A DNA stretch of 64,000 nt. Source: Eledone cirrhosa (lineage: Eukaryota). Each line of letters begins with the position of its first letter. The stretch's first letter is position 1. A model generated the notes under the pieces. That model was not told the DNA's origin and ran no database searches. It saw only the letters and a list, made by a program, of their open reading frames with translations. Where the stretch lies: the NCBI GenBank assembly GCA_964016885.1, contig OZ024740.1, forward strand, positions 288,300,001 to 288,364,000, read 5' to 3'. Shown here one piece after another: positions 1 through 64,000 of this stretch. A program made the position numbers and the translations under genes.

Positions 1-125
1 CAAGACTGGTGACCCTGTACTGCGCAAGCGAAACTTTAGAGTAACAAAGCTCATCAATAGCCATAATAAATGAATGTATATATATATATAGTTAAAAGAA
101 TAGAGGTGTAACACACAAGTTATTA

Positions 126-535
126 TATATTGGTAAACGGAATAGAAAATGCTGACAAATTGTTCACAGTTGAAAAATGGTTTAATTAGGAATAAAAGAG
201 TATTAGTGATTGTATGGGTTAGTATTCAGTTGTGGTTTTAAGTTTTTAAGTTTTTACCGGTTGCGCAATTCTAAATGCTTTTCAAAAATAATTTTGAGAT
301 AGAGTGTCCGTGCTGTTTGCTCTGATCTGTCAGAGCAAACAGATCAGAGCAAACAGCACGGACACTCTATCTCAAAATTATTTTTGAAAAGCATTTAGAA
401 ATGCGCAACCGGTAAAAACTTAAAAACTTAAAACCACAACTGAATACTAACCCATACAATCACTAATACTCTTTTATTCCTAATTAAACCATTTTTCAAC
501 TGTGAACAATTTGTCAGCATTTTCTATTCCGTTTA

Positions 536-543
<8 letters not shown>
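126..543. mobile_element. Fold-back PLE-end element (about 205-bp inverted arms, 8-nt spacer) between (TA)n tracts
   Basis: 126-330 is the near-perfect reverse complement of 339-543. The same sequence occurs once at ~44055-44250, downstream of a GIY-YIG ORF. Confidence 0.85.
381..417 (+). ncRNA. Variant minimal hammerhead ribozyme (core UUGAAAA / GCAA)
   Basis: ttt-TTGAAAA-gcatt taga aatgc-GCAA-ccgg-TA-aaa. Mirror copy at 252-288 (-). Confidence 0.5.
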
Positions 544-627
<84 letters not shown>

Positions 628-631
<4 letters not shown>

Positions 632-1214
632 AACAAACAAACCGAGCATTATAATAAATATTCGGTAAACCGATACGTGCATATATATATGTGTGTGCAT
701 GTATGTATATATATACATACTACTGTACGTCTGTATACATATATGTATGTACGTATACATACATACATATTTACATTTAAGTAAGTGCCGTACTAAGAGT
801 GAGAAATGAAATTTCGTTTCATTCTATTCCATTTATCTTTTTCGGTGTGCCCGGCCGACTGAACTCACTCGATATGCAAATTAGGCTGCTCAGTCGTTAA
901 TATGCATAAGGAAAGTATATACTTTCAGACGTTCAACCATCTGACAGGAAGGTATACGATGCTGACGATAGCTAATAAGCTTGAAACTAGTACATCGTTC
1001 CTGTGTCAGTGTTGAACAAAAAGGTGACGTGGTTGCCTAAACACTGTACGGCGTAATTCGGGCTGTTTGTTCGTTTACAAACAAACAAACCGAGCATTAT
1101 AATAAGTGTTCGGTAAACCGATACGTGCATATATATATATATGTGTGCATGTATGTATATATATACATACTACTGTACGTCTGTATACATATATGTATGT
1201 ACGTATACATACAT
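628..1214 (+). mobile_element. Retrozyme-like non-coding hammerhead unit, about 1.3 tandem copies of a 448-bp monomer, in (TA)n
   Basis: ccgagc anchor at 642 and 1090 gives a 448-bp period. One HHR per period and no ORF. Homologues at 24281-25145 and 35093-35420. Confidence 0.75.
957..997 (+). ncRNA. Type I minimal hammerhead ribozyme, canonical core
   Basis: cgatg-CTGACGA-tagct aata agctt-GAAA-ctag-TA-catcg. Stem I cgatg/catcg, palindromic stem III, GUA cleavage triplet. Confidence 0.9.
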
Positions 1215-1830
1215 AATTATATATATATATATATAAGCGACTAAGCTGGAGGTGGTAAACGTTTCACAACATGTGACGTCCCAGATGAGAAATTTACCTC
1301 CTTCGAATGGGATAAGAGCAATTCCATCGGGGCGCTTGCCGTCTTCGCACGTGTGTATGTGTGCGTGTGTGTGTGTGTGTGTGCGTGTGTGTGAAGGCTC
1401 TTGGCTTAGTGTTTAGGGTGTTCGGTTCACGATCGTAGTGATGTCATGCTGATGAACTGTCGTTATATTGATGTAATGTTACTGTTATGTTGATGTATAT
1501 TTATGTATGTAACGTTATGTTAAGTTATTGTATTATTTTTCACCATTATGTTGTTTGCCTTATTGTTGTTATCATGAGAGAAGGTTCTGTTGGTGTTATG
1601 CTTTCATATTATATCGATTTTGACGTTATGTGTATTGACTCTATTTTATTACCATGTTAATTGTTTCCCTCGTATATATTTATGGTAATTTGATGCATAG
1701 GTATTGATGTATCAATATGATACATAAGCATTGCAGCGTACAATTTGGAACAAACAAACAAACACACACACACACGCGCGCATATATATATATATAGCGC
1801 GGGTAAAATTCCCGAGATAAGACTAACTGT

Positions 1831-1903
1831 CGTCCTGTGTGGATTCGAACCACCAACCATTTGGTTAGCAGCCGAACGCGCTAACCGATTGCGCCACAGA
1901 GAC
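1831..1903 (-). pseudogene. tRNA-Asn pseudogene (anticodon reads GCT instead of GTT)
   Basis: Minus strand GTCTCTGTGGCGCAATCGGTTAGCGCGTTCGGCT-GCT-AACCAAATGGTTGGTGGTTCGAATCCACACAGGACG matches the metazoan tRNA-Asn body. Mismatches in the anticodon, T and acceptor stems. Confidence 0.8.
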
Positions 1904-1904
1904 G

Positions 1905-2085
1905 ACTTGTCCTAGGTATGGCATTAAACTGCATCCAGTGGAAAGGCTCCAGTTCGATAGTTCGGGAGTTCGGGAGTTCAGGAGCTGTGGGGAATGTGGA
2001 GTTACCCCTTAGTTGTTATCACTCCCAGGTCTGCTCTGGCTCCGAGTAGTAGTACCTATTAGGGCCCCATTTATGTGTTAAATAA
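1905..2085 (+). mobile_element. Cephalopod-type (Ceph-domain-like) SINE body
   Basis: taaactgcatccagtgg..aggctccag..ggagctgtggggaatgtggagt..actcccaggtc..gtacctattagggccccat resembles cephalopod SINE central domains (recognised from memory). Confidence 0.5.
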
Positions 2086-2139
2086 TTACCTTACTTGAGT
2101 GGCGTCGGTAAGGTATTATCACCCATTGAAAAGGAAAAG

Positions 2140-2170
<31 letters not shown>

Positions 2171-3051
2171 AGTTGAGAGACTACCATGGGTTTCACTGCT
2201 AGTACCGGTTGCATCTCAGCGTACTCAATAGGTAATGTTATGTAAAATCCCTGAGTAGACACATAGTTATTTTCTTTAATACAACACACGTTATTTCAAT
2301 CTATATCCGTACTCGAGTTTCGGCCACACCCAATGCAGCAATAGAATGCACAGCATCCACTGCCTTCATTTATTATGCAACAATGCACAATCGTTACATG
2401 TATCGTTAGTAGCGGGGGTTCACCTTATCAATAACCAATCGATCGACAGAATTCGATTCCAGTCCGTATCTGTGAATATGACGATCAACTGAGTAAAACA
2501 TTAGCAACTGAAATCACTACGCGTCATCACAATGCCGTCAACCAATTGGCTAATGGTTCAGAAACTTACGTGACGGTAGGAGACGAAATTCAAATAATTC
2601 CGCTCCCTCCATAAGCACTCAGCCAACGTACCTCAAACACAAATTTACAAGTGAGTGAAAATTCGGTTACTAGTGAATATCAGTCGCCAATCGCTGTACA
2701 ATAGAATGATAGCATTCGGCTCCAGTCTCCAAGTACCATGGTGAAAATAGTACGACAGTAATAATGGTAGTGCCTAAAACCTTTCGGACATTAAATGCCA
2801 ACAGGTGATTAGAAAGCGATATATAGTTAGTGCGGTGATTAGAATTCGAATTCTAGATATTTTGGCAAGCTATTTAGAACACTGGTTTAACCGCTTTACT
2901 TCCCTCCGAAGAAGAGATATTATCTTGAAAATTAAGGACATTTAAATAAATCTAAGGTAAAAGACTAATTGTCAACAATATCTTTTGCATTTGCATTCTT
3001 TATTCTATGTCCATACCTGCATTGTTTTGGCTTTATTATACATATACAAAC

Positions 3052-3101
<50 letters not shown>

Positions 3102-3958
3102 CATTTTCAACAACACAGCACGCCATTTTTCATTCCTATATGCTTTCCCCTTCGCTGTGACCTGTCTTTTTCTCTTCCCTTACTGTTATCCTCTTTCTCT
3201 CTCCCCCTTCTCTCTCCTTCTCCCTCTTACTTTCATTCACCCCCTCTGCTAGTCACCCTCTCTCAGCTAGCCTCTTCCTCACACTTTCACTCACTCACTC
3301 TCTGCTACTAACCCCCTCTCTCACTTCCTCCATCGTCCCACACCGTGCGTAATTCTTTCCTCGCTTATTTTCGCATGGTTGGGACGTGTCTCTCGTCTTC
3401 TCGTCAATATTCGCAAGTTCTTATGTTCAAATGAATCATTGACTTGATTTTCTCATTTTTTTCCCTCTCTTTACGTTGCCTCACCATTCATGTTTGTTTA
3501 CCTGTCTCTCTTTCTCCACCCAATTCTTTTTATCGCAATAAATTATTTTAGTTATTGTTCACGCTAGCCTGAGGTATCTGGTCTTTAATGCGAAGAAACA
3601 CTTATGATGGCTAGTAGATCACTGATGATGGATAGTCCTATTTCTAATTCTTCATTTTAATTTGTATATCACATTTGCAACAACACAGCACGCCATTTTT
3701 CATTTTATACCGGCGTCCGGTGAGTATAAAACATTTATGCTTTCATATATTTTTATATCTGTATATCTGTTTGACTCGAAATAGGAGATTGAATCTTCGC
3801 TGTGTGGATAATTAGTTTAACCACCATCTCAGTGTGTTTGGCCTTTAACGTAAGTTGTAAGCTCTAATTCTTTTGAATTATTGAGCGCTTGCCTCACAAT
3901 TCGAAAGTGTTTTTTCGTTATTTCATAGGCTGAAATTCGATTCTCGCTAATTTTTACT

Positions 3959-4014
<56 letters not shown>

Positions 4015-4019
4015 ACAAC

Positions 4020-4345
4020 GGAGCTAAAGGCGAGCGAGACACTTCCCCCTCTCCCATCCCGGAGCAGATACAAACTATGCAGTATGGAAATGCTTCAACA
4101 GATTAAGATCTGGTGTTGGTCGTGCAAAAGTCAATCTAGCAAAATGGGGATATTTAAAGGTCGGGGACGTTGTGTGTGACTGCGGCATTGAACCACAGAT
4201 TATGCAGCACCTCCTGATATGCCCCCTACTGGAACACCCCTGCACAGCATTGGACTTGGCAGAGTTTAATGAGAAAGGACAGCAATGTGTTAAGCTATGG
4301 CGGAACCACATCTAGCCAAGCTTTGTAGTTGACACTCTTGTGGAC
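4020..4345 (+). mobile_element. 3' fragment of a non-LTR retrotransposon
   Basis: Frameshifted C-terminal zinc motif CDCGIEPQIMQHLLICP. Confidence 0.55.
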
Positions 4346-4356
4346 ACGATAATAAT

Positions 4357-4527
4357 TCTTTCTACTTTGGGCACAAGGCCAGCAATTATCCCAGTGCATT
4401 TCATCGACACCGTAAGGATGAAAGGCAAAGTTAACCTCGGCAGGATTTGAACTCAGAGTGTAAAGGGCCATAACTCTATGCTGCAAAGCATTTTGTCCCA
4501 CGCTCTACCGATATTGCCAATCCACCG
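4357..4527 (-). mobile_element. tRNA-derived SINE (dominant family) with 18-bp TSD
   Basis: A/B-box head and gcctttcatccttacggggtcgat core. TSD tgtggacacgataataat at 4339 and 4528. Confidence 0.9.
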
Positions 4528-4573
4528 TGTGGACACGATAATAATAATAACAATTATATATATATAGAGAGAG

Positions 4574-4750
4574 AAATGATTTCTACAGGACTGGAACTAT
4601 CATTCGTATGAAATCATTAGGAATGTCCTAGATGATTTCATACGAATGAAAATTTTCTGGTCCTGTAGAAGTCATTTGTATATATTTAATAAAGATGCCT
4701 ATACTCTACCAATGTATTGAGTACCTTTTTTAATCGTGGTTACTCGCAAC
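4574..4750. mobile_element. Diverged fold-back PLE-end-like element
   Basis: Imperfect inverted arms 4574-4620 and 4627-4678 with decayed HHR-like cores (ctaatga / ctagatga), then AATAAA and the shared 3' hairpin at 4702-4723. Confidence 0.55.
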
Positions 4751-4765
4751 CCAACTCTGGAATCA

Positions 4766-4859
<94 letters not shown>

Positions 4860-5185
4860 TGGCTGCAACTCGATTTCGAGTAATGCCATTGCTTGATACT
4901 TACGCATGAGTCTCACGGACGTGGCTTTTTAGTCCGGTTAGGGACTTGCCTATGGCCAGCAATATCAAACGTGTATGTGTGTGTTTTCTGTTTTACTATA
5001 ACTCTTCCCAGTACTCACAGGATTGCAACATAACGAAACGACAAAATACACAAATAAGGTAGAAAGTGTATATACAGCCTAAAGTGGTTCTAGCTGAAAA
5101 CGAAACGTAATGATACGAGGTACAGCGTGAAACAAACTGGCCAGAAATAAATAAAAAGATTTTAAAAAATAGAAAGAGAAAAGAA

Positions 5186-5550
5186 TAATTGTTTCTACTT
5201 TTGGCACAAGGCCAGCAATTACTCCAGTGCATTACTGTTGCTTTATTTTATCGACCTCGTAAGGATGAATGGCAGGATTTGAACTCAGACCACAATGCAA
5301 AGCATGGCATCCGACCCTCTACCGATTCTGACAATCCACCAAACCATCCCCCAAAAATAGAAAGAGAAAAGAATAATTGTTTCTACTTTAGGCACAAGGC
5401 CAGCAATTACCCAGTGCATTACTGGTACTTTATTTTATCGACCCCGTAAGGATGAAAGGCAAAGTCAACCTCGGCGGGATTTGAACTCAGATCGTAAAGG
5501 GACGTAACTATGCTGGAAAGCATGGCGTCCGAGCCTCTACCGATACTGCC
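5186..5550 (-). mobile_element. Two adjacent SINE copies
   Basis: Dominant SINE family. Duplicated flank aaaaatagaaagagaaaagaataat at 5165 and 5353. Confidence 0.85.
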
Positions 5551-6034
5551 AAAAGAATAATATTCGAACGTTTGTCCTAGAACGAAGCAGTATCACGATG
5601 TTGATTATAAGAAGGCTTCCAGCAGTACTGAAAGTGCCAGTCATTTACACCTCTATTTCTCTTTCTGACTTCTTTTCCTTCACTTTCTATTCTCTCGAAG
5701 AAATCATCTGTATTCAGACCTGGAGAGGAATCGGCTCCGTCAGGTTTAAAAATACCCTTAAAACGCTGTATGTCAATGCGGCGCCCCTACGACTCTCTCG
5801 GAAGTTGCGGGACAAGAAGGAGAAGTAATAGACTGGGGCAGAGGGCCGTGGAGGTGACGTGGGGGTCAAGAGAGTAGAAAGAAGGGGAATAAATAGAAAG
5901 AGACAGAAGAAAGAGGTGTGAGAGATAGTGCTAAATTAAGAAAAAGAGAAGGGAAGGGGAAGGGGAAAGAAAGAAGGAAAACAGGTGGTGTATCGTCTTG
6001 TTTTAGGTAGTCAACCATTATTGCCTAAAGCAAT

Positions 6035-6402
6035 AATTGTTTCTACTTTTGGCACAAGGCCAGCAATCACCCAGTGCATTACTGGTACTTTATTTTATCG
6101 ACCCCGTAAGGATGAAAGGCAAAGTTAACCTCGGCGGGATTTGAACTCAGAATGGCAAGGGGCGTAACTCTATGCGTCAAAGCATGGCGTCCGACCCTCT
6201 AGCAATAATGGTTTCTGATTTAGGGGAGAGGAAAGTCGAATAAATCGACCCCAGTGCGTGACTGGTACTTTATTTTATCGGCCCCGTAAGGATGAAAGGC
6301 AAAGCTAAGCTCGGCGGGATTTGAACTCAGAATGTAAAAGGCCATAACTCTATGCTGCAAAGTATGGTGTCTGACGCTCTACCGATACTGCCAATCCACC
6401 AC
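6035..6402 (-). mobile_element. Two nested or tandem SINE copies
   Basis: Dominant SINE family. Flanking duplication cctaaagcaataat at ~6024 and ~6403. Confidence 0.85.
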
Positions 6403-6626
6403 CCTAAAGCAATAATATATATCATTCAAAATAAAAGCACAAGTGACAAGGACAGAGAACGGAAAAATATGGACAAGTTCCTTACTCGTCAGTTAACCAC
6501 TAGTGATCACTATGATTTCTGTGCTTTTAAAGTTAGTCGTATTCCTTCCAGCGCACACGGGATTGCATGCAATACGACAAAACAACAAAATACGGTAAAA
6601 CAAGACATATTTATGTATACACATAT

Positions 6627-7080
<454 letters not shown>

Positions 7081-7211
7081 CTCCGTACTCGCACCACCAA
7101 CTACACAAACGAAGACGGTTCAACTGCTTTACGCTGAGTACTCTCCATATTATTACATCAAGATTGACCATACGGAATGACCAGCTCTATCCAGTGGTGA
7201 ACCTTCAAACC

Positions 7212-7299
<88 letters not shown>

Positions 7300-7720
7300 A
7301 ATATGAAAATAAACGTGCTGCGGCGTTGCTAATGGGTTACATATGAATAAAGTTAGTCCTTCATCAGTGATCTTCCAACCATCATTGGTATTTCATCGCT
7401 TTAAAGACCATATATCTCCGGTTGGTGCGAGCAACGGCTAAAGAAAGTCGTTGGGACATGTAAATAAAGGGAACGAGCGAGAGTGTAAACAAACAAAGAT
7501 GGTGAAGCAACGAAATGTGAGGAAGAAGAAGTCAAGTCCAAAAATTTCTATGAATATAAGTTCGGTGAAATCGTGAACGAGAGAGAATAAAGACCATCAA
7601 ACCTGGTTGAAATGTGAGCAAGGAAGGAATTTCGCACAGGTCTAACGGGAGGAAGAAGGGGTCTAGTCTGTGAATTCGGTAAACATAAGTTCTGTGAAAT
7701 CGTAGACGAGAGAGAGAAAG

Positions 7721-7884
7721 GAACGAGTAGGACCCCAACGGCTGAGCTCAAGCCGTTTCGACGGCTAATTCTTGTCCAGAATTAGCCGTCGAAACTACTC
7801 GTTCCTATTACCCACTCTACTACCCTAAGTATTGAGTACTTTGGTGCGTTATGGTCCACCTGGTTCCTTACCACATTTCCTTCG

Positions 7885-7888
<4 letters not shown>
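7721..7888. mobile_element. Fold-back element carrying the 3' half of a hammerhead (family also at 23748, 51836, 58076)
   Basis: Hairpin gtttcgacggctaattct-tgtcc-agaattagccgtcgaaac. Shared tail cctattacccactctactaccctaagtattgagtac runs into (TA)n. Confidence 0.75.
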
Positions 7889-7937
<49 letters not shown>

Positions 7938-10231
7938 TAATTTAATATATCAACTAACATAGGCGCACAGATGCACGTCCATGCCAGCATATATATATAT
8001 ATATATATATATATTAATCACTACTTCAGGACTAATTATTTAATTCTAGTTAGGTGGAGCGAGCAGGGTGACTACATCGTCTTGCTGGCACTCGGTCATT
8101 TCCATCCATTAACAATTTGTGGGCTTCTATCAAAAAGCTGTTTTTACAATTACAACGGATCTGACTATCAGCCGAATCTATTGTGAAGATCGATCCGCTG
8201 CTACCGTTTGTCAAGGAAGGCCGGTTACTTTCACCTCTACCTGTTGAGCGTGGTTAAAAGGTTTAAGGAAAGTTTTTCCACGTTGGCTAAGCCGTCATCA
8301 ATCTATGATATAATAAAGGGAGGAATGTGGGACAGCGTTCGTTTTATAGTTTTTTTTATCCCGTTAGTAAAATAAATTGGATTACTTTGAATAAATAATG
8401 AATGAATATTATGTAATTTATCTACTAAATTTCGTAGCTCTTGATTAAACATAAATATTCTTATATATAAAGTATTGCTTATTTTAAGATTCACTTCTTT
8501 AATATTTTAACGGATGTGATCAGTGTTATATGATAACACTTATCACATCGCTTATACAAACGTTCATATATTTGCATCGTTATATATATGGTTTATATTT
8601 CCGCCGCTAATTTTCCCCTTTTTCGTTTTGATAGCATTTTAGTTAATTATATATGCAGTTTATATATAATATCGTCTGTTTTTTTTTTATGTATTATGGA
8701 TTACTTTACTGACTACAGAACAGAGTGTAACCCAGATTTCGTTCAATTTCTGTACATATTGTCAATTACGATTTCATTTGACGTATCATATCTACATGCA
8801 TATCTATTTGCGTATAATATCAATATGCACACTACACATGCTAGCAGAAAGCCACCCGAATAGTGGTTATTTTTTGCTAGTTTCTTCAAATATTGAAGCG
8901 TTGGATGAAGGTTGAGTACAAGGCGCTGCCCTCCACTATGCTGTACATATGGTGGACGAGAAGACCAAGATTAATTAAATGGGCCTACTTTAATTATGCG
9001 ATTTTGAAGAGGAATGTCACTTTCAATGTCTTTGATGCAGCAGAGTAATCCGGGACGTTTTGTGGGATTTTCTCAAGAATTAATCTAGCTTGTTTCTCCA
9101 ACTCTTAAGGACTTTTCTTGTTGACGTTTTATTGTTGTATGTTGCTTTTGTTGATTTCGATGTAAACCTCGAATATTTCCTTTGGCGTCATTATACAGTT
9201 CCCGTTCGAGGCCCGCCGTGATCAACTTTCCTTTCTCGAAATATTACTAGCCTTCTGCCTAAATTAGAAACCATTTAAGGCAGTGGACTGGAAAAGGAAT
9301 TAGAGCGTTTTACAAATACTTTGTAGTACTTGATTCGTGTTTTTACGTTCTGAGTTCAAATCCTGACGAGGTTAGCTTTGCCTTTCATCCTTACGGAGTA
9401 AATCTATATATAAATTTCTGCGGTTCTGTTGCAACACGTAAAGAGAGAGGAGTAGTTCAACTACCTCATACTACTCCCCTCTCTTTACGTTTGCTACTTG
9501 TGTGAATGTATGTGTGTGTAAAAGGAAGGAAGGGGATGGTGAACACCGTGGGGGTTTTGTTTCTATTCCGACGTATATGCATAGTCGATAGAAGTATGTA
9601 TGTGTGTATTTGTGTGAATGTATGTCTGTAAATGAATATTTTTATAAGCGTGTCTGTGTTTGCACGTTTATATTTATATACTCACACATATAAATGTATG
9701 TATATGCACATACACACGCGGACGTACATATACACATACGCGTCAGCGCATTGAAAAAGAATTCTAGTAAATTATAGTACCAGTAACTCACTAGGGTCGA
9801 TTTAATCGACTTTCCCCTTCCCAAAAAATGTTTGACCTTGTGCGTTTGGTTTGAGCGAATAGGTTCGCTTCGTTCTCTCATCAATTTTAGCAATTTTGTT
9901 CTACCACGTTCCTATTTGATGTAACAGGAAAATATTTTAGGGATATTTTACAAAGGAAAGTGTTTTGCAGCATTACTGGACCCACTCCTTTTATGTTGTG
10001 GTAGACAAAATAAAGTTCAACTTAAACATTTTATGTTGTAACATTTGTAACTATTCACCTTTCGCTGAATGAATTCCTGTACTGATGTAGCGGGAAGAGG
10101 TAACCACTGTAGTGGTGATTGCAATAGTAGAAACAAATACATCTACTAATTACAATTCTGTGATTTACAGTTGCTAGTCTTCTTTGATGATCCTGCTGTT
10201 ATTGGATTCAAAGTGATTTCTCGTTGTGGTG

Positions 10232-10302
10232 TAAGTCACTTTCTTCTTCTTCTTCTTCTTCTTCTTCTTCTTCTTCTTCTTCTTCTTCTTCTTCTTCTTC
10301 TA

Positions 10303-10335
<33 letters not shown>

Positions 10336-10432
10336 AGCCAACACCACCTCTACAGAAACAACCAACAATGCTGCCACTGCGAACATCAACAAAAACAAAA
10401 CCAACAGCAGCAGCAGCAACAACAACAACAAT
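10232..10432. repeat. Compound trinucleotide microsatellite (CTT)n(CGT)n..(CAG/CAA)n
   Basis: Direct reading. Confidence 0.95.
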
Positions 10433-10544
10433 TGAACGGTGACATACCGTTCAATTGGAGCCAAAATTACACCGGGAGTAGTGGGCCACCGAAGCCCAAA
10501 TCCCCAAAGCCTTGGGTGGCGTGTAGACACGCAATACACACATA

Positions 10545-10730
10545 ACTGTTTCTACTTTAGGCACAAGGCCAGCAATTACCCAGTAAATTACTGGTACTTT
10601 ATTTTATCGACCCCGTAAGGATGAAAGGCAAAGTCAACCTCGGCGGGATTTGAACTTAGATCGTAAAGGGACGAAACTATGCTGGAAAGCATGGCGTCCG
10701 ACCGTCTACAGATACTGCCAATGCACCGCC
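10545..10730 (-). mobile_element. tRNA-derived SINE
   Basis: Dominant family, near full length. Confidence 0.9.
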
Positions 10731-10859
10731 GTACACATATAACTCAAGGCAAACGATTTTAGTGGGTGGATGTTTTATTTGTCATCCTCAAGAAGCAAAA
10801 TCTCACTCCATAGCACACCTCAGAATCAATAAACTTACTCCCATGCCGTCCTACTGCGG

Positions 10860-12010
10860 CTAGAGTTTGGTGAAGGTCAAGGCTTGCACAAGTAGATCCT
10901 GATCAACTTAGACCAATCGAAATCTTTCGATAGGCTCCACCATCGGTACTTGGCGGCAATCCCCAAGACATCCGGCTTCAGGCCCGTTTTCAGAGGCTAG
11001 ATCACTGCAATGCGCAGCGACATCTGTTCTGCAGTCAGAGTGAACGGTCATCTCTTGAAACCGTTCAACATAATACGCACGGTCCACCAAGGTGGCCTCT
11101 TCTGGTTCCTATTGAATGTATTAACTCCCGAGCCACTACTACACAAATTAGAGACGTCGAGAGATATCCCGCGCGAACTAGGATGTGGAAGATCCGTGTC
11201 AGCATATGTCGACGACGTCACCGTAGTGGTGTCGAACAATGAACACATTGAGATGATCGACATCGCTCTCAGGAAGTACAAAGCGGCAACAGGAGCTAAA
11301 ATTAACTGAGAAATGTCGGTGGGATTGCAGCTCGGCACAGCGTCGTTAGGTGCTGGACGGACGGACTGGTTAAAAGGTTCGGTGTCTGGCTTTTCCTTGA
11401 AAGTGAACAGATGTGGCAAATGTTGTCGCCGTTCGCTACCCACGTTTTTTTTTTTTTTTTTTTTTTTTTACCAGCTTGTCTCCTTGATGAATCTGTAGCT
11501 CTGGGTCAAGTGAAGACCCAGTGTAGTGCTTGGAAACTGGAATGTCTTCAAGCGCTCATAGCTCACTGACAATCGGGCTGGAAGATCTGTGGAGACTCCA
11601 CCTTGGCGTTCTATAGAGGGTTAGTGGCGGGTAAAGCGATGACGTTCTTGGGTGACTCTTGGCATCGACAATAATCAACTAGCCATTCTTTTCCGGAGAA
11701 CTTTCGATCCAAGGCCCATGGATAACTTCCAGAAATGCCTGAAGATGCGCGCGTCCATCTTGAAAATTACCTCACCGCCTACATCTAGCCGGGAAGGGCA
11801 GGCAGTTTTTATTTGCGCGGTGACCATGGCCAAAAAGGTTATGTGGTGGATACGTTTTAAAGGATTGAAGACAAGCACCTTCTTCTTCGGCGAAGCCATG
11901 ATCAACTTTTTCAGGTTTCACTTGAAGTGGAAAATAGGGGTGGAGAGGAAAATGCTGCCTTCCAACCAGTTTATTGAAAGGAGGAAGAAAGTGGTGAGTA
12001 TGGCTTGAGT
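10860..12010 (+). mobile_element. Decayed L1/Tx1-like LINE reverse transcriptase and C-terminal region
   Basis: ORF 11010-11309 VRVNGHLLKPFNIIRTVHQG...EPLL...SAYVDDVTV...KAATGAKIN contains the RT QG and YxDD motifs. Frameshifted continuation. Confidence 0.85.
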
Positions 12011-12309
12011 TAATGGGCCTGCTCTGTGTGGGCACCAGTAGATTAGAGGAGGACAACTGGGAAGGGGCACCTGTCCTGGCAGTCAGGGTGACAGGCTTTT
12101 TTGTGGACTTTCTACATGTGTGGCCCTCAGAAGCCCCAGACTGTTGGGGAATTTATTTTGTTGGAATTTTTTACATGTTTTCCTTGTTTCTGTCAAAAAT
12201 CTTTTACTCGCCAAAAGCCACACAGTACCGTCCTGTGCTGTCCTTAATGTTTTCTTAATGTGAGTCCTGTGCGGATAATAAAAAAATCGTTATTATTATT
12301 GTTATTATT

Positions 12310-12700
12310 GGTGGATTGGTGGATTTATCAGTAGAACGTTGGACAACATGCTTGTGGCCTTTTGCTTTCTGAGTTCAAATCCCGCCGAGGTCAACTTTGC
12401 CTTTCATCCTTATAGGGTCGATAGAATAAAGCACCAGTGATACACTGGGGTCGATTTAATCACCCCCTCCCCCTAAACAAAAAAATTGCTGGTCTTGTGC
12501 CTCAATCAGAAACCATGGATTGGTAGTGTCGGTAGAGGTTGGACGCTATGCTTTGCAGCATAGAGTTACGGCCATTTACGGTCTCAGTTCAAATCCTGCC
12601 GAGGTTAACTTTGTCTTTCATCCCTATGGGGTCGATAAAATAAAGCACCAGTAATGCATTGGAATAATTGCTGGCCTTGCACCAAAAGTAGAAACAATTG
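12310..12700 (+). mobile_element. Two adjacent SINE copies
   Basis: Dominant family. Confidence 0.85.
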
Positions 12701-12719
12701 TTACTATAGAATGTTGCCA

Positions 12720-13350
12720 GGCGCTCACGTCACTTTACCAACTGAATAACGCATTAGATGGCCAAAAAATAACACATGCGTTCTATAGAAGGTACGAGCA
12801 GCGATGGTCCGGGATCGGCTCTGAGCGTCAATGAGGATATTTTGAACAGGCCCTTATGGAGGACTTTCAAGTCGGAGATTATGGACAATTTCCAAAAATA
12901 TCGGCATGGCAGTGTTACAGAGGGGCACTACCAGTTCAAGACTAGCTCTAAGGCATGGAAGTGCCAACAGCCAAATCTGTCAGAGCTGCACGTACGGTAA
13001 CGAAACCGTCCTGTATGTTATCATCCAGTGTTCGACCATTGCAGAATTGCGGGCAGGTGTCGAACAACTGTTATGTGTTGGACAGATACAGCTATCAATC
13101 TGGTCTATAGGGAAAATCGAACCGCCACCTTCTTTTAGAAAGAAGGTGTGGCAAGTCTTCCTCTACGTGGTAATTATGACGAAGGAAGCTGTATGATGGA
13201 CTTGCTTAAAGGAATCTCCTTATCCGGCCAAGCCCTCATCAACTTCTTCAATTTTCATTCGAAGGGGAAGGTAAGGATAGAGAGAGAGGTGCTGCCTTCT
13301 AGTGCGTTTTATGAAAGATGGGTGAGAACCGTGAGATTGACGAGGCAGGA
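12720..13350 (+). mobile_element. 3' fragment of the same L1/Tx1-like family
   Basis: CQSCTYGNETVLYVIIQC zinc motif. ALINFFNFHSKGKVRIEREVLPS parallels AMINFFRFHLKWKIGVERKMLPS at ~11900. Confidence 0.75.
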
Positions 13351-13525
13351 AGAAGGAAATGAGAGAGGGCCCTTTTAATGTCAATGAGACAACAGAATCT
13401 CAGGTTTTTGTTGACATTCGTTATTGTTGTTTACTATTGTTATGTATATTCATTACAATTTCTATTATTGTTACTCTTCAGTGATCACTTGATACAAACC
13501 CTACCCTGCTGTATTATTTTGTCTA

Positions 13526-13703
13526 TTGGCAGTATCGGTAGAGGGTCGGACGCCATGCTTTCCAGCATAGTTACGTCCCTTTACGATCTGAGTTCAAATC
13601 CCGCCGAGGTTAACTTTGCCTTTCATCCTTACGGGGTCGATAAAATAAAGTACCAGTAATGTACTGGATAATTGCTGGCCTTGTGCCTAAAGTAGAAACA
13701 ATT
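13526..13703 (+). mobile_element. tRNA-derived SINE
   Basis: Dominant family. Confidence 0.9.
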
Positions 13704-14639
13704 ATTTTGTCTTTGTATCATCTCCAATATCTTAGGCCCTTGTGGCCAATAAAAGAAGTAATAATTATTATTAGTATTATCATTATCAGCAGCAGCACTA
13801 TAGTATCACCTAATACTAGGTCTTTAGATTTGTTTATGCCAGAATCCTGTAAGTAAAAACTGTATATATGCACTTGAGAATGTTTATTTAACTGTAGCTG
13901 TGTTCATTTGGATGATTATTTCATTTTTTTAATGCAGACATTGCAAGTGCTGGGTGTCAAATGACCCAACGGAGTTGTAATCCCACACACCAACATCACA
14001 GTAGCCAACATTACTGCCGACAATGAAGCCTCTAACTAGTCCCTCGAGATGTTTGAAATAACAGCAAGATCTCCACTACCCTACTGTTTTGTAATTGAAG
14101 GGACACATGTAATAATGGTTTCTGATTTAGGTACAAAGCTAACAATTTTTTTTTTTTGGGGGGGGGGGGAGTCGATTAGATCGACTCAGTACATTACTGG
14201 TACTTTATTTTATCAAACTGTAATTCTAGATAGGCGATAGTCGTGAGAAAAACGAAGTGGTCATTAATGGAACAACATAACTCCGCTCAGTTAGACAACA
14301 AATAGCTAACACGAGGACCTGTATGTAGTCACTTGCCTTGCTAGAAATAGCAGTTAAATATCTCTCAGGTCACGTCCTTCAGTCTTATATGAGGATAGAA
14401 AATATTAAGCAATATCCTCCTTCGCACTGCAAGGATGGTGAATTGGCAGAGTCGACAGGATGTCGGATTAAAACTCTTCAATATTTGTTTTTGGTTCACT
14501 GCGCTCCGAGTTCAAATATCGCCGAAGTCAACTTTACGATTCATCCTTTCGAGTTCGATAAATAAAGTACCAATCCAATGCTGGAGTCGATTCTTCCTCT
14601 ATATTTCTTTATCTTTTTTCTCTTTCTGGAATAAATAGC

Positions 14640-14801
14640 TACCGTATTTTCTGGCTACTTTTTTCCTAAAATAACTCCCAAAAATCTACCATGCGTCCTG
14701 GAGGCCGAAGGTTGTTTATTATTTGTTTTCAAAAATTTTGGTTGTCAAAATTAGGGTGCATCCTCGAGGACGAAGCGTCTTCGGCGCCGGGAAATACGGT
14801 A
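14640..14801. mobile_element. MITE (Tc1/mariner-pogo-like)
   Basis: Termini taccgtattttctggc ... gccgggaaatacggta with flanking TA. Confidence 0.75.
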
Positions 14802-15084
14802 TGTTCCGACCTGGAGAGGAATGGACTGCACCGGGTTTTAAATGTCCAAGGCTAGTTGTGTGTCGGACCGGCACTCCCTGCGACTACATCAAGAATAAAG
14901 GGCTCGTTATCTTTACCCTTTTACACACTCCATAAAAAGGTGGAATGGTCAAGATTGGAAAGCTTTTAATCATAAACCTGCTCGTTCAGGGCTGATCTGA
15001 ACAGTTTAGGTATACTTGACCAGAACTATACCGAGTTGGAGTAGGTATATAATAGTAATAACAATAGCGTCATTAGCACCATCA

Positions 15085-15780
15085 CTATCACACCACCACC
15101 ACAACCACCACCACCACCACCACCACCACCACCACCACCACCACCACAACCACTACCACCACTATCACCACTACTGCTACTGTCACCACTACCACCACCA
15201 CCAGCACAGCCACTACCACCACTACCACCATTACCACCACCACCACCATCAGCACAACCACTACCACCACTACCACCACTACCACCACTACCACCACCAC
15301 TACCACCACTACCACCTCCACCACCACCACCTCTACCACCACCACCACCACCACCACCACCACTACTACTACAATCACCACTATTACGCCCTCAATTACC
15401 TTTGCCATCACCCCATACCATCACACCACCATTCATATCACCCCCACCACTATCATCATCCCACCCAAAGTACACCTCACACCCACATCTACCATCACTT
15501 CTAGAGCCATCTTCAGCCCCCCCCCCGTCCCCTCCATCACTACCACCACCACCACCACCATCAACAATGGTTGACCACTGCTAGTACTCACACTACCACC
15601 AAAAACATCATCAGCCAGTGACCGGTGCTAACGCGCGCATAATCCCCCATCCCACCCAACCACCCACCACTATCAAGACAACCGCAACCAATTCCTTTCA
15701 CTACCACCAGCACCAGCACCTCCAGCAGCAGCAGCAGCAGCACCACCACCACCACCACCACCACCACCACCACCATCCGC
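15085..15780. repeat. (CAC/CTA)n low-complexity trinucleotide array
   Basis: Direct reading. Confidence 0.95.
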
Positions 15781-16077
15781 AAATACCTGCAACACCCCCA
15801 ACACCTACCAACAACACCCGCAACACCTCCTCCAGTCCAGTTCGGTCGATCACATTTACCGCCCTTTGCCACTTGTCTGCTAGCTTCCGTCAGGTGGTGT
15901 ATGTACCCGATAGAGTTAGCGGAGCGCTGAAGCTGCTAGAGATTGCATTCCGGGTGCCTCACAGCACCGTTTTATTATACGCCTCACCATAGGATCAGGT
16001 AATTTCTGAAAAATATTGCTTCAAACATTAGGATGGACACAAATGAGGTAAGATCATCCCTTTATTGATTTGACATT

Positions 16078-16845
<768 letters not shown>

Positions 16846-17106
16846 AAGAATCAGTCATGCATATGCATAACTATAGGTACTCACGAGTGTGTGTGGGAGA
16901 GAGAGAGGTCTACATTAGGTATGTGTCTTCAAGAAATAGCAGCCAAATCTTCCAAATATGTCTTTTGGACTGGATCCGGAGCTGCACAATAACTCTGCAT
17001 GCACATAGCTATGCATATACATTCCAAAACATACAACTGATTCTACATACACCTATTTAGAGATTCCTGTACATTCACATATCCATTCATACACAATCGA
17101 TATATA

Positions 17107-17145
<39 letters not shown>

Positions 17146-17692
17146 TGGTGGCTGCCAACTCGTTTTCTAGTACGGCCACTACTTTATATCCATGTAGGAG
17201 AACTCCTACTGATGCGCTGAACGAGTGTGACTTTTTAGTCCAGCCAGCGACTTGATATACAGAACTAGATGCACACAAGTCCGGCCACACGCCCACACAT
17301 ACTGACGCGCACATACACACACGCCGCCACATATACACCAATAGCTGAACGTATTCTTTCACCAATTCATTGAAAGAAATAATCAAGTGGTGCTGGTGAT
17401 GAATGACCCTCACTTCAACGAAGGTTACATCAACCTGTGTGTGAGGAATTATTTCTATTTGATAGAACCTTTGATACAGATTTGTGACCTGCAGATGGTA
17501 TCAGCATTGGAAAGACTAATGAAAACATATCATTGGATTGATCTACCGATCGGCTTCTTTCTTTTTATACAGGAACTATTTTGCAGTAAGGCTTCGGGTT
17601 AGATGAGAATTGTCACAAATGTACACTTCTCAGGCAGTTGATGATTTTGTTGATGTAGTTGTTGTTGTTGATGTTAATGTTGTTACCTCATA

Positions 17693-17915
17693 AGGGCGGT
17701 GGATTGGCAGTTTCGGTAGAGGGTCGGTCGCCATGCCATGCTTTGCAGCATAAAGTTACGTCCCTTTATGATCTGAGTTCAAATCCTGCCAAGGTTAACT
17801 TTGCCTTTCATCCTTACGGGGTCGATAAAATAAAGTACCAGTCACGCACTGGGGGGTCGATTTAATCGACTTTCCCCTCCTCCAAAATTGCTGGCCTTGT
17901 GCCTATATAAGAAAT
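17693..17915 (+). mobile_element. Full-length tRNA-derived SINE with TSD
   Basis: TSD aatgttgttacctca on both sides. Confidence 0.9.
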
Positions 17916-18233
17916 CAATGTTGTTACCTCAGATCATCTCTCAATGAGCAGACACAAGAACAAATACGTTCCTGCAATAACCAACCCTGTGTTTTCGAGG
18001 TTTCTAGGACATTATCCAACGCGTCCTTTCTGTTACTACAACGGTAGTATGTGATTTGAGGCAGATTTGACTGTTATTTTCAATAGGCCGAGCAACCACA
18101 TAGAGGCTTCCTCTTTGTACACTTTACACTGAGCTTAGTATTCAGTTATGACCTACACAGTTAAGTTATCGTAGTGTCATGTCCTCTATACTGTGTTAAC
18201 CTTCTGAGAGTGATAGAACTGTCGCAGTGTCAG

Positions 18234-18342
<109 letters not shown>

Positions 18343-18811
18343 ACATACACATACATACACGCGCGCAAGAAGAGAGTATATCCCCAAATGAAATTATTTA
18401 AATAGCATTTTTAACAAGAAACGTTGTTTTTACTTTATCTTTCATTTTTCTTTTCCGCCTTGAAGACTTGTCAAAATTTACATGTGACCTTTGAACCTTT
18501 GACAGACAACCATTTCTTATTTCCTGAAACATTCATATATCCTTTAAGATCAATTTTGGAATGTTGGTCTACTTTGGTAACATCATTCTCCACAAACCAA
18601 CGAAAGAGCCTCAATACGGTCGCTCAACCTGCTAAAAAATAAAAGCCAAATCTCCCTGAAATTGTGGGCCAAGCGAGTGGGCTACAGTTTATATTTTTTC
18701 AAAGAATCTTAAACTTTCTAATAGTCCAGTTGCTACAGCTGAAAATGGATACCAATGTTTAGGAACAATTTGCCACACTAAACTATGCCAGCAGTGACAC
18801 GCTAGCTTCAA

Positions 18812-19017
18812 TTTCAACTTATCTTTATATAGCAAGTTTTACTCAAGCTGGGCTGGCTTGTGTCACATTTTGTGTTTCTCGTGAAGTCTTTCAGCAGAAG
18901 ACTAACACGATGCATTTCAACTTATCTTTATATAGCAAGTTTTACTCAAGCTGAGCTGGCTTGTGTCACATTTTGTGTTTCTAGTGAAGTCTTTCAGCAG
19001 AAGACTAACACGATGCA
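18812..19017. repeat. Tandem duplication of about 103 bp
   Basis: ttcaacttatctttatatagc...gactaacacgatgca occurs twice in a row. Confidence 0.9.
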
Positions 19018-19391
19018 ATTCATTCTTTGGGTGTGTGTGTGAGTGTGTGTGTGTGTGTGGGGGGGGGGGGTAAACTTTCTTCCTCTTCTAATGTTTTCTC
19101 GTAAGAATTTTACATTTTACTTTAGTGATGTCCTTCGTTATGGTTTCAACAATATTTGATGTTTTCCACTAAGATCAAGGCTATTTATAAAAATACATAG
19201 TCCACTGGATTAAGCTCAGACGAGTTAGATTGCACGCCTCAATAACAAGATATTATAGGGTGTCAATTTTGACATGATTCACTTCAACACGAGAACATCT
19301 TTCACTTCAACATTAAGTCTATATTAAGACAAAAATATACTTTCACTTTAACTTTAGGACAACACTTTCACTTCAATATTAGGACATCTTC

Positions 19392-19541
19392 CATGCTTTG
19401 AAGCATAGAGTTACGTCCCTTTATGATCTGAGTTCAAATCCCGCCGATTTTAACTTTGCCTTTCATCCTTACGGGGTCGATAAAATAAAGTACCAGTAAT
19501 GTACTGGGTATTTGCTGGCCTTGTGCTAATAATAGAAACAA
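19392..19541 (+). mobile_element. 5'-truncated SINE with TSD
   Basis: TSD aatattaggacatcttcca at 19375 and 19541. Confidence 0.9.
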
Positions 19542-19950
19542 ATATTAGGACATCTTCCACTTCTACATTAGGATAATATTATGACAACTTTCATTTCAAC
19601 ATTATAACTATATTAGGACAGAGAGGTGCGTGGCCTAATGGTTAGGGTGTTGGACTCACGATCATAAGGACAGGGATTTGATTCCTGGGCAGACAGCAGC
19701 TTGTGATATTGAGCAAGATGCTTTATTTTACGCTGATTTTCAAGATAGGACTAGGACCCCTATTATTAAAACACCCCAGAAACCTCCTATGAGATGCAAC
19801 CTCATACAAGGTCATCTAAATCCACATATATGTGAGCTGCAAACTTTATTTTATTTTCTGGAAACCACCAATACATTAGGACAACTTTTACTTCTATATT
19901 GGGACAACGTTTTGTATTTATTCACGCACGCACACATACACACACACGTG

Positions 19951-20010
<60 letters not shown>

Positions 20011-20026
20011 AACACACGCACGCACG

Positions 20027-20142
<116 letters not shown>

Positions 20143-20550
20143 GAGACACACGCATAGATATGCTGTATCCTCTGAGGACGATTCACTTCCAAGCACAGCC
20201 TAGCGTTCCTTTGTTTTTGTTTGCTTGTTTGTAATTTTAACGTTTATATTTAGCAGTCCCGGGAGCAGTGAAGCGCACCATTTTGATTCATTAGTGTAGC
20301 ACAACTATTATATAAAAAATAGAGTGAGAAATGTTAGCAACATAGCTAGCTATACACTGATATAACAAGTCGATAGACTAAATATACTCTACTTCCAGTT
20401 AACACGCTCCATAACACATGAATAGGTTACCCGTTTTCGGCCACATTAATAATTCAAATATATTCACACAGAAATTATATGAAAACAGCTCCCACCCTCT
20501 TTCTCACTCACTATCTTTCTACATATCACTTTATTCCCCCACTCTTAACT

Positions 20551-20645
<95 letters not shown>

Positions 20646-20811
20646 TCCCTCTCTCTCTCTCTCACATATATATATATATGCGTATGTGTTTATCTCTGCA
20701 TTTTCCTTCTCGTTCATATCCACCCTCTTTCTCCCAGCATGCATTTCAATCTTTGTCCTTTCTCCGAATCTGATCATATATACATATAACACACACACAC
20801 ACACACATGTT

Positions 20812-20852
<41 letters not shown>

Positions 20853-20962
20853 TTATCCCGGGTTCAATCGGGCGTAACCACAGTAAGTAAGGTACTCAAT
20901 ACATAGCAGAGTATATAACTATATAATATTGCTGATTTCTCCCGAATAAAACTGTAGAAGCC

Positions 20963-21014
<52 letters not shown>

Positions 21015-21022
<8 letters not shown>

Positions 21023-21225
21023 AGAAAGTGAGGTTTTTTTACAAAATGAAAAATAACCGAGGTGTCCTACACGAGTGAAAGTATAAAGAAAAAAAGATGA
21101 AATCGAAAATGCAACTGGAGTCTTATTTAAAAAAATATATATATATTTATTTGGTTCCTTTACCGGTTTCGCAGTTCTTCTGCTTTTCAAAAGTAGAGTT
21201 GAGATGGAGGGTCTGTGGTTTTTGT
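21015..21225 (-). mobile_element. PLE-end-like element in (TA)n with a U3-A8 hammerhead variant (21158-21193)
   Basis: Minus strand ctt-TTGAAAA-gcag aagaa ctgc-GAAA-ccgg-TA-aag. Same family at 44263-44467 (+) and 63880-64000 (-). Confidence 0.7.
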
Positions 21226-21720
21226 CACATCTATATATATATATATAACTGCATATATACGTGTACGTGTGTGTACAGCGCTCTTGCGCGGATGCTGCGC
21301 TAGCTGTGATATGATCACAGCTTAAAATACTCAAAACGAAACTATATTGTTATTATACATAAACATTGTATATGGGTCCACATATGCCTTTATATATATT
21401 TATGTGTGTGTATGTACACTGTCATTGTCGTCCGAGAGATATGACTGTGTGTATAATACAGTGAAAAAGAAGTAGGTGGTGAAGTAGAGAGAGACATAGA
21501 AAAAGAAGAAACGGAAAGTGGAAAAGACAGAGAGGGGGGGGGGGGGGGGTAGTGAGTAAAATAACGCAGTGTGGTAACGCGAGAAAATAACGTTTTCTAA
21601 ACCTCAAATGTTTGTTTCCTTTCTCTCCTAATCCCACTCTAATAGTACATTCATTCACTCTGCATATTCGTTCTGTATATTCCTCTTTCTCTTAGTTTTT
21701 CCCTCTCGTATCTTATTACG

Positions 21721-21795
<75 letters not shown>

Positions 21796-21830
21796 TCTCT
21801 CTCTCTCTGTATATATATATATATATATAT

Positions 21831-22276
21831 ATAGTAATAATAATAAATTTGAAGACTAAAATCCAAAGAGGGCTCGATAAGGATAAATATATATCAAATA
21901 TATAAGAACCGTAGAGCAAATATTTATTAAAATAACAGATTAAAGTTTAAGCAAAGAATCGCTGCTTTCACCCTTAACGGGATCTTCTGAAACTAACAAA
22001 GTCAATCTGTGAACGCAGAAGTGAATATTTCAAAAAACGAAGAAGACAGGAAGAAAACCGGAAGAAGACAGGAAGACGATACTTTGGTTCGTGGAAACGT
22101 TCCCTGGCAAAGAACGGGGAAAAACGAACCAAAGTATCGTCTTCCTTTCTTCCTCCTGTTGCAACGTTTTTTGAAAGATTCACTTCTGCGTTCACAGATT
22201 GACTTTGTTAGTTTCAGAAGATCCCGTTAAGGGTGAAAGCAGCGATTCTTTGCTTAAACTTTAATCTGTTATTTTA

Positions 22277-22282
<6 letters not shown>
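21831..22282. mobile_element. Fold-back element with U4A hammerhead variants in both arms
   Basis: Arms ~21922-22090 and ~22124-22282. agttt-CAGAAGA-tccc gttaa gggt-GAAA-gca..tgc-TT-aaact at 22210-22260, mirror at 21944-21994. Confidence 0.8.
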
Positions 22283-22344
<62 letters not shown>

Positions 22345-22396
22345 ATCTTTCCTTTCTCACTCCTGCTCACCTTCTCTCTTTTTCTGTCTCTCATCT

Positions 22397-22436
<40 letters not shown>

Positions 22437-22442
22437 TCTCTA

Positions 22443-22546
<104 letters not shown>

Positions 22547-22748
22547 CTGCACATAATGGAGAAAGAGTTAATTACAAGATAAAATGGCCAGATTTGTTTT
22601 TATATGAACATGAAAATTGAATTTTAATTAATTGCTGCTTCATGCATCAAAATAATTGTCACATGCTCTGTGAGATGGTTAATCATACAAATTCGCGGGT
22701 GTTCAGTTTCTATTTTTTAATAAAGCGCGGACACATATACAGACAACT

Positions 22749-22842
<94 letters not shown>

Positions 22843-22881
22843 TGTATGGTGTGTATGTGTGTATGTGTGTATAAGTGTGTA

Positions 22882-22950
<69 letters not shown>

Positions 22951-23088
22951 ATATAGTAATAAGAATATTTATATTTATCTATGTTTGATACAGCTATAAA
23001 TATGGACGGTAGTACTAAGTACTAGCCGGTTACCGGTATGACAAAAGGCTCAATGCAAAATTTCAAGTGTTTTACAGACCCGAGATAC

Positions 23089-23343
23089 AAAGTGTTAAAA
23101 CGAACCAAATTTTAGTTTAGAACATTTATTTGCTGATAATTGTTTCTTCCAGAGGGAAGTCTAGGATCATCGGAGCATAGGGAATGTCGAAACATGTTAC
23201 TAAAATCCTAGTCATTTAGAACATGACTAGGATTTTAGTAATATGTTTCGACATTCCCTATGCTCCGATGATTCCAGACTTCCCTCTGGAAGAAACAATT
23301 GTCAGCAAATAAATGTTGTAAACTAAAATTTGATCGTTTTAAC

Positions 23344-23348
<5 letters not shown>
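23089..23348. mobile_element. Fold-back element with hammerheads in both arms
   Basis: Arms 23089-23215 and 23223-23348, 7-nt loop, several mismatches, ending in (TA)n. Confidence 0.85.
23261..23307 (+). ncRNA. Type I hammerhead ribozyme, U4C core variant
   Basis: tgct-CCGATGA-ttccaga cttccc tctggaa-GAAA-caattg-TC-agca followed by AATAAA. Confidence 0.8.
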
Positions 23349-23391
<43 letters not shown>

Positions 23392-23407
23392 GTTAAAACG
23401 ATCAAAG

Positions 23408-23473
<66 letters not shown>

Positions 23474-23479
<6 letters not shown>

Positions 23480-23668
23480 CTTTCACCGTATTTTTAACTA
23501 AAGGAATTTTAGCTTGATAACGGGGTTTAGAACCCTCAGATAAATGGAAAAAGATGAGTATTGACGTACATGTACGTCAATACTCATCTTTTTCCATTTA
23601 TCTGAGGGTTCTAAACCCCGTTATCAAGCTAAAATTCCTTTAGTTAAAAATACGGTGAAAGCTATATA
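23474..23668. repeat. Perfect spacer-less palindrome (~95-bp arms) next to (TA)n
   Basis: Centre ...ttgacgtaca|tgtacgtcaa... at 23570/23571. Related to the element at 35445-35630. Confidence 0.9.
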
Positions 23669-23712
23669 TTTTCTAATTTCAAACTCGCTCACTGTTTCAA
23701 AACATACTTACT

Positions 23713-23750
<38 letters not shown>

Positions 23751-24280
23751 AGAGTGAGGACCCCGATGGCTGAGCTCCAGCCGTTTCGACAGCTATATAT
23801 ATATATATACATAGTAATTACAGAAGCCCTATTTTTAAATCAACTTTGTTTACTACAACTGTGACTCTCTCTCTCAGTTCTTTTATTGCCCTACCCAACA
23901 CTTCTGTTCAACCCTTTGTTCCCTCCTTTTGCGATCCAATCAATTCAGACGTTCACGTCATCTTAACCACACTAATGTGTGCTGCTTTCGATTATAACTT
24001 TTTCCCGTCCTTTATCGGTATGTCGATATTTCTTTGTTGTTTTTATATTTTTGTTTTTCTTCGTCCGACGTCCGTTGTGCTTTCTTCCCGAGAAGTGAAT
24101 AGTCCTGTCTTTAAAACATTCGGAACTATGATAATCCACAGAAGACAGCCGATGAGCGAGAATCATCCTTATATTTGTGTCTTCCGTGTTTTCTGTTCCC
24201 CTTTTCCCCCACGTGTTTCTTTATATTTCCTAGTAACCACACAGCCCTATTTTTAAATCAACTTTATAATATATATATAT

Positions 24281-24392
24281 AAACGATGAGTTGTAATAAA
24301 ATGAAAACGAAAATTCATTTCTCACTCGAACAAAGCGGGTGCTATAATAAGCGTCCGCTAAACTGATACGTACATATATGTATGTGTACCTG

Positions 24393-24482
<90 letters not shown>

Positions 24483-24530
24483 TGCTACTGTACGTCTGTA
24501 TACATATATGTATGTACGTATACATACATA

Positions 24531-24582
<52 letters not shown>

Positions 24583-25016
24583 TGCTACTGTACGTCTGTA
24601 TACATATATGTATGTACGTATACATACATACTTACATTTAAGTAAGTGCCGTACTAAGAGTGAGAAATGAAATTTCGTTTTCATTTTATTACAACTCATC
24701 GTTTTCGGTGCGCCTGACCGATTTAACTCACTCGATATGCAAATTAGGCTGCTCAGCCATTAATTTTCATAAGGAAAGTATATACTTTCGAACGTTCAAC
24801 CATCTGTCAGAAGGGTATACGGTGCTGATGATAGCTAACAAGCTTGAAACTAGTACATCGTTCCTGTGTCAGTGTTGAACAAAAAGGTGACGTGGTTGCC
24901 TTAACACCGTATGGCATAAATTCAGGCTGTTCAGTTTGTTTACAAACGAACAAAGCGGGCGCTATAATAAGCGTCCGCTAAACTGATACGTACATGTATG
25001 TATGTGTACCTGTATG

Positions 25017-25094
<78 letters not shown>

Positions 25095-25142
25095 TGCTAC
25101 TGTACGTCTGTATACATATATGTATGTACGTATACATACATA

Positions 25143-25145
<3 letters not shown>
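24281..25145 (+). mobile_element. Second copy of the retrozyme-like unit (partial tandem, with a 5' inverted piece)
   Basis: cgaacaaagcggg at 24327 and 24947. 24281-24327 is the reverse complement of ~24658-24704. (TA)n on both sides. Confidence 0.75.
24820..24860 (+). ncRNA. Type I minimal hammerhead ribozyme, canonical core
   Basis: cggtg-CTGATGA-tagct aaca agctt-GAAA-ctag-TA-catcg. Confidence 0.9.
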
Positions 25146-25199
<54 letters not shown>

Positions 25200-25201
<2 letters not shown>

Positions 25202-25415
25202 TTCATCGTAGTTCCTAAGTAGTTACTGTACGGAGAGTTAGTAAAGGCCAAACGGCCAAGGCATACACCAAAACTCAGGTATAAAGACAACATCAAAAGA
25301 GTTTTGATAATGTTAAAAATCAGAGAAGATAACATTGCCTTAGATCAACCATCTTGGAGGAAAACAGTGTTTAATGGAAAATGGGAATTCGAAAAATCTC
25401 GTGTGGAGCATGAAA
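25200..25415 (+). mobile_element. RTE-like LINE 3' fragment
   Basis: Translates as LLYGELVKAKRPRHTPKLRYKDNIKR. Confidence 0.65.
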
Positions 25416-25594
25416 AATTAAATAATTGTTTGGATATTTCATATTTTGGAAATCATAGTTCACTGGAGTAAGAAGTTATAGTTGGCCGGAACATATCCGA
25501 GTGTAGGTGGTGTATATGAAATGTCTTTGCAGTGAGGGAGATAATAGAATTTGAACTTTTTCAGCCGATTCCAGTAATCAAGAACTGTCATGCC

Positions 25595-25925
25595 ATTAAC
25601 TTTGCTTTTCATCCTTACGGGGTCGATAAAATAAAGTACCAGTAATGCACTGGGGTAATTGCTGGCCTTGTGCCAAAAGTAGAAACAATTATTATTATCA
25701 TTGTTATTGAGTGTGGTAAATTGGCAGTATCGGTAGAGTGTCGGACAACATGCTTCGTGGCATATAGTTATGTCCCTTTACATTCTGATTTCGAATCCCA
25801 CCTAGGTTAGCTTTGCCTTTCATCCTCATGAAGTCGATAAAATAAATCATCAGTAACGCATTGGGGTCGATTTAATCGACTTTTCCCTCCCCAAAAGTGT
25901 GGGCCTTGTGTTTAAATCAGAAAAC
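25595..25925 (+). mobile_element. Two SINE copies
   Basis: Dominant family. Confidence 0.85.
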
Positions 25926-26189
25926 ATCATTACTGCTGTTGTTTTGGGTTCTTCAGTTTTGACCATACTTTGTTTCGTACGGGGAGATCACAGCAAGCAA
26001 CAATATTTAAAGTGGGATCGCGAAAAGTTTGGAAGAGAAAGGATAATGGTATGCTCTTCCTTGATAGAAAGGTTCTAAGAATCAAGAAACACATCCCGCT
26101 GGCATGTCAACATGTTGTTTATAATAGCACTCCATCTTAGGTTGCTATTCACTTAGGTTGTTATTTGATGCCATATATTATATATATAC

Positions 26190-26220
<31 letters not shown>

Positions 26221-26229
26221 GGGGAGTGT

Positions 26230-26268
<39 letters not shown>

Positions 26269-26773
26269 TGCTAGACTATGTGTTTAAAATACTGTATTTA
26301 AAGCATTCAAACATTAACTGAATGTTTTGATGTGCTTAGTAGTGGTGGTGGGAGTAATGATAGTTTTGGGTAGCTGACTTAATCCGTTGTCCGGTTTTGC
26401 ACCACTACCATCGCCACCACCACCTTCAGCGGCGTTCACGCTGTTGCAAACATTCGGGTCAGGTCACCGATCTAAACATAATTTTCTTCCTTCGTCCCAC
26501 AAGTTACGGAGTTCCTGAGAAAGGTCATGGTTGCTGTCCTTCCTCTTTTGAAAAAAAAAAAATCATAAATAAATAAATAAAAAATACAGTTTTATCGGAG
26601 AAGTACTAGTAGTGATGATGACGATGATGGTGGTGGTGGTGGTGGTGGTGATGGTTGTCGTCATTATTGTGGTAATGGCGGTTACTGTAATAATAGTTGT
26701 AGTAGTAACGTGGCGTTTGGAGGCCAATGATCAGTGTTCTAAAACGAAACACTAACCTCCACTTTATCTAGTT

Positions 26774-27106
26774 CAGAGGTTCTCAAACTTTTTGGGCCAC
26801 CGCCTATCTCATGGCCACATAATACCCTCAGCCGTCCCCCTCCAACCCTATTTCCAGAGAGACCTGCCTACACCCAAAATAAAATCGTTGATTTATATAT
26901 AATGAATAATATAATATAAACTATGTATAAATAAATATATATTTTTTTATTTTACTATATTTATATATAATATGTAACATTTGATATTTAATATACTATT
27001 ATATCATCTCTACCAGCCCGCCCCCAGTGCCCCCCTTAGGCCCCAGTACTCCTTGGACCTCCTCATTACAACCAGGGGGTGGTAGGGCCCATTTTGAGAA
27101 CCTCTG
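26774..27106. mobile_element. hAT-type MITE
   Basis: TIR cagaggttctcaaa / tttgagaacctctg with a perfect 8-bp TSD atctagtt. Confidence 0.92.
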
Positions 27107-28104
27107 ATCTAGTTGTTTCAAACAGTAACTCTGACTGAGATCATTGAATAGATTTGAAGTGCGGTGGCTACCACTCCAAAAGAAGGGTATGTTGTATAGA
27201 TAAAAAACAGCTCTATGCATTCTATTTTGGTTGGTGAAACGATTAACTTATATGCAACAAAGTACACCGTTGAATGAGACGAATGTCGCTTCTCTGTTGC
27301 GGAATGTTCCTCATTGTACGACAAGAAAAGAAGAAAACTGCAAGCATATGCGACTAAAAGTTCACCTCACCCCCAGTAATCTGTCACCATTGTTCTATTA
27401 TGCGTTTCCTGCTACCTTATGTAGCTCCTTGTATTCTATTGCTCCCCGGAGACGGTGTGAGTAGACATTTTGTGAGAGGAGGATAAATGCTCATAATCAT
27501 CGTTGTATGAGTTCCCTGACCGGTGAGCTCAATATGGTTGATGTTCAATTTGAACTTCTGTTGAGCGGTGAATGGGCAGAATGGTTATAACGTCGGATAG
27601 AATGCTTTGCGGTATTCTTTCCGGCTCTTTGCGCCCTGAGTTCAATGCCCGTCGAGGTCGATAAAAATGTACCAGTCCAACATTGGTGTCGATACTTCCT
27701 CTCTACCACACTGTCTCCTTCTCTGAAAGAAATCTGCTGAATAAGAATGAGCTCCGCTGTACGTTATTACGGTTCCCCTACGACTCCACTAGGAGTTACG
27801 GGTCCATTGAAAAAAAGAATATATATATTTATTTATTTATTTATTTATTCATTTGCAGCAGCACTGTCCTAAATATTTGAACAACAATTATATATGGGTT
27901 GGACTTCTTTCTGTTTTGAAGAAAAGTGTGTGGCTACCATCTTTCCTCAAAATGTGGCATTTGTAGCAGCATTGAAGATTTTAGCTGTGTTGTGTTGCTC
28001 CTGAGTAAGGAGTCTGTATTTTTGTGGGATTGTTTCTTTAATATATTTGTGACCATTTTCGTTCTATTGGTATATTGTTATGTTGAATTTGAATAGCATT
28101 TACT

Positions 28105-28350
28105 AGCTGTTTGTTCAGTAACACAGAGGAGACTGAGGTTAGCTGGACATGCTCACCGACATTCAGAGTTGACACTGCACTCAGTACTCCTTTAGGAGCC
28201 CCTGTACGGACACACTAGAAAACGTAGACCAAGGTTGACATATGTTGATGCCTCGAGGACAGACACGGGTCTCTTGGAGACGCAGGGCATGGCAGCGATG
28301 ATGAAAGACAGAGACCGCTGGAGAGAACTCGTCTATGGATCTCGGTAATA
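28105..28350 (+). mobile_element. RTE-like LINE 3' fragment
   Basis: RRLRLAGH...RRPRLTYVD-like decayed translation. Confidence 0.55.
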
Positions 28351-28992
28351 TTTTCCGCCCTAGAAAGATAGATAGATTTTCATAGAATCATTGTAAGTTT
28401 AGTTTATTTTTATGCTGTGAGCTAAAGTTTACGAAAGACTGATGGGTTGAGAGGTAACAACAGTAAGTAGGTTGTTAATGTAGACAAGGAAGAATTGGAA
28501 GTCATTGTTAAATCGTGAGGTACATAGACATTAAAAGTGTTCGGTGTAGAGAACTCGGAACAACTGGAAACTGTCATTCAGTCTATTTTTAAACGACTGT
28601 TCCTGTTTGTCCTGAATTACAGATCTGTCCATTTGTTAGAGATTCGTGAATATTTATAATATAAGCACAATACCTCTAATTTGGAATAGGACAGAGAATA
28701 TTTGGAATATTAATCACAGTACTTGACTGATAACTTATATAACCGACCTCGAAAGGAAGAAAAACAATATTGGCTTTGGTTTGATTTGAGCTCAGAACAT
28801 AATGAGACGTAACTAAATACTGCAAGTCATTTGATCCGGTGTTCTACCGATTCTGCCATCCTATGCTCTTGTTGGTTCGTAAACAATACAATCTAATGAC
28901 AAAAACTCGATCTGGAATAATAAAAGTATCATCCTTCTATTTTCTCAGGCATTAATGTTTTTCTACATTTCCTTATCTCATGGGTTTTCATA

Positions 28993-29175
28993 TTGGCAGT
29001 ATCGGTGGAAGGTCGGACGCCATGCATTGCAGTATAGTGTTATAGCCCTTTACGGTCTGAGTTCAAATCCCGCCGCGGTTAACTTTGACTTTAATCCTTA
29101 CGGGGTCGATAAAATAAAGTACCAGTAATCTACTGGGATAATTGCTGGCCTTGTGCCAAAAGTAGAAACAATTAT
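28993..29175 (+). mobile_element. tRNA-derived SINE
   Basis: Dominant family. Confidence 0.9.
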
Positions 29176-29974
29176 TTACAGTAACGAGCATTGTTCTCCT
29201 ATCTTTCCCACTACTCTTCCCGATTTGGTTATAACTGCTGAAATATTCTGCGCTAAACATCCATTATCGTATTTTAACACATATTGTAGTTAAATTTCTA
29301 AAACCACAATTTAATTAGCAAAAATGGTAAAGCGCGTGTGTCTCTTTACGTTTTGCGTTCATATCCCGCTAGTGTCGACCTTGTCTTTCATCCTTCATCC
29401 TTGTCTTTCATCCGTCGATAATATTACTTCCAATCAAATACTGAGATGGATTAAATTCACTACCCACTTTCATCAAATGTGTGGCATTATGCTACTGTAA
29501 AATATCGTCGTTGTTGTTGTTGTTATTGAATCAACTAGTCATTTTCCAATGGCAATTTCATTAGTTTCAGAAAGGGCAAAATTCAAAATATCTAAAAACT
29601 TCAGCTTGGTGTTTTCGGGGTTTATTGAAATGATTTTATCGGAAAAAATATCAAATCAATAATTTTCACTGTGGTTGGAGGAGAAACATTTCATGGAGGA
29701 ATTGCTGTTTGAAGTTGAAAATTGTATTACGCATTTAAATAGAAATGATGACGATGATGATGCTGATGATGATGATGATGCTTTTGTTCTTTTGACATGC
29801 TAAATATGGAAGCTCTCTTTTTATATTTGATTTTATATCCGCCATTGTTCTTTGAATACTTTTAATGTTCTGTTTATGTTTCAACTGTTGCTGTAATATT
29901 TTTCCATATTTGAAGCCTTGCATACTAACAGGCCTTCTAATTTGCAGCAAATTATGTTTTTTCTATCTTCATTT

Positions 29975-30675
29975 GTAGCTTGTAAATCTTACATCTAGAG
30001 ATTACAAACACTGTATCTATTAGCTATAAACTCAACAGTTATAAACAATAAGCACTTTATTTATTGGTTATGAACCGTACATCTATAGACAACAAACTCT
30101 ATATCTATATTCTGTAAACGCAACACCCGTGGACTACAAAGCATAGATGTTTGTACAGCAAACGCTGCATTTTTAGACTATAAACCCCACATCTATAAAC
30201 TACAACTTCTGCATCTACAGGCTACAGCCCCTATATATTTAGGCGATAACCTCCACGTCTATAGGTTACAAAACCTACATATATAGATTTCAAACCTTAC
30301 ATTTATACGCGACAACTTCTACATCTATTGGCTACGGTCCCTATATCTTTAGCCTACAATCTCCACATCAATAGGCTATAACTTCTACATCTATAGGCTA
30401 TAACACATGCATCTATAGACTTCAAACCCTCTATCAATAGGCTACAATCCTTTAAATCTATAGGCTACAAAACATGCATCTATAGACTTCGAACTCTACG
30501 TCTATAGGCTACAATGTCTTCATCTATAGACTACAACTTCTACACCTATAGGCTACAAAACATGCATCTATAGACTTCGAACTCTACGTCTATAGGCTAC
30601 AATGTCTTCATCTATAGGCTACAATCCCTACATCTATAGACTGCAAAACAGGCATTTATAGACCTCAAAGCTCTT
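29975..30675. repeat. Degenerate ~21-bp minisatellite (catctataggctacaacttcta), resuming at 31750-31850
   Basis: Recurrent ctatag(g/a)ctac units. Confidence 0.85.
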
Positions 30676-30689
30676 GCGACGCTAAACTC

Positions 30690-31748
30690 CGCTAGTTGCA
30701 GACTGCACATCAACATGTGATAGCTCTCTCCACTAAGTTCGATCACCCGCAGCAGCGTTCAAAAAGCAAAGATCCAGTCCAGTCCATAGTTGACATTGTC
30801 AAGCCATCGTTTTGGCTGCCGGCCTCTGCTTCTCTTACCAGCCAACCTTCCTTCCAGGCATAACCTACTCACACCACGAGTTGATCTTTTTATATGGCCG
30901 TATAGTTTGAGTACTCTTGACTTGACAATTGATGTAATTGGTCTAAGTTTGGTAATCTTGAGCAGCTTACTGACACAGAGACGGTCTTTGAGCCGCTTGC
31001 CAGTCGTAAGTCTCATGATGTGGTTCTGGAATGTAGAGAGCTCTGAAGTGACCTTGTCGTCCAATTAATACAGTCAAGACCATATAAGACAACTGGTATG
31101 AGGTAAGTATCAAAGATCTTAGCCTTCAAACGATAGGAAACTCGTTTTGACGTTTGTACTTCCTTGTTCTTGTTGAAAGCTGCCCAACCTAGAGCGATTC
31201 GATATTGAGCAGCAACCATTCCATTGTTGTTTGATGATAGTTTGTGACCAAGATATACAAACTCCGCTGGTTGTAGATTGTGAGTTGGAGATTGGCATTG
31301 TTTTTATCAGTTGTCATACATTTTGTTTTAGAGATGTTGACGTGTAAGCGAATGTTTGGCCAGTAAACAAATCATTGAGAAATCAATAGAATTCAACAAC
31401 CCTGTGCACATCACCTTCATTGATTTCACAAAAGCTTTTGACAACGTGAAACTATCCAGCTTGTGGCAACTCTTAAACAAGACCTCAGTTAACAAAAAAT
31501 ACATCAACCTATGGAAAGAAACTTTCACCAACTCAACAGAATATATCAAAACAGACTTGGGAACTACACTCTGTATAGACATCTTGAAGGGAATTAAGCA
31601 GGGGGGTGTACTATCAGCGCTTTTTTTCTGTATAGTTAGAGCTGCACTTATCTACCAAACTGAAGAAGAATGCTCCTCTGGTTATCAAATAGGAGGTAAA
31701 ATCCTATCAAATCTCACATTTGCAGACGATCTGACCATTATGAGTTAC
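30690..31748. mobile_element. RTE-like LINE with internal 5' inversion, inserted in the minisatellite
   Basis: + strand 31356-31745 has RT motifs FIDFTKAFDNV..GIKQGGVLSALFF..TFADD. - strand 31325-30700 has the downstream part YLGH..IPVVLYG..LYGHIKR..GKRSRGRQPKRW. Confidence 0.88.
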
Positions 31749-32892
31749 TCTATAGACTTCAAACTCTACGCCAATAGGCTACAACTTCTACATCTATAGG
31801 CTATAACCTCTATATCTATTGACTACAAATCCTCACCTATAGGCTAAAACTCTAAAACAGTCCTCTGTCTTATTTCAAAGCAAATTTTGTTTTCACTTTA
31901 AAACATGGATTTCTAATTTTGCCACAAGGCCACACATTTTAAAGAAAGGAGTATGTTGAAGTAGTAGACTTAATCGTTTCTCAGTTTAATAACACTACGA
32001 GACCCTTAAGAGCCTTTTGTAGATTCCACTCAGTTACTATCATTCGATTCTGGTCTTTGGTCTCTGGTACTATTTCAGCAATCCATGGATCGTTATTTCT
32101 TCCTCCATTCTACACAACCGAGATCCAATAAAAAGTGCCCCAACCAATAAATAAAGAAAGAGAAAACGAAAGAAAGTGACTGGCATTTATTTTAACGACG
32201 ACAAAGAGTTGAAAAACAATGTTGACCTCGACGGGAATTGAACTCAGAATAAAAAGAGGTGTAATTAAAAATGGCATAGCAGTTGTCTCACTCTGTTTAA
32301 TTACAGCTCTTCAGAAATACTTTTCTAAAATAAATCTACTAAAGTTTTTAATTTTTTTCGGTCGCTTACACATACACATACACACGCATGTGCACGCACA
32401 CACACACACGCGCGCGCACACACAAAAGTTAAAGGTCAACAACAGTAAATCAAACGATAAATGTTATTAATTTAACGCTTATATGAAAAAGGAAATAAAT
32501 GATTGTCTTCAACGTTTTGAACATTAGTCTTTTATCGGAAAAGAAATAAAATAATTGAAAGGGTTAACAAGGTAAAAAGAAAAAGTGGACATGTCGTATG
32601 TCACAACATATATATAATAGCAGACTTGTCAACTCTCTCCGTCCGATGGGGAGATCTCCGATTCACTTTGGGGTGAGTGAGAGATGTCTTCTCTTGTGAA
32701 AATGGGTATAGCTTTCATTATGTAAAATCTCCCCGATTTGGGGCACCTTTTTTTCATGGTACTCTCCGTTTGGGTTTTTAGAGGTTGGTAGGTCTGTAAT
32801 AACCACCAGCCTGTTACTTAACAGACAGTTGCATACAGTCGCATGCAACCGAGCAGTTTGGTTCATGCCCAGGTCAATAGCGCATAAGTCAT

Positions 32893-33495
32893 TAATTGTT
32901 TCTAATTTTGGTACAAGGCCAGCAATTAACCAGTGCATTACTGGTATTTTATTTTATCGACCCCGTAAGGATGAAAGGCAAAGTTAACCTCGGCAGGATT
33001 TGAACCCAGATCATAAAGGTCCGTAACTATGCTGCAAAGCATGGTGTCTACACGGTACTGCCAACCAATAGGTTTGCTCCGAAAATGTATGACTTAGCCT
33101 AGTAACGTTAAAAATAACAGCTGCCAAAATGGTAAGTAGAGACTGTCAACTCTCTTCACACACTGAGAAAAGATAATCAAGGCGAACTATTTGCACCGGC
33201 AACTCTCTGCAATTGGAATGGCCTCCCATCGTCTCAACACAGTGGAGTTATAGATAGATACAGAAGCTGCTTTGAAGACAAAGGACTGTGATGGAAAGAA
33301 TTCGCGACTTGGTGAATTGGCAGTATCGGTAGAGGGTCAGACGCCATGCTTTCCAGCATAGTTACGTCCCTTTACGGTCTGAGTTTAAATCCCGCCGAGG
33401 TTAACTTTGCCTTGCATCCTTACGGGGTCGATAAAATAAAGTGCCAGTAATGTACTGGATAATTGCTGGCCTTGTGCCAAAAGTAGAAACAATTA
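32893..33495. mobile_element. Two SINE copies in divergent orientation (32893-33063 -, 33310-33495 +)
   Basis: Dominant family. Confidence 0.85.
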
Positions 33496-33562
33496 TTCAA
33501 ATTCACTAAACGAATGGTCCAATGGTGATGAAAACTTGATAAAGAGGAAACGCAAAGAGAGG

Positions 33563-33617
<55 letters not shown>

Positions 33618-33792
33618 ATGGTGTAACAGTAAATACACGGACACATACGTACACATAGACACATGCACAAACACTTACGTAGACAGACACGTACACACAC
33701 TAGACATACATAACTGACACACACAGAGACAAACATACGAACATGGACACAAACATACCAACAGGCACCCTCTCTCTCTCTCTCTCTCTCTC

Positions 33793-33838
<46 letters not shown>

Positions 33839-33847
33839 ATCTATCTA

Positions 33848-33914
<67 letters not shown>

Positions 33915-33925
33915 CTCTTTGTTTC

Positions 33926-34000
<75 letters not shown>

Positions 34001-34475
34001 ACACATACACACACACACACACCACACATACACACCAGCACGTACCCTATAGATGCTTCTGTGTGTATACATACATCAGTTTCCAGGTGTGTACGCGTGT
34101 GTACGCGTGTGTCGGTGTGTATCAGTTAGTGTAAAAGTTTTGTGTTTTTAAGTGTGTATGTGTGTGTGTCTCTATGTTTGTGACTGTTGAGGTCTGTATG
34201 TGTCTAAGTGTGATCGGTATCTCCCCCCCCCCCCCCCCGCCGCTCTCTCTCTCTGTGCTGACCACTGAGAAATAACGAGGTCGCACAAGGTCAATCCTTA
34301 GCGCTATGTTCAACGTAATTAGTTTTTCCGGATTAAATTAACGTATATTACCAGTTCCTTTGATGTTTTTATGTCTTCATGTCATTAGTCTGTCTGTCCT
34401 CCTTCTCTCTCCCCCTTTCTCTCACCCTCTCTCTCTCTCTTTCTCTCTCTTCCCCTTTCACTATCTCTCTATCTA

Positions 34476-34534
<59 letters not shown>

Positions 34535-34547
34535 GCATACAGACACA

Positions 34548-34600
<53 letters not shown>

Positions 34601-34745
34601 CACCTTGTTTCTTCTAAATATATATATGTGTGTATATTGATTTTATTAAGGTTAAATAGTGAATCTTGGGAGATTCTGGAGTTTCCCCACCTTCTCACAG
34701 GCTCATCATGTATGTATATATATCTATATATACATATATATATAC

Positions 34746-34867
<122 letters not shown>

Positions 34868-35092
34868 GAATAATCGAGTATCGAAAAATCGGCGCACGAG
34901 TTCACGATAAACAAAATTCGACATGAGTGGCAGAGGGCTCAATAATTCAGATAAATCAGAGCTATAACTATCGTTAAAATACCAACACACAAAGATTATG
35001 TCTAAAATCACCCATACGACCGAAAAATTACGATCAGGAAGATTCGGGTCACTCAGATAAAATATCAATAAATCAATAAATATATATATACG

Positions 35093-35420
35093 GAAAAAAT
35101 GAAACGAAATTTCATTTCTCACTCTTAGTACGGCTGTTACTTAAATATAAGTATGTATACGTACATACATATATGTATACAGACCTACAGTAGTATGTAT
35201 ATATATATATATACATACATGCACACATATATACATGTACGTATGGATTCACCGAACATTTATTATAATGCTCGGTGTGTTTGTAAACAAACATCCCGAA
35301 TTAAGCCGTACAGTGTCTAGCAACCATCGTTGCTCATTTGTTCAACACTGACAAAGGAACGCTGTACTAGTTTCAAGCTGTACGTCCGTATACATATATG
35401 TATGTACGTATACATACTTA
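35093..35420 (-). mobile_element. Third, circularly permuted copy of the retrozyme-like unit with an inverted 5' piece
   Basis: Minus strand starts at HHR stem II (agcttGAAActagTAcagcg, 35379) and reads through the monomer junction to gagtgagaaatgaaatttcg. 35378-35420 is an opposite-orientation piece of the same unit. Confidence 0.75.
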
Positions 35421-35516
35421 TATTTATATATATATATATATATATTGACAAGCAGTTTTGTTTTGAAACAGCAAGCGAGTTTGAAAATAGAAAGTAGAAG
35501 CTTTCGCCGTATTTAG

Positions 35517-35588
35517 CATGTGTTGGTGTAATGGTAGCGCAGTGGTCTGGGTAACCAAATATCTGGGTTCGACTCCCATGTACGTCAA
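35517..35588 (+). pseudogene. tRNA-like sequence (pseudo-tRNA or SINE head)
   Basis: A box tggtgtaatggtagc, arm tggt-ctgggta-acca, B box ggttcgactcc. Acceptor stem degraded. Confidence 0.55.
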
Positions 35589-35639
35589 TACATATCTTTT
35601 TCCATTTGTTAGAGCGTTCCAAACCCCACTATTTCTATT

Positions 35640-35708
<69 letters not shown>

Positions 35709-36867
35709 GAAATACACACACATATTCATATGTGTGGTGTCCACCTTGAGTTTGGCTCGATGACCGATGGAGCTAAAATAATCAAAATAATTAAAATAAC
35801 TCAATAATCAGAGCTATTTATCAAATTACAAAATATGAGAAAATAATAGACAAAAAAAGTCCTGGCTGCAGTTTCGCCGATCTGTGTGCCATGATTCTGC
35901 ACTATAAAAATGCATAATCGCTGTGAGGTTGATATGGCTTATCAAGAGACCCCTCAGAAAAAAGGACTGTTTCTTGACGCGTTCGTAGCAAGTAACAAAA
36001 TCTCGAGGGACAGAGGGAGGAATTAACACGTGATACAGTGGTAAAAAAAAAAAAAGGGCTGTTCCTTTATATATATATTCTTTTATTGGTTTGATCATTC
36101 TCAGCAGTTTGTAAACGTTTATATAGACCCTAACATGTAATATCGGCTCACGAATAATCGTCACACCCACCTCCGCTTATTCATTTTTCAGATTTTTTCC
36201 ACTACTACCCATTCTTATTCCACCCCTTCTCCGCTTATTAAATTTTGCTAATCTATCTCTCGCAAAATTTTATTTTAAGTGGTAACATTCCTGAGATAAT
36301 TAATTTTCTTTATACATTAAAAAAAAACATTATACATGACTAAAAAAGTACACTATTAGAAATTCCATAAGCTATAAAATAAATAGGATGTGTTGGGGTC
36401 TCAATAAGTAAACTAAACGACTGATTCTGATTTTTTTTTAAATGAACGGAGAAAACTTAGAAAAATTACCGATTTTCACCCACTCCCCCGCTTATTCCAC
36501 ACACACCACCGCTTATTCCCCCCCCCTTTTTTTTTATTTGGGACCCAAGAATATTTCAGTTTGGTAGTTACATTTATACCTAGGTCATGGGGTTTTGGTT
36601 ATGTATATTCTCTGCATGTTTTTAAATCATTACCAATCGTCGCTCTGTGAAACATAGGTATGTGCAGTGTGCTTCTATTTCTATTGTATTGAGAGTACTC
36701 TTCGTAATATGTGTGCAGTGGATAGTAGTGCTATTTTTTGTATGCTGTATATATTTATAAGTCCCAGTGGTTTGGTTATGTGTTATCATAAGTATTGTTT
36801 TTCTTTTCACCATCCACATTCAGGTTATTTCTATCTCCATATTATTGTTATTATTGTTATTATGGTT

Positions 36868-37252
36868 ATGGCGGGGAATTGGCAGTATCGGTAGAGGGTT
36901 GGACGCCATGCTTTGATGCATAGAGTTACGGCCCTTGCCATTCTGAGTTCAAATCCCGCCTAGGTTAACTTTGCCTTTCATCCTTACCGGGTCGATAAAA
37001 TAAAGTACCAGTAATGCACTGGGATAATTGCTGGCCTTGTGCCAAAAGTAGAAACAATTATGGTTAAAATCGGCAGTATCAGTAGTGTCAGACACCATGT
37101 TTTTCAGCATAGAGTTATGGCCCTTTGCGTTCTGAGTTCAAATCTCCCTGAGGTTAACTTTTCTTTTCATCCTTACGGGGGTTGATAAAATAAAGCACTA
37201 GTTATGCACTGGGGATAATTGCTGGCCTTGTGCCAAAAGTAGAAACAATTAT
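36868..37252 (+). mobile_element. Two SINE copies
   Basis: Dominant family. Confidence 0.88.
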
Positions 37253-37289
37253 TATTATGGTTGGGCGGTGGATTTGCAGTATCGTTAAC

Positions 37290-38630
37290 CTTCTTACCTC
37301 AATTATTCTATCGCATTCAATGGTGAAGTCCCACAAAAGCTTAAATTCATCATTCTCTAACATCCCATCTGTTCTCTGCTCATACCATTTAGTTGTTCTA
37401 ACAAACCTACATTTCTCAGATATGGCAGCATTATCATGTCATTTTTTGTACTCTCACTGTGCCAACATAACACGTTCGCTTACAATATGGCTGACTGTTT
37501 CTCCTTTTGTTCTACACATTCTACATAATTGTTTCTACTTTAGGCACAAGGCCACCAATTACCCAGTGCATTACTGGTACTTTATTTTATCGACCCCGTA
37601 AGGATGAAAGGCAAAGTCAACCTCGGCGGGATTTGAACTCAGTTCGTAAAGGGACGTAACTATGCTGGAAAGCATGGCGTCCGACCCTCTACCGATACTG
37701 CCAATCCACCGCCCTTTCTACATAATGGTGCTTTTTTCGTTTTGTCAACATGGCGTTTGATGTTGTTTCTTCGAAAAGCCTGTTCCTGGGCGCTGCACAC
37801 CAGAACTTTGGTGCAACCTTTCAGATCGCTACAACCAGCTCTTTTCCCATTCAATGCCTACTTTATATCTAGTACGGAGTCGATAAAATAAAGTACCAGT
37901 AATGCACTGGCGTCGATTTAATCGACTTTCCCTTCCCTCAAAATTGTTGGCCTTGTACCTAAATCAGAAACCATTATTATTATTAGGGCGGTGGATTGGC
38001 AGTATCGGTGAAACATTGGACAACATGCTTTGCGGCTTAGAGTTATGGCCCTTTACGATATGAGTTCAAATCCCGCCGAGGCTGGCTTCGCCTTTCATCT
38101 TTACGAGGTCGATAAAATAAAGCAGCTGTAATGCACTGGGGTCGATTTAATCAACTTTCCCCTCCCCCCAAATTACTGGCCTTGTGCCTATACTAGAAAT
38201 CATGGACTAGTGCTTCAGCGTGGTATATTGAGACAAACACTTCAATTATTGAGGTACTTCCTTTCTTGTTGATGTTTAACAATAATATCTGATCGATTAG
38301 CTTTGATCTTCCTCTGTGTGGATCGGCATATTCCCACGTATGGTTGTTTTCTCATTCTGTGAGACCTTTTCTTGTGTATATTTATACCATTTCTTTTCTG
38401 TTGATATTTCATTATACTGTAATAACTTCCACTGTAAGAAAGTTCCAACTCCGTTATACCCGTATTGCATTCCTCTTATACTTGTAGATGCATTTCTCAC
38501 TAAGGCTAAGCAGTTACAGAGAGTATAGTTAATCGTTTCTTTCCAACCTTGACGTATTTTGCAGTTAATGTATTCAACTTCATTGCTGTAGGTGGTTTCT
38601 TGTAGGAAGGTTTTGATCCTGTACCACAAT
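37290..38630 (-). mobile_element. Fragments of an R4/Dong-like (REL-endonuclease) LINE interrupted by SINEs
   Basis: LKGCTKVLVCSAQEQA..NIKRHVDKT..LCR, ETVSHIVS and NRSDIIVK motifs. SINEs at 37528-37714 (TSD ttctacataat) and 37875-38200. Confidence 0.65.
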
Positions 38631-41449
38631 TAGTTTCAGTTTTGAATCCAGTGTTACTCAGCTAGTGTTGCGAATATTCCTCGTTTATTTCCACTCTGTT
38701 TAGTTCAAATGTATTGACCATGTAAACAAAGACTTTTGTTGCCATCGATTTAGCATGAAATTTTATAGCATGGTTTTCAACTTTTTCAAAATGTTCTATT
38801 TTCCCCCATAACTTCTTGTCTTTTCAACTACTATTTTGTATCTGTTAGCTTCCCTAAATACAGAAAACAATTTTGTTTTGTTTTGTTCAAGTTTTGTAGC
38901 TATTTTATTCTTCGATGGAGAATGTTGAAATCATAATAACCTTCTAGATGCAAAAATGTTCAAGGTTAATAAAAGCGTTCAAGGTCAAGAAAAATATCAA
39001 TAAATGTTATATGAGAGTGTCTTGACACTTGGTATGTTTTTGGAACATGCCTATGTTTATGTATATCCTTGTAAATAATGTATTAATATATTTACTGAAG
39101 TGGTTGTGTATAATTCCAATTGTGCCAATTACAAATTGTGTGATAGACACATTCCTTAGCTACATAATCAACAGCCAGGTTGATTCATTAGCTTTTAAAC
39201 TAGCTTCTGCACAATAATTTGGAACTGGAATCTCGATAATTAGCATACTATTGTTTGTGTCTATGTTTTGCAACGGAAAATTGTCAGGTTTCTTATTTGC
39301 TATTTGATGGTTTGTCTATGTGCTGAAGTTTCATGTTTTTTTTCAGATTGACACTTTCTAAGACACGTGGAGATTCTTAGGGGTCCCATAGGTAAGTAGT
39401 TTCATGTAGGTAGTTCATTTGGTACGTTATTCTGTCTCCGTGTCTATTTTGTCGAAGCTAGAGCGGGACATACTGATACAATGTGGTATATTGTCTCGGG
39501 AAATGCTCCACAAAGATGACATTTGTTGCTTTTACTGCCCTATTAAGATTTGCGCATCCACTCCAGAAACTTTCTTTTACATATATATGGAGTATTCAGT
39601 TCGCGAAAAATATTGGCCACAAAAGGCATACCTTTTGGGTCGTTTACTATGTTCGTTTCCGCTGCGTTTTTAAGTTTGGACCTTAGCTACTCGAAGTCTA
39701 ATCCATTTTCTTCGTGAGAGTTTAGTTGCTGCGAATATAATTGATCTGCTGCTTTTTCTATGATCATAGTCATTAAGAGCATGGAACTGGCTTGATTATG
39801 AGTTGGAAAGATTGTAGTGAATATTAATAATTACCACCTTGTCTTCTAAAGATTTACAGTTATTGGGTGTAATGATTAACGTGTAGCATGTGATTTAAAA
39901 AAATATATAATTGAGATGTAACTCAAAACTTTGACTCCAATTCTTCAGTTTTCATTCTCGGTTCAATTAGTTTACACAATTTATGCTCTCATCTATACCC
40001 AAGTATTTTATAACGTAGAATTGTCCAGCTTCTGTAGGGAAAATGAAGACGACAGGGAATTCTTGAAGGATCTATAGGGAAAAGTGTTGTGTGAGATTCT
40101 GGGAAGTGAGACACAGCTGTAAGTGACAACAGGCGAAGAGATGGGCGAATTGGGTGCATATAAGTCATGCAGTTCACCAGTTCATAGAGGAAGATGCCGT
40201 TGTAGTAGCTGTGGAAGAGACAGCGCATATGCGAGCTTGTGGTTGAAGTGTATTGATGTGTGAATATTTGCCAATCAATTAGACTACCTTCTTTTGGGTG
40301 TCATTTAAGACTTGTGTGCCAGTATAGTACTAGTAGTACTAGTAAAAGTAGTAGTGTTCCATAGATATGAGTAAGTACTTTAATGCAGGCCTTACTTGAA
40401 CATTACTGAGGCTTAGCTATTGGTCAGAACTGAAGACCATGAAACGGAACACTAGTCTTTGGGATACAGTTTTAAGAATATAGTAATATGCCGAGGGAAA
40501 ATCAGTAAAGTGGACTACCTCCTTCCTCGTGATATTAACTACAATTGAAAGATACAGGTACATAGTTCTTAAGAGCCTCCTAAACGCCGAGGACCTTTTA
40601 ATGAACATTGTTTAAACTCAAGTTTCTTAGTTTTAAATGAATTGAAGATAAATCTCACTCTGAACAGGACACCGGTTTATCGCAAGTCACATTATGAGAC
40701 GATCTTACATTCAATCCACACAGTATAACCATGTGAATTAAGGTAATGTAGAATATTGCATTTTGTTCAGAAACTCAGTGAAACGTCTGCAACAAACTTA
40801 AATTCGCAACCTATGAACAGCTTACTCGCTCAGATGCCTGACTTTTATACGAGAAAAGAAGTAACATGTCTCAGTCAGAAATCGAACCTACAGACCAATG
40901 TTATCCATTTAACGAACACGCGACCAGTAAACTGTAGTTGAATGAACCGACGTTATGGACTGTATGCTCAGTAATGGTAAGAACTTACGGCTACAATATG
41001 TTACCTACACGTATCAACCTAGCATGATAACAACGTTGCAATTGGTTTAGATTACATCCGGTTAGTGAGATTATTTCCGGTTATGCAGTCGTGGAGTAGC
41101 GAGATGTGGCGTGATGTGGTGTGGTGTGGTGTGGTGTGGCGTGGTATGGAGTGGTGTGGTGTGGTGTGGCGTGGTATGGAGTGATGTGGTGTGGCATAAT
41201 CGAAACTGGATCCCACTGGAGATGCAAATCAGGGGAAATAATTGTATTGACTAAAAATAGAATAATAGTTAACAAATTTCACATCGCATCTATTCTACCT
41301 ACAGACCACGGACACGTGCAGAGTGCAGAGTCATCCGAAAAACCTAAACCCATTTGTAATACGTTACAACTTTACTTTCTATCAGTTCGAGGTTGATAAA
41401 GTACCAGTTCTATACTAGAGTTGATTAAGCCGCCGCCCCCCCCCCCCCT

Positions 41450-41895
41450 CTCTCTCTCTCTCTCTTTCAGTACTAGGGGTGATACAGCCGCTCTCCCTCC
41501 CTCCCCCTCTCTCTCTTTCAATACTAGGTTCGATTCAGACGCTCCCCCCTCTCTCTCTCTCTTTCAGTACTAGGAGCGATTCAGCCGCTCCCCCCTCTCT
41601 CTCTCTCTCTCTCTTTCAGTACTAGGGTCGATTCAGCCTCCCCCCCCCCTCTCTCTTTTTCAGTACTAGGGTCGATTCGGTCCCCCCCTCCTCTCCTCTC
41701 TCTCTCTCTCTCTTTCAGTTAAGGGTCGATTCAGCCGCTCTCCCTCCCCCCTCTCTCTCTCTCTTTCAGTACTAGGGTCGATTCATAGCCCTCCTCTCTC
41801 TCTCTCTCTTTCAGTACTAGGATCGATTCAGCCGCTCTCCCGCTTCTCCCTCTCTCGCTCTTCCGGTACTGGGGTCGATTCTCCCCCTCTCTCTC
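41450..41895. repeat. ~40-bp minisatellite (ctctctttcagtactagggtcgattcagccgctccccc)
   Basis: About 10 degenerate tandem units. Confidence 0.9.
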
Positions 41896-42455
41896 TGGAA
41901 GAAATCGGCTGAGTTCAGAACTGGAGAGGGGTAGGCTCCATAAGGTTTTAAATGTCCAAGCATGCCGTGTGCCAGGATGGCGTCCCAACGATACGCTTCC
42001 TTCTTCCTGTGTATATACATAGAAGGGTTGTTCCAAGTTTAATATCCTTCCACTATTCATTATGCGTATGCTTGGAATGGTTGGTTGCCTTTGACACTCA
42101 ACAACCTCCCTTGACAATGATTCTAGTTTGTATTGATTCTGTTTGAGAAAGTTTACTCAAAATTTGTATTCAATTACGATATTTAGTTACAACCTTTTAC
42201 GTTCTGAGTTCAAATTACTCCGAGGTGAACTTTGCCTTTCTTTCTCTAAGATCGATAAGATATAACGTAAAAGAATACAAAAAAAAAACCCACAAACATT
42301 TACGGCTCAAACAAGGTTGTGTGGTTAAGCAGTTCAATTTTCATCCACGTGGTTTCGACTTCAGTTCCAATTGCGTGACACTTTGGGCACGTGACCTCTA
42401 CTACAGACTCGGATTGTGAATGAAATTTAGTTGACGAAAATGTGGAAGCCCGCCG

Positions 42456-42538
<83 letters not shown>

Positions 42539-42544
42539 ATATAT

Positions 42545-43549
42545 AAATCCTTCGAACACACGATATCATGAAGAGCAAAAGACAATCTAAATCAATGAAA
42601 AACATCCTAACACATGCCAAAGTACTGCCAACCACAACAACGAAACCCACAGTAAAAAAATGCGATAGACCCAACTGTGGTATATGCATCAACCTAATAG
42701 AGGGTTCGGAATTATATTTCAAACAAGGACAACGTTTTATAGTAAAACAGAATTTCACATGCGCATCAGAAAACCTAATATATGTATTAACTTGCTCAGG
42801 TTGTCGAGAACAATACATAGGCCAGACTAAAAACACCCTCCGCCAACGCATGACTGTCCGTAGATCCCAAATCAAAATACGGGAATACAGAAAAATAGCA
42901 CTGAGTGAACACATTGATACCTGTGCCGCCCAAAATCATCCCAACTTTAGAATTTTTCCCCTGTACAAATTTAAAGATAATGCCACCCACACCCAGCGCA
43001 TCAGCAAGGAATCTCACTTTATTAACAAATACGGACCCCCGTCTAAACACTTCTCCCTAAGACGAACCCACAACATACAAACGTTGACATACATACCTAC
43101 ATCAGCATACATCCTACATACATTTATACCCACATATAAACACAATGACATACGTAAACACACATGTTCTATGATGCAACACAAATATACACAAATTTGC
43201 ATACCTTTTGATGTTTATAGATATATACACGTGCCGACACGCACACATACACACGCGCATACATGTATTGCACATTGATGGGTGCATACATATTTGTACA
43301 CAAGTATCCCATACGGCAGGGCCCAATGGATTCCTCTTGCAGTACGTACAATCTGGACTCTCACACGCCTTGTTGTTATGACGATACTATACATGATTTC
43401 ACCTCTTTTGTTATTGATGTTATTGATGTTCTTTTGGGAGAATCGTTTTTGCAAATGACTGAAAATATCGAATAATGTACGCCATTTTTACCAGTACCAC
43501 AAAAATACTGGTCCATCCACACACACGCGCACACTAACATACAGACAGG

Positions 43550-43598
<49 letters not shown>

Positions 43599-44250
43599 CT
43601 CCGTATATGACAAGAGCTGAAAAATATGTTTCAACATGTTAAAATACCCCCCCCTCACACACACACACACACACAAACAAACGTACACACACACATTCCT
43701 ACTGACCGATTCATTTCCATTATCACAACAATGAACCACTTTGCTACACACACACACACACACACATATTTGTCTTAATAGACACCTTAACTGTTGACCT
43801 CTCAACATGACTGCAACTCAATCAAGCGGAAAAGGACACTCTTCGACAAACCTACATTTGGCGCGAAACCTACTCGCGCTAAAATCAATTTAAACATTCA
43901 CGTGACTTCTACCGACCAATCAAAATCGTTCTTACTACAAAAAGTTTTGCAACAAGAATTGGCGCGAAATTTATAGTGACATGCAACAACCAACCAAATC
44001 TTAATACCTTCCAAGCCACTTTTTTCACATAAAACAGTAAGAATTTCCCAAACTGATCAGATTAGAGCAAAAATCACGAGCACTCTATCTCAAATTATTT
44101 TTGAAAAGCATAAGAAATGCGCAACCGGTAAAAACTTAAAACCAAAACTGAATACTAACTAATACTTATTACTAATTTATACTTATTCCTAATTAAACTA
44201 TTTTTCACTGGGAAAAATTTGTCAGCATTTTCTTTTCCTTTTTACTAATA
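42545..44250 (+). mobile_element. 5'-truncated Penelope-like element (Neptune-like GIY-YIG C-terminus, 3' UTR, pLTR with HHR variant) in (TA)n
   Basis: ORF 42568 has the CDRPNCGIC linker, NLIYVLTCSGCREQYIGQT..LRQRM..LSEH..RISKESHFI. Sense-strand HHR variant at 44098-44133. Confidence 0.85.
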
Positions 44251-44262
44251 TATATATATATA

Positions 44263-44458
44263 TAAAACCACAGACCCTCCATCTTAACTCTACTTTTCAA
44301 AAGCAGAAGAACTGCGAAACCGGTAAAGGAACCAAATAAATATATATATATATTTTTAAATAGGACTCCAGTTGAATTTTCGATTTCATCTTTTTTTCTT
44401 TATACTTTCACTCGTGTAGGACACTTCGGTTATTTTTCATTTTGTAAAAAAACCTCAC

Positions 44459-44467
<9 letters not shown>
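44263..44467 (+). mobile_element. PLE-end-like element, same family as 21015-21225, with a mutated HHR core
   Basis: ctt-TTCAAAA-gcag aagaa ctgc-GAAA-ccgg-TA-aag, flanked by (TA)n. Confidence 0.75.
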
Positions 44468-44542
<75 letters not shown>

Positions 44543-44577
44543 GTGTGTGTGTGTGTGTGTGTGTATGTGTGTGTGTA

Positions 44578-44648
<71 letters not shown>

Positions 44649-44886
44649 ATAGGAATCTTATAATGTAGGAATCCTATAATGAAACGAGACGTCCATCTGG
44701 GAAGAGATATATTATTTCATATGAAATAATAGAGCCAATTTTCCACGCAATACTTTTAGTTAGCACCCCGAACGCATAATTGGGAATATAATCACTTATT
44801 TCCTAATGTTTGTTGAGTGAGTTGGAATTTGGCCGGAGTATCGCTAAAAAGCTTTCTCCGATATTGTATTTATTATATATATATAT

Positions 44887-45121
44887 ATAGTAATAATAAT
44901 AAATTTGAAGACTAAAATCCAAAGAGGGCTCATTTTTTCCCGTTCTTAGCCAGCGAACGTTTCCACGAACCAAAGTATCGTCTTCCTGTCTTCCTCCGGT
45001 TGCAACGTTTTTTGAAATATCCAGTTCTGCGTTTACAGATTGACTTTGTTAGTTTCAGAATATCCCGTTAAGGGTGAAAGCAGCGATTCTTTGCTTAAAC
45101 TTTAATCTGTTATTTTAATAA

Positions 45122-45123
<2 letters not shown>
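44887..45123. mobile_element. Inverted-tail plus sense copy of the 21831-22282 family
   Basis: 44887-44931 equals 21831-21875 (inverted 3' tail). 44932-45123 is the sense body with an HHR-like motif at 45051-45101. Confidence 0.8.
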
Positions 45124-45176
<53 letters not shown>

Positions 45177-45186
45177 TATACACACA

Positions 45187-45271
<85 letters not shown>

Positions 45272-45438
45272 AGAAGTGCACTAAGCAGCCGAAGTGTACG
45301 ATAAAATTATATATGTATATATACAGTGTGGGTAACCGAGACTGCGGCAATGTGTGTATAAATACATACATTTTTGATATCTAAATATGTGAACATGCCA
45401 GAACATACGAATTTCTTTATAAATTGAAAAAATGGTAA

Positions 45439-45487
45439 ACACCTTTAATCGATTTTCGGACCTAATTGGATCCTCGTCAGAAGGCGT
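45439..45487 (-). ncRNA. Type I minimal hammerhead ribozyme, canonical core
   Basis: acgcctt-CTGACGA-ggatc caatta ggtcc-GAAA-atcgat-TA-aaggtgt. The element continues to (TA)n at ~45268. Confidence 0.92.
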
Positions 45488-45502
45488 GTATATCATCTAA
45501 AC

Positions 45503-45811
45503 CAGGGGTTCTCAACCTTTTTTTCGCTGTGGACCACCAAAATAAGTATTTTTTTCCTGTGGACCACCTAAACTTTTAAATCTTTTGTAATAGAACTGCT
45601 AGAGACATTCTAACCACATGCCCATAGTATCAGAGCTGTCAACTCGAAATTTTCAAATATAATGGACATGTGTGTAATTAAACAAAATATTATATTAGTT
45701 ACATTTTTGTGAAATGGCTACAATTTTTTTATGGCTACGAATTCTCTGTGGACCACTATAAATGCTATGTGGACCACCGGTGGTCCACCTGGACCACGTT
45801 GAGAATCACTG
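45503..45811. mobile_element. hAT-type MITE
   Basis: TIR caggggttctcaac / gttgagaatcactg. Confidence 0.8.
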
Positions 45812-46967
45812 GTTGTTTAGATTCTAAACAACCATAAGGAAAAAAAATATATATAATATCAAGGTCGAAGACTGGCAAGTGCATAGGAATCTGCGGGGAG
45901 GGGGGATTTGTGTTGCGGAAAATCTTTAATTTTATAAATTTGTAGTTAAATACAAGTTAGATTAAATTCCTATTTTGGTCCTAGGCTAGAACTATTTTCT
46001 TTATTTTTTTACTTTAGTTTTCAAGATTTCGTCAGTAGATGGTTTCAAATGTTATTGCTTGAAAAAATTTCCCCAGCAGGCGGGGATCCTCCCACCCTTG
46101 TTCTACACCATTCTTCACCCTTAAAATCTACCGTAAGCACCCCTATCTCACCAGTCTGAAAGGCAAAATGTTATCTATCTATAAAGTGCAGATTACTCAG
46201 CTAGTCAAACCCAAGCAAAATATAAATAGTATCATTTCAATTGTGTCGTTTCAGTTATATGTTTATTTTGTACATTTAAATATAAATCGTCTGGGAAGAA
46301 GCGAGATTCCGGATTGTAATTATCGTTCATACTCTTCATCTGTTAAGAAGAAGCTCTCCCACGTCCGTCACGCAAGCTGGGAACTAATGGGGTACATACG
46401 TAAACACAATGTAATCACTTTGTTCCTCTGTTCAGTCGGGTGTCTTATTTTACCCTAGGTCATCAGATGAAACGTAAGGCCTGTATTGCTACTATCAGTT
46501 ATCGTATTTCATCTCAAGACAAATTCTAAATATTTTGTCTGTGTATAGGGTAGATAAATTTGTTTTTCAATCCAATTCATAAAGCCAGTTAAATGTCTGG
46601 TTTCATGCAGTTTACCGCCTAGCATTTATATTTTAATAACCAACGGTTCTCCTGTATATCTTCATTTTATTTTTTAATTCAACTATGACCTAGCATCATC
46701 ACCATCATATACACACTTCAGATGTCTAATACACAATAAATCCCATTTTGCTTTATATTTCATAGGGTTTTAGTTATTCTACTGTATCTAAGTTGTTTAT
46801 CAGTTTCCTTTTAAAAAGAAATGTTCTGGAAGACCGCTTATGCTAACTCTCTTTCAGCTTGTGTATTGTGTTTTTCTATGATAGTTGACAGCAGATTAAA
46901 AATATCTAATTAGTGAAAAGAGATTCTATAACAGCTCCATAGAAACAACACAAGGAACTAATAAAAT

Positions 46968-47002
46968 TCATCATCATCATCATCGTCACCATTATCCCCA
47001 TC

Positions 47003-47051
<49 letters not shown>

Positions 47052-47325
47052 CCATCACCATCAACACCATCACCATCACCATCACCATCACCATCAACAC
47101 CATCACCATCATCATCACCAACATCACCATCAGCATCAACACCACCATCACCATTACCATCAACACCATCAACACCATCACCATCACCATCACCATCATC
47201 ACCATCATCATCACCACCATCACCATCACCATCACCATCACCATCATCATCATCATCATCACCACCATCACCATCAACACCATCACCATCACCATCATCA
47301 TCACCACCCCCATCGTCATCGTCGT
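46968..47325. repeat. (CAT/CAC)n array
   Basis: Direct reading. Confidence 0.95.
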
Positions 47326-48087
47326 CGTTGCTATTAATACATTGTGTATTTAAGTCAGTGTAAGTTCTTTGGCATTGGAACCCATGTTAATGAGAGGACA
47401 TGATCCGGAACTAATCTATCACTATATCCAACGCTACTAGCTTTCGTTTTCTACACAATTTACAATAAATAAATTTCCAAACACCTACCAAAAGGACATT
47501 TATCTATATTTTTACTTTATATTCGAATTGGTGTTATTTTTTATAGGTTTCCAAAGGTCGAGTCTCTGGTTAACTGCATTCCTGATGATAAAAATTGCAA
47601 GGGAGTGTCTGTATCTCGGTGCAAAAGTAAAGGACTACATTCGAAGAACGCCAATAGTAAAGGACTACATTCGATAGTAAAGGACTACATTCGAAGAACA
47701 CCGCTTTTTAGGGTCTCTCACTCATATTTACATCTTTTAACACACACGGCGAAAGCACATACACACATATATATTAATATAACAGTAACTTCTACTTAGT
47801 ACTACTACCTCTAAGATATAGAGAACTCAATACAAGTTAATCGTAGAATAATAATTTATTGTGGTATTTAGAAAGTTCGATGCTTCACACTGACTGGTAG
47901 TTTCATTCAGAGCGGAAATCTTCGAATTCATGTGACTGTAAAGATATGGAGATATTTCCTTCCTTCTTATCCCATCCTCATATCAGAGGGTCGGATGTCA
48001 TGGACTTATGGATCAGCACTCCCAATCATTTCCTGTCTCTTACCATTGCCGTATATTCCGCCAAACTTAATATATGGAGATATATAA

Positions 48088-48273
48088 TTGTCTCTACTTT
48101 AGGCACAAGGCCAGCAAATACCCAGTGCATTATTGGTACTTTATTTTATCGACCCCGTAAGGATGAAAGGCAAAGTCAACCTCGGCGGGATTTGAACTCA
48201 GATCGTAAAGGGACGTAACTATGCTGGAAAGCATGGCGTCCGACCCTCTACCGATACTGCCAATCCACCGCCC
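48088..48273 (-). mobile_element. Full-length SINE with TSD
   Basis: TSD atatatggagatatataat on both sides. Confidence 0.92.
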
Positions 48274-48602
48274 TTATATATGGAGATATATAATGTTTAA
48301 TGATGATGTTTTATGTTAACGTGAGGGATCATCCGAATTTGTGAGGCCTAACATTTATAACGACACAATATAGTACTACATAGTACTCTATTTGTCACCA
48401 CAGATTATATGTAAATTGATTTGCTATTTAATGTTCCTGGATTTGGTATATGACGGTTTATGTGTGTAACAGCAGCACCGTCTCATATATGTGAAAATAA
48501 TCCCAATGCGGGGTTCAGATAAGCGTTTTTTAGAGAGTCAACAATACAAAGGAGCTGAAGTATATCCTGGTTCTAAAATGGTACCCCATTCACTATGATG
48601 CG

Positions 48603-48687
<85 letters not shown>

Positions 48688-48688
<1 letters not shown>

Positions 48689-48902
48689 GTCAAAGTTCTT
48701 TCGTCACACATTCTGTGACCTCTTCAGTGACTGGGGATTCCTTTCTTTGTTTTTGTGCCTCTCCTTTGTTCTGTCCTACGCCATCTTGTTTCACACAGAA
48801 ACGAGATGGCGTAGGACAGAACAAAGGAGAGGCACAAAAACAAAGAAAGGAATCCCCAGTCACTGAAGAGGTCACAGAATGTGTGACGAAAGAACTTTGA
48901 CA
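48688..48902. mobile_element. Near-perfect fold-back element (105-bp arms, 5-nt loop) next to (TA)n
   Basis: 48688-48792 is the reverse complement of 48798-48902. Confidence 0.9.
48859..48901 (+). ncRNA. Type I minimal hammerhead ribozyme, canonical core
   Basis: gtca-CTGAAGA-g gtcaca gaatg tgtgac-GAAA-gaac-TT-tgac. Mirror at 48689-48731. Confidence 0.8.
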
Positions 48903-49122
48903 ATATATAAACAACCATGTGGTTGTGGAACCAACCAACCAACCGGAAATTTATAAATTCCTAAATTTATAAATTTATTATAATAAATTGAAGTAAAAGC
49001 AACTGGTGCGTGTGTTCCTTATTGGCAACATGACCCTCCCAAAGTATAACAATATTGGTTTCAACACACGTTTTCAGATAAAGAATCTTGCTAAACAAAT
49101 TCAGAAACGAAATATATATATA

Positions 49123-49463
49123 TGTATCACACAAAAAAGAGAATCAGTGTTGCGACGAATGGAATTTATTGGACATATTACAATCGCTTCTCTGGCGACC
49201 AGCTCGAGGAAAATCCTAATTAGGAAAATCTGCTTCGTAGAATCAAAACGTATCTGAGGACCTTGCGATTTTCAGAGTCAGGTTCGATCATCACATCGAT
49301 TGTGCCTCGAGCTGGTCGCCAGAGAAACGATTGAAATATGTCCAATAAATTCCATTCGTCGCAACACTGATTCTCTTTTTTTTGTGATATCATACTCTGC
49401 TCTATGAGAGAATCGAGTGCTCAAACGGCCTACCGCATACGGACGCTTTAAGCATCTAACACC

Positions 49464-49465
<2 letters not shown>
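49123..49465. mobile_element. Inverted PLE-end pair with an enlarged-stem-II hammerhead (49248-49341)
   Basis: Arms 49123-49208 and 49304-49391. acgtat-CTGAGGA-(63 nt)-GAAA-cgattg-(T/A)A-atatgt followed by AATAAA. Confidence 0.65.
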
Positions 49466-49505
<40 letters not shown>

Positions 49506-49847
49506 GGAACGAGAAACTCCAAGTCTTCATTAAGACATCTCTCTAGGAGAAGGTCACTCTGGTATAAAACCTGCTACATCGTTTGCATCTAATGATGTAG
49601 ACCAGTTCTTCTTTTTGGTGAAATGCATTCGATGTTCAGAGAGTGGGATTGGCTCCTTGCAAAGCCTTTCCTCACTTAAAAAAGCTTCAAGCACATGCAT
49701 CGCTTGATAGGCAATACCATGCGATGCATGGTATTGCTGGCCATAGGCAAATCCTTAGCAGGACTAAAAAGCCGTGTCCGTGATGCTCTTGCTTAAGTAT
49801 CAAGAGATGGCATTACTTGAAATCGAGTTGCAGCCATCATATATATA

Positions 49848-52302
<2,455 letters not shown>

Positions 52303-53297
52303 TATTATTAGTGAATAGAATCGACTGAAGTTGACGAACTTTTCAAAAGCCTGAGGTTCCTGGGAAATTCAGTTAAATGGAAGGGTTCTTTGGTAATGAA
52401 AAAGATCTTGTTCTCGTTCTTCATTAACATGGATTTTAATCCAAAACAACCTATTCAGGGACATTAAGTAGGGTTTTAATGCATTATTTGTTTTGATGAT
52501 TTTATCAATTCCCGAAGGTGTTTCCATGGAACTGCTGCAGTTTCTCTTTTCGTTAATTACATGTCTTAAATTGGCTGCCAACTATCATACAGCAGCTGAA
52601 AGACAGTTGGTATAAACTGCCTTCTAGGATATTCCGTTTTAAAAGGAAAATAAGAAACCACTATGATACAAAAGAATAACAAATTGCATATGATATAATG
52701 TATATATGATGTATATATGATGTAAAATGGAATTTATTGCATATTAAACTGTTGAAGTGCGTTGGAGGAGACGAGAAGATGATATCTAACTAAAAGGAAA
52801 GAAGTCTTTCAAGAGAAACACCTGTTACTGAAACATACATGTTTGTGGGAAGCTACATTGCAGGAATCCAGGCAATTAACTGACTTAAAAAGGAATATGG
52901 CGGACAATATTTCGGTTCATATATCCCATCTTACCGAAAGATAGAACACAGCATTGTATACACTTCACTATACGAAGGAGTTTCGTCATATTTATGCATG
53001 TTGTTTAGCCTTAAATTAATTTTGATCGAACAGACTTATGATCAATACATTCCAGCCGTGATAATTCCGTCTTACTAGGGATATCTAGAACAACAACGCA
53101 GGGATCTGAAGAGGGAGATTTGGCTGTTATTTCTAATAAGTCAAAAGACCACATACAGACCTACCGCCTCTTCTTGAATACAAGCCGAGGAATGTGTGAC
53201 TATCCCCCCCCCCCCACACACACACACACCACCACCGCCACCACCACCACCACACACACACACAAATATTTTCACCAATATCAAATTCTACGTAAAT

Positions 53298-53485
53298 AAT
53301 TGTTTCTACATTTGGCACAAGGCCAGTAATTACCCAGTGCATTACTGGTACTTTATTTTATCGACCCCGTAAGGATGAAAGGCAAAGTTAACCTCGGCGG
53401 GATTTGAACTCAGAATGGAAAGGGCCGTAACTCTATGCGTCAAAGCATGACGTCCGACCCTCTACCGATACTGCCAATCCACCGC
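53298..53485 (-). mobile_element. Full-length SINE with TSD cgtaaataat
   Basis: Dominant family. Confidence 0.9.
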
Positions 53486-53719
53486 GTAAATAATGTTTGG
53501 ATTTTTACCCACTTCTCAGACATAAAATAGAGAGGTCGACTTATATTTGTATCGGCTTATATTCGAATATATATGGTAAGTCCCTTATGGGGTCGTTTAA
53601 TTTGTGTTCACTAAAACCTTCTGCGATTGATGATAGACCTCACTGTAATATTACCTAGATGTGCTCTCTTTGTCAGTAGCTGATTCATCAGCTTTTTGAT
53701 GGAGCTCTAGAAGATGGCT

Positions 53720-53960
53720 GAGTGATGGGACAGACCTCTCATCTGAATGTGCAACATAGCTGAGTCTATTTTAGGGTACATCCATTTACTCCAATGACGT
53801 ACGTTGGTGCCCTTTATATTCACCAGACAAAAGTAACAGTCATCACGTGGTTTTTCTGTTCTCTCCATATCATTGGTATACCAAATTTCAGGCACTCCCT
53901 TTTCCATTGGTCCATTGCCACAGATTCTCCATACACATTTTCCTATGTGACAAAAATAGG
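53720..53960 (-). mobile_element. DNA transposase N-terminal relic (possibly Chapaev-3-like)
   Basis: VPEIW..PRDDCYFCLVNIKG..WMYPKIDSA resembles the PMVWREP..DDCYFC motif. Family assignment is from memory. Confidence 0.5.
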
Positions 53961-54141
53961 AGATAATTTCAGGGAAGGTATATGAGAGAAACTTTAAGGT
54001 TAGAAGAAAAGAGAAAAATCCGAAGAAATTTACATTTAAATCCAAAGTAACGTAAAACTGAAAATAGGAATTATCGACATTGCATATAGATGAAGTTTTG
54101 TATTCCGGCCAATATATGTTACCTTAAACATTCTAATCAAT

Positions 54142-54224
54142 ATACAGGGTGTTCCAAAAAATGTCTACACACTTCAACAGCATTCTAATAAATATGCGTA
54201 TACATTTTTGTGGGGACATCCTGT
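54142..54224. mobile_element. Small Tc1/mariner-like MITE
   Basis: tacagggtgttccaaaaaatgt ... acatttttgtggggacatcctgta. Confidence 0.65.
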
Positions 54225-54464
54225 ATGTCATTCAATATATTTTAGTCGACATAATTTATTGACCGTAATTTAAGCAACATATCCTAGCGATCATACTTTA
54301 ACGTAACTAAATTTCAGTCAATATGTTTTACTAATTAAATGTGTTATATGAAAATATAAATATCATATACAGTTTTCTTTGTGTGGACTTATATACATAC
54401 ATATATATATATAGCTATATATCTGTGTGCGTGTGTGTGTGTGTGTGTGTGTATGTGTGTGTAT

Positions 54465-54550
<86 letters not shown>

Positions 54551-54756
54551 TGGATTTTCTCAACTGCCGTTGTAATCAGCCACTAGGTGAAACTTGTATT
54601 GCAAGTAACTGTCACTTATTGATATAAAATAAAATAAACTATCCCCACCCCACCCTATATCTAGAAGTCTGTGTATCAGATGATTTTTGCAATCTGTAAC
54701 ACGTATACCAGTATATGTCCTGCAACACTGCAATATATGATATATATATATATACA

Positions 54757-57700
54757 ATGATATTTAATAAATGGAAACTATATTTATAAAACCATATTTA
54801 TTCTATTATATATATTTCAAGGGTACCAAAACTTTGGTACGCTTTCATTAGATAAAATAAAATACAAAGTTTGTTTTATAAATGTTGACATAACCAACAA
54901 AAGATACCTTAACGGTTCAAGTTTTTCTTGGATAGTGAAGGAAAGAAGGGAAAAGAGAAGAAAAGTCAGATATTTCAAATTATTAAGATGAGTATGCAAA
55001 TGAGTTTGAGGTATAGGGCTGAAAAACGTTATTTTAGACGCTATGCAGAATTTAAATAATTAGGATATATGTATGTATGAGTAGGAAGAAGAAGAAAAAA
55101 AGAAAGAATAGTTAATTTAAAAGGAATTAACAATTTGCGGGAATGGTGGAATATGATTCCAGAATTTAAATTTATTTAGCTATATTATGAGTTATAATAT
55201 TGTATATATAATCAATTAGATTATATGAAGAATTATGGTTGTAAGTAGATTTTATCTTATTACATTACAATAGGTTGTAAGTATATAAATATCTATATAG
55301 ATTAATAATTGTGCATTTATAAGTATTATAGAAGTAGAAAATATGAATTACGAAGGTTGTTGATTCTGCATTTTACATTAAAAAACACTTAGTTCAATTT
55401 GTAAGAGGAGAACAATTTGTAGATTCAAATATTTTGTTCCAGCATTGAAAATGTTTTCAGAATATTGTTAATTTAGCGAAGTTTATCATACATATTATAT
55501 TATAATATAATGTTTATGTTTGCACGATTGAAAAGGGAAAGATAACTCCAAATTTGATGAATGATTTACTCAGAAAATATATAGAGAAAATTATATATTA
55601 TTTTGTGTGAGATTAATTTCAATTATATATTATTTTAGTCGAAAGATGTGTGAAAGTTTGAAGATCAAAAGAAGAGGAAAAAAGTAATGTGCATTTCGAA
55701 GAACTATCGTAAAGAGGATAAACTTTCAGAATGTCAATTAAAGATTATCAATCTACATCTAAAAAATATATATTTAGAGGGGTATCATTAGGAAAATAAT
55801 GTCAAAAGGTAAAAATAGTAAAAAAAATATATTGAAAAATTAATGTCCAATGGTAAAAATAGTAGAAATATTAAAAATTAAGAAGGAAGATCATTTAAAA
55901 AATTTAGATTTAAATTTTTAAAGAAAATAGGATCATTTTGAAGGTGTATAAGATATAGTCAAGTGTAATGAATATCATAAATTAAAAATACTTCTGAAAG
56001 TGGAATTTTGGCGATGTCTGCAAGTAGAAAATAATTCTGTTTTAAGATTAATAGAATTTTGACAGTTAATTATATAAAAAGTTTCTTCGATACACAAGTT
56101 ACAGAATCTTGAGAAAGCCATATTTCGGTAGGCAGGTACTTTCGAAATCGTTCCCCAAGATATTGAATAGTCTATATTGTTGTCTTTTAAGTTCCAAATT
56201 AAATGAGAAAGTGAAGTGGAAGATTTTTTATCGGATCTATTAAATGTGTGTTTATGGTTATACCAGCGTTCTTTGAATTTTGTAGAAGTGGTACCAATAT
56301 AGTTAAATACTTTGTCTCTAGTTTTAACTGTGCATTTATAAATTACGTTTTTGTCTAAGCAATTATTTTGTAAAGGACAGTTTGATTTAATTCTACAGTT
56401 ACATTTTCTGGAGTTATTGTTGTTCGGAACGGTACCATTATTCTGAATATTGTTGTTAGAAATATTATTATTGCTATCTTGGTTAGTTTGGTTAGGGTTT
56501 AAATTTAAGTTTCTATTATTAATTCTATTTATATTTTGTGCTATGTTCATAGTAGTAGAGTAGGATAGTTTTATAGTGTGTCTGTTAAAAATAGAGTGGC
56601 ATCTATGGGCTTTAGGAAAACATTTATCTAGTGCTTTAAAAAATAGCATTGCTAAAGGTGTTTTAATGCTTAATGAGAATGGAGGAGAGTACCAAATAAT
56701 ATTTCTAGTTCCAGCTTTTGTTTGGTTTAATGTTTAAGTTAAATTGTTTATTATTATTATAATTAATTCTAGGATGATTTGTCATGTTATTGTTATCTAT
56801 GTATTTAATTTTATTCGAGTATCCTGCTCTATGTAAAGCTTCATTGTAATATTCTGCTTTATCATAAAAAATATTTTAATTAGCAGAGATGCGTGAAATC
56901 CGTTGTTGGACGCTATTGACAATGATGTTTTTAATATTTCTAGGATGATTAGAATTGAAACTTACGTAATTTAGATTTTCATTAATTTTATGGAATGAAT
57001 AGTAAAGACCTGTGCTAAGAAGTTAACGATTTTATAATTATTCTCGATTTCTAAATTAAGGTTGTAGTTATTGAAAAATTGTATTATGGATTTCCTTTTC
57101 CTATTAATTTCACTATTGCTATGGTTTTCGATTAAAAGTAACATATCGTCGCGATATAAACCTCCGGTCATCTCTGGAATTTTCCTATGCAGTACATTAT
57201 TAATAAATAATCCAACAAAGTCCGTTACTTGCGCCGAGTCAGATGATCCCATAGTGATATCAAAATTGATTTTTCTGTCGGCTCTTGTCCAGAGATGATT
57301 ATTAAATTCTATTAGTGTTTTACGTGCTGTTAGAATTATATTCATTTCTTCACTAGATAGGTCTGTATGTTTAAACGCGTAGATAAGTGCCTTATTAAGT
57401 AAACTAGGGGTAATAGAGGAGTAGTAATTTGCAATATCCATTTGAATTAATTTTTTGTTATGTTTTAATTTTATGTTATTAAACCAATCTATAACTTCAT
57501 TAGTACCGTTCCATAGTTTAAGGTGTGATTTTTCTTTAAGTAGTGGTATAATTCTATCTAGTATATGCTTGCTAATTATGCCTAAGTCAGATTTAGATGG
57601 TGCGATGAGTCTGACTGGTAGTTCAATTTCAAAATTTCTTTTGTGGTCCTTCAGGTTAATCTTCGGTTTTCTGGGTATAAAGGGTTCGGTCCTATTTTGG

Positions 57701-58050
57701 ATACCTAATTTATAGATAATTTCTGAAGCTTCCCTATTTAACGTTGTTTTGCAATCAGTTATAGTTTAAAGCGGTCAACATTAAAGGAGCTATTTATAAG
57801 CAAAAGGGATATTCAATTTGTTGGTAATTCAACAAATATAAATATTTATAATTGATTCAGAGCACTCGACAAGTTTTCTGGACTATAATATTCAATAATA
57901 TTTAATAAATGGAAAGTATATATATAAAACCATATTTATTCTATTATATATATTTCAAGGGTACCAAAACTTTGGTAAGCTTTCATCAGATAAAATACAA
58001 AGTTTGTTTTATAAATTTTGACATAACCAAGAAAAGATACCTTAACGGTT
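54757..58050 (-). mobile_element. Naiad-type Penelope-like retroelement, 5'-truncated, partial tandem pLTRs, disrupted RT + GIY-YIG ORF
   Basis: Hand translation from ~57745 gives INLKDHKRNF..RLIAPSKSDLGIISKHILD..VIDWFNNI..QMDIANYYSSI..FDITMGSSDSAQV..GLYRDD. ORF 56649-55975 has CNCR..CPL..CL..NVIYKC..YIGTT..FKERWYNH..CNLCIEE..CRH. Direct repeats at 54757-54916 and 57896-58050. Confidence 0.92.
57939..57995 (-). ncRNA. Type I hammerhead ribozyme in the Naiad pLTR
   Basis: ttttat-CTGATGA-aag..taccaaa gt tttggta..ctt-GAAA-tatata-TA-atagaa. The other pLTR (54801-54857) has CTAATGA. Confidence 0.88.
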
Positions 58051-58075
58051 ATATATATATATATATGTATATATA

Positions 58076-58298
58076 TAGGAAAAAGTATGACCCCGACGGC
58101 AGAGCTCAAGCCCTTTCGACGGCTATTTCTGGACTAAAAAAAAAAAATTCTAATTTAGTCCAGAAATAGCCGTCGAAACGGCTTGAGCTCTGCCGTCGGG
58201 GTCATACTTTTTCCTATTACCCACTCTACTACCCTAAGTATTAAGTACTCTGGTGCGTTATGGTCCATCTGGTTCCTTACCACAATTCCTTCGTTATA
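58076..58298. mobile_element. Fold-back half-hammerhead element between (TA)n tracts
   Basis: Arms 58076-58138 and 58154-58216. GAAA-cggcttgagctctgccg-TC-ggggtc. Confidence 0.8.
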
Positions 58299-58561
58299 TA
58301 TATATATATATACACACACATTCCTGTCTATTTGTTCATACTCATATATCCTCAAGAGTATTAGAGTGAGCATATAGAGTTTGAATGTATTTGTTTTACA
58401 CGATATATACGTGGATTTGTGTGTATGTGTGTTTAATGCTGTAATTGGGTCGAGTTTTTTGTTTACGTGTGTGTGTGTTGGTAATTTTCGGATGTATGTC
58501 AAGAGCAGGGAAATCTCTAAATGAGTGAAATGGAGACAAAAAGTGACTGACAGATAGATTG

Positions 58562-58694
<133 letters not shown>

Positions 58695-59071
58695 GTGTGT
58701 GCGCGTGTGTGTACGTGCGCCTGTGTGGGAGTGTGTATGTGTGAGAGAGAGAGAGAAAGGGAAGACGTACTTGATGAAAGAGAGTGATAGTGGGTGAGAG
58801 ATAAGGTTTGACCTTGAAATGGTGGTGGAAACTATAAGACCTATGAGGTGGTGGAAACAAATGCTTTAGATTTCTTGTGGAGAAATCAAAAAGACCATTG
58901 GAAATCTGTTGTCGGGGAAGAGAGAACGAGGGTAGTAGTGAAAAAATGGTGGGGAAAATTGTACATAGAAGGGGGGAGAGAATTAATATTTGTGAAAACA
59001 AAATGTAAATAGCTATCATTAAAAAGCCTAGATACACAAGCTATACTGAAGGTTATTAATATTGATTTCTA

Positions 59072-59375
59072 GTTCAAGGACAAGGCCAATACATTTTGGG
59101 GAAGGGCAAAATTGACTAAACGGGCAAACTTGACTGGTACTTATTTTATCGACCACGAAAGTATGAAAGGCATAGTTGATTTCGACGGTATTTGAACTTA
59201 GAATATAAAAAAGAGCCATAACAAATACAACAGAGTCGTTAGAACGTTGGATAGAATGCTTTGCGGTCTGCGCTCCGGCTCACTGTTCTTTGAGTTCAAA
59301 TCCCACGGAGGTCAACTTTGTCTTTTATCCTTTCGAAGTTGATAAAAAAAAGTATCAGTCTAACATTGGAGTCAA
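59072..59375. mobile_element. Two diverged SINEs head-to-head
   Basis: Older members of the dominant family. Confidence 0.7.
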
Positions 59376-59401
59376 TTCTTCTTCTATATCTCTTTCTCAC
59401 T

Positions 59402-59553
59402 TCCATTCTCTCATTCTCTCCTCTGGAAGAATCTGCTGTATTCCGACCTGGAGAGGGATGGGTTCCGCCAGGTTTTTACCATTCTCTCATTCTCCCCTCT
59501 GGAAGAATCTGCTGTATTCCGACCTGGAGAGGGATGGGTTCCGCCAGGTTTTT
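59402..59553. repeat. ~77-bp tandem duplication of a dispersed repeat (also near 5695, 14800, 27720, 41895)
   Basis: ctggaagaatctgctgtattccgacctggagagggatgggttccgccaggtttt occurs twice. Confidence 0.8.
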
Positions 59554-60909
59554 AAAAAAGTCCAAGAAATGCCGCATGTCAATACAGCTCCCCAATGTCT
59601 CTCTCGGGAGTTACGGGTCCATGCATATTATTTGTATTTCTTTGTCATGTGTTGATATAGTATTCTTTTTTTAATTTGGGAACAGTAAGAGCGGCATATC
59701 TATATGACGCTCTAGCAATTAACTTCTTTTGTGCTTCCTCTGCATTTTCACTTTGCAGTAGTTGAGTTATTCTTATTCGTTCTTCGGGTCTTTCTTCTGT
59801 TTCTTTTTGTGCTTCTTGTTGTTTTGCAGCCCTTATATTTCTTTCCAATTCACGTCGAGCATTGATATTTTCTTGTGTTAATCTTTGCCTTCCTTTGAGA
59901 ACTTAACTTTTTAACCTGTTCAATTTGCGATTAACTATTTGCTAAGTCGGAATTAAGTATTGCTACTTTCTGGACTTCTCTTTCTCGTACCTTTATCTTA
60001 CCCAGCCTTACCCGAACCAATCTGGAAAAAACAAGTCTTTCATCTAAATCTTCCATATAAGAGATATAGAGAATGGTGTGTGTGTGTGGGGGGGGGGGGG
60101 GGGCTTCCTTATAAAAATCCAGCGGAATCAAGCAGCAACAATACTTTCAAATAGAAAAAGCTCTAATGCAAATGAACATATAAAAGAAACTGGATGGTGA
60201 ATGTAATGAGATATTAAACATAAAAAGGACGATTCCATCTTCTTACCAACCAAATTTTAATCATAAACTTTATATTAAAAAACACAGTAAGAAAAAAGAT
60301 ACCACTTACATCATCTTTTTACCTCGTAAATAGTGAAAATGAAACTAGAGAAAATTTAGATCGAAAAGAATGCAAAGACAAACACCTACAATATTAAAAA
60401 CAAAGAATATCAATTCTAAAAGGAGAATGAATTCTACTTACCAATTTCTAATCATAAACTTTATATAAAATAATGTAGCCAGAGGAGAAAAAATACAATT
60501 TAGATCATATTTTTGTTCCCGTAATAAGTGAAACCCTGCCGCTATAAAGACTTCGTTAAATAGAATATTTAACAGAAAAGTAAAGAAAAAAAACTTTTGC
60601 TTATGAACACAAATAAAAACTAGATAGTATATATAATGGAGTGTTAATTAAAAATAAATAAACAATTTTACTTGACAATTTCTGAACATTATTAATAGAA
60701 AATAAAGCAACAAGAGAAAGAAAAAAAAGCGATATTATGTCTGTATAAGTTTCTATTAGGAAGTTTGAATTTTGTGCCGAAAGCGGTGATCAGCTCAGGA
60801 TTTGATATTGTTGGAAAATTGAGTTGTTATGTTGGATTTATATTAGCTAATTCGTACTAATCATCATTATCGCCATCAACGTTATCATCATCGCCATTCC
60901 CCTGCATTC

Positions 60910-61065
<156 letters not shown>

Positions 61066-61238
61066 TATTTATAGTTATGTATATAGTATAAACAACCATA
61101 AACAGGAAGGTCAGTAATATCTTAATTACCTTATTACCAGTAAGAGAAATACCTCAATGTATGAACATCAGTTGTTTTACAGAGCAGTTAAATAAATAAA
61201 TTATACAATTATCAAAGTTGTGTTCAAATCATTTAATA

Positions 61239-61283
61239 GCTGACAATCGTTTCTTCCAAACTCTCGTTTGGAATCATCGGAGC
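61239..61283 (-). ncRNA. Type I hammerhead ribozyme, U4C core variant
   Basis: gct-CCGATGA-ttccaaac gaga gtttggaa-GAAA-cgattg-TC-agc. Confidence 0.82.
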
Positions 61284-62005
61284 ATTATCAATGTTTGCAC
61301 ATATAATTACCCTCCTATCCAACTGAACAATAATATAGATACATACAAATTGATGTTGTGAGCAACAGTTTCGTATTTACAGGGTGGAATGGATGTGACA
61401 TATATTTTACGAGAATTGTACAATAATTGTACAAACATTCAGGTTCAAATTCAAATCAAAATTAAAATTAAAATCAAAATCAAAAGCACGCAGTGGAATA
61501 CATGCAACAGTTAAAACAAGGGAATAGTCCAAATATTAAAGAGGCATTGGGGAAGCAGTTTTGAGAAAGCAAGAGTGCGATAACAAATCATGCAATAACA
61601 AATCACATGCAGGCGTGTGGATAGTGTGACTGCGTAAGTCATATACATGAGAAGGAGACAAGCAAAGCTATTATGCACATATAGATGAATAAATACTACA
61701 ATTGAAGCAAATATGTTAATATATTAGAGTCTATGGTGGGTGTTGAATGTTGATGGTGTTCGAATTAATGTGTGTTGAGAAACATACAGTTTTTGCATAC
61801 TTTTCCTTGACATATATTGAATTAAATTTCAGTTAATGTTTATATTGAGTGTTTTAAGTTAGTTAGAGCAATGGATTGTAAATTAGTCTTAATGAATAGT
61901 CTATGAATATGAATTCATTAAGACTAATTTACAATCCATTGTAATCCAACAATAATATACGTCTGGATCGGTCCTCAGACAGAGATGTTTGGCGATGTTT
62001 GACAT

Positions 62006-62074
62006 CTCTGTCTGACGACCGATCCAGACGTATATTATTTATTGCCTAGGATCCAGAAACCTTTGGTAATGGAG
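62006..62074 (+). ncRNA. Type I hammerhead ribozyme with a large stem II loop
   Basis: ctctgt-CTGACGA-cc gatcc..ggatc ca-GAAA-cc ttt gg-TA-atggag. Confidence 0.7.
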
Positions 62075-62101
62075 TAGTTATATTTTGTGTTGTTCACTTT
62101 C

Positions 62102-62514
<413 letters not shown>

Positions 62515-62661
62515 CAAATTTGGTATACATATTCAAGGGTTTAGAGCACTCTGTTGATAGGACGAGTTAAATATAATTACAAAGTGACATATCAAGTTTC
62601 GTTGGGCTATTCACCCCAGCTCATTCAGCTTGACAAAAAATTACAAAATATATATATATGT

Positions 62662-63188
62662 ATAGTGTACCGCAGCATTCACGGTCCCCGTTATTCGCGG
62701 GATTTTCCATAGAAACTAGCTAATAAGTGTTCGTGGAAACCACCGCATATTCGCGGAATTGTAAATATCTTCCGCGATATTTTTATGGCTTTTTTTGTGG
62801 CAATATATATTTATTCACGCTTTTTAACGCTAAATTATTAATAACATTATACCATATTTGCCGGCGTGGTTTGGCAGTATCGGTAGAGCGTCAGACACCA
62901 TGCTTTGCAGCGTAGAGTTATGGCCCTTTGTGTTCTGAGTTCAAATCTGCCGAGGTTAACTTTGCCTTTCATCCTTACGGGGGTTGATAAAATAAAGTAC
63001 CAGTGATGCACTGGGTTAATCGCTGGCATTGTGCCAAAAGTAGAAACTCTATATTTTACGTTGTTTTGACGTTTATAGGCATTTAAAAATGCCTATAAAC
63101 GTCAAAAGAACGTTCAATATTCGCGGTTTTTCACTCTTCGCGGGTGCTCTAGGAACGTAACCCCCACGCATACCGGGGAACAACTGTA
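62662..63188. mobile_element. Degraded pogo/Tigger-like MITE with a nested SINE (62862-63047 +)
   Basis: Repeated attcgcgg subterminal motifs, 3' end ggggaacaactgta, SINE inside. Confidence 0.55.
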
Positions 63189-63646
63189 TATATATATATA
63201 TATATATATAAATCAGGAAAGAAGGTTGACATGGTTTGCTATACAAAAAAGGTTTAATCACATAGCTTACATTTGTTTCACTGAGCTGGTAGGTCTAGAG
63301 ATCGCTATTCGCTTATTTTCGCGTTACTCGATCGCCAATACAAAATTATAACCAGTCAGATCTTCGGAGCATGCGAGAATGAAGAAAATACACAGGCAAG
63401 AAAAGAATATACAGGCTACTATATGAAGTAGTAATGGCATTCAATTAGAACAATAACAACAATTACAACAATGCTATTAATAAATTATTTAAGGAGACCC
63501 TAACATTACTTAGGTGGGGGGTATATAATGTATCTAACGTTACGGCGTGTAAAACTAGCTGTCATGAGGCAAAAGAAAGCGTTTGGCATGTAACCATAAC
63601 TGGACTTTACCTAGGTGGACTGCATTTAACTATTATTTGTTACCCC

Positions 63647-63692
<46 letters not shown>

Positions 63693-64000
63693 AAATAATA
63701 ATCACCACACCACGGTGGTCTATGATGTTTGTAATACTACGATGACTGGAAATTTACGAATTGGATTTAATTGTCTTTCGACAATCTTCATGTGGATAAA
63801 ATTACATTAGAGTTGTTTTAAATATCTGACTGCCTTTTACTGCTGTATTATCAACTCATATAATCTACCTTATATATATATAAAAGAAAATTAGGTTTTT
63901 TTTTTAAATGAAAAAAAAACGAGTGAAAGTATAAGAAAAAAAGATGAAATTGAAAATGCAACTGGAGTCTTTTTAAGAATATTTATTTGTTTTCTTTACC

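What the first reader, a model, noticed from the sequence alone, without database searches (positions are those of the whole stretch)
1089..1114. Covarying 10-bp hairpin with invariant AUAAUA loop in the retrozyme-like unit
Copy 1 reads accgagcatt-ataata-agtgttcggt. Copy 2 (24954-24979) reads agcgggcgct-ataata-agcgtccgct. Three pairs change on both sides (C-G to G-C, and A-U to G-C twice) and one U-G becomes C-G, while all 10 pairs and the loop are kept. Both partial-tandem insertions start just upstream of this hairpin (641, 24334). This points to selection on an RNA structure outside the ribozyme, possibly an RT-recognition or tertiary-contact element (inference).
Basis: partly seen in the sequence, partly recalled or inferred. 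Interest (0 to 1): 0.75.

Follow-up and report, generated by a model that had tools for sequence, protein, structure and literature searches.

The report
Covarying RNA arm of hammerhead retrozyme
The hairpin is real and keeps its base pairing through a step-by-step series of sequence changes across tens of thousands of copies of a small hammerhead-bearing jumping repeat, but its loop differs in sister families; it is likely one structural arm of a folded RNA platform beside the point where a Penelope-type enzyme would start copying.

Summary
The hairpin is confirmed. It lies in a ~430-520-nt non-coding unit with a type I hammerhead: an animal non-LTR retrozyme with Penelope-type insertion marks (27,727 pattern matches genome-wide, control 18). 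Covariation holds beyond two copies: 5 of 10 pairs change on both sides in 16 subfamily representatives, 96.8% of cells paired; a sixth in subfamily H. A tree from flanking sequence orders mismatch and G.U intermediates between the two window types. Corrections: the U.G at 1105 is a private mutation; mismatched or bulged stems also spread (44 of 100); the loop is constant only within this family (sister families: CACAGUAA, CACUGUAA, UUAU, UUUA); 19 of 68 predicted pairs of the whole unit covary; only 8 of 52 copies start just upstream, and copying likely starts at the other end. Best reading: a shape-constrained arm of a multiway junction beside the first fixed 3' end. No RNA data, no autonomous partner identified. 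The scan reported this retrozyme system before on other DNA of this genome. Side finding: strand-specific A-to-G in the TA arm, likely ADAR.

The parts
1089..1114 (+). The hairpin ('arm 2'): 10-bp stem, AUAAUA loop; subfamily A with a private A>G at 1105
641..666 (+). Upstream duplicate of arm 2 in the same insertion; private G>A gives a C.A mismatch
630..1215 (+). Insertion 1: 1.3 units of the retrozyme (unit 641-1088, 448 nt) in (TA)n; 5'-truncated at ~630, ends at the first fixed 3' end
956..998 (+). Type I hammerhead: CUGACGA 962-968, stem II, GAAA 983-986, palindromic short stem III CUAG, predicted cleavage after 992; U.U at 10.1-11.1; stem I extends 931-955 with 999-1017
   Evidence: Rfam gathering search found no hammerhead
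874..922 (+). Octamer ATGCAAAT (874-881) and TATA-like box (915-922); candidate internal promoter (inferred)
   Evidence: shared by all related families, 2,433 matches vs 8 control for octamer plus non-CUAG hammerhead
1046..1052 (+). 5' strand GUACGGC of the long-range helix predicted to close the junction
   Evidence: columns 21-27 with 317-323, three pairs double-changed
787..793 (+). 3' strand GCCGUAC of the long-range helix (pairs with 1046-1052 in the monomer or circle)
1064..1087 (+). Arm 1, the UUUA-loop hairpin directly 5' of arm 2
1121..1213 (+). TA-rich self-complementary arm(s); length variable; A>G-biased in B-type copies
770..781 (+). Small CUUA-CAUU-UAAG hairpin (first C mutated in this copy); the first fixed 3' end of insertions falls in or just before its loop
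782..834 (+). ~60-nt tail up to the second fixed 3' end
24327..25147 (+). Insertion 2 (subfamily B3), sense arm; hairpins at 24334-24359 and 24954-24979; hammerhead core at 24825; ends at the first fixed end
24281..24328 (-). Inverted 5' arm of insertion 2, ending at the second fixed end (tail)
35086..35379 (-). Insertion 3 (subfamily C), sense arm starting inside the hammerhead, hairpin at 35276-35251, ending at the tail end; inverted piece at about 35378-35419

Best explanation
The hairpin is a base-paired arm, conserved by compensatory change, of a non-coding hammerhead-bearing repeat, and it likely serves as a shape element of a multiway RNA junction beside the site where a Penelope-like reverse transcriptase would start copying. 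Shown: the unit is non-coding, occurs as dispersed partial tandems in (TA)n with variable 5' ends, frequent 5' inversions and two fixed 3' ends about 60 nt apart; the stem changes fast while staying paired; one mismatch or bulge is tolerated. Predicted: a long-range helix closes a junction holding arm 1, this arm 2, a TA-rich arm and a small hairpin whose loop holds the first fixed end; four related families keep an 8-10-bp helix followed by AAA at this place with different loops (homology in families V and T is by position). Inferred: the unit is transcribed from an internal octamer/TATA promoter, cut (perhaps as a dimeric hammerhead) and perhaps circularised, bound by the enzyme of an autonomous Penelope-like element, and copied from the two fixed sites onto nicked (TA)n DNA. 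Arm 2 would help the junction fold and pack, and would keep its 5' strand from a competing pairing upstream; any reading of the loop would be family-specific.
For: Pairing: 5 of 10 pairs, 96.8% paired, 0 of 500 shuffles for score; slid controls 26-42% paired; subfamily H, 670 matches, pair 4 flipped; sister family S compensations. Order of steps on a tree built without the hairpin. Eight of 20 stem bases differ between A and B3 against 11% for the unit (p about 0.0008). Hairpin probability 0.9-1.0 in seven of eight A/B/C-type folds with it intact or bulged. Junction. Ends: 33 of 48 3' ends at +225-232 or +286-293, 37 of 52 5' ends with an inversion; 26 of 34 arm pairs use different ends. PMC11167929 (main text read) shows a Penelope-like enzyme starting at two adjacent internal sites in a stem loop, needing RNA upstream of them, and cutting AT-rich DNA on both strands. 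Strand-specific A>G in the TA arm (14 vs 1 insertions) fits a folded + strand RNA intermediate.
Against: No function is shown, and no autonomous partner carrying this arm was found: none in 33 Neptune-like loci. Imperfect stems spread widely: 44 of the first 100 of 6,694 B-type matches carry a bulge or mismatch subfamily stem (counted by eye), 39 of 100 H matches a G.A, most S copies an A.A, so selection on each pair is weak. In two of three S monomers the base of the arm is predicted to pair with the upstream segment instead. Related sequences can beat the shuffle control without structure, and my representatives were chosen for differing stems, which inflates the statistics. The A-to-B ladder is one lineage; several tree nodes are weakly supported (13 of 57 starred). 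The hammerhead has a non-canonical U.U at 10.1-11.1 in these subfamilies; its activity is untested.
Confidence: 0.55

Rival explanations
1. The AUAAUA loop is a sequence-specific protein or tertiary-contact site, and the stem only presents it.
For: Loop unchanged across all A/B/C-type subfamilies while the stem turned over: 100 of 106 locus tallies read TATAATAA, 0 of 6 loop vs 14 of 20 stem columns variable; 97 of 100 with the loop free. Sister family S keeps a YAYWRUAA pattern. Loop predicted unpaired.
Against: Loop not more conserved than the rest of the unit (p 0.085-0.19; chance of no change on the A-B path 0.57); 3 of 8 positions differ in S, the same as the 38-40% family divergence; an S subfamily changed it again (32 of 100 matches); V has UUAU, T has UUUA/UUUG/AUUA; no complementary partner at a matching place; many loci were picked with loop-containing patterns.
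Confidence: 0.2
2. The arm has no part in enzyme docking; it is kept only because the small circular RNA must be compact and nuclease-resistant and must avoid misfolding.
For: 19 of 68 predicted pairs across the unit covary; mismatches tolerated; when the stem is weakened, as at 641-666, its 5' strand is predicted to pair with the upstream AAUUCGG segment; retrozyme circles are predicted to be highly self-paired (PMC7229834, passages).
Against: An arm of similar length followed by AAA is kept at the same junction position in four families, whereas arm 1 and the TA arm are lost in some; it lies in the stretch between cleavage site and first fixed end.
Confidence: 0.2
3. The double changes come from mutation, not selection: template switching in a quasi-palindrome or a DNA cruciform copies one strand from the other.
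For: Template switches are common in these insertions (inversions), and the stem changes faster than its flanks.
Against: Single-sided intermediates exist as dispersed subfamilies in tree order (G.G, A.C, U.G, one-base bulge); a G.U is kept in both window types, which strand copying would erase; the - strand folds worse.
Confidence: 0.05

Closest known systems
Metazoan non-LTR retrozymes (Cervera and de la Pena 2020, PMC7229834, passages and Discussion read; Li, Clavereau and Pollet 2026, 10.64898/2026.07.22.740005, parts 1-3 of 5 read)
   Same: Non-coding tandem units with a type I hammerhead, dispersed monomers to multimers, length inside the reported 51-972 bp range, proposed mobilisation by Penelope-like elements.
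   Different: Those texts, as read, describe no covarying junction outside the ribozyme, no two fixed 3' ends with 5' inversions, and no subfamily ladder. Expression, cleavage and circles are shown there, not here.
Penelope-like elements with GIY-YIG endonuclease (Craig et al. 2021, PMC8557442, passages read; PAc of Anolis, Frangieh et al. 2024, PMC11167929, main text read)
   Same: Partial tandems, 5' truncation, inverted 5' copy, optional tail, (TA)n or AT-rich targets, hammerhead upstream of two internal start sites.
   Different: No ORF; tail about 60 nt rather than 30-40; PAc starts in an AC-rich stem loop inside its ORF; no sequence link to an autonomous element found here.
Canonical metazoan type I hammerheads with short palindromic helix III (Cervera and de la Pena 2014, PMC4209133, passages read)
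   Same: 6-bp helix I with extension, 4-bp helix II, short palindromic helix III that needs a dimer.
   Different: A/B/C subfamilies have U.U instead of G10.1-C11.1 (S has G-C, one A-like subfamily C-G); below Rfam gathering thresholds.

Membership tests
Metazoan non-LTR retrozyme | Type I hammerhead motif in each unit | tested here: met
   Core, stems I-III found by script at 962 and 24825; stems I and II covary. Rfam gave no hit.
Metazoan non-LTR retrozyme | Short tandem units, dispersed as monomers to multimers | tested here: met
   Periods of about 420-520 nt in arrays; 27,727 matches.
Metazoan non-LTR retrozyme | No protein coding | tested here: met
   No stop-to-stop frame of 150 aa or more over the three insertions.
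Metazoan non-LTR retrozyme | No LTR, PBS or PPT architecture; mobilised in trans | tested here: met
   Variable 5' ends and partial tandems; the apparent terminal repeat is a partial tandem.
Metazoan non-LTR retrozyme | Transcribed, self-cleaving, forming circular RNA | not testable with these tools
   No RNA holder listed; needs bench work.
Non-autonomous derivative of a Penelope-like element | Insertion footprint: tail with two 3' ends, 5' inversions, microsatellite target | tested here: met
Non-autonomous derivative of a Penelope-like element | Sequence relation to the pLTR of an autonomous element | tested here: inconclusive
   No match to one abundant Neptune-like family (30 loci by blastn; 33 by hairpin scan); other Penelope-like families seen only as fragments.
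Autonomous Penelope-like element | RT plus GIY-YIG ORF | tested here: not met
   None in the unit.
Known Rfam RNA motif | Match of the hairpin to a curated family | tested here: not met
   Only two tRNA-like hits in the window at gathering threshold.

The most novel reading that the evidence does not exclude
The junction holding this arm is the docking platform that Penelope-like reverse transcriptases read by shape, shared by at least four retrozyme families of this genome; and the genome preserves a tree-ordered record of compensatory RNA evolution (mismatch, wobble and bulge intermediates each amplified to many copies), with some A-to-G steps supplied by ADAR editing of the RNA before it was copied back into DNA.
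Probability: 0.25. Interest if true: 0.7.

Novelty: new member of a known kind. Interest (0 to 1): 0.42.

Why it matters
How Penelope-like enzymes pick their RNA is open: the one in vitro study maps a needed RNA region and two start sites but no structure. Here natural variation outlines a compact candidate fold and supplies ready-made stem, loop, mismatch and bulge variants to test. The ladder of intermediates is also an unusually complete natural record of compensatory evolution in one helix. The hairpin on its own is one conserved helix among many in a known class of element.

Tried and rejected
Rfam gathering search: nothing for hairpin or hammerhead. No RNA holder listed. Contigs of two other coded organisms laid at low depth showed only A/C-type pieces; not used. 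Partner search: the Neptune-like 784-aa family shares target and two-end geometry but not the hairpin or hammerhead; Hydra-like and Poseidon-like fragments and clustered (TA)n-adjacent ends gave no match; a TTATAATAAAT string in another element's end lies in a stem, and one TATAATAA in the Neptune-like tail is not a loop; both set aside as chance. One search's loop test was circular (the pattern held the loop) and was replaced. One search's end pairing was faulty (a self-complementary anchor) and was replaced. misplace ends inside TA runs; 5' ends were re-read by eye. Uniform expectation for 5' ends is biased by how loci were chosen; the local test is 8 of 19 ends in 26 of 129 nt, p 0.024, a weak excess that I read as stalling or microhomology. 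A conserved two-state switch between arm 1 extension and arm 2 was considered: possible in A, C, S and V but nearly lost in B, so not claimed. A general A>G excess in the unit's core was not found (44 vs 39). Loop pairing with (TA)n target or kissing-loop dimerisation rejected by inspection (S loop is incompatible). Literature searches listed no paper on this hairpin; subscription papers and supplements were not seen, and supplements of PMC8557442 or PMC7229834 may list these families.

Full report
Observation. The two hairpins are exactly as described. Folded alone, each is a 10-bp stem with a 6-nt loop, far more stable than shuffles on the + strand (z -6.75, -6.46) and weaker on the - strand (z -1.06, -3.14). 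The window holds five copies in three insertions: 641-666 and 1089-1114, 24334-24359 and 24954-24979, and 35276-35251 on the - strand. The G at 1105 is private: other copies of this subfamily read AATGTTCGGT, so subfamily A and subfamily B3 differ by four double changes and share a G.U at pair 6. Random placement of 7-8 changes keeps all pairs in 0.2-0.4% of simulations.

The element. The unit (448 nt here; about 420-520 in arrays) has a type I hammerhead at 956-998 with a short palindromic stem III, no long frame, and an octamer plus TATA-like box upstream. G000 is a 3.0-Gb animal genome; a flank-and-loop pattern matches 27,727 places against 18 for the control. In 58 loci chosen by similarity, 33 of 48 distinct 3' ends mapped to +225-232 or +286-293 after the predicted cleavage site, 14 fell in the TA-rich block where mapping breaks, and one elsewhere; 37 of 52 5' ends carried an inverted arm. 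Of 39 two-armed insertions, 26 used different ends on the two arms, 8 the same, 5 were unassigned (lead from note e1-8668409). This is the Penelope footprint described in PMC8557442 (passages) and explained in PMC11167929 (main text): two internal start sites for reverse transcription, AT-rich targets, cuts on both strands. By eye, 8 of 52 left ends lie within 25 nt upstream of the hairpin; among the 19 ends in the first 129 nt this is a two-fold excess (p 0.024).

Covariation. Among the first 100 of 6,694 B-type matches (counted by eye) there were 15 B3, 15 B1, 23 G, 12 F, 6 E2 (one array), 5 E, 4 B0, 3 B2, 3 D, 3 with an extra G.U and 11 singletons. A maximum-likelihood tree of 60 copies, built from sequence upstream of the hairpin (two large types thinned, three S rows as outgroup; 13 of 57 inner branches strongly supported), places them in the order A, E (pair 2 broken, G.G), E2 (restored G-C), D and B0 (pair 8 via G.U to G-C; pair 5 broken, A.C), B1 (restored), B2 (pair 9 U.G), then B3 (C-G) and G (one base deleted, bulge) leading to F (second deletion on the other strand). 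Direction depends on the root and is not shown. On 16 representatives, 5 of 10 pairs change on both sides and 96.8% of 157 cells pair; slid controls give 26-42%. Subfamily H (670 matches; 61 of the first 100 fully paired, 39 with a G.A) flips pair 4. Caveats: representatives were picked for differing stems, relatedness inflates the shuffle control, and most steps lie on one lineage. Intermediates and the kept G.U argue against strand-copying artefacts. They also show that one defect is tolerated: 44 of those 100 B-type matches belong to bulged or mismatched subfamilies.

The loop. Within A/B/C it is constant: 97 of 100 C-type matches with the loop left free, 100 of 106 tallies anchored on flanks only. 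It is better kept than the stem (p 0.004-0.017) but not than the rest of the unit (p 0.085-0.19), and that sample is biased toward stem variants and intact loops. A sister family S (11,322 hammerhead matches; 38-40% diverged) has the arm at the same place with loop CACAGUAA and its own compensations; 32 of the first 100 of 9,626 matches, in seven insertions, read CACUGUAA. Family V (4,243 matches) has a stem close to subfamily D's with a predicted UUAU loop. Family T has an 8-bp arm with UUUA, UUUG, AUUA or UGUG loops at this position, and in most of 15 listed segments lacks arm 1 (two rows there are reverse readings). Homology for V and T is by position. No complementary partner for the loop occurs at a matching place in A, B, C and S.

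Context. Consensus folding of 25 representatives predicts 68 pairs, 19 with double changes, spread over hammerhead stems I and II, the stem I extension, a long-range helix and this arm. Single-sequence folds put arm 1, arm 2, the TA-rich arm and a small CUUA-CAUU-UAAG hairpin inside the long-range helix; the first fixed end falls at that small hairpin's loop, and V, S and T copies end at similar small hairpins. So arm 2 is about 110-200 nt from the first end in sequence but adjacent in the predicted fold. Earlier scan notes (e1-8836906, e1-8809842, e1-8806393) propose that hairpins at the ends are shared with autonomous elements; I did not confirm this, and found arm 2 in none of 33 Neptune-like loci.

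Mechanism. Best reading (0.55): arm 2 is a shape element of the junction beside the first start site of reverse transcription. Transcription, cleavage, circularisation, the partner enzyme and binding are all inferred from PMC7229834 (passages, Discussion), 10.64898/2026.07.22.740005 (parts 1-3 of 5), PMC4209133 (passages) and PMC11167929. Rivals: loop read by sequence (0.2), general compaction and anti-misfolding (0.2), mutational artefact (0.05).

Side finding. In the (TA)n tract of B-type copies, interior interruptions on the hammerhead strand are G in 14 insertions and C in 1, of 35 examined (37 vs 1 bases, p 0.001). They occur on both halves of the tract and are often identical among the units of one insertion. 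Target-site and random TA runs lean the other way (25 vs 70, 30 vs 74), so the controls are not symmetric, and some patterns are inherited within subfamilies. The core of the unit shows no such bias. ADAR editing of the folded RNA before reverse transcription is the likely cause (ADAR's preference for long duplexes is recalled); similar marks were noted by the scan in other genomes. Whether editing also supplied A-to-G steps in arm 2 cannot be told, since G.U-first paths are also what selection favours.

Verdict. A real, well-supported covarying helix in a new family of a known kind of element, whose system the scan has already reported elsewhere in this genome. The invariant-loop and insertion-start arguments do not hold up in general. 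Searches listed no paper describing this arm; the labels Neptune-like, Hydra-like and Poseidon-like rest on motifs in PMC8557442 passages and on recall, not on a tree.

Noticed in passing
B-type units, e.g. L036, L043, L060; window 24380-24480 and 25010-25090: Strand-specific A>G interruptions in the internal (TA)n arm, on both halves and often shared by units of one insertion (14 vs 1 insertions): likely ADAR editing fixed by reverse transcription.
   Followed up: partly
window 874-922; L214-L263: Octamer ATGCAAAT and a TATA-like box 70-100 nt upstream of the hammerhead core in at least five retrozyme families; family V has three octamer-like repeats. An snRNA-type promoter as in newt satellite 2 is recalled, not confirmed.
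   Followed up: partly
window 91-540: A ~450-bp palindrome is the 3' end of an abundant Neptune-like Penelope element with a 5' inversion, one arm with the 41-nt tail and one without.
   Followed up: yes
window 42547-43278; L161-L163: Young Neptune-like family with intact 784-codon RT-GIY-YIG frames, a long upstream coding-like stretch, tandem period 4,734 bp, and no canonical hammerhead seen by eye in its 3' region. Candidate partner by target and end geometry only; shares TCTATTC near its ends with subfamily A and family T.
   Followed up: partly
window 50855-51490 (-), 55975-57989 (-), 45480 (-): Fragments of two other Penelope-like elements (one with its own hammerhead at 57989) and a hammerhead of another octamer-bearing family at 45480.
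   Followed up: no
window 1058-1098 and equivalents in C, S, V: The 5' strand of the hairpin can pair instead with a segment upstream of arm 1; predicted to win when the stem is damaged (641-666 copy) and in two of three S monomers.
   Followed up: partly
L015 (G000:C18), L035 (G000:C4): Chimeric insertions: an inverted family V piece joined to an A unit, and a C-type piece joined to B units, suggesting template switches between co-expressed retrozyme RNAs.
   Followed up: no
G000:C1:5738327-5752443: Array of about 31 S-family units with an inverted last unit.
   Followed up: no
window 1831-1903 (-), 35517-35587 (+): tRNA-like matches, probably heads of SINEs; a 167-nt repeat with 13 copies in the window.
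   Followed up: no
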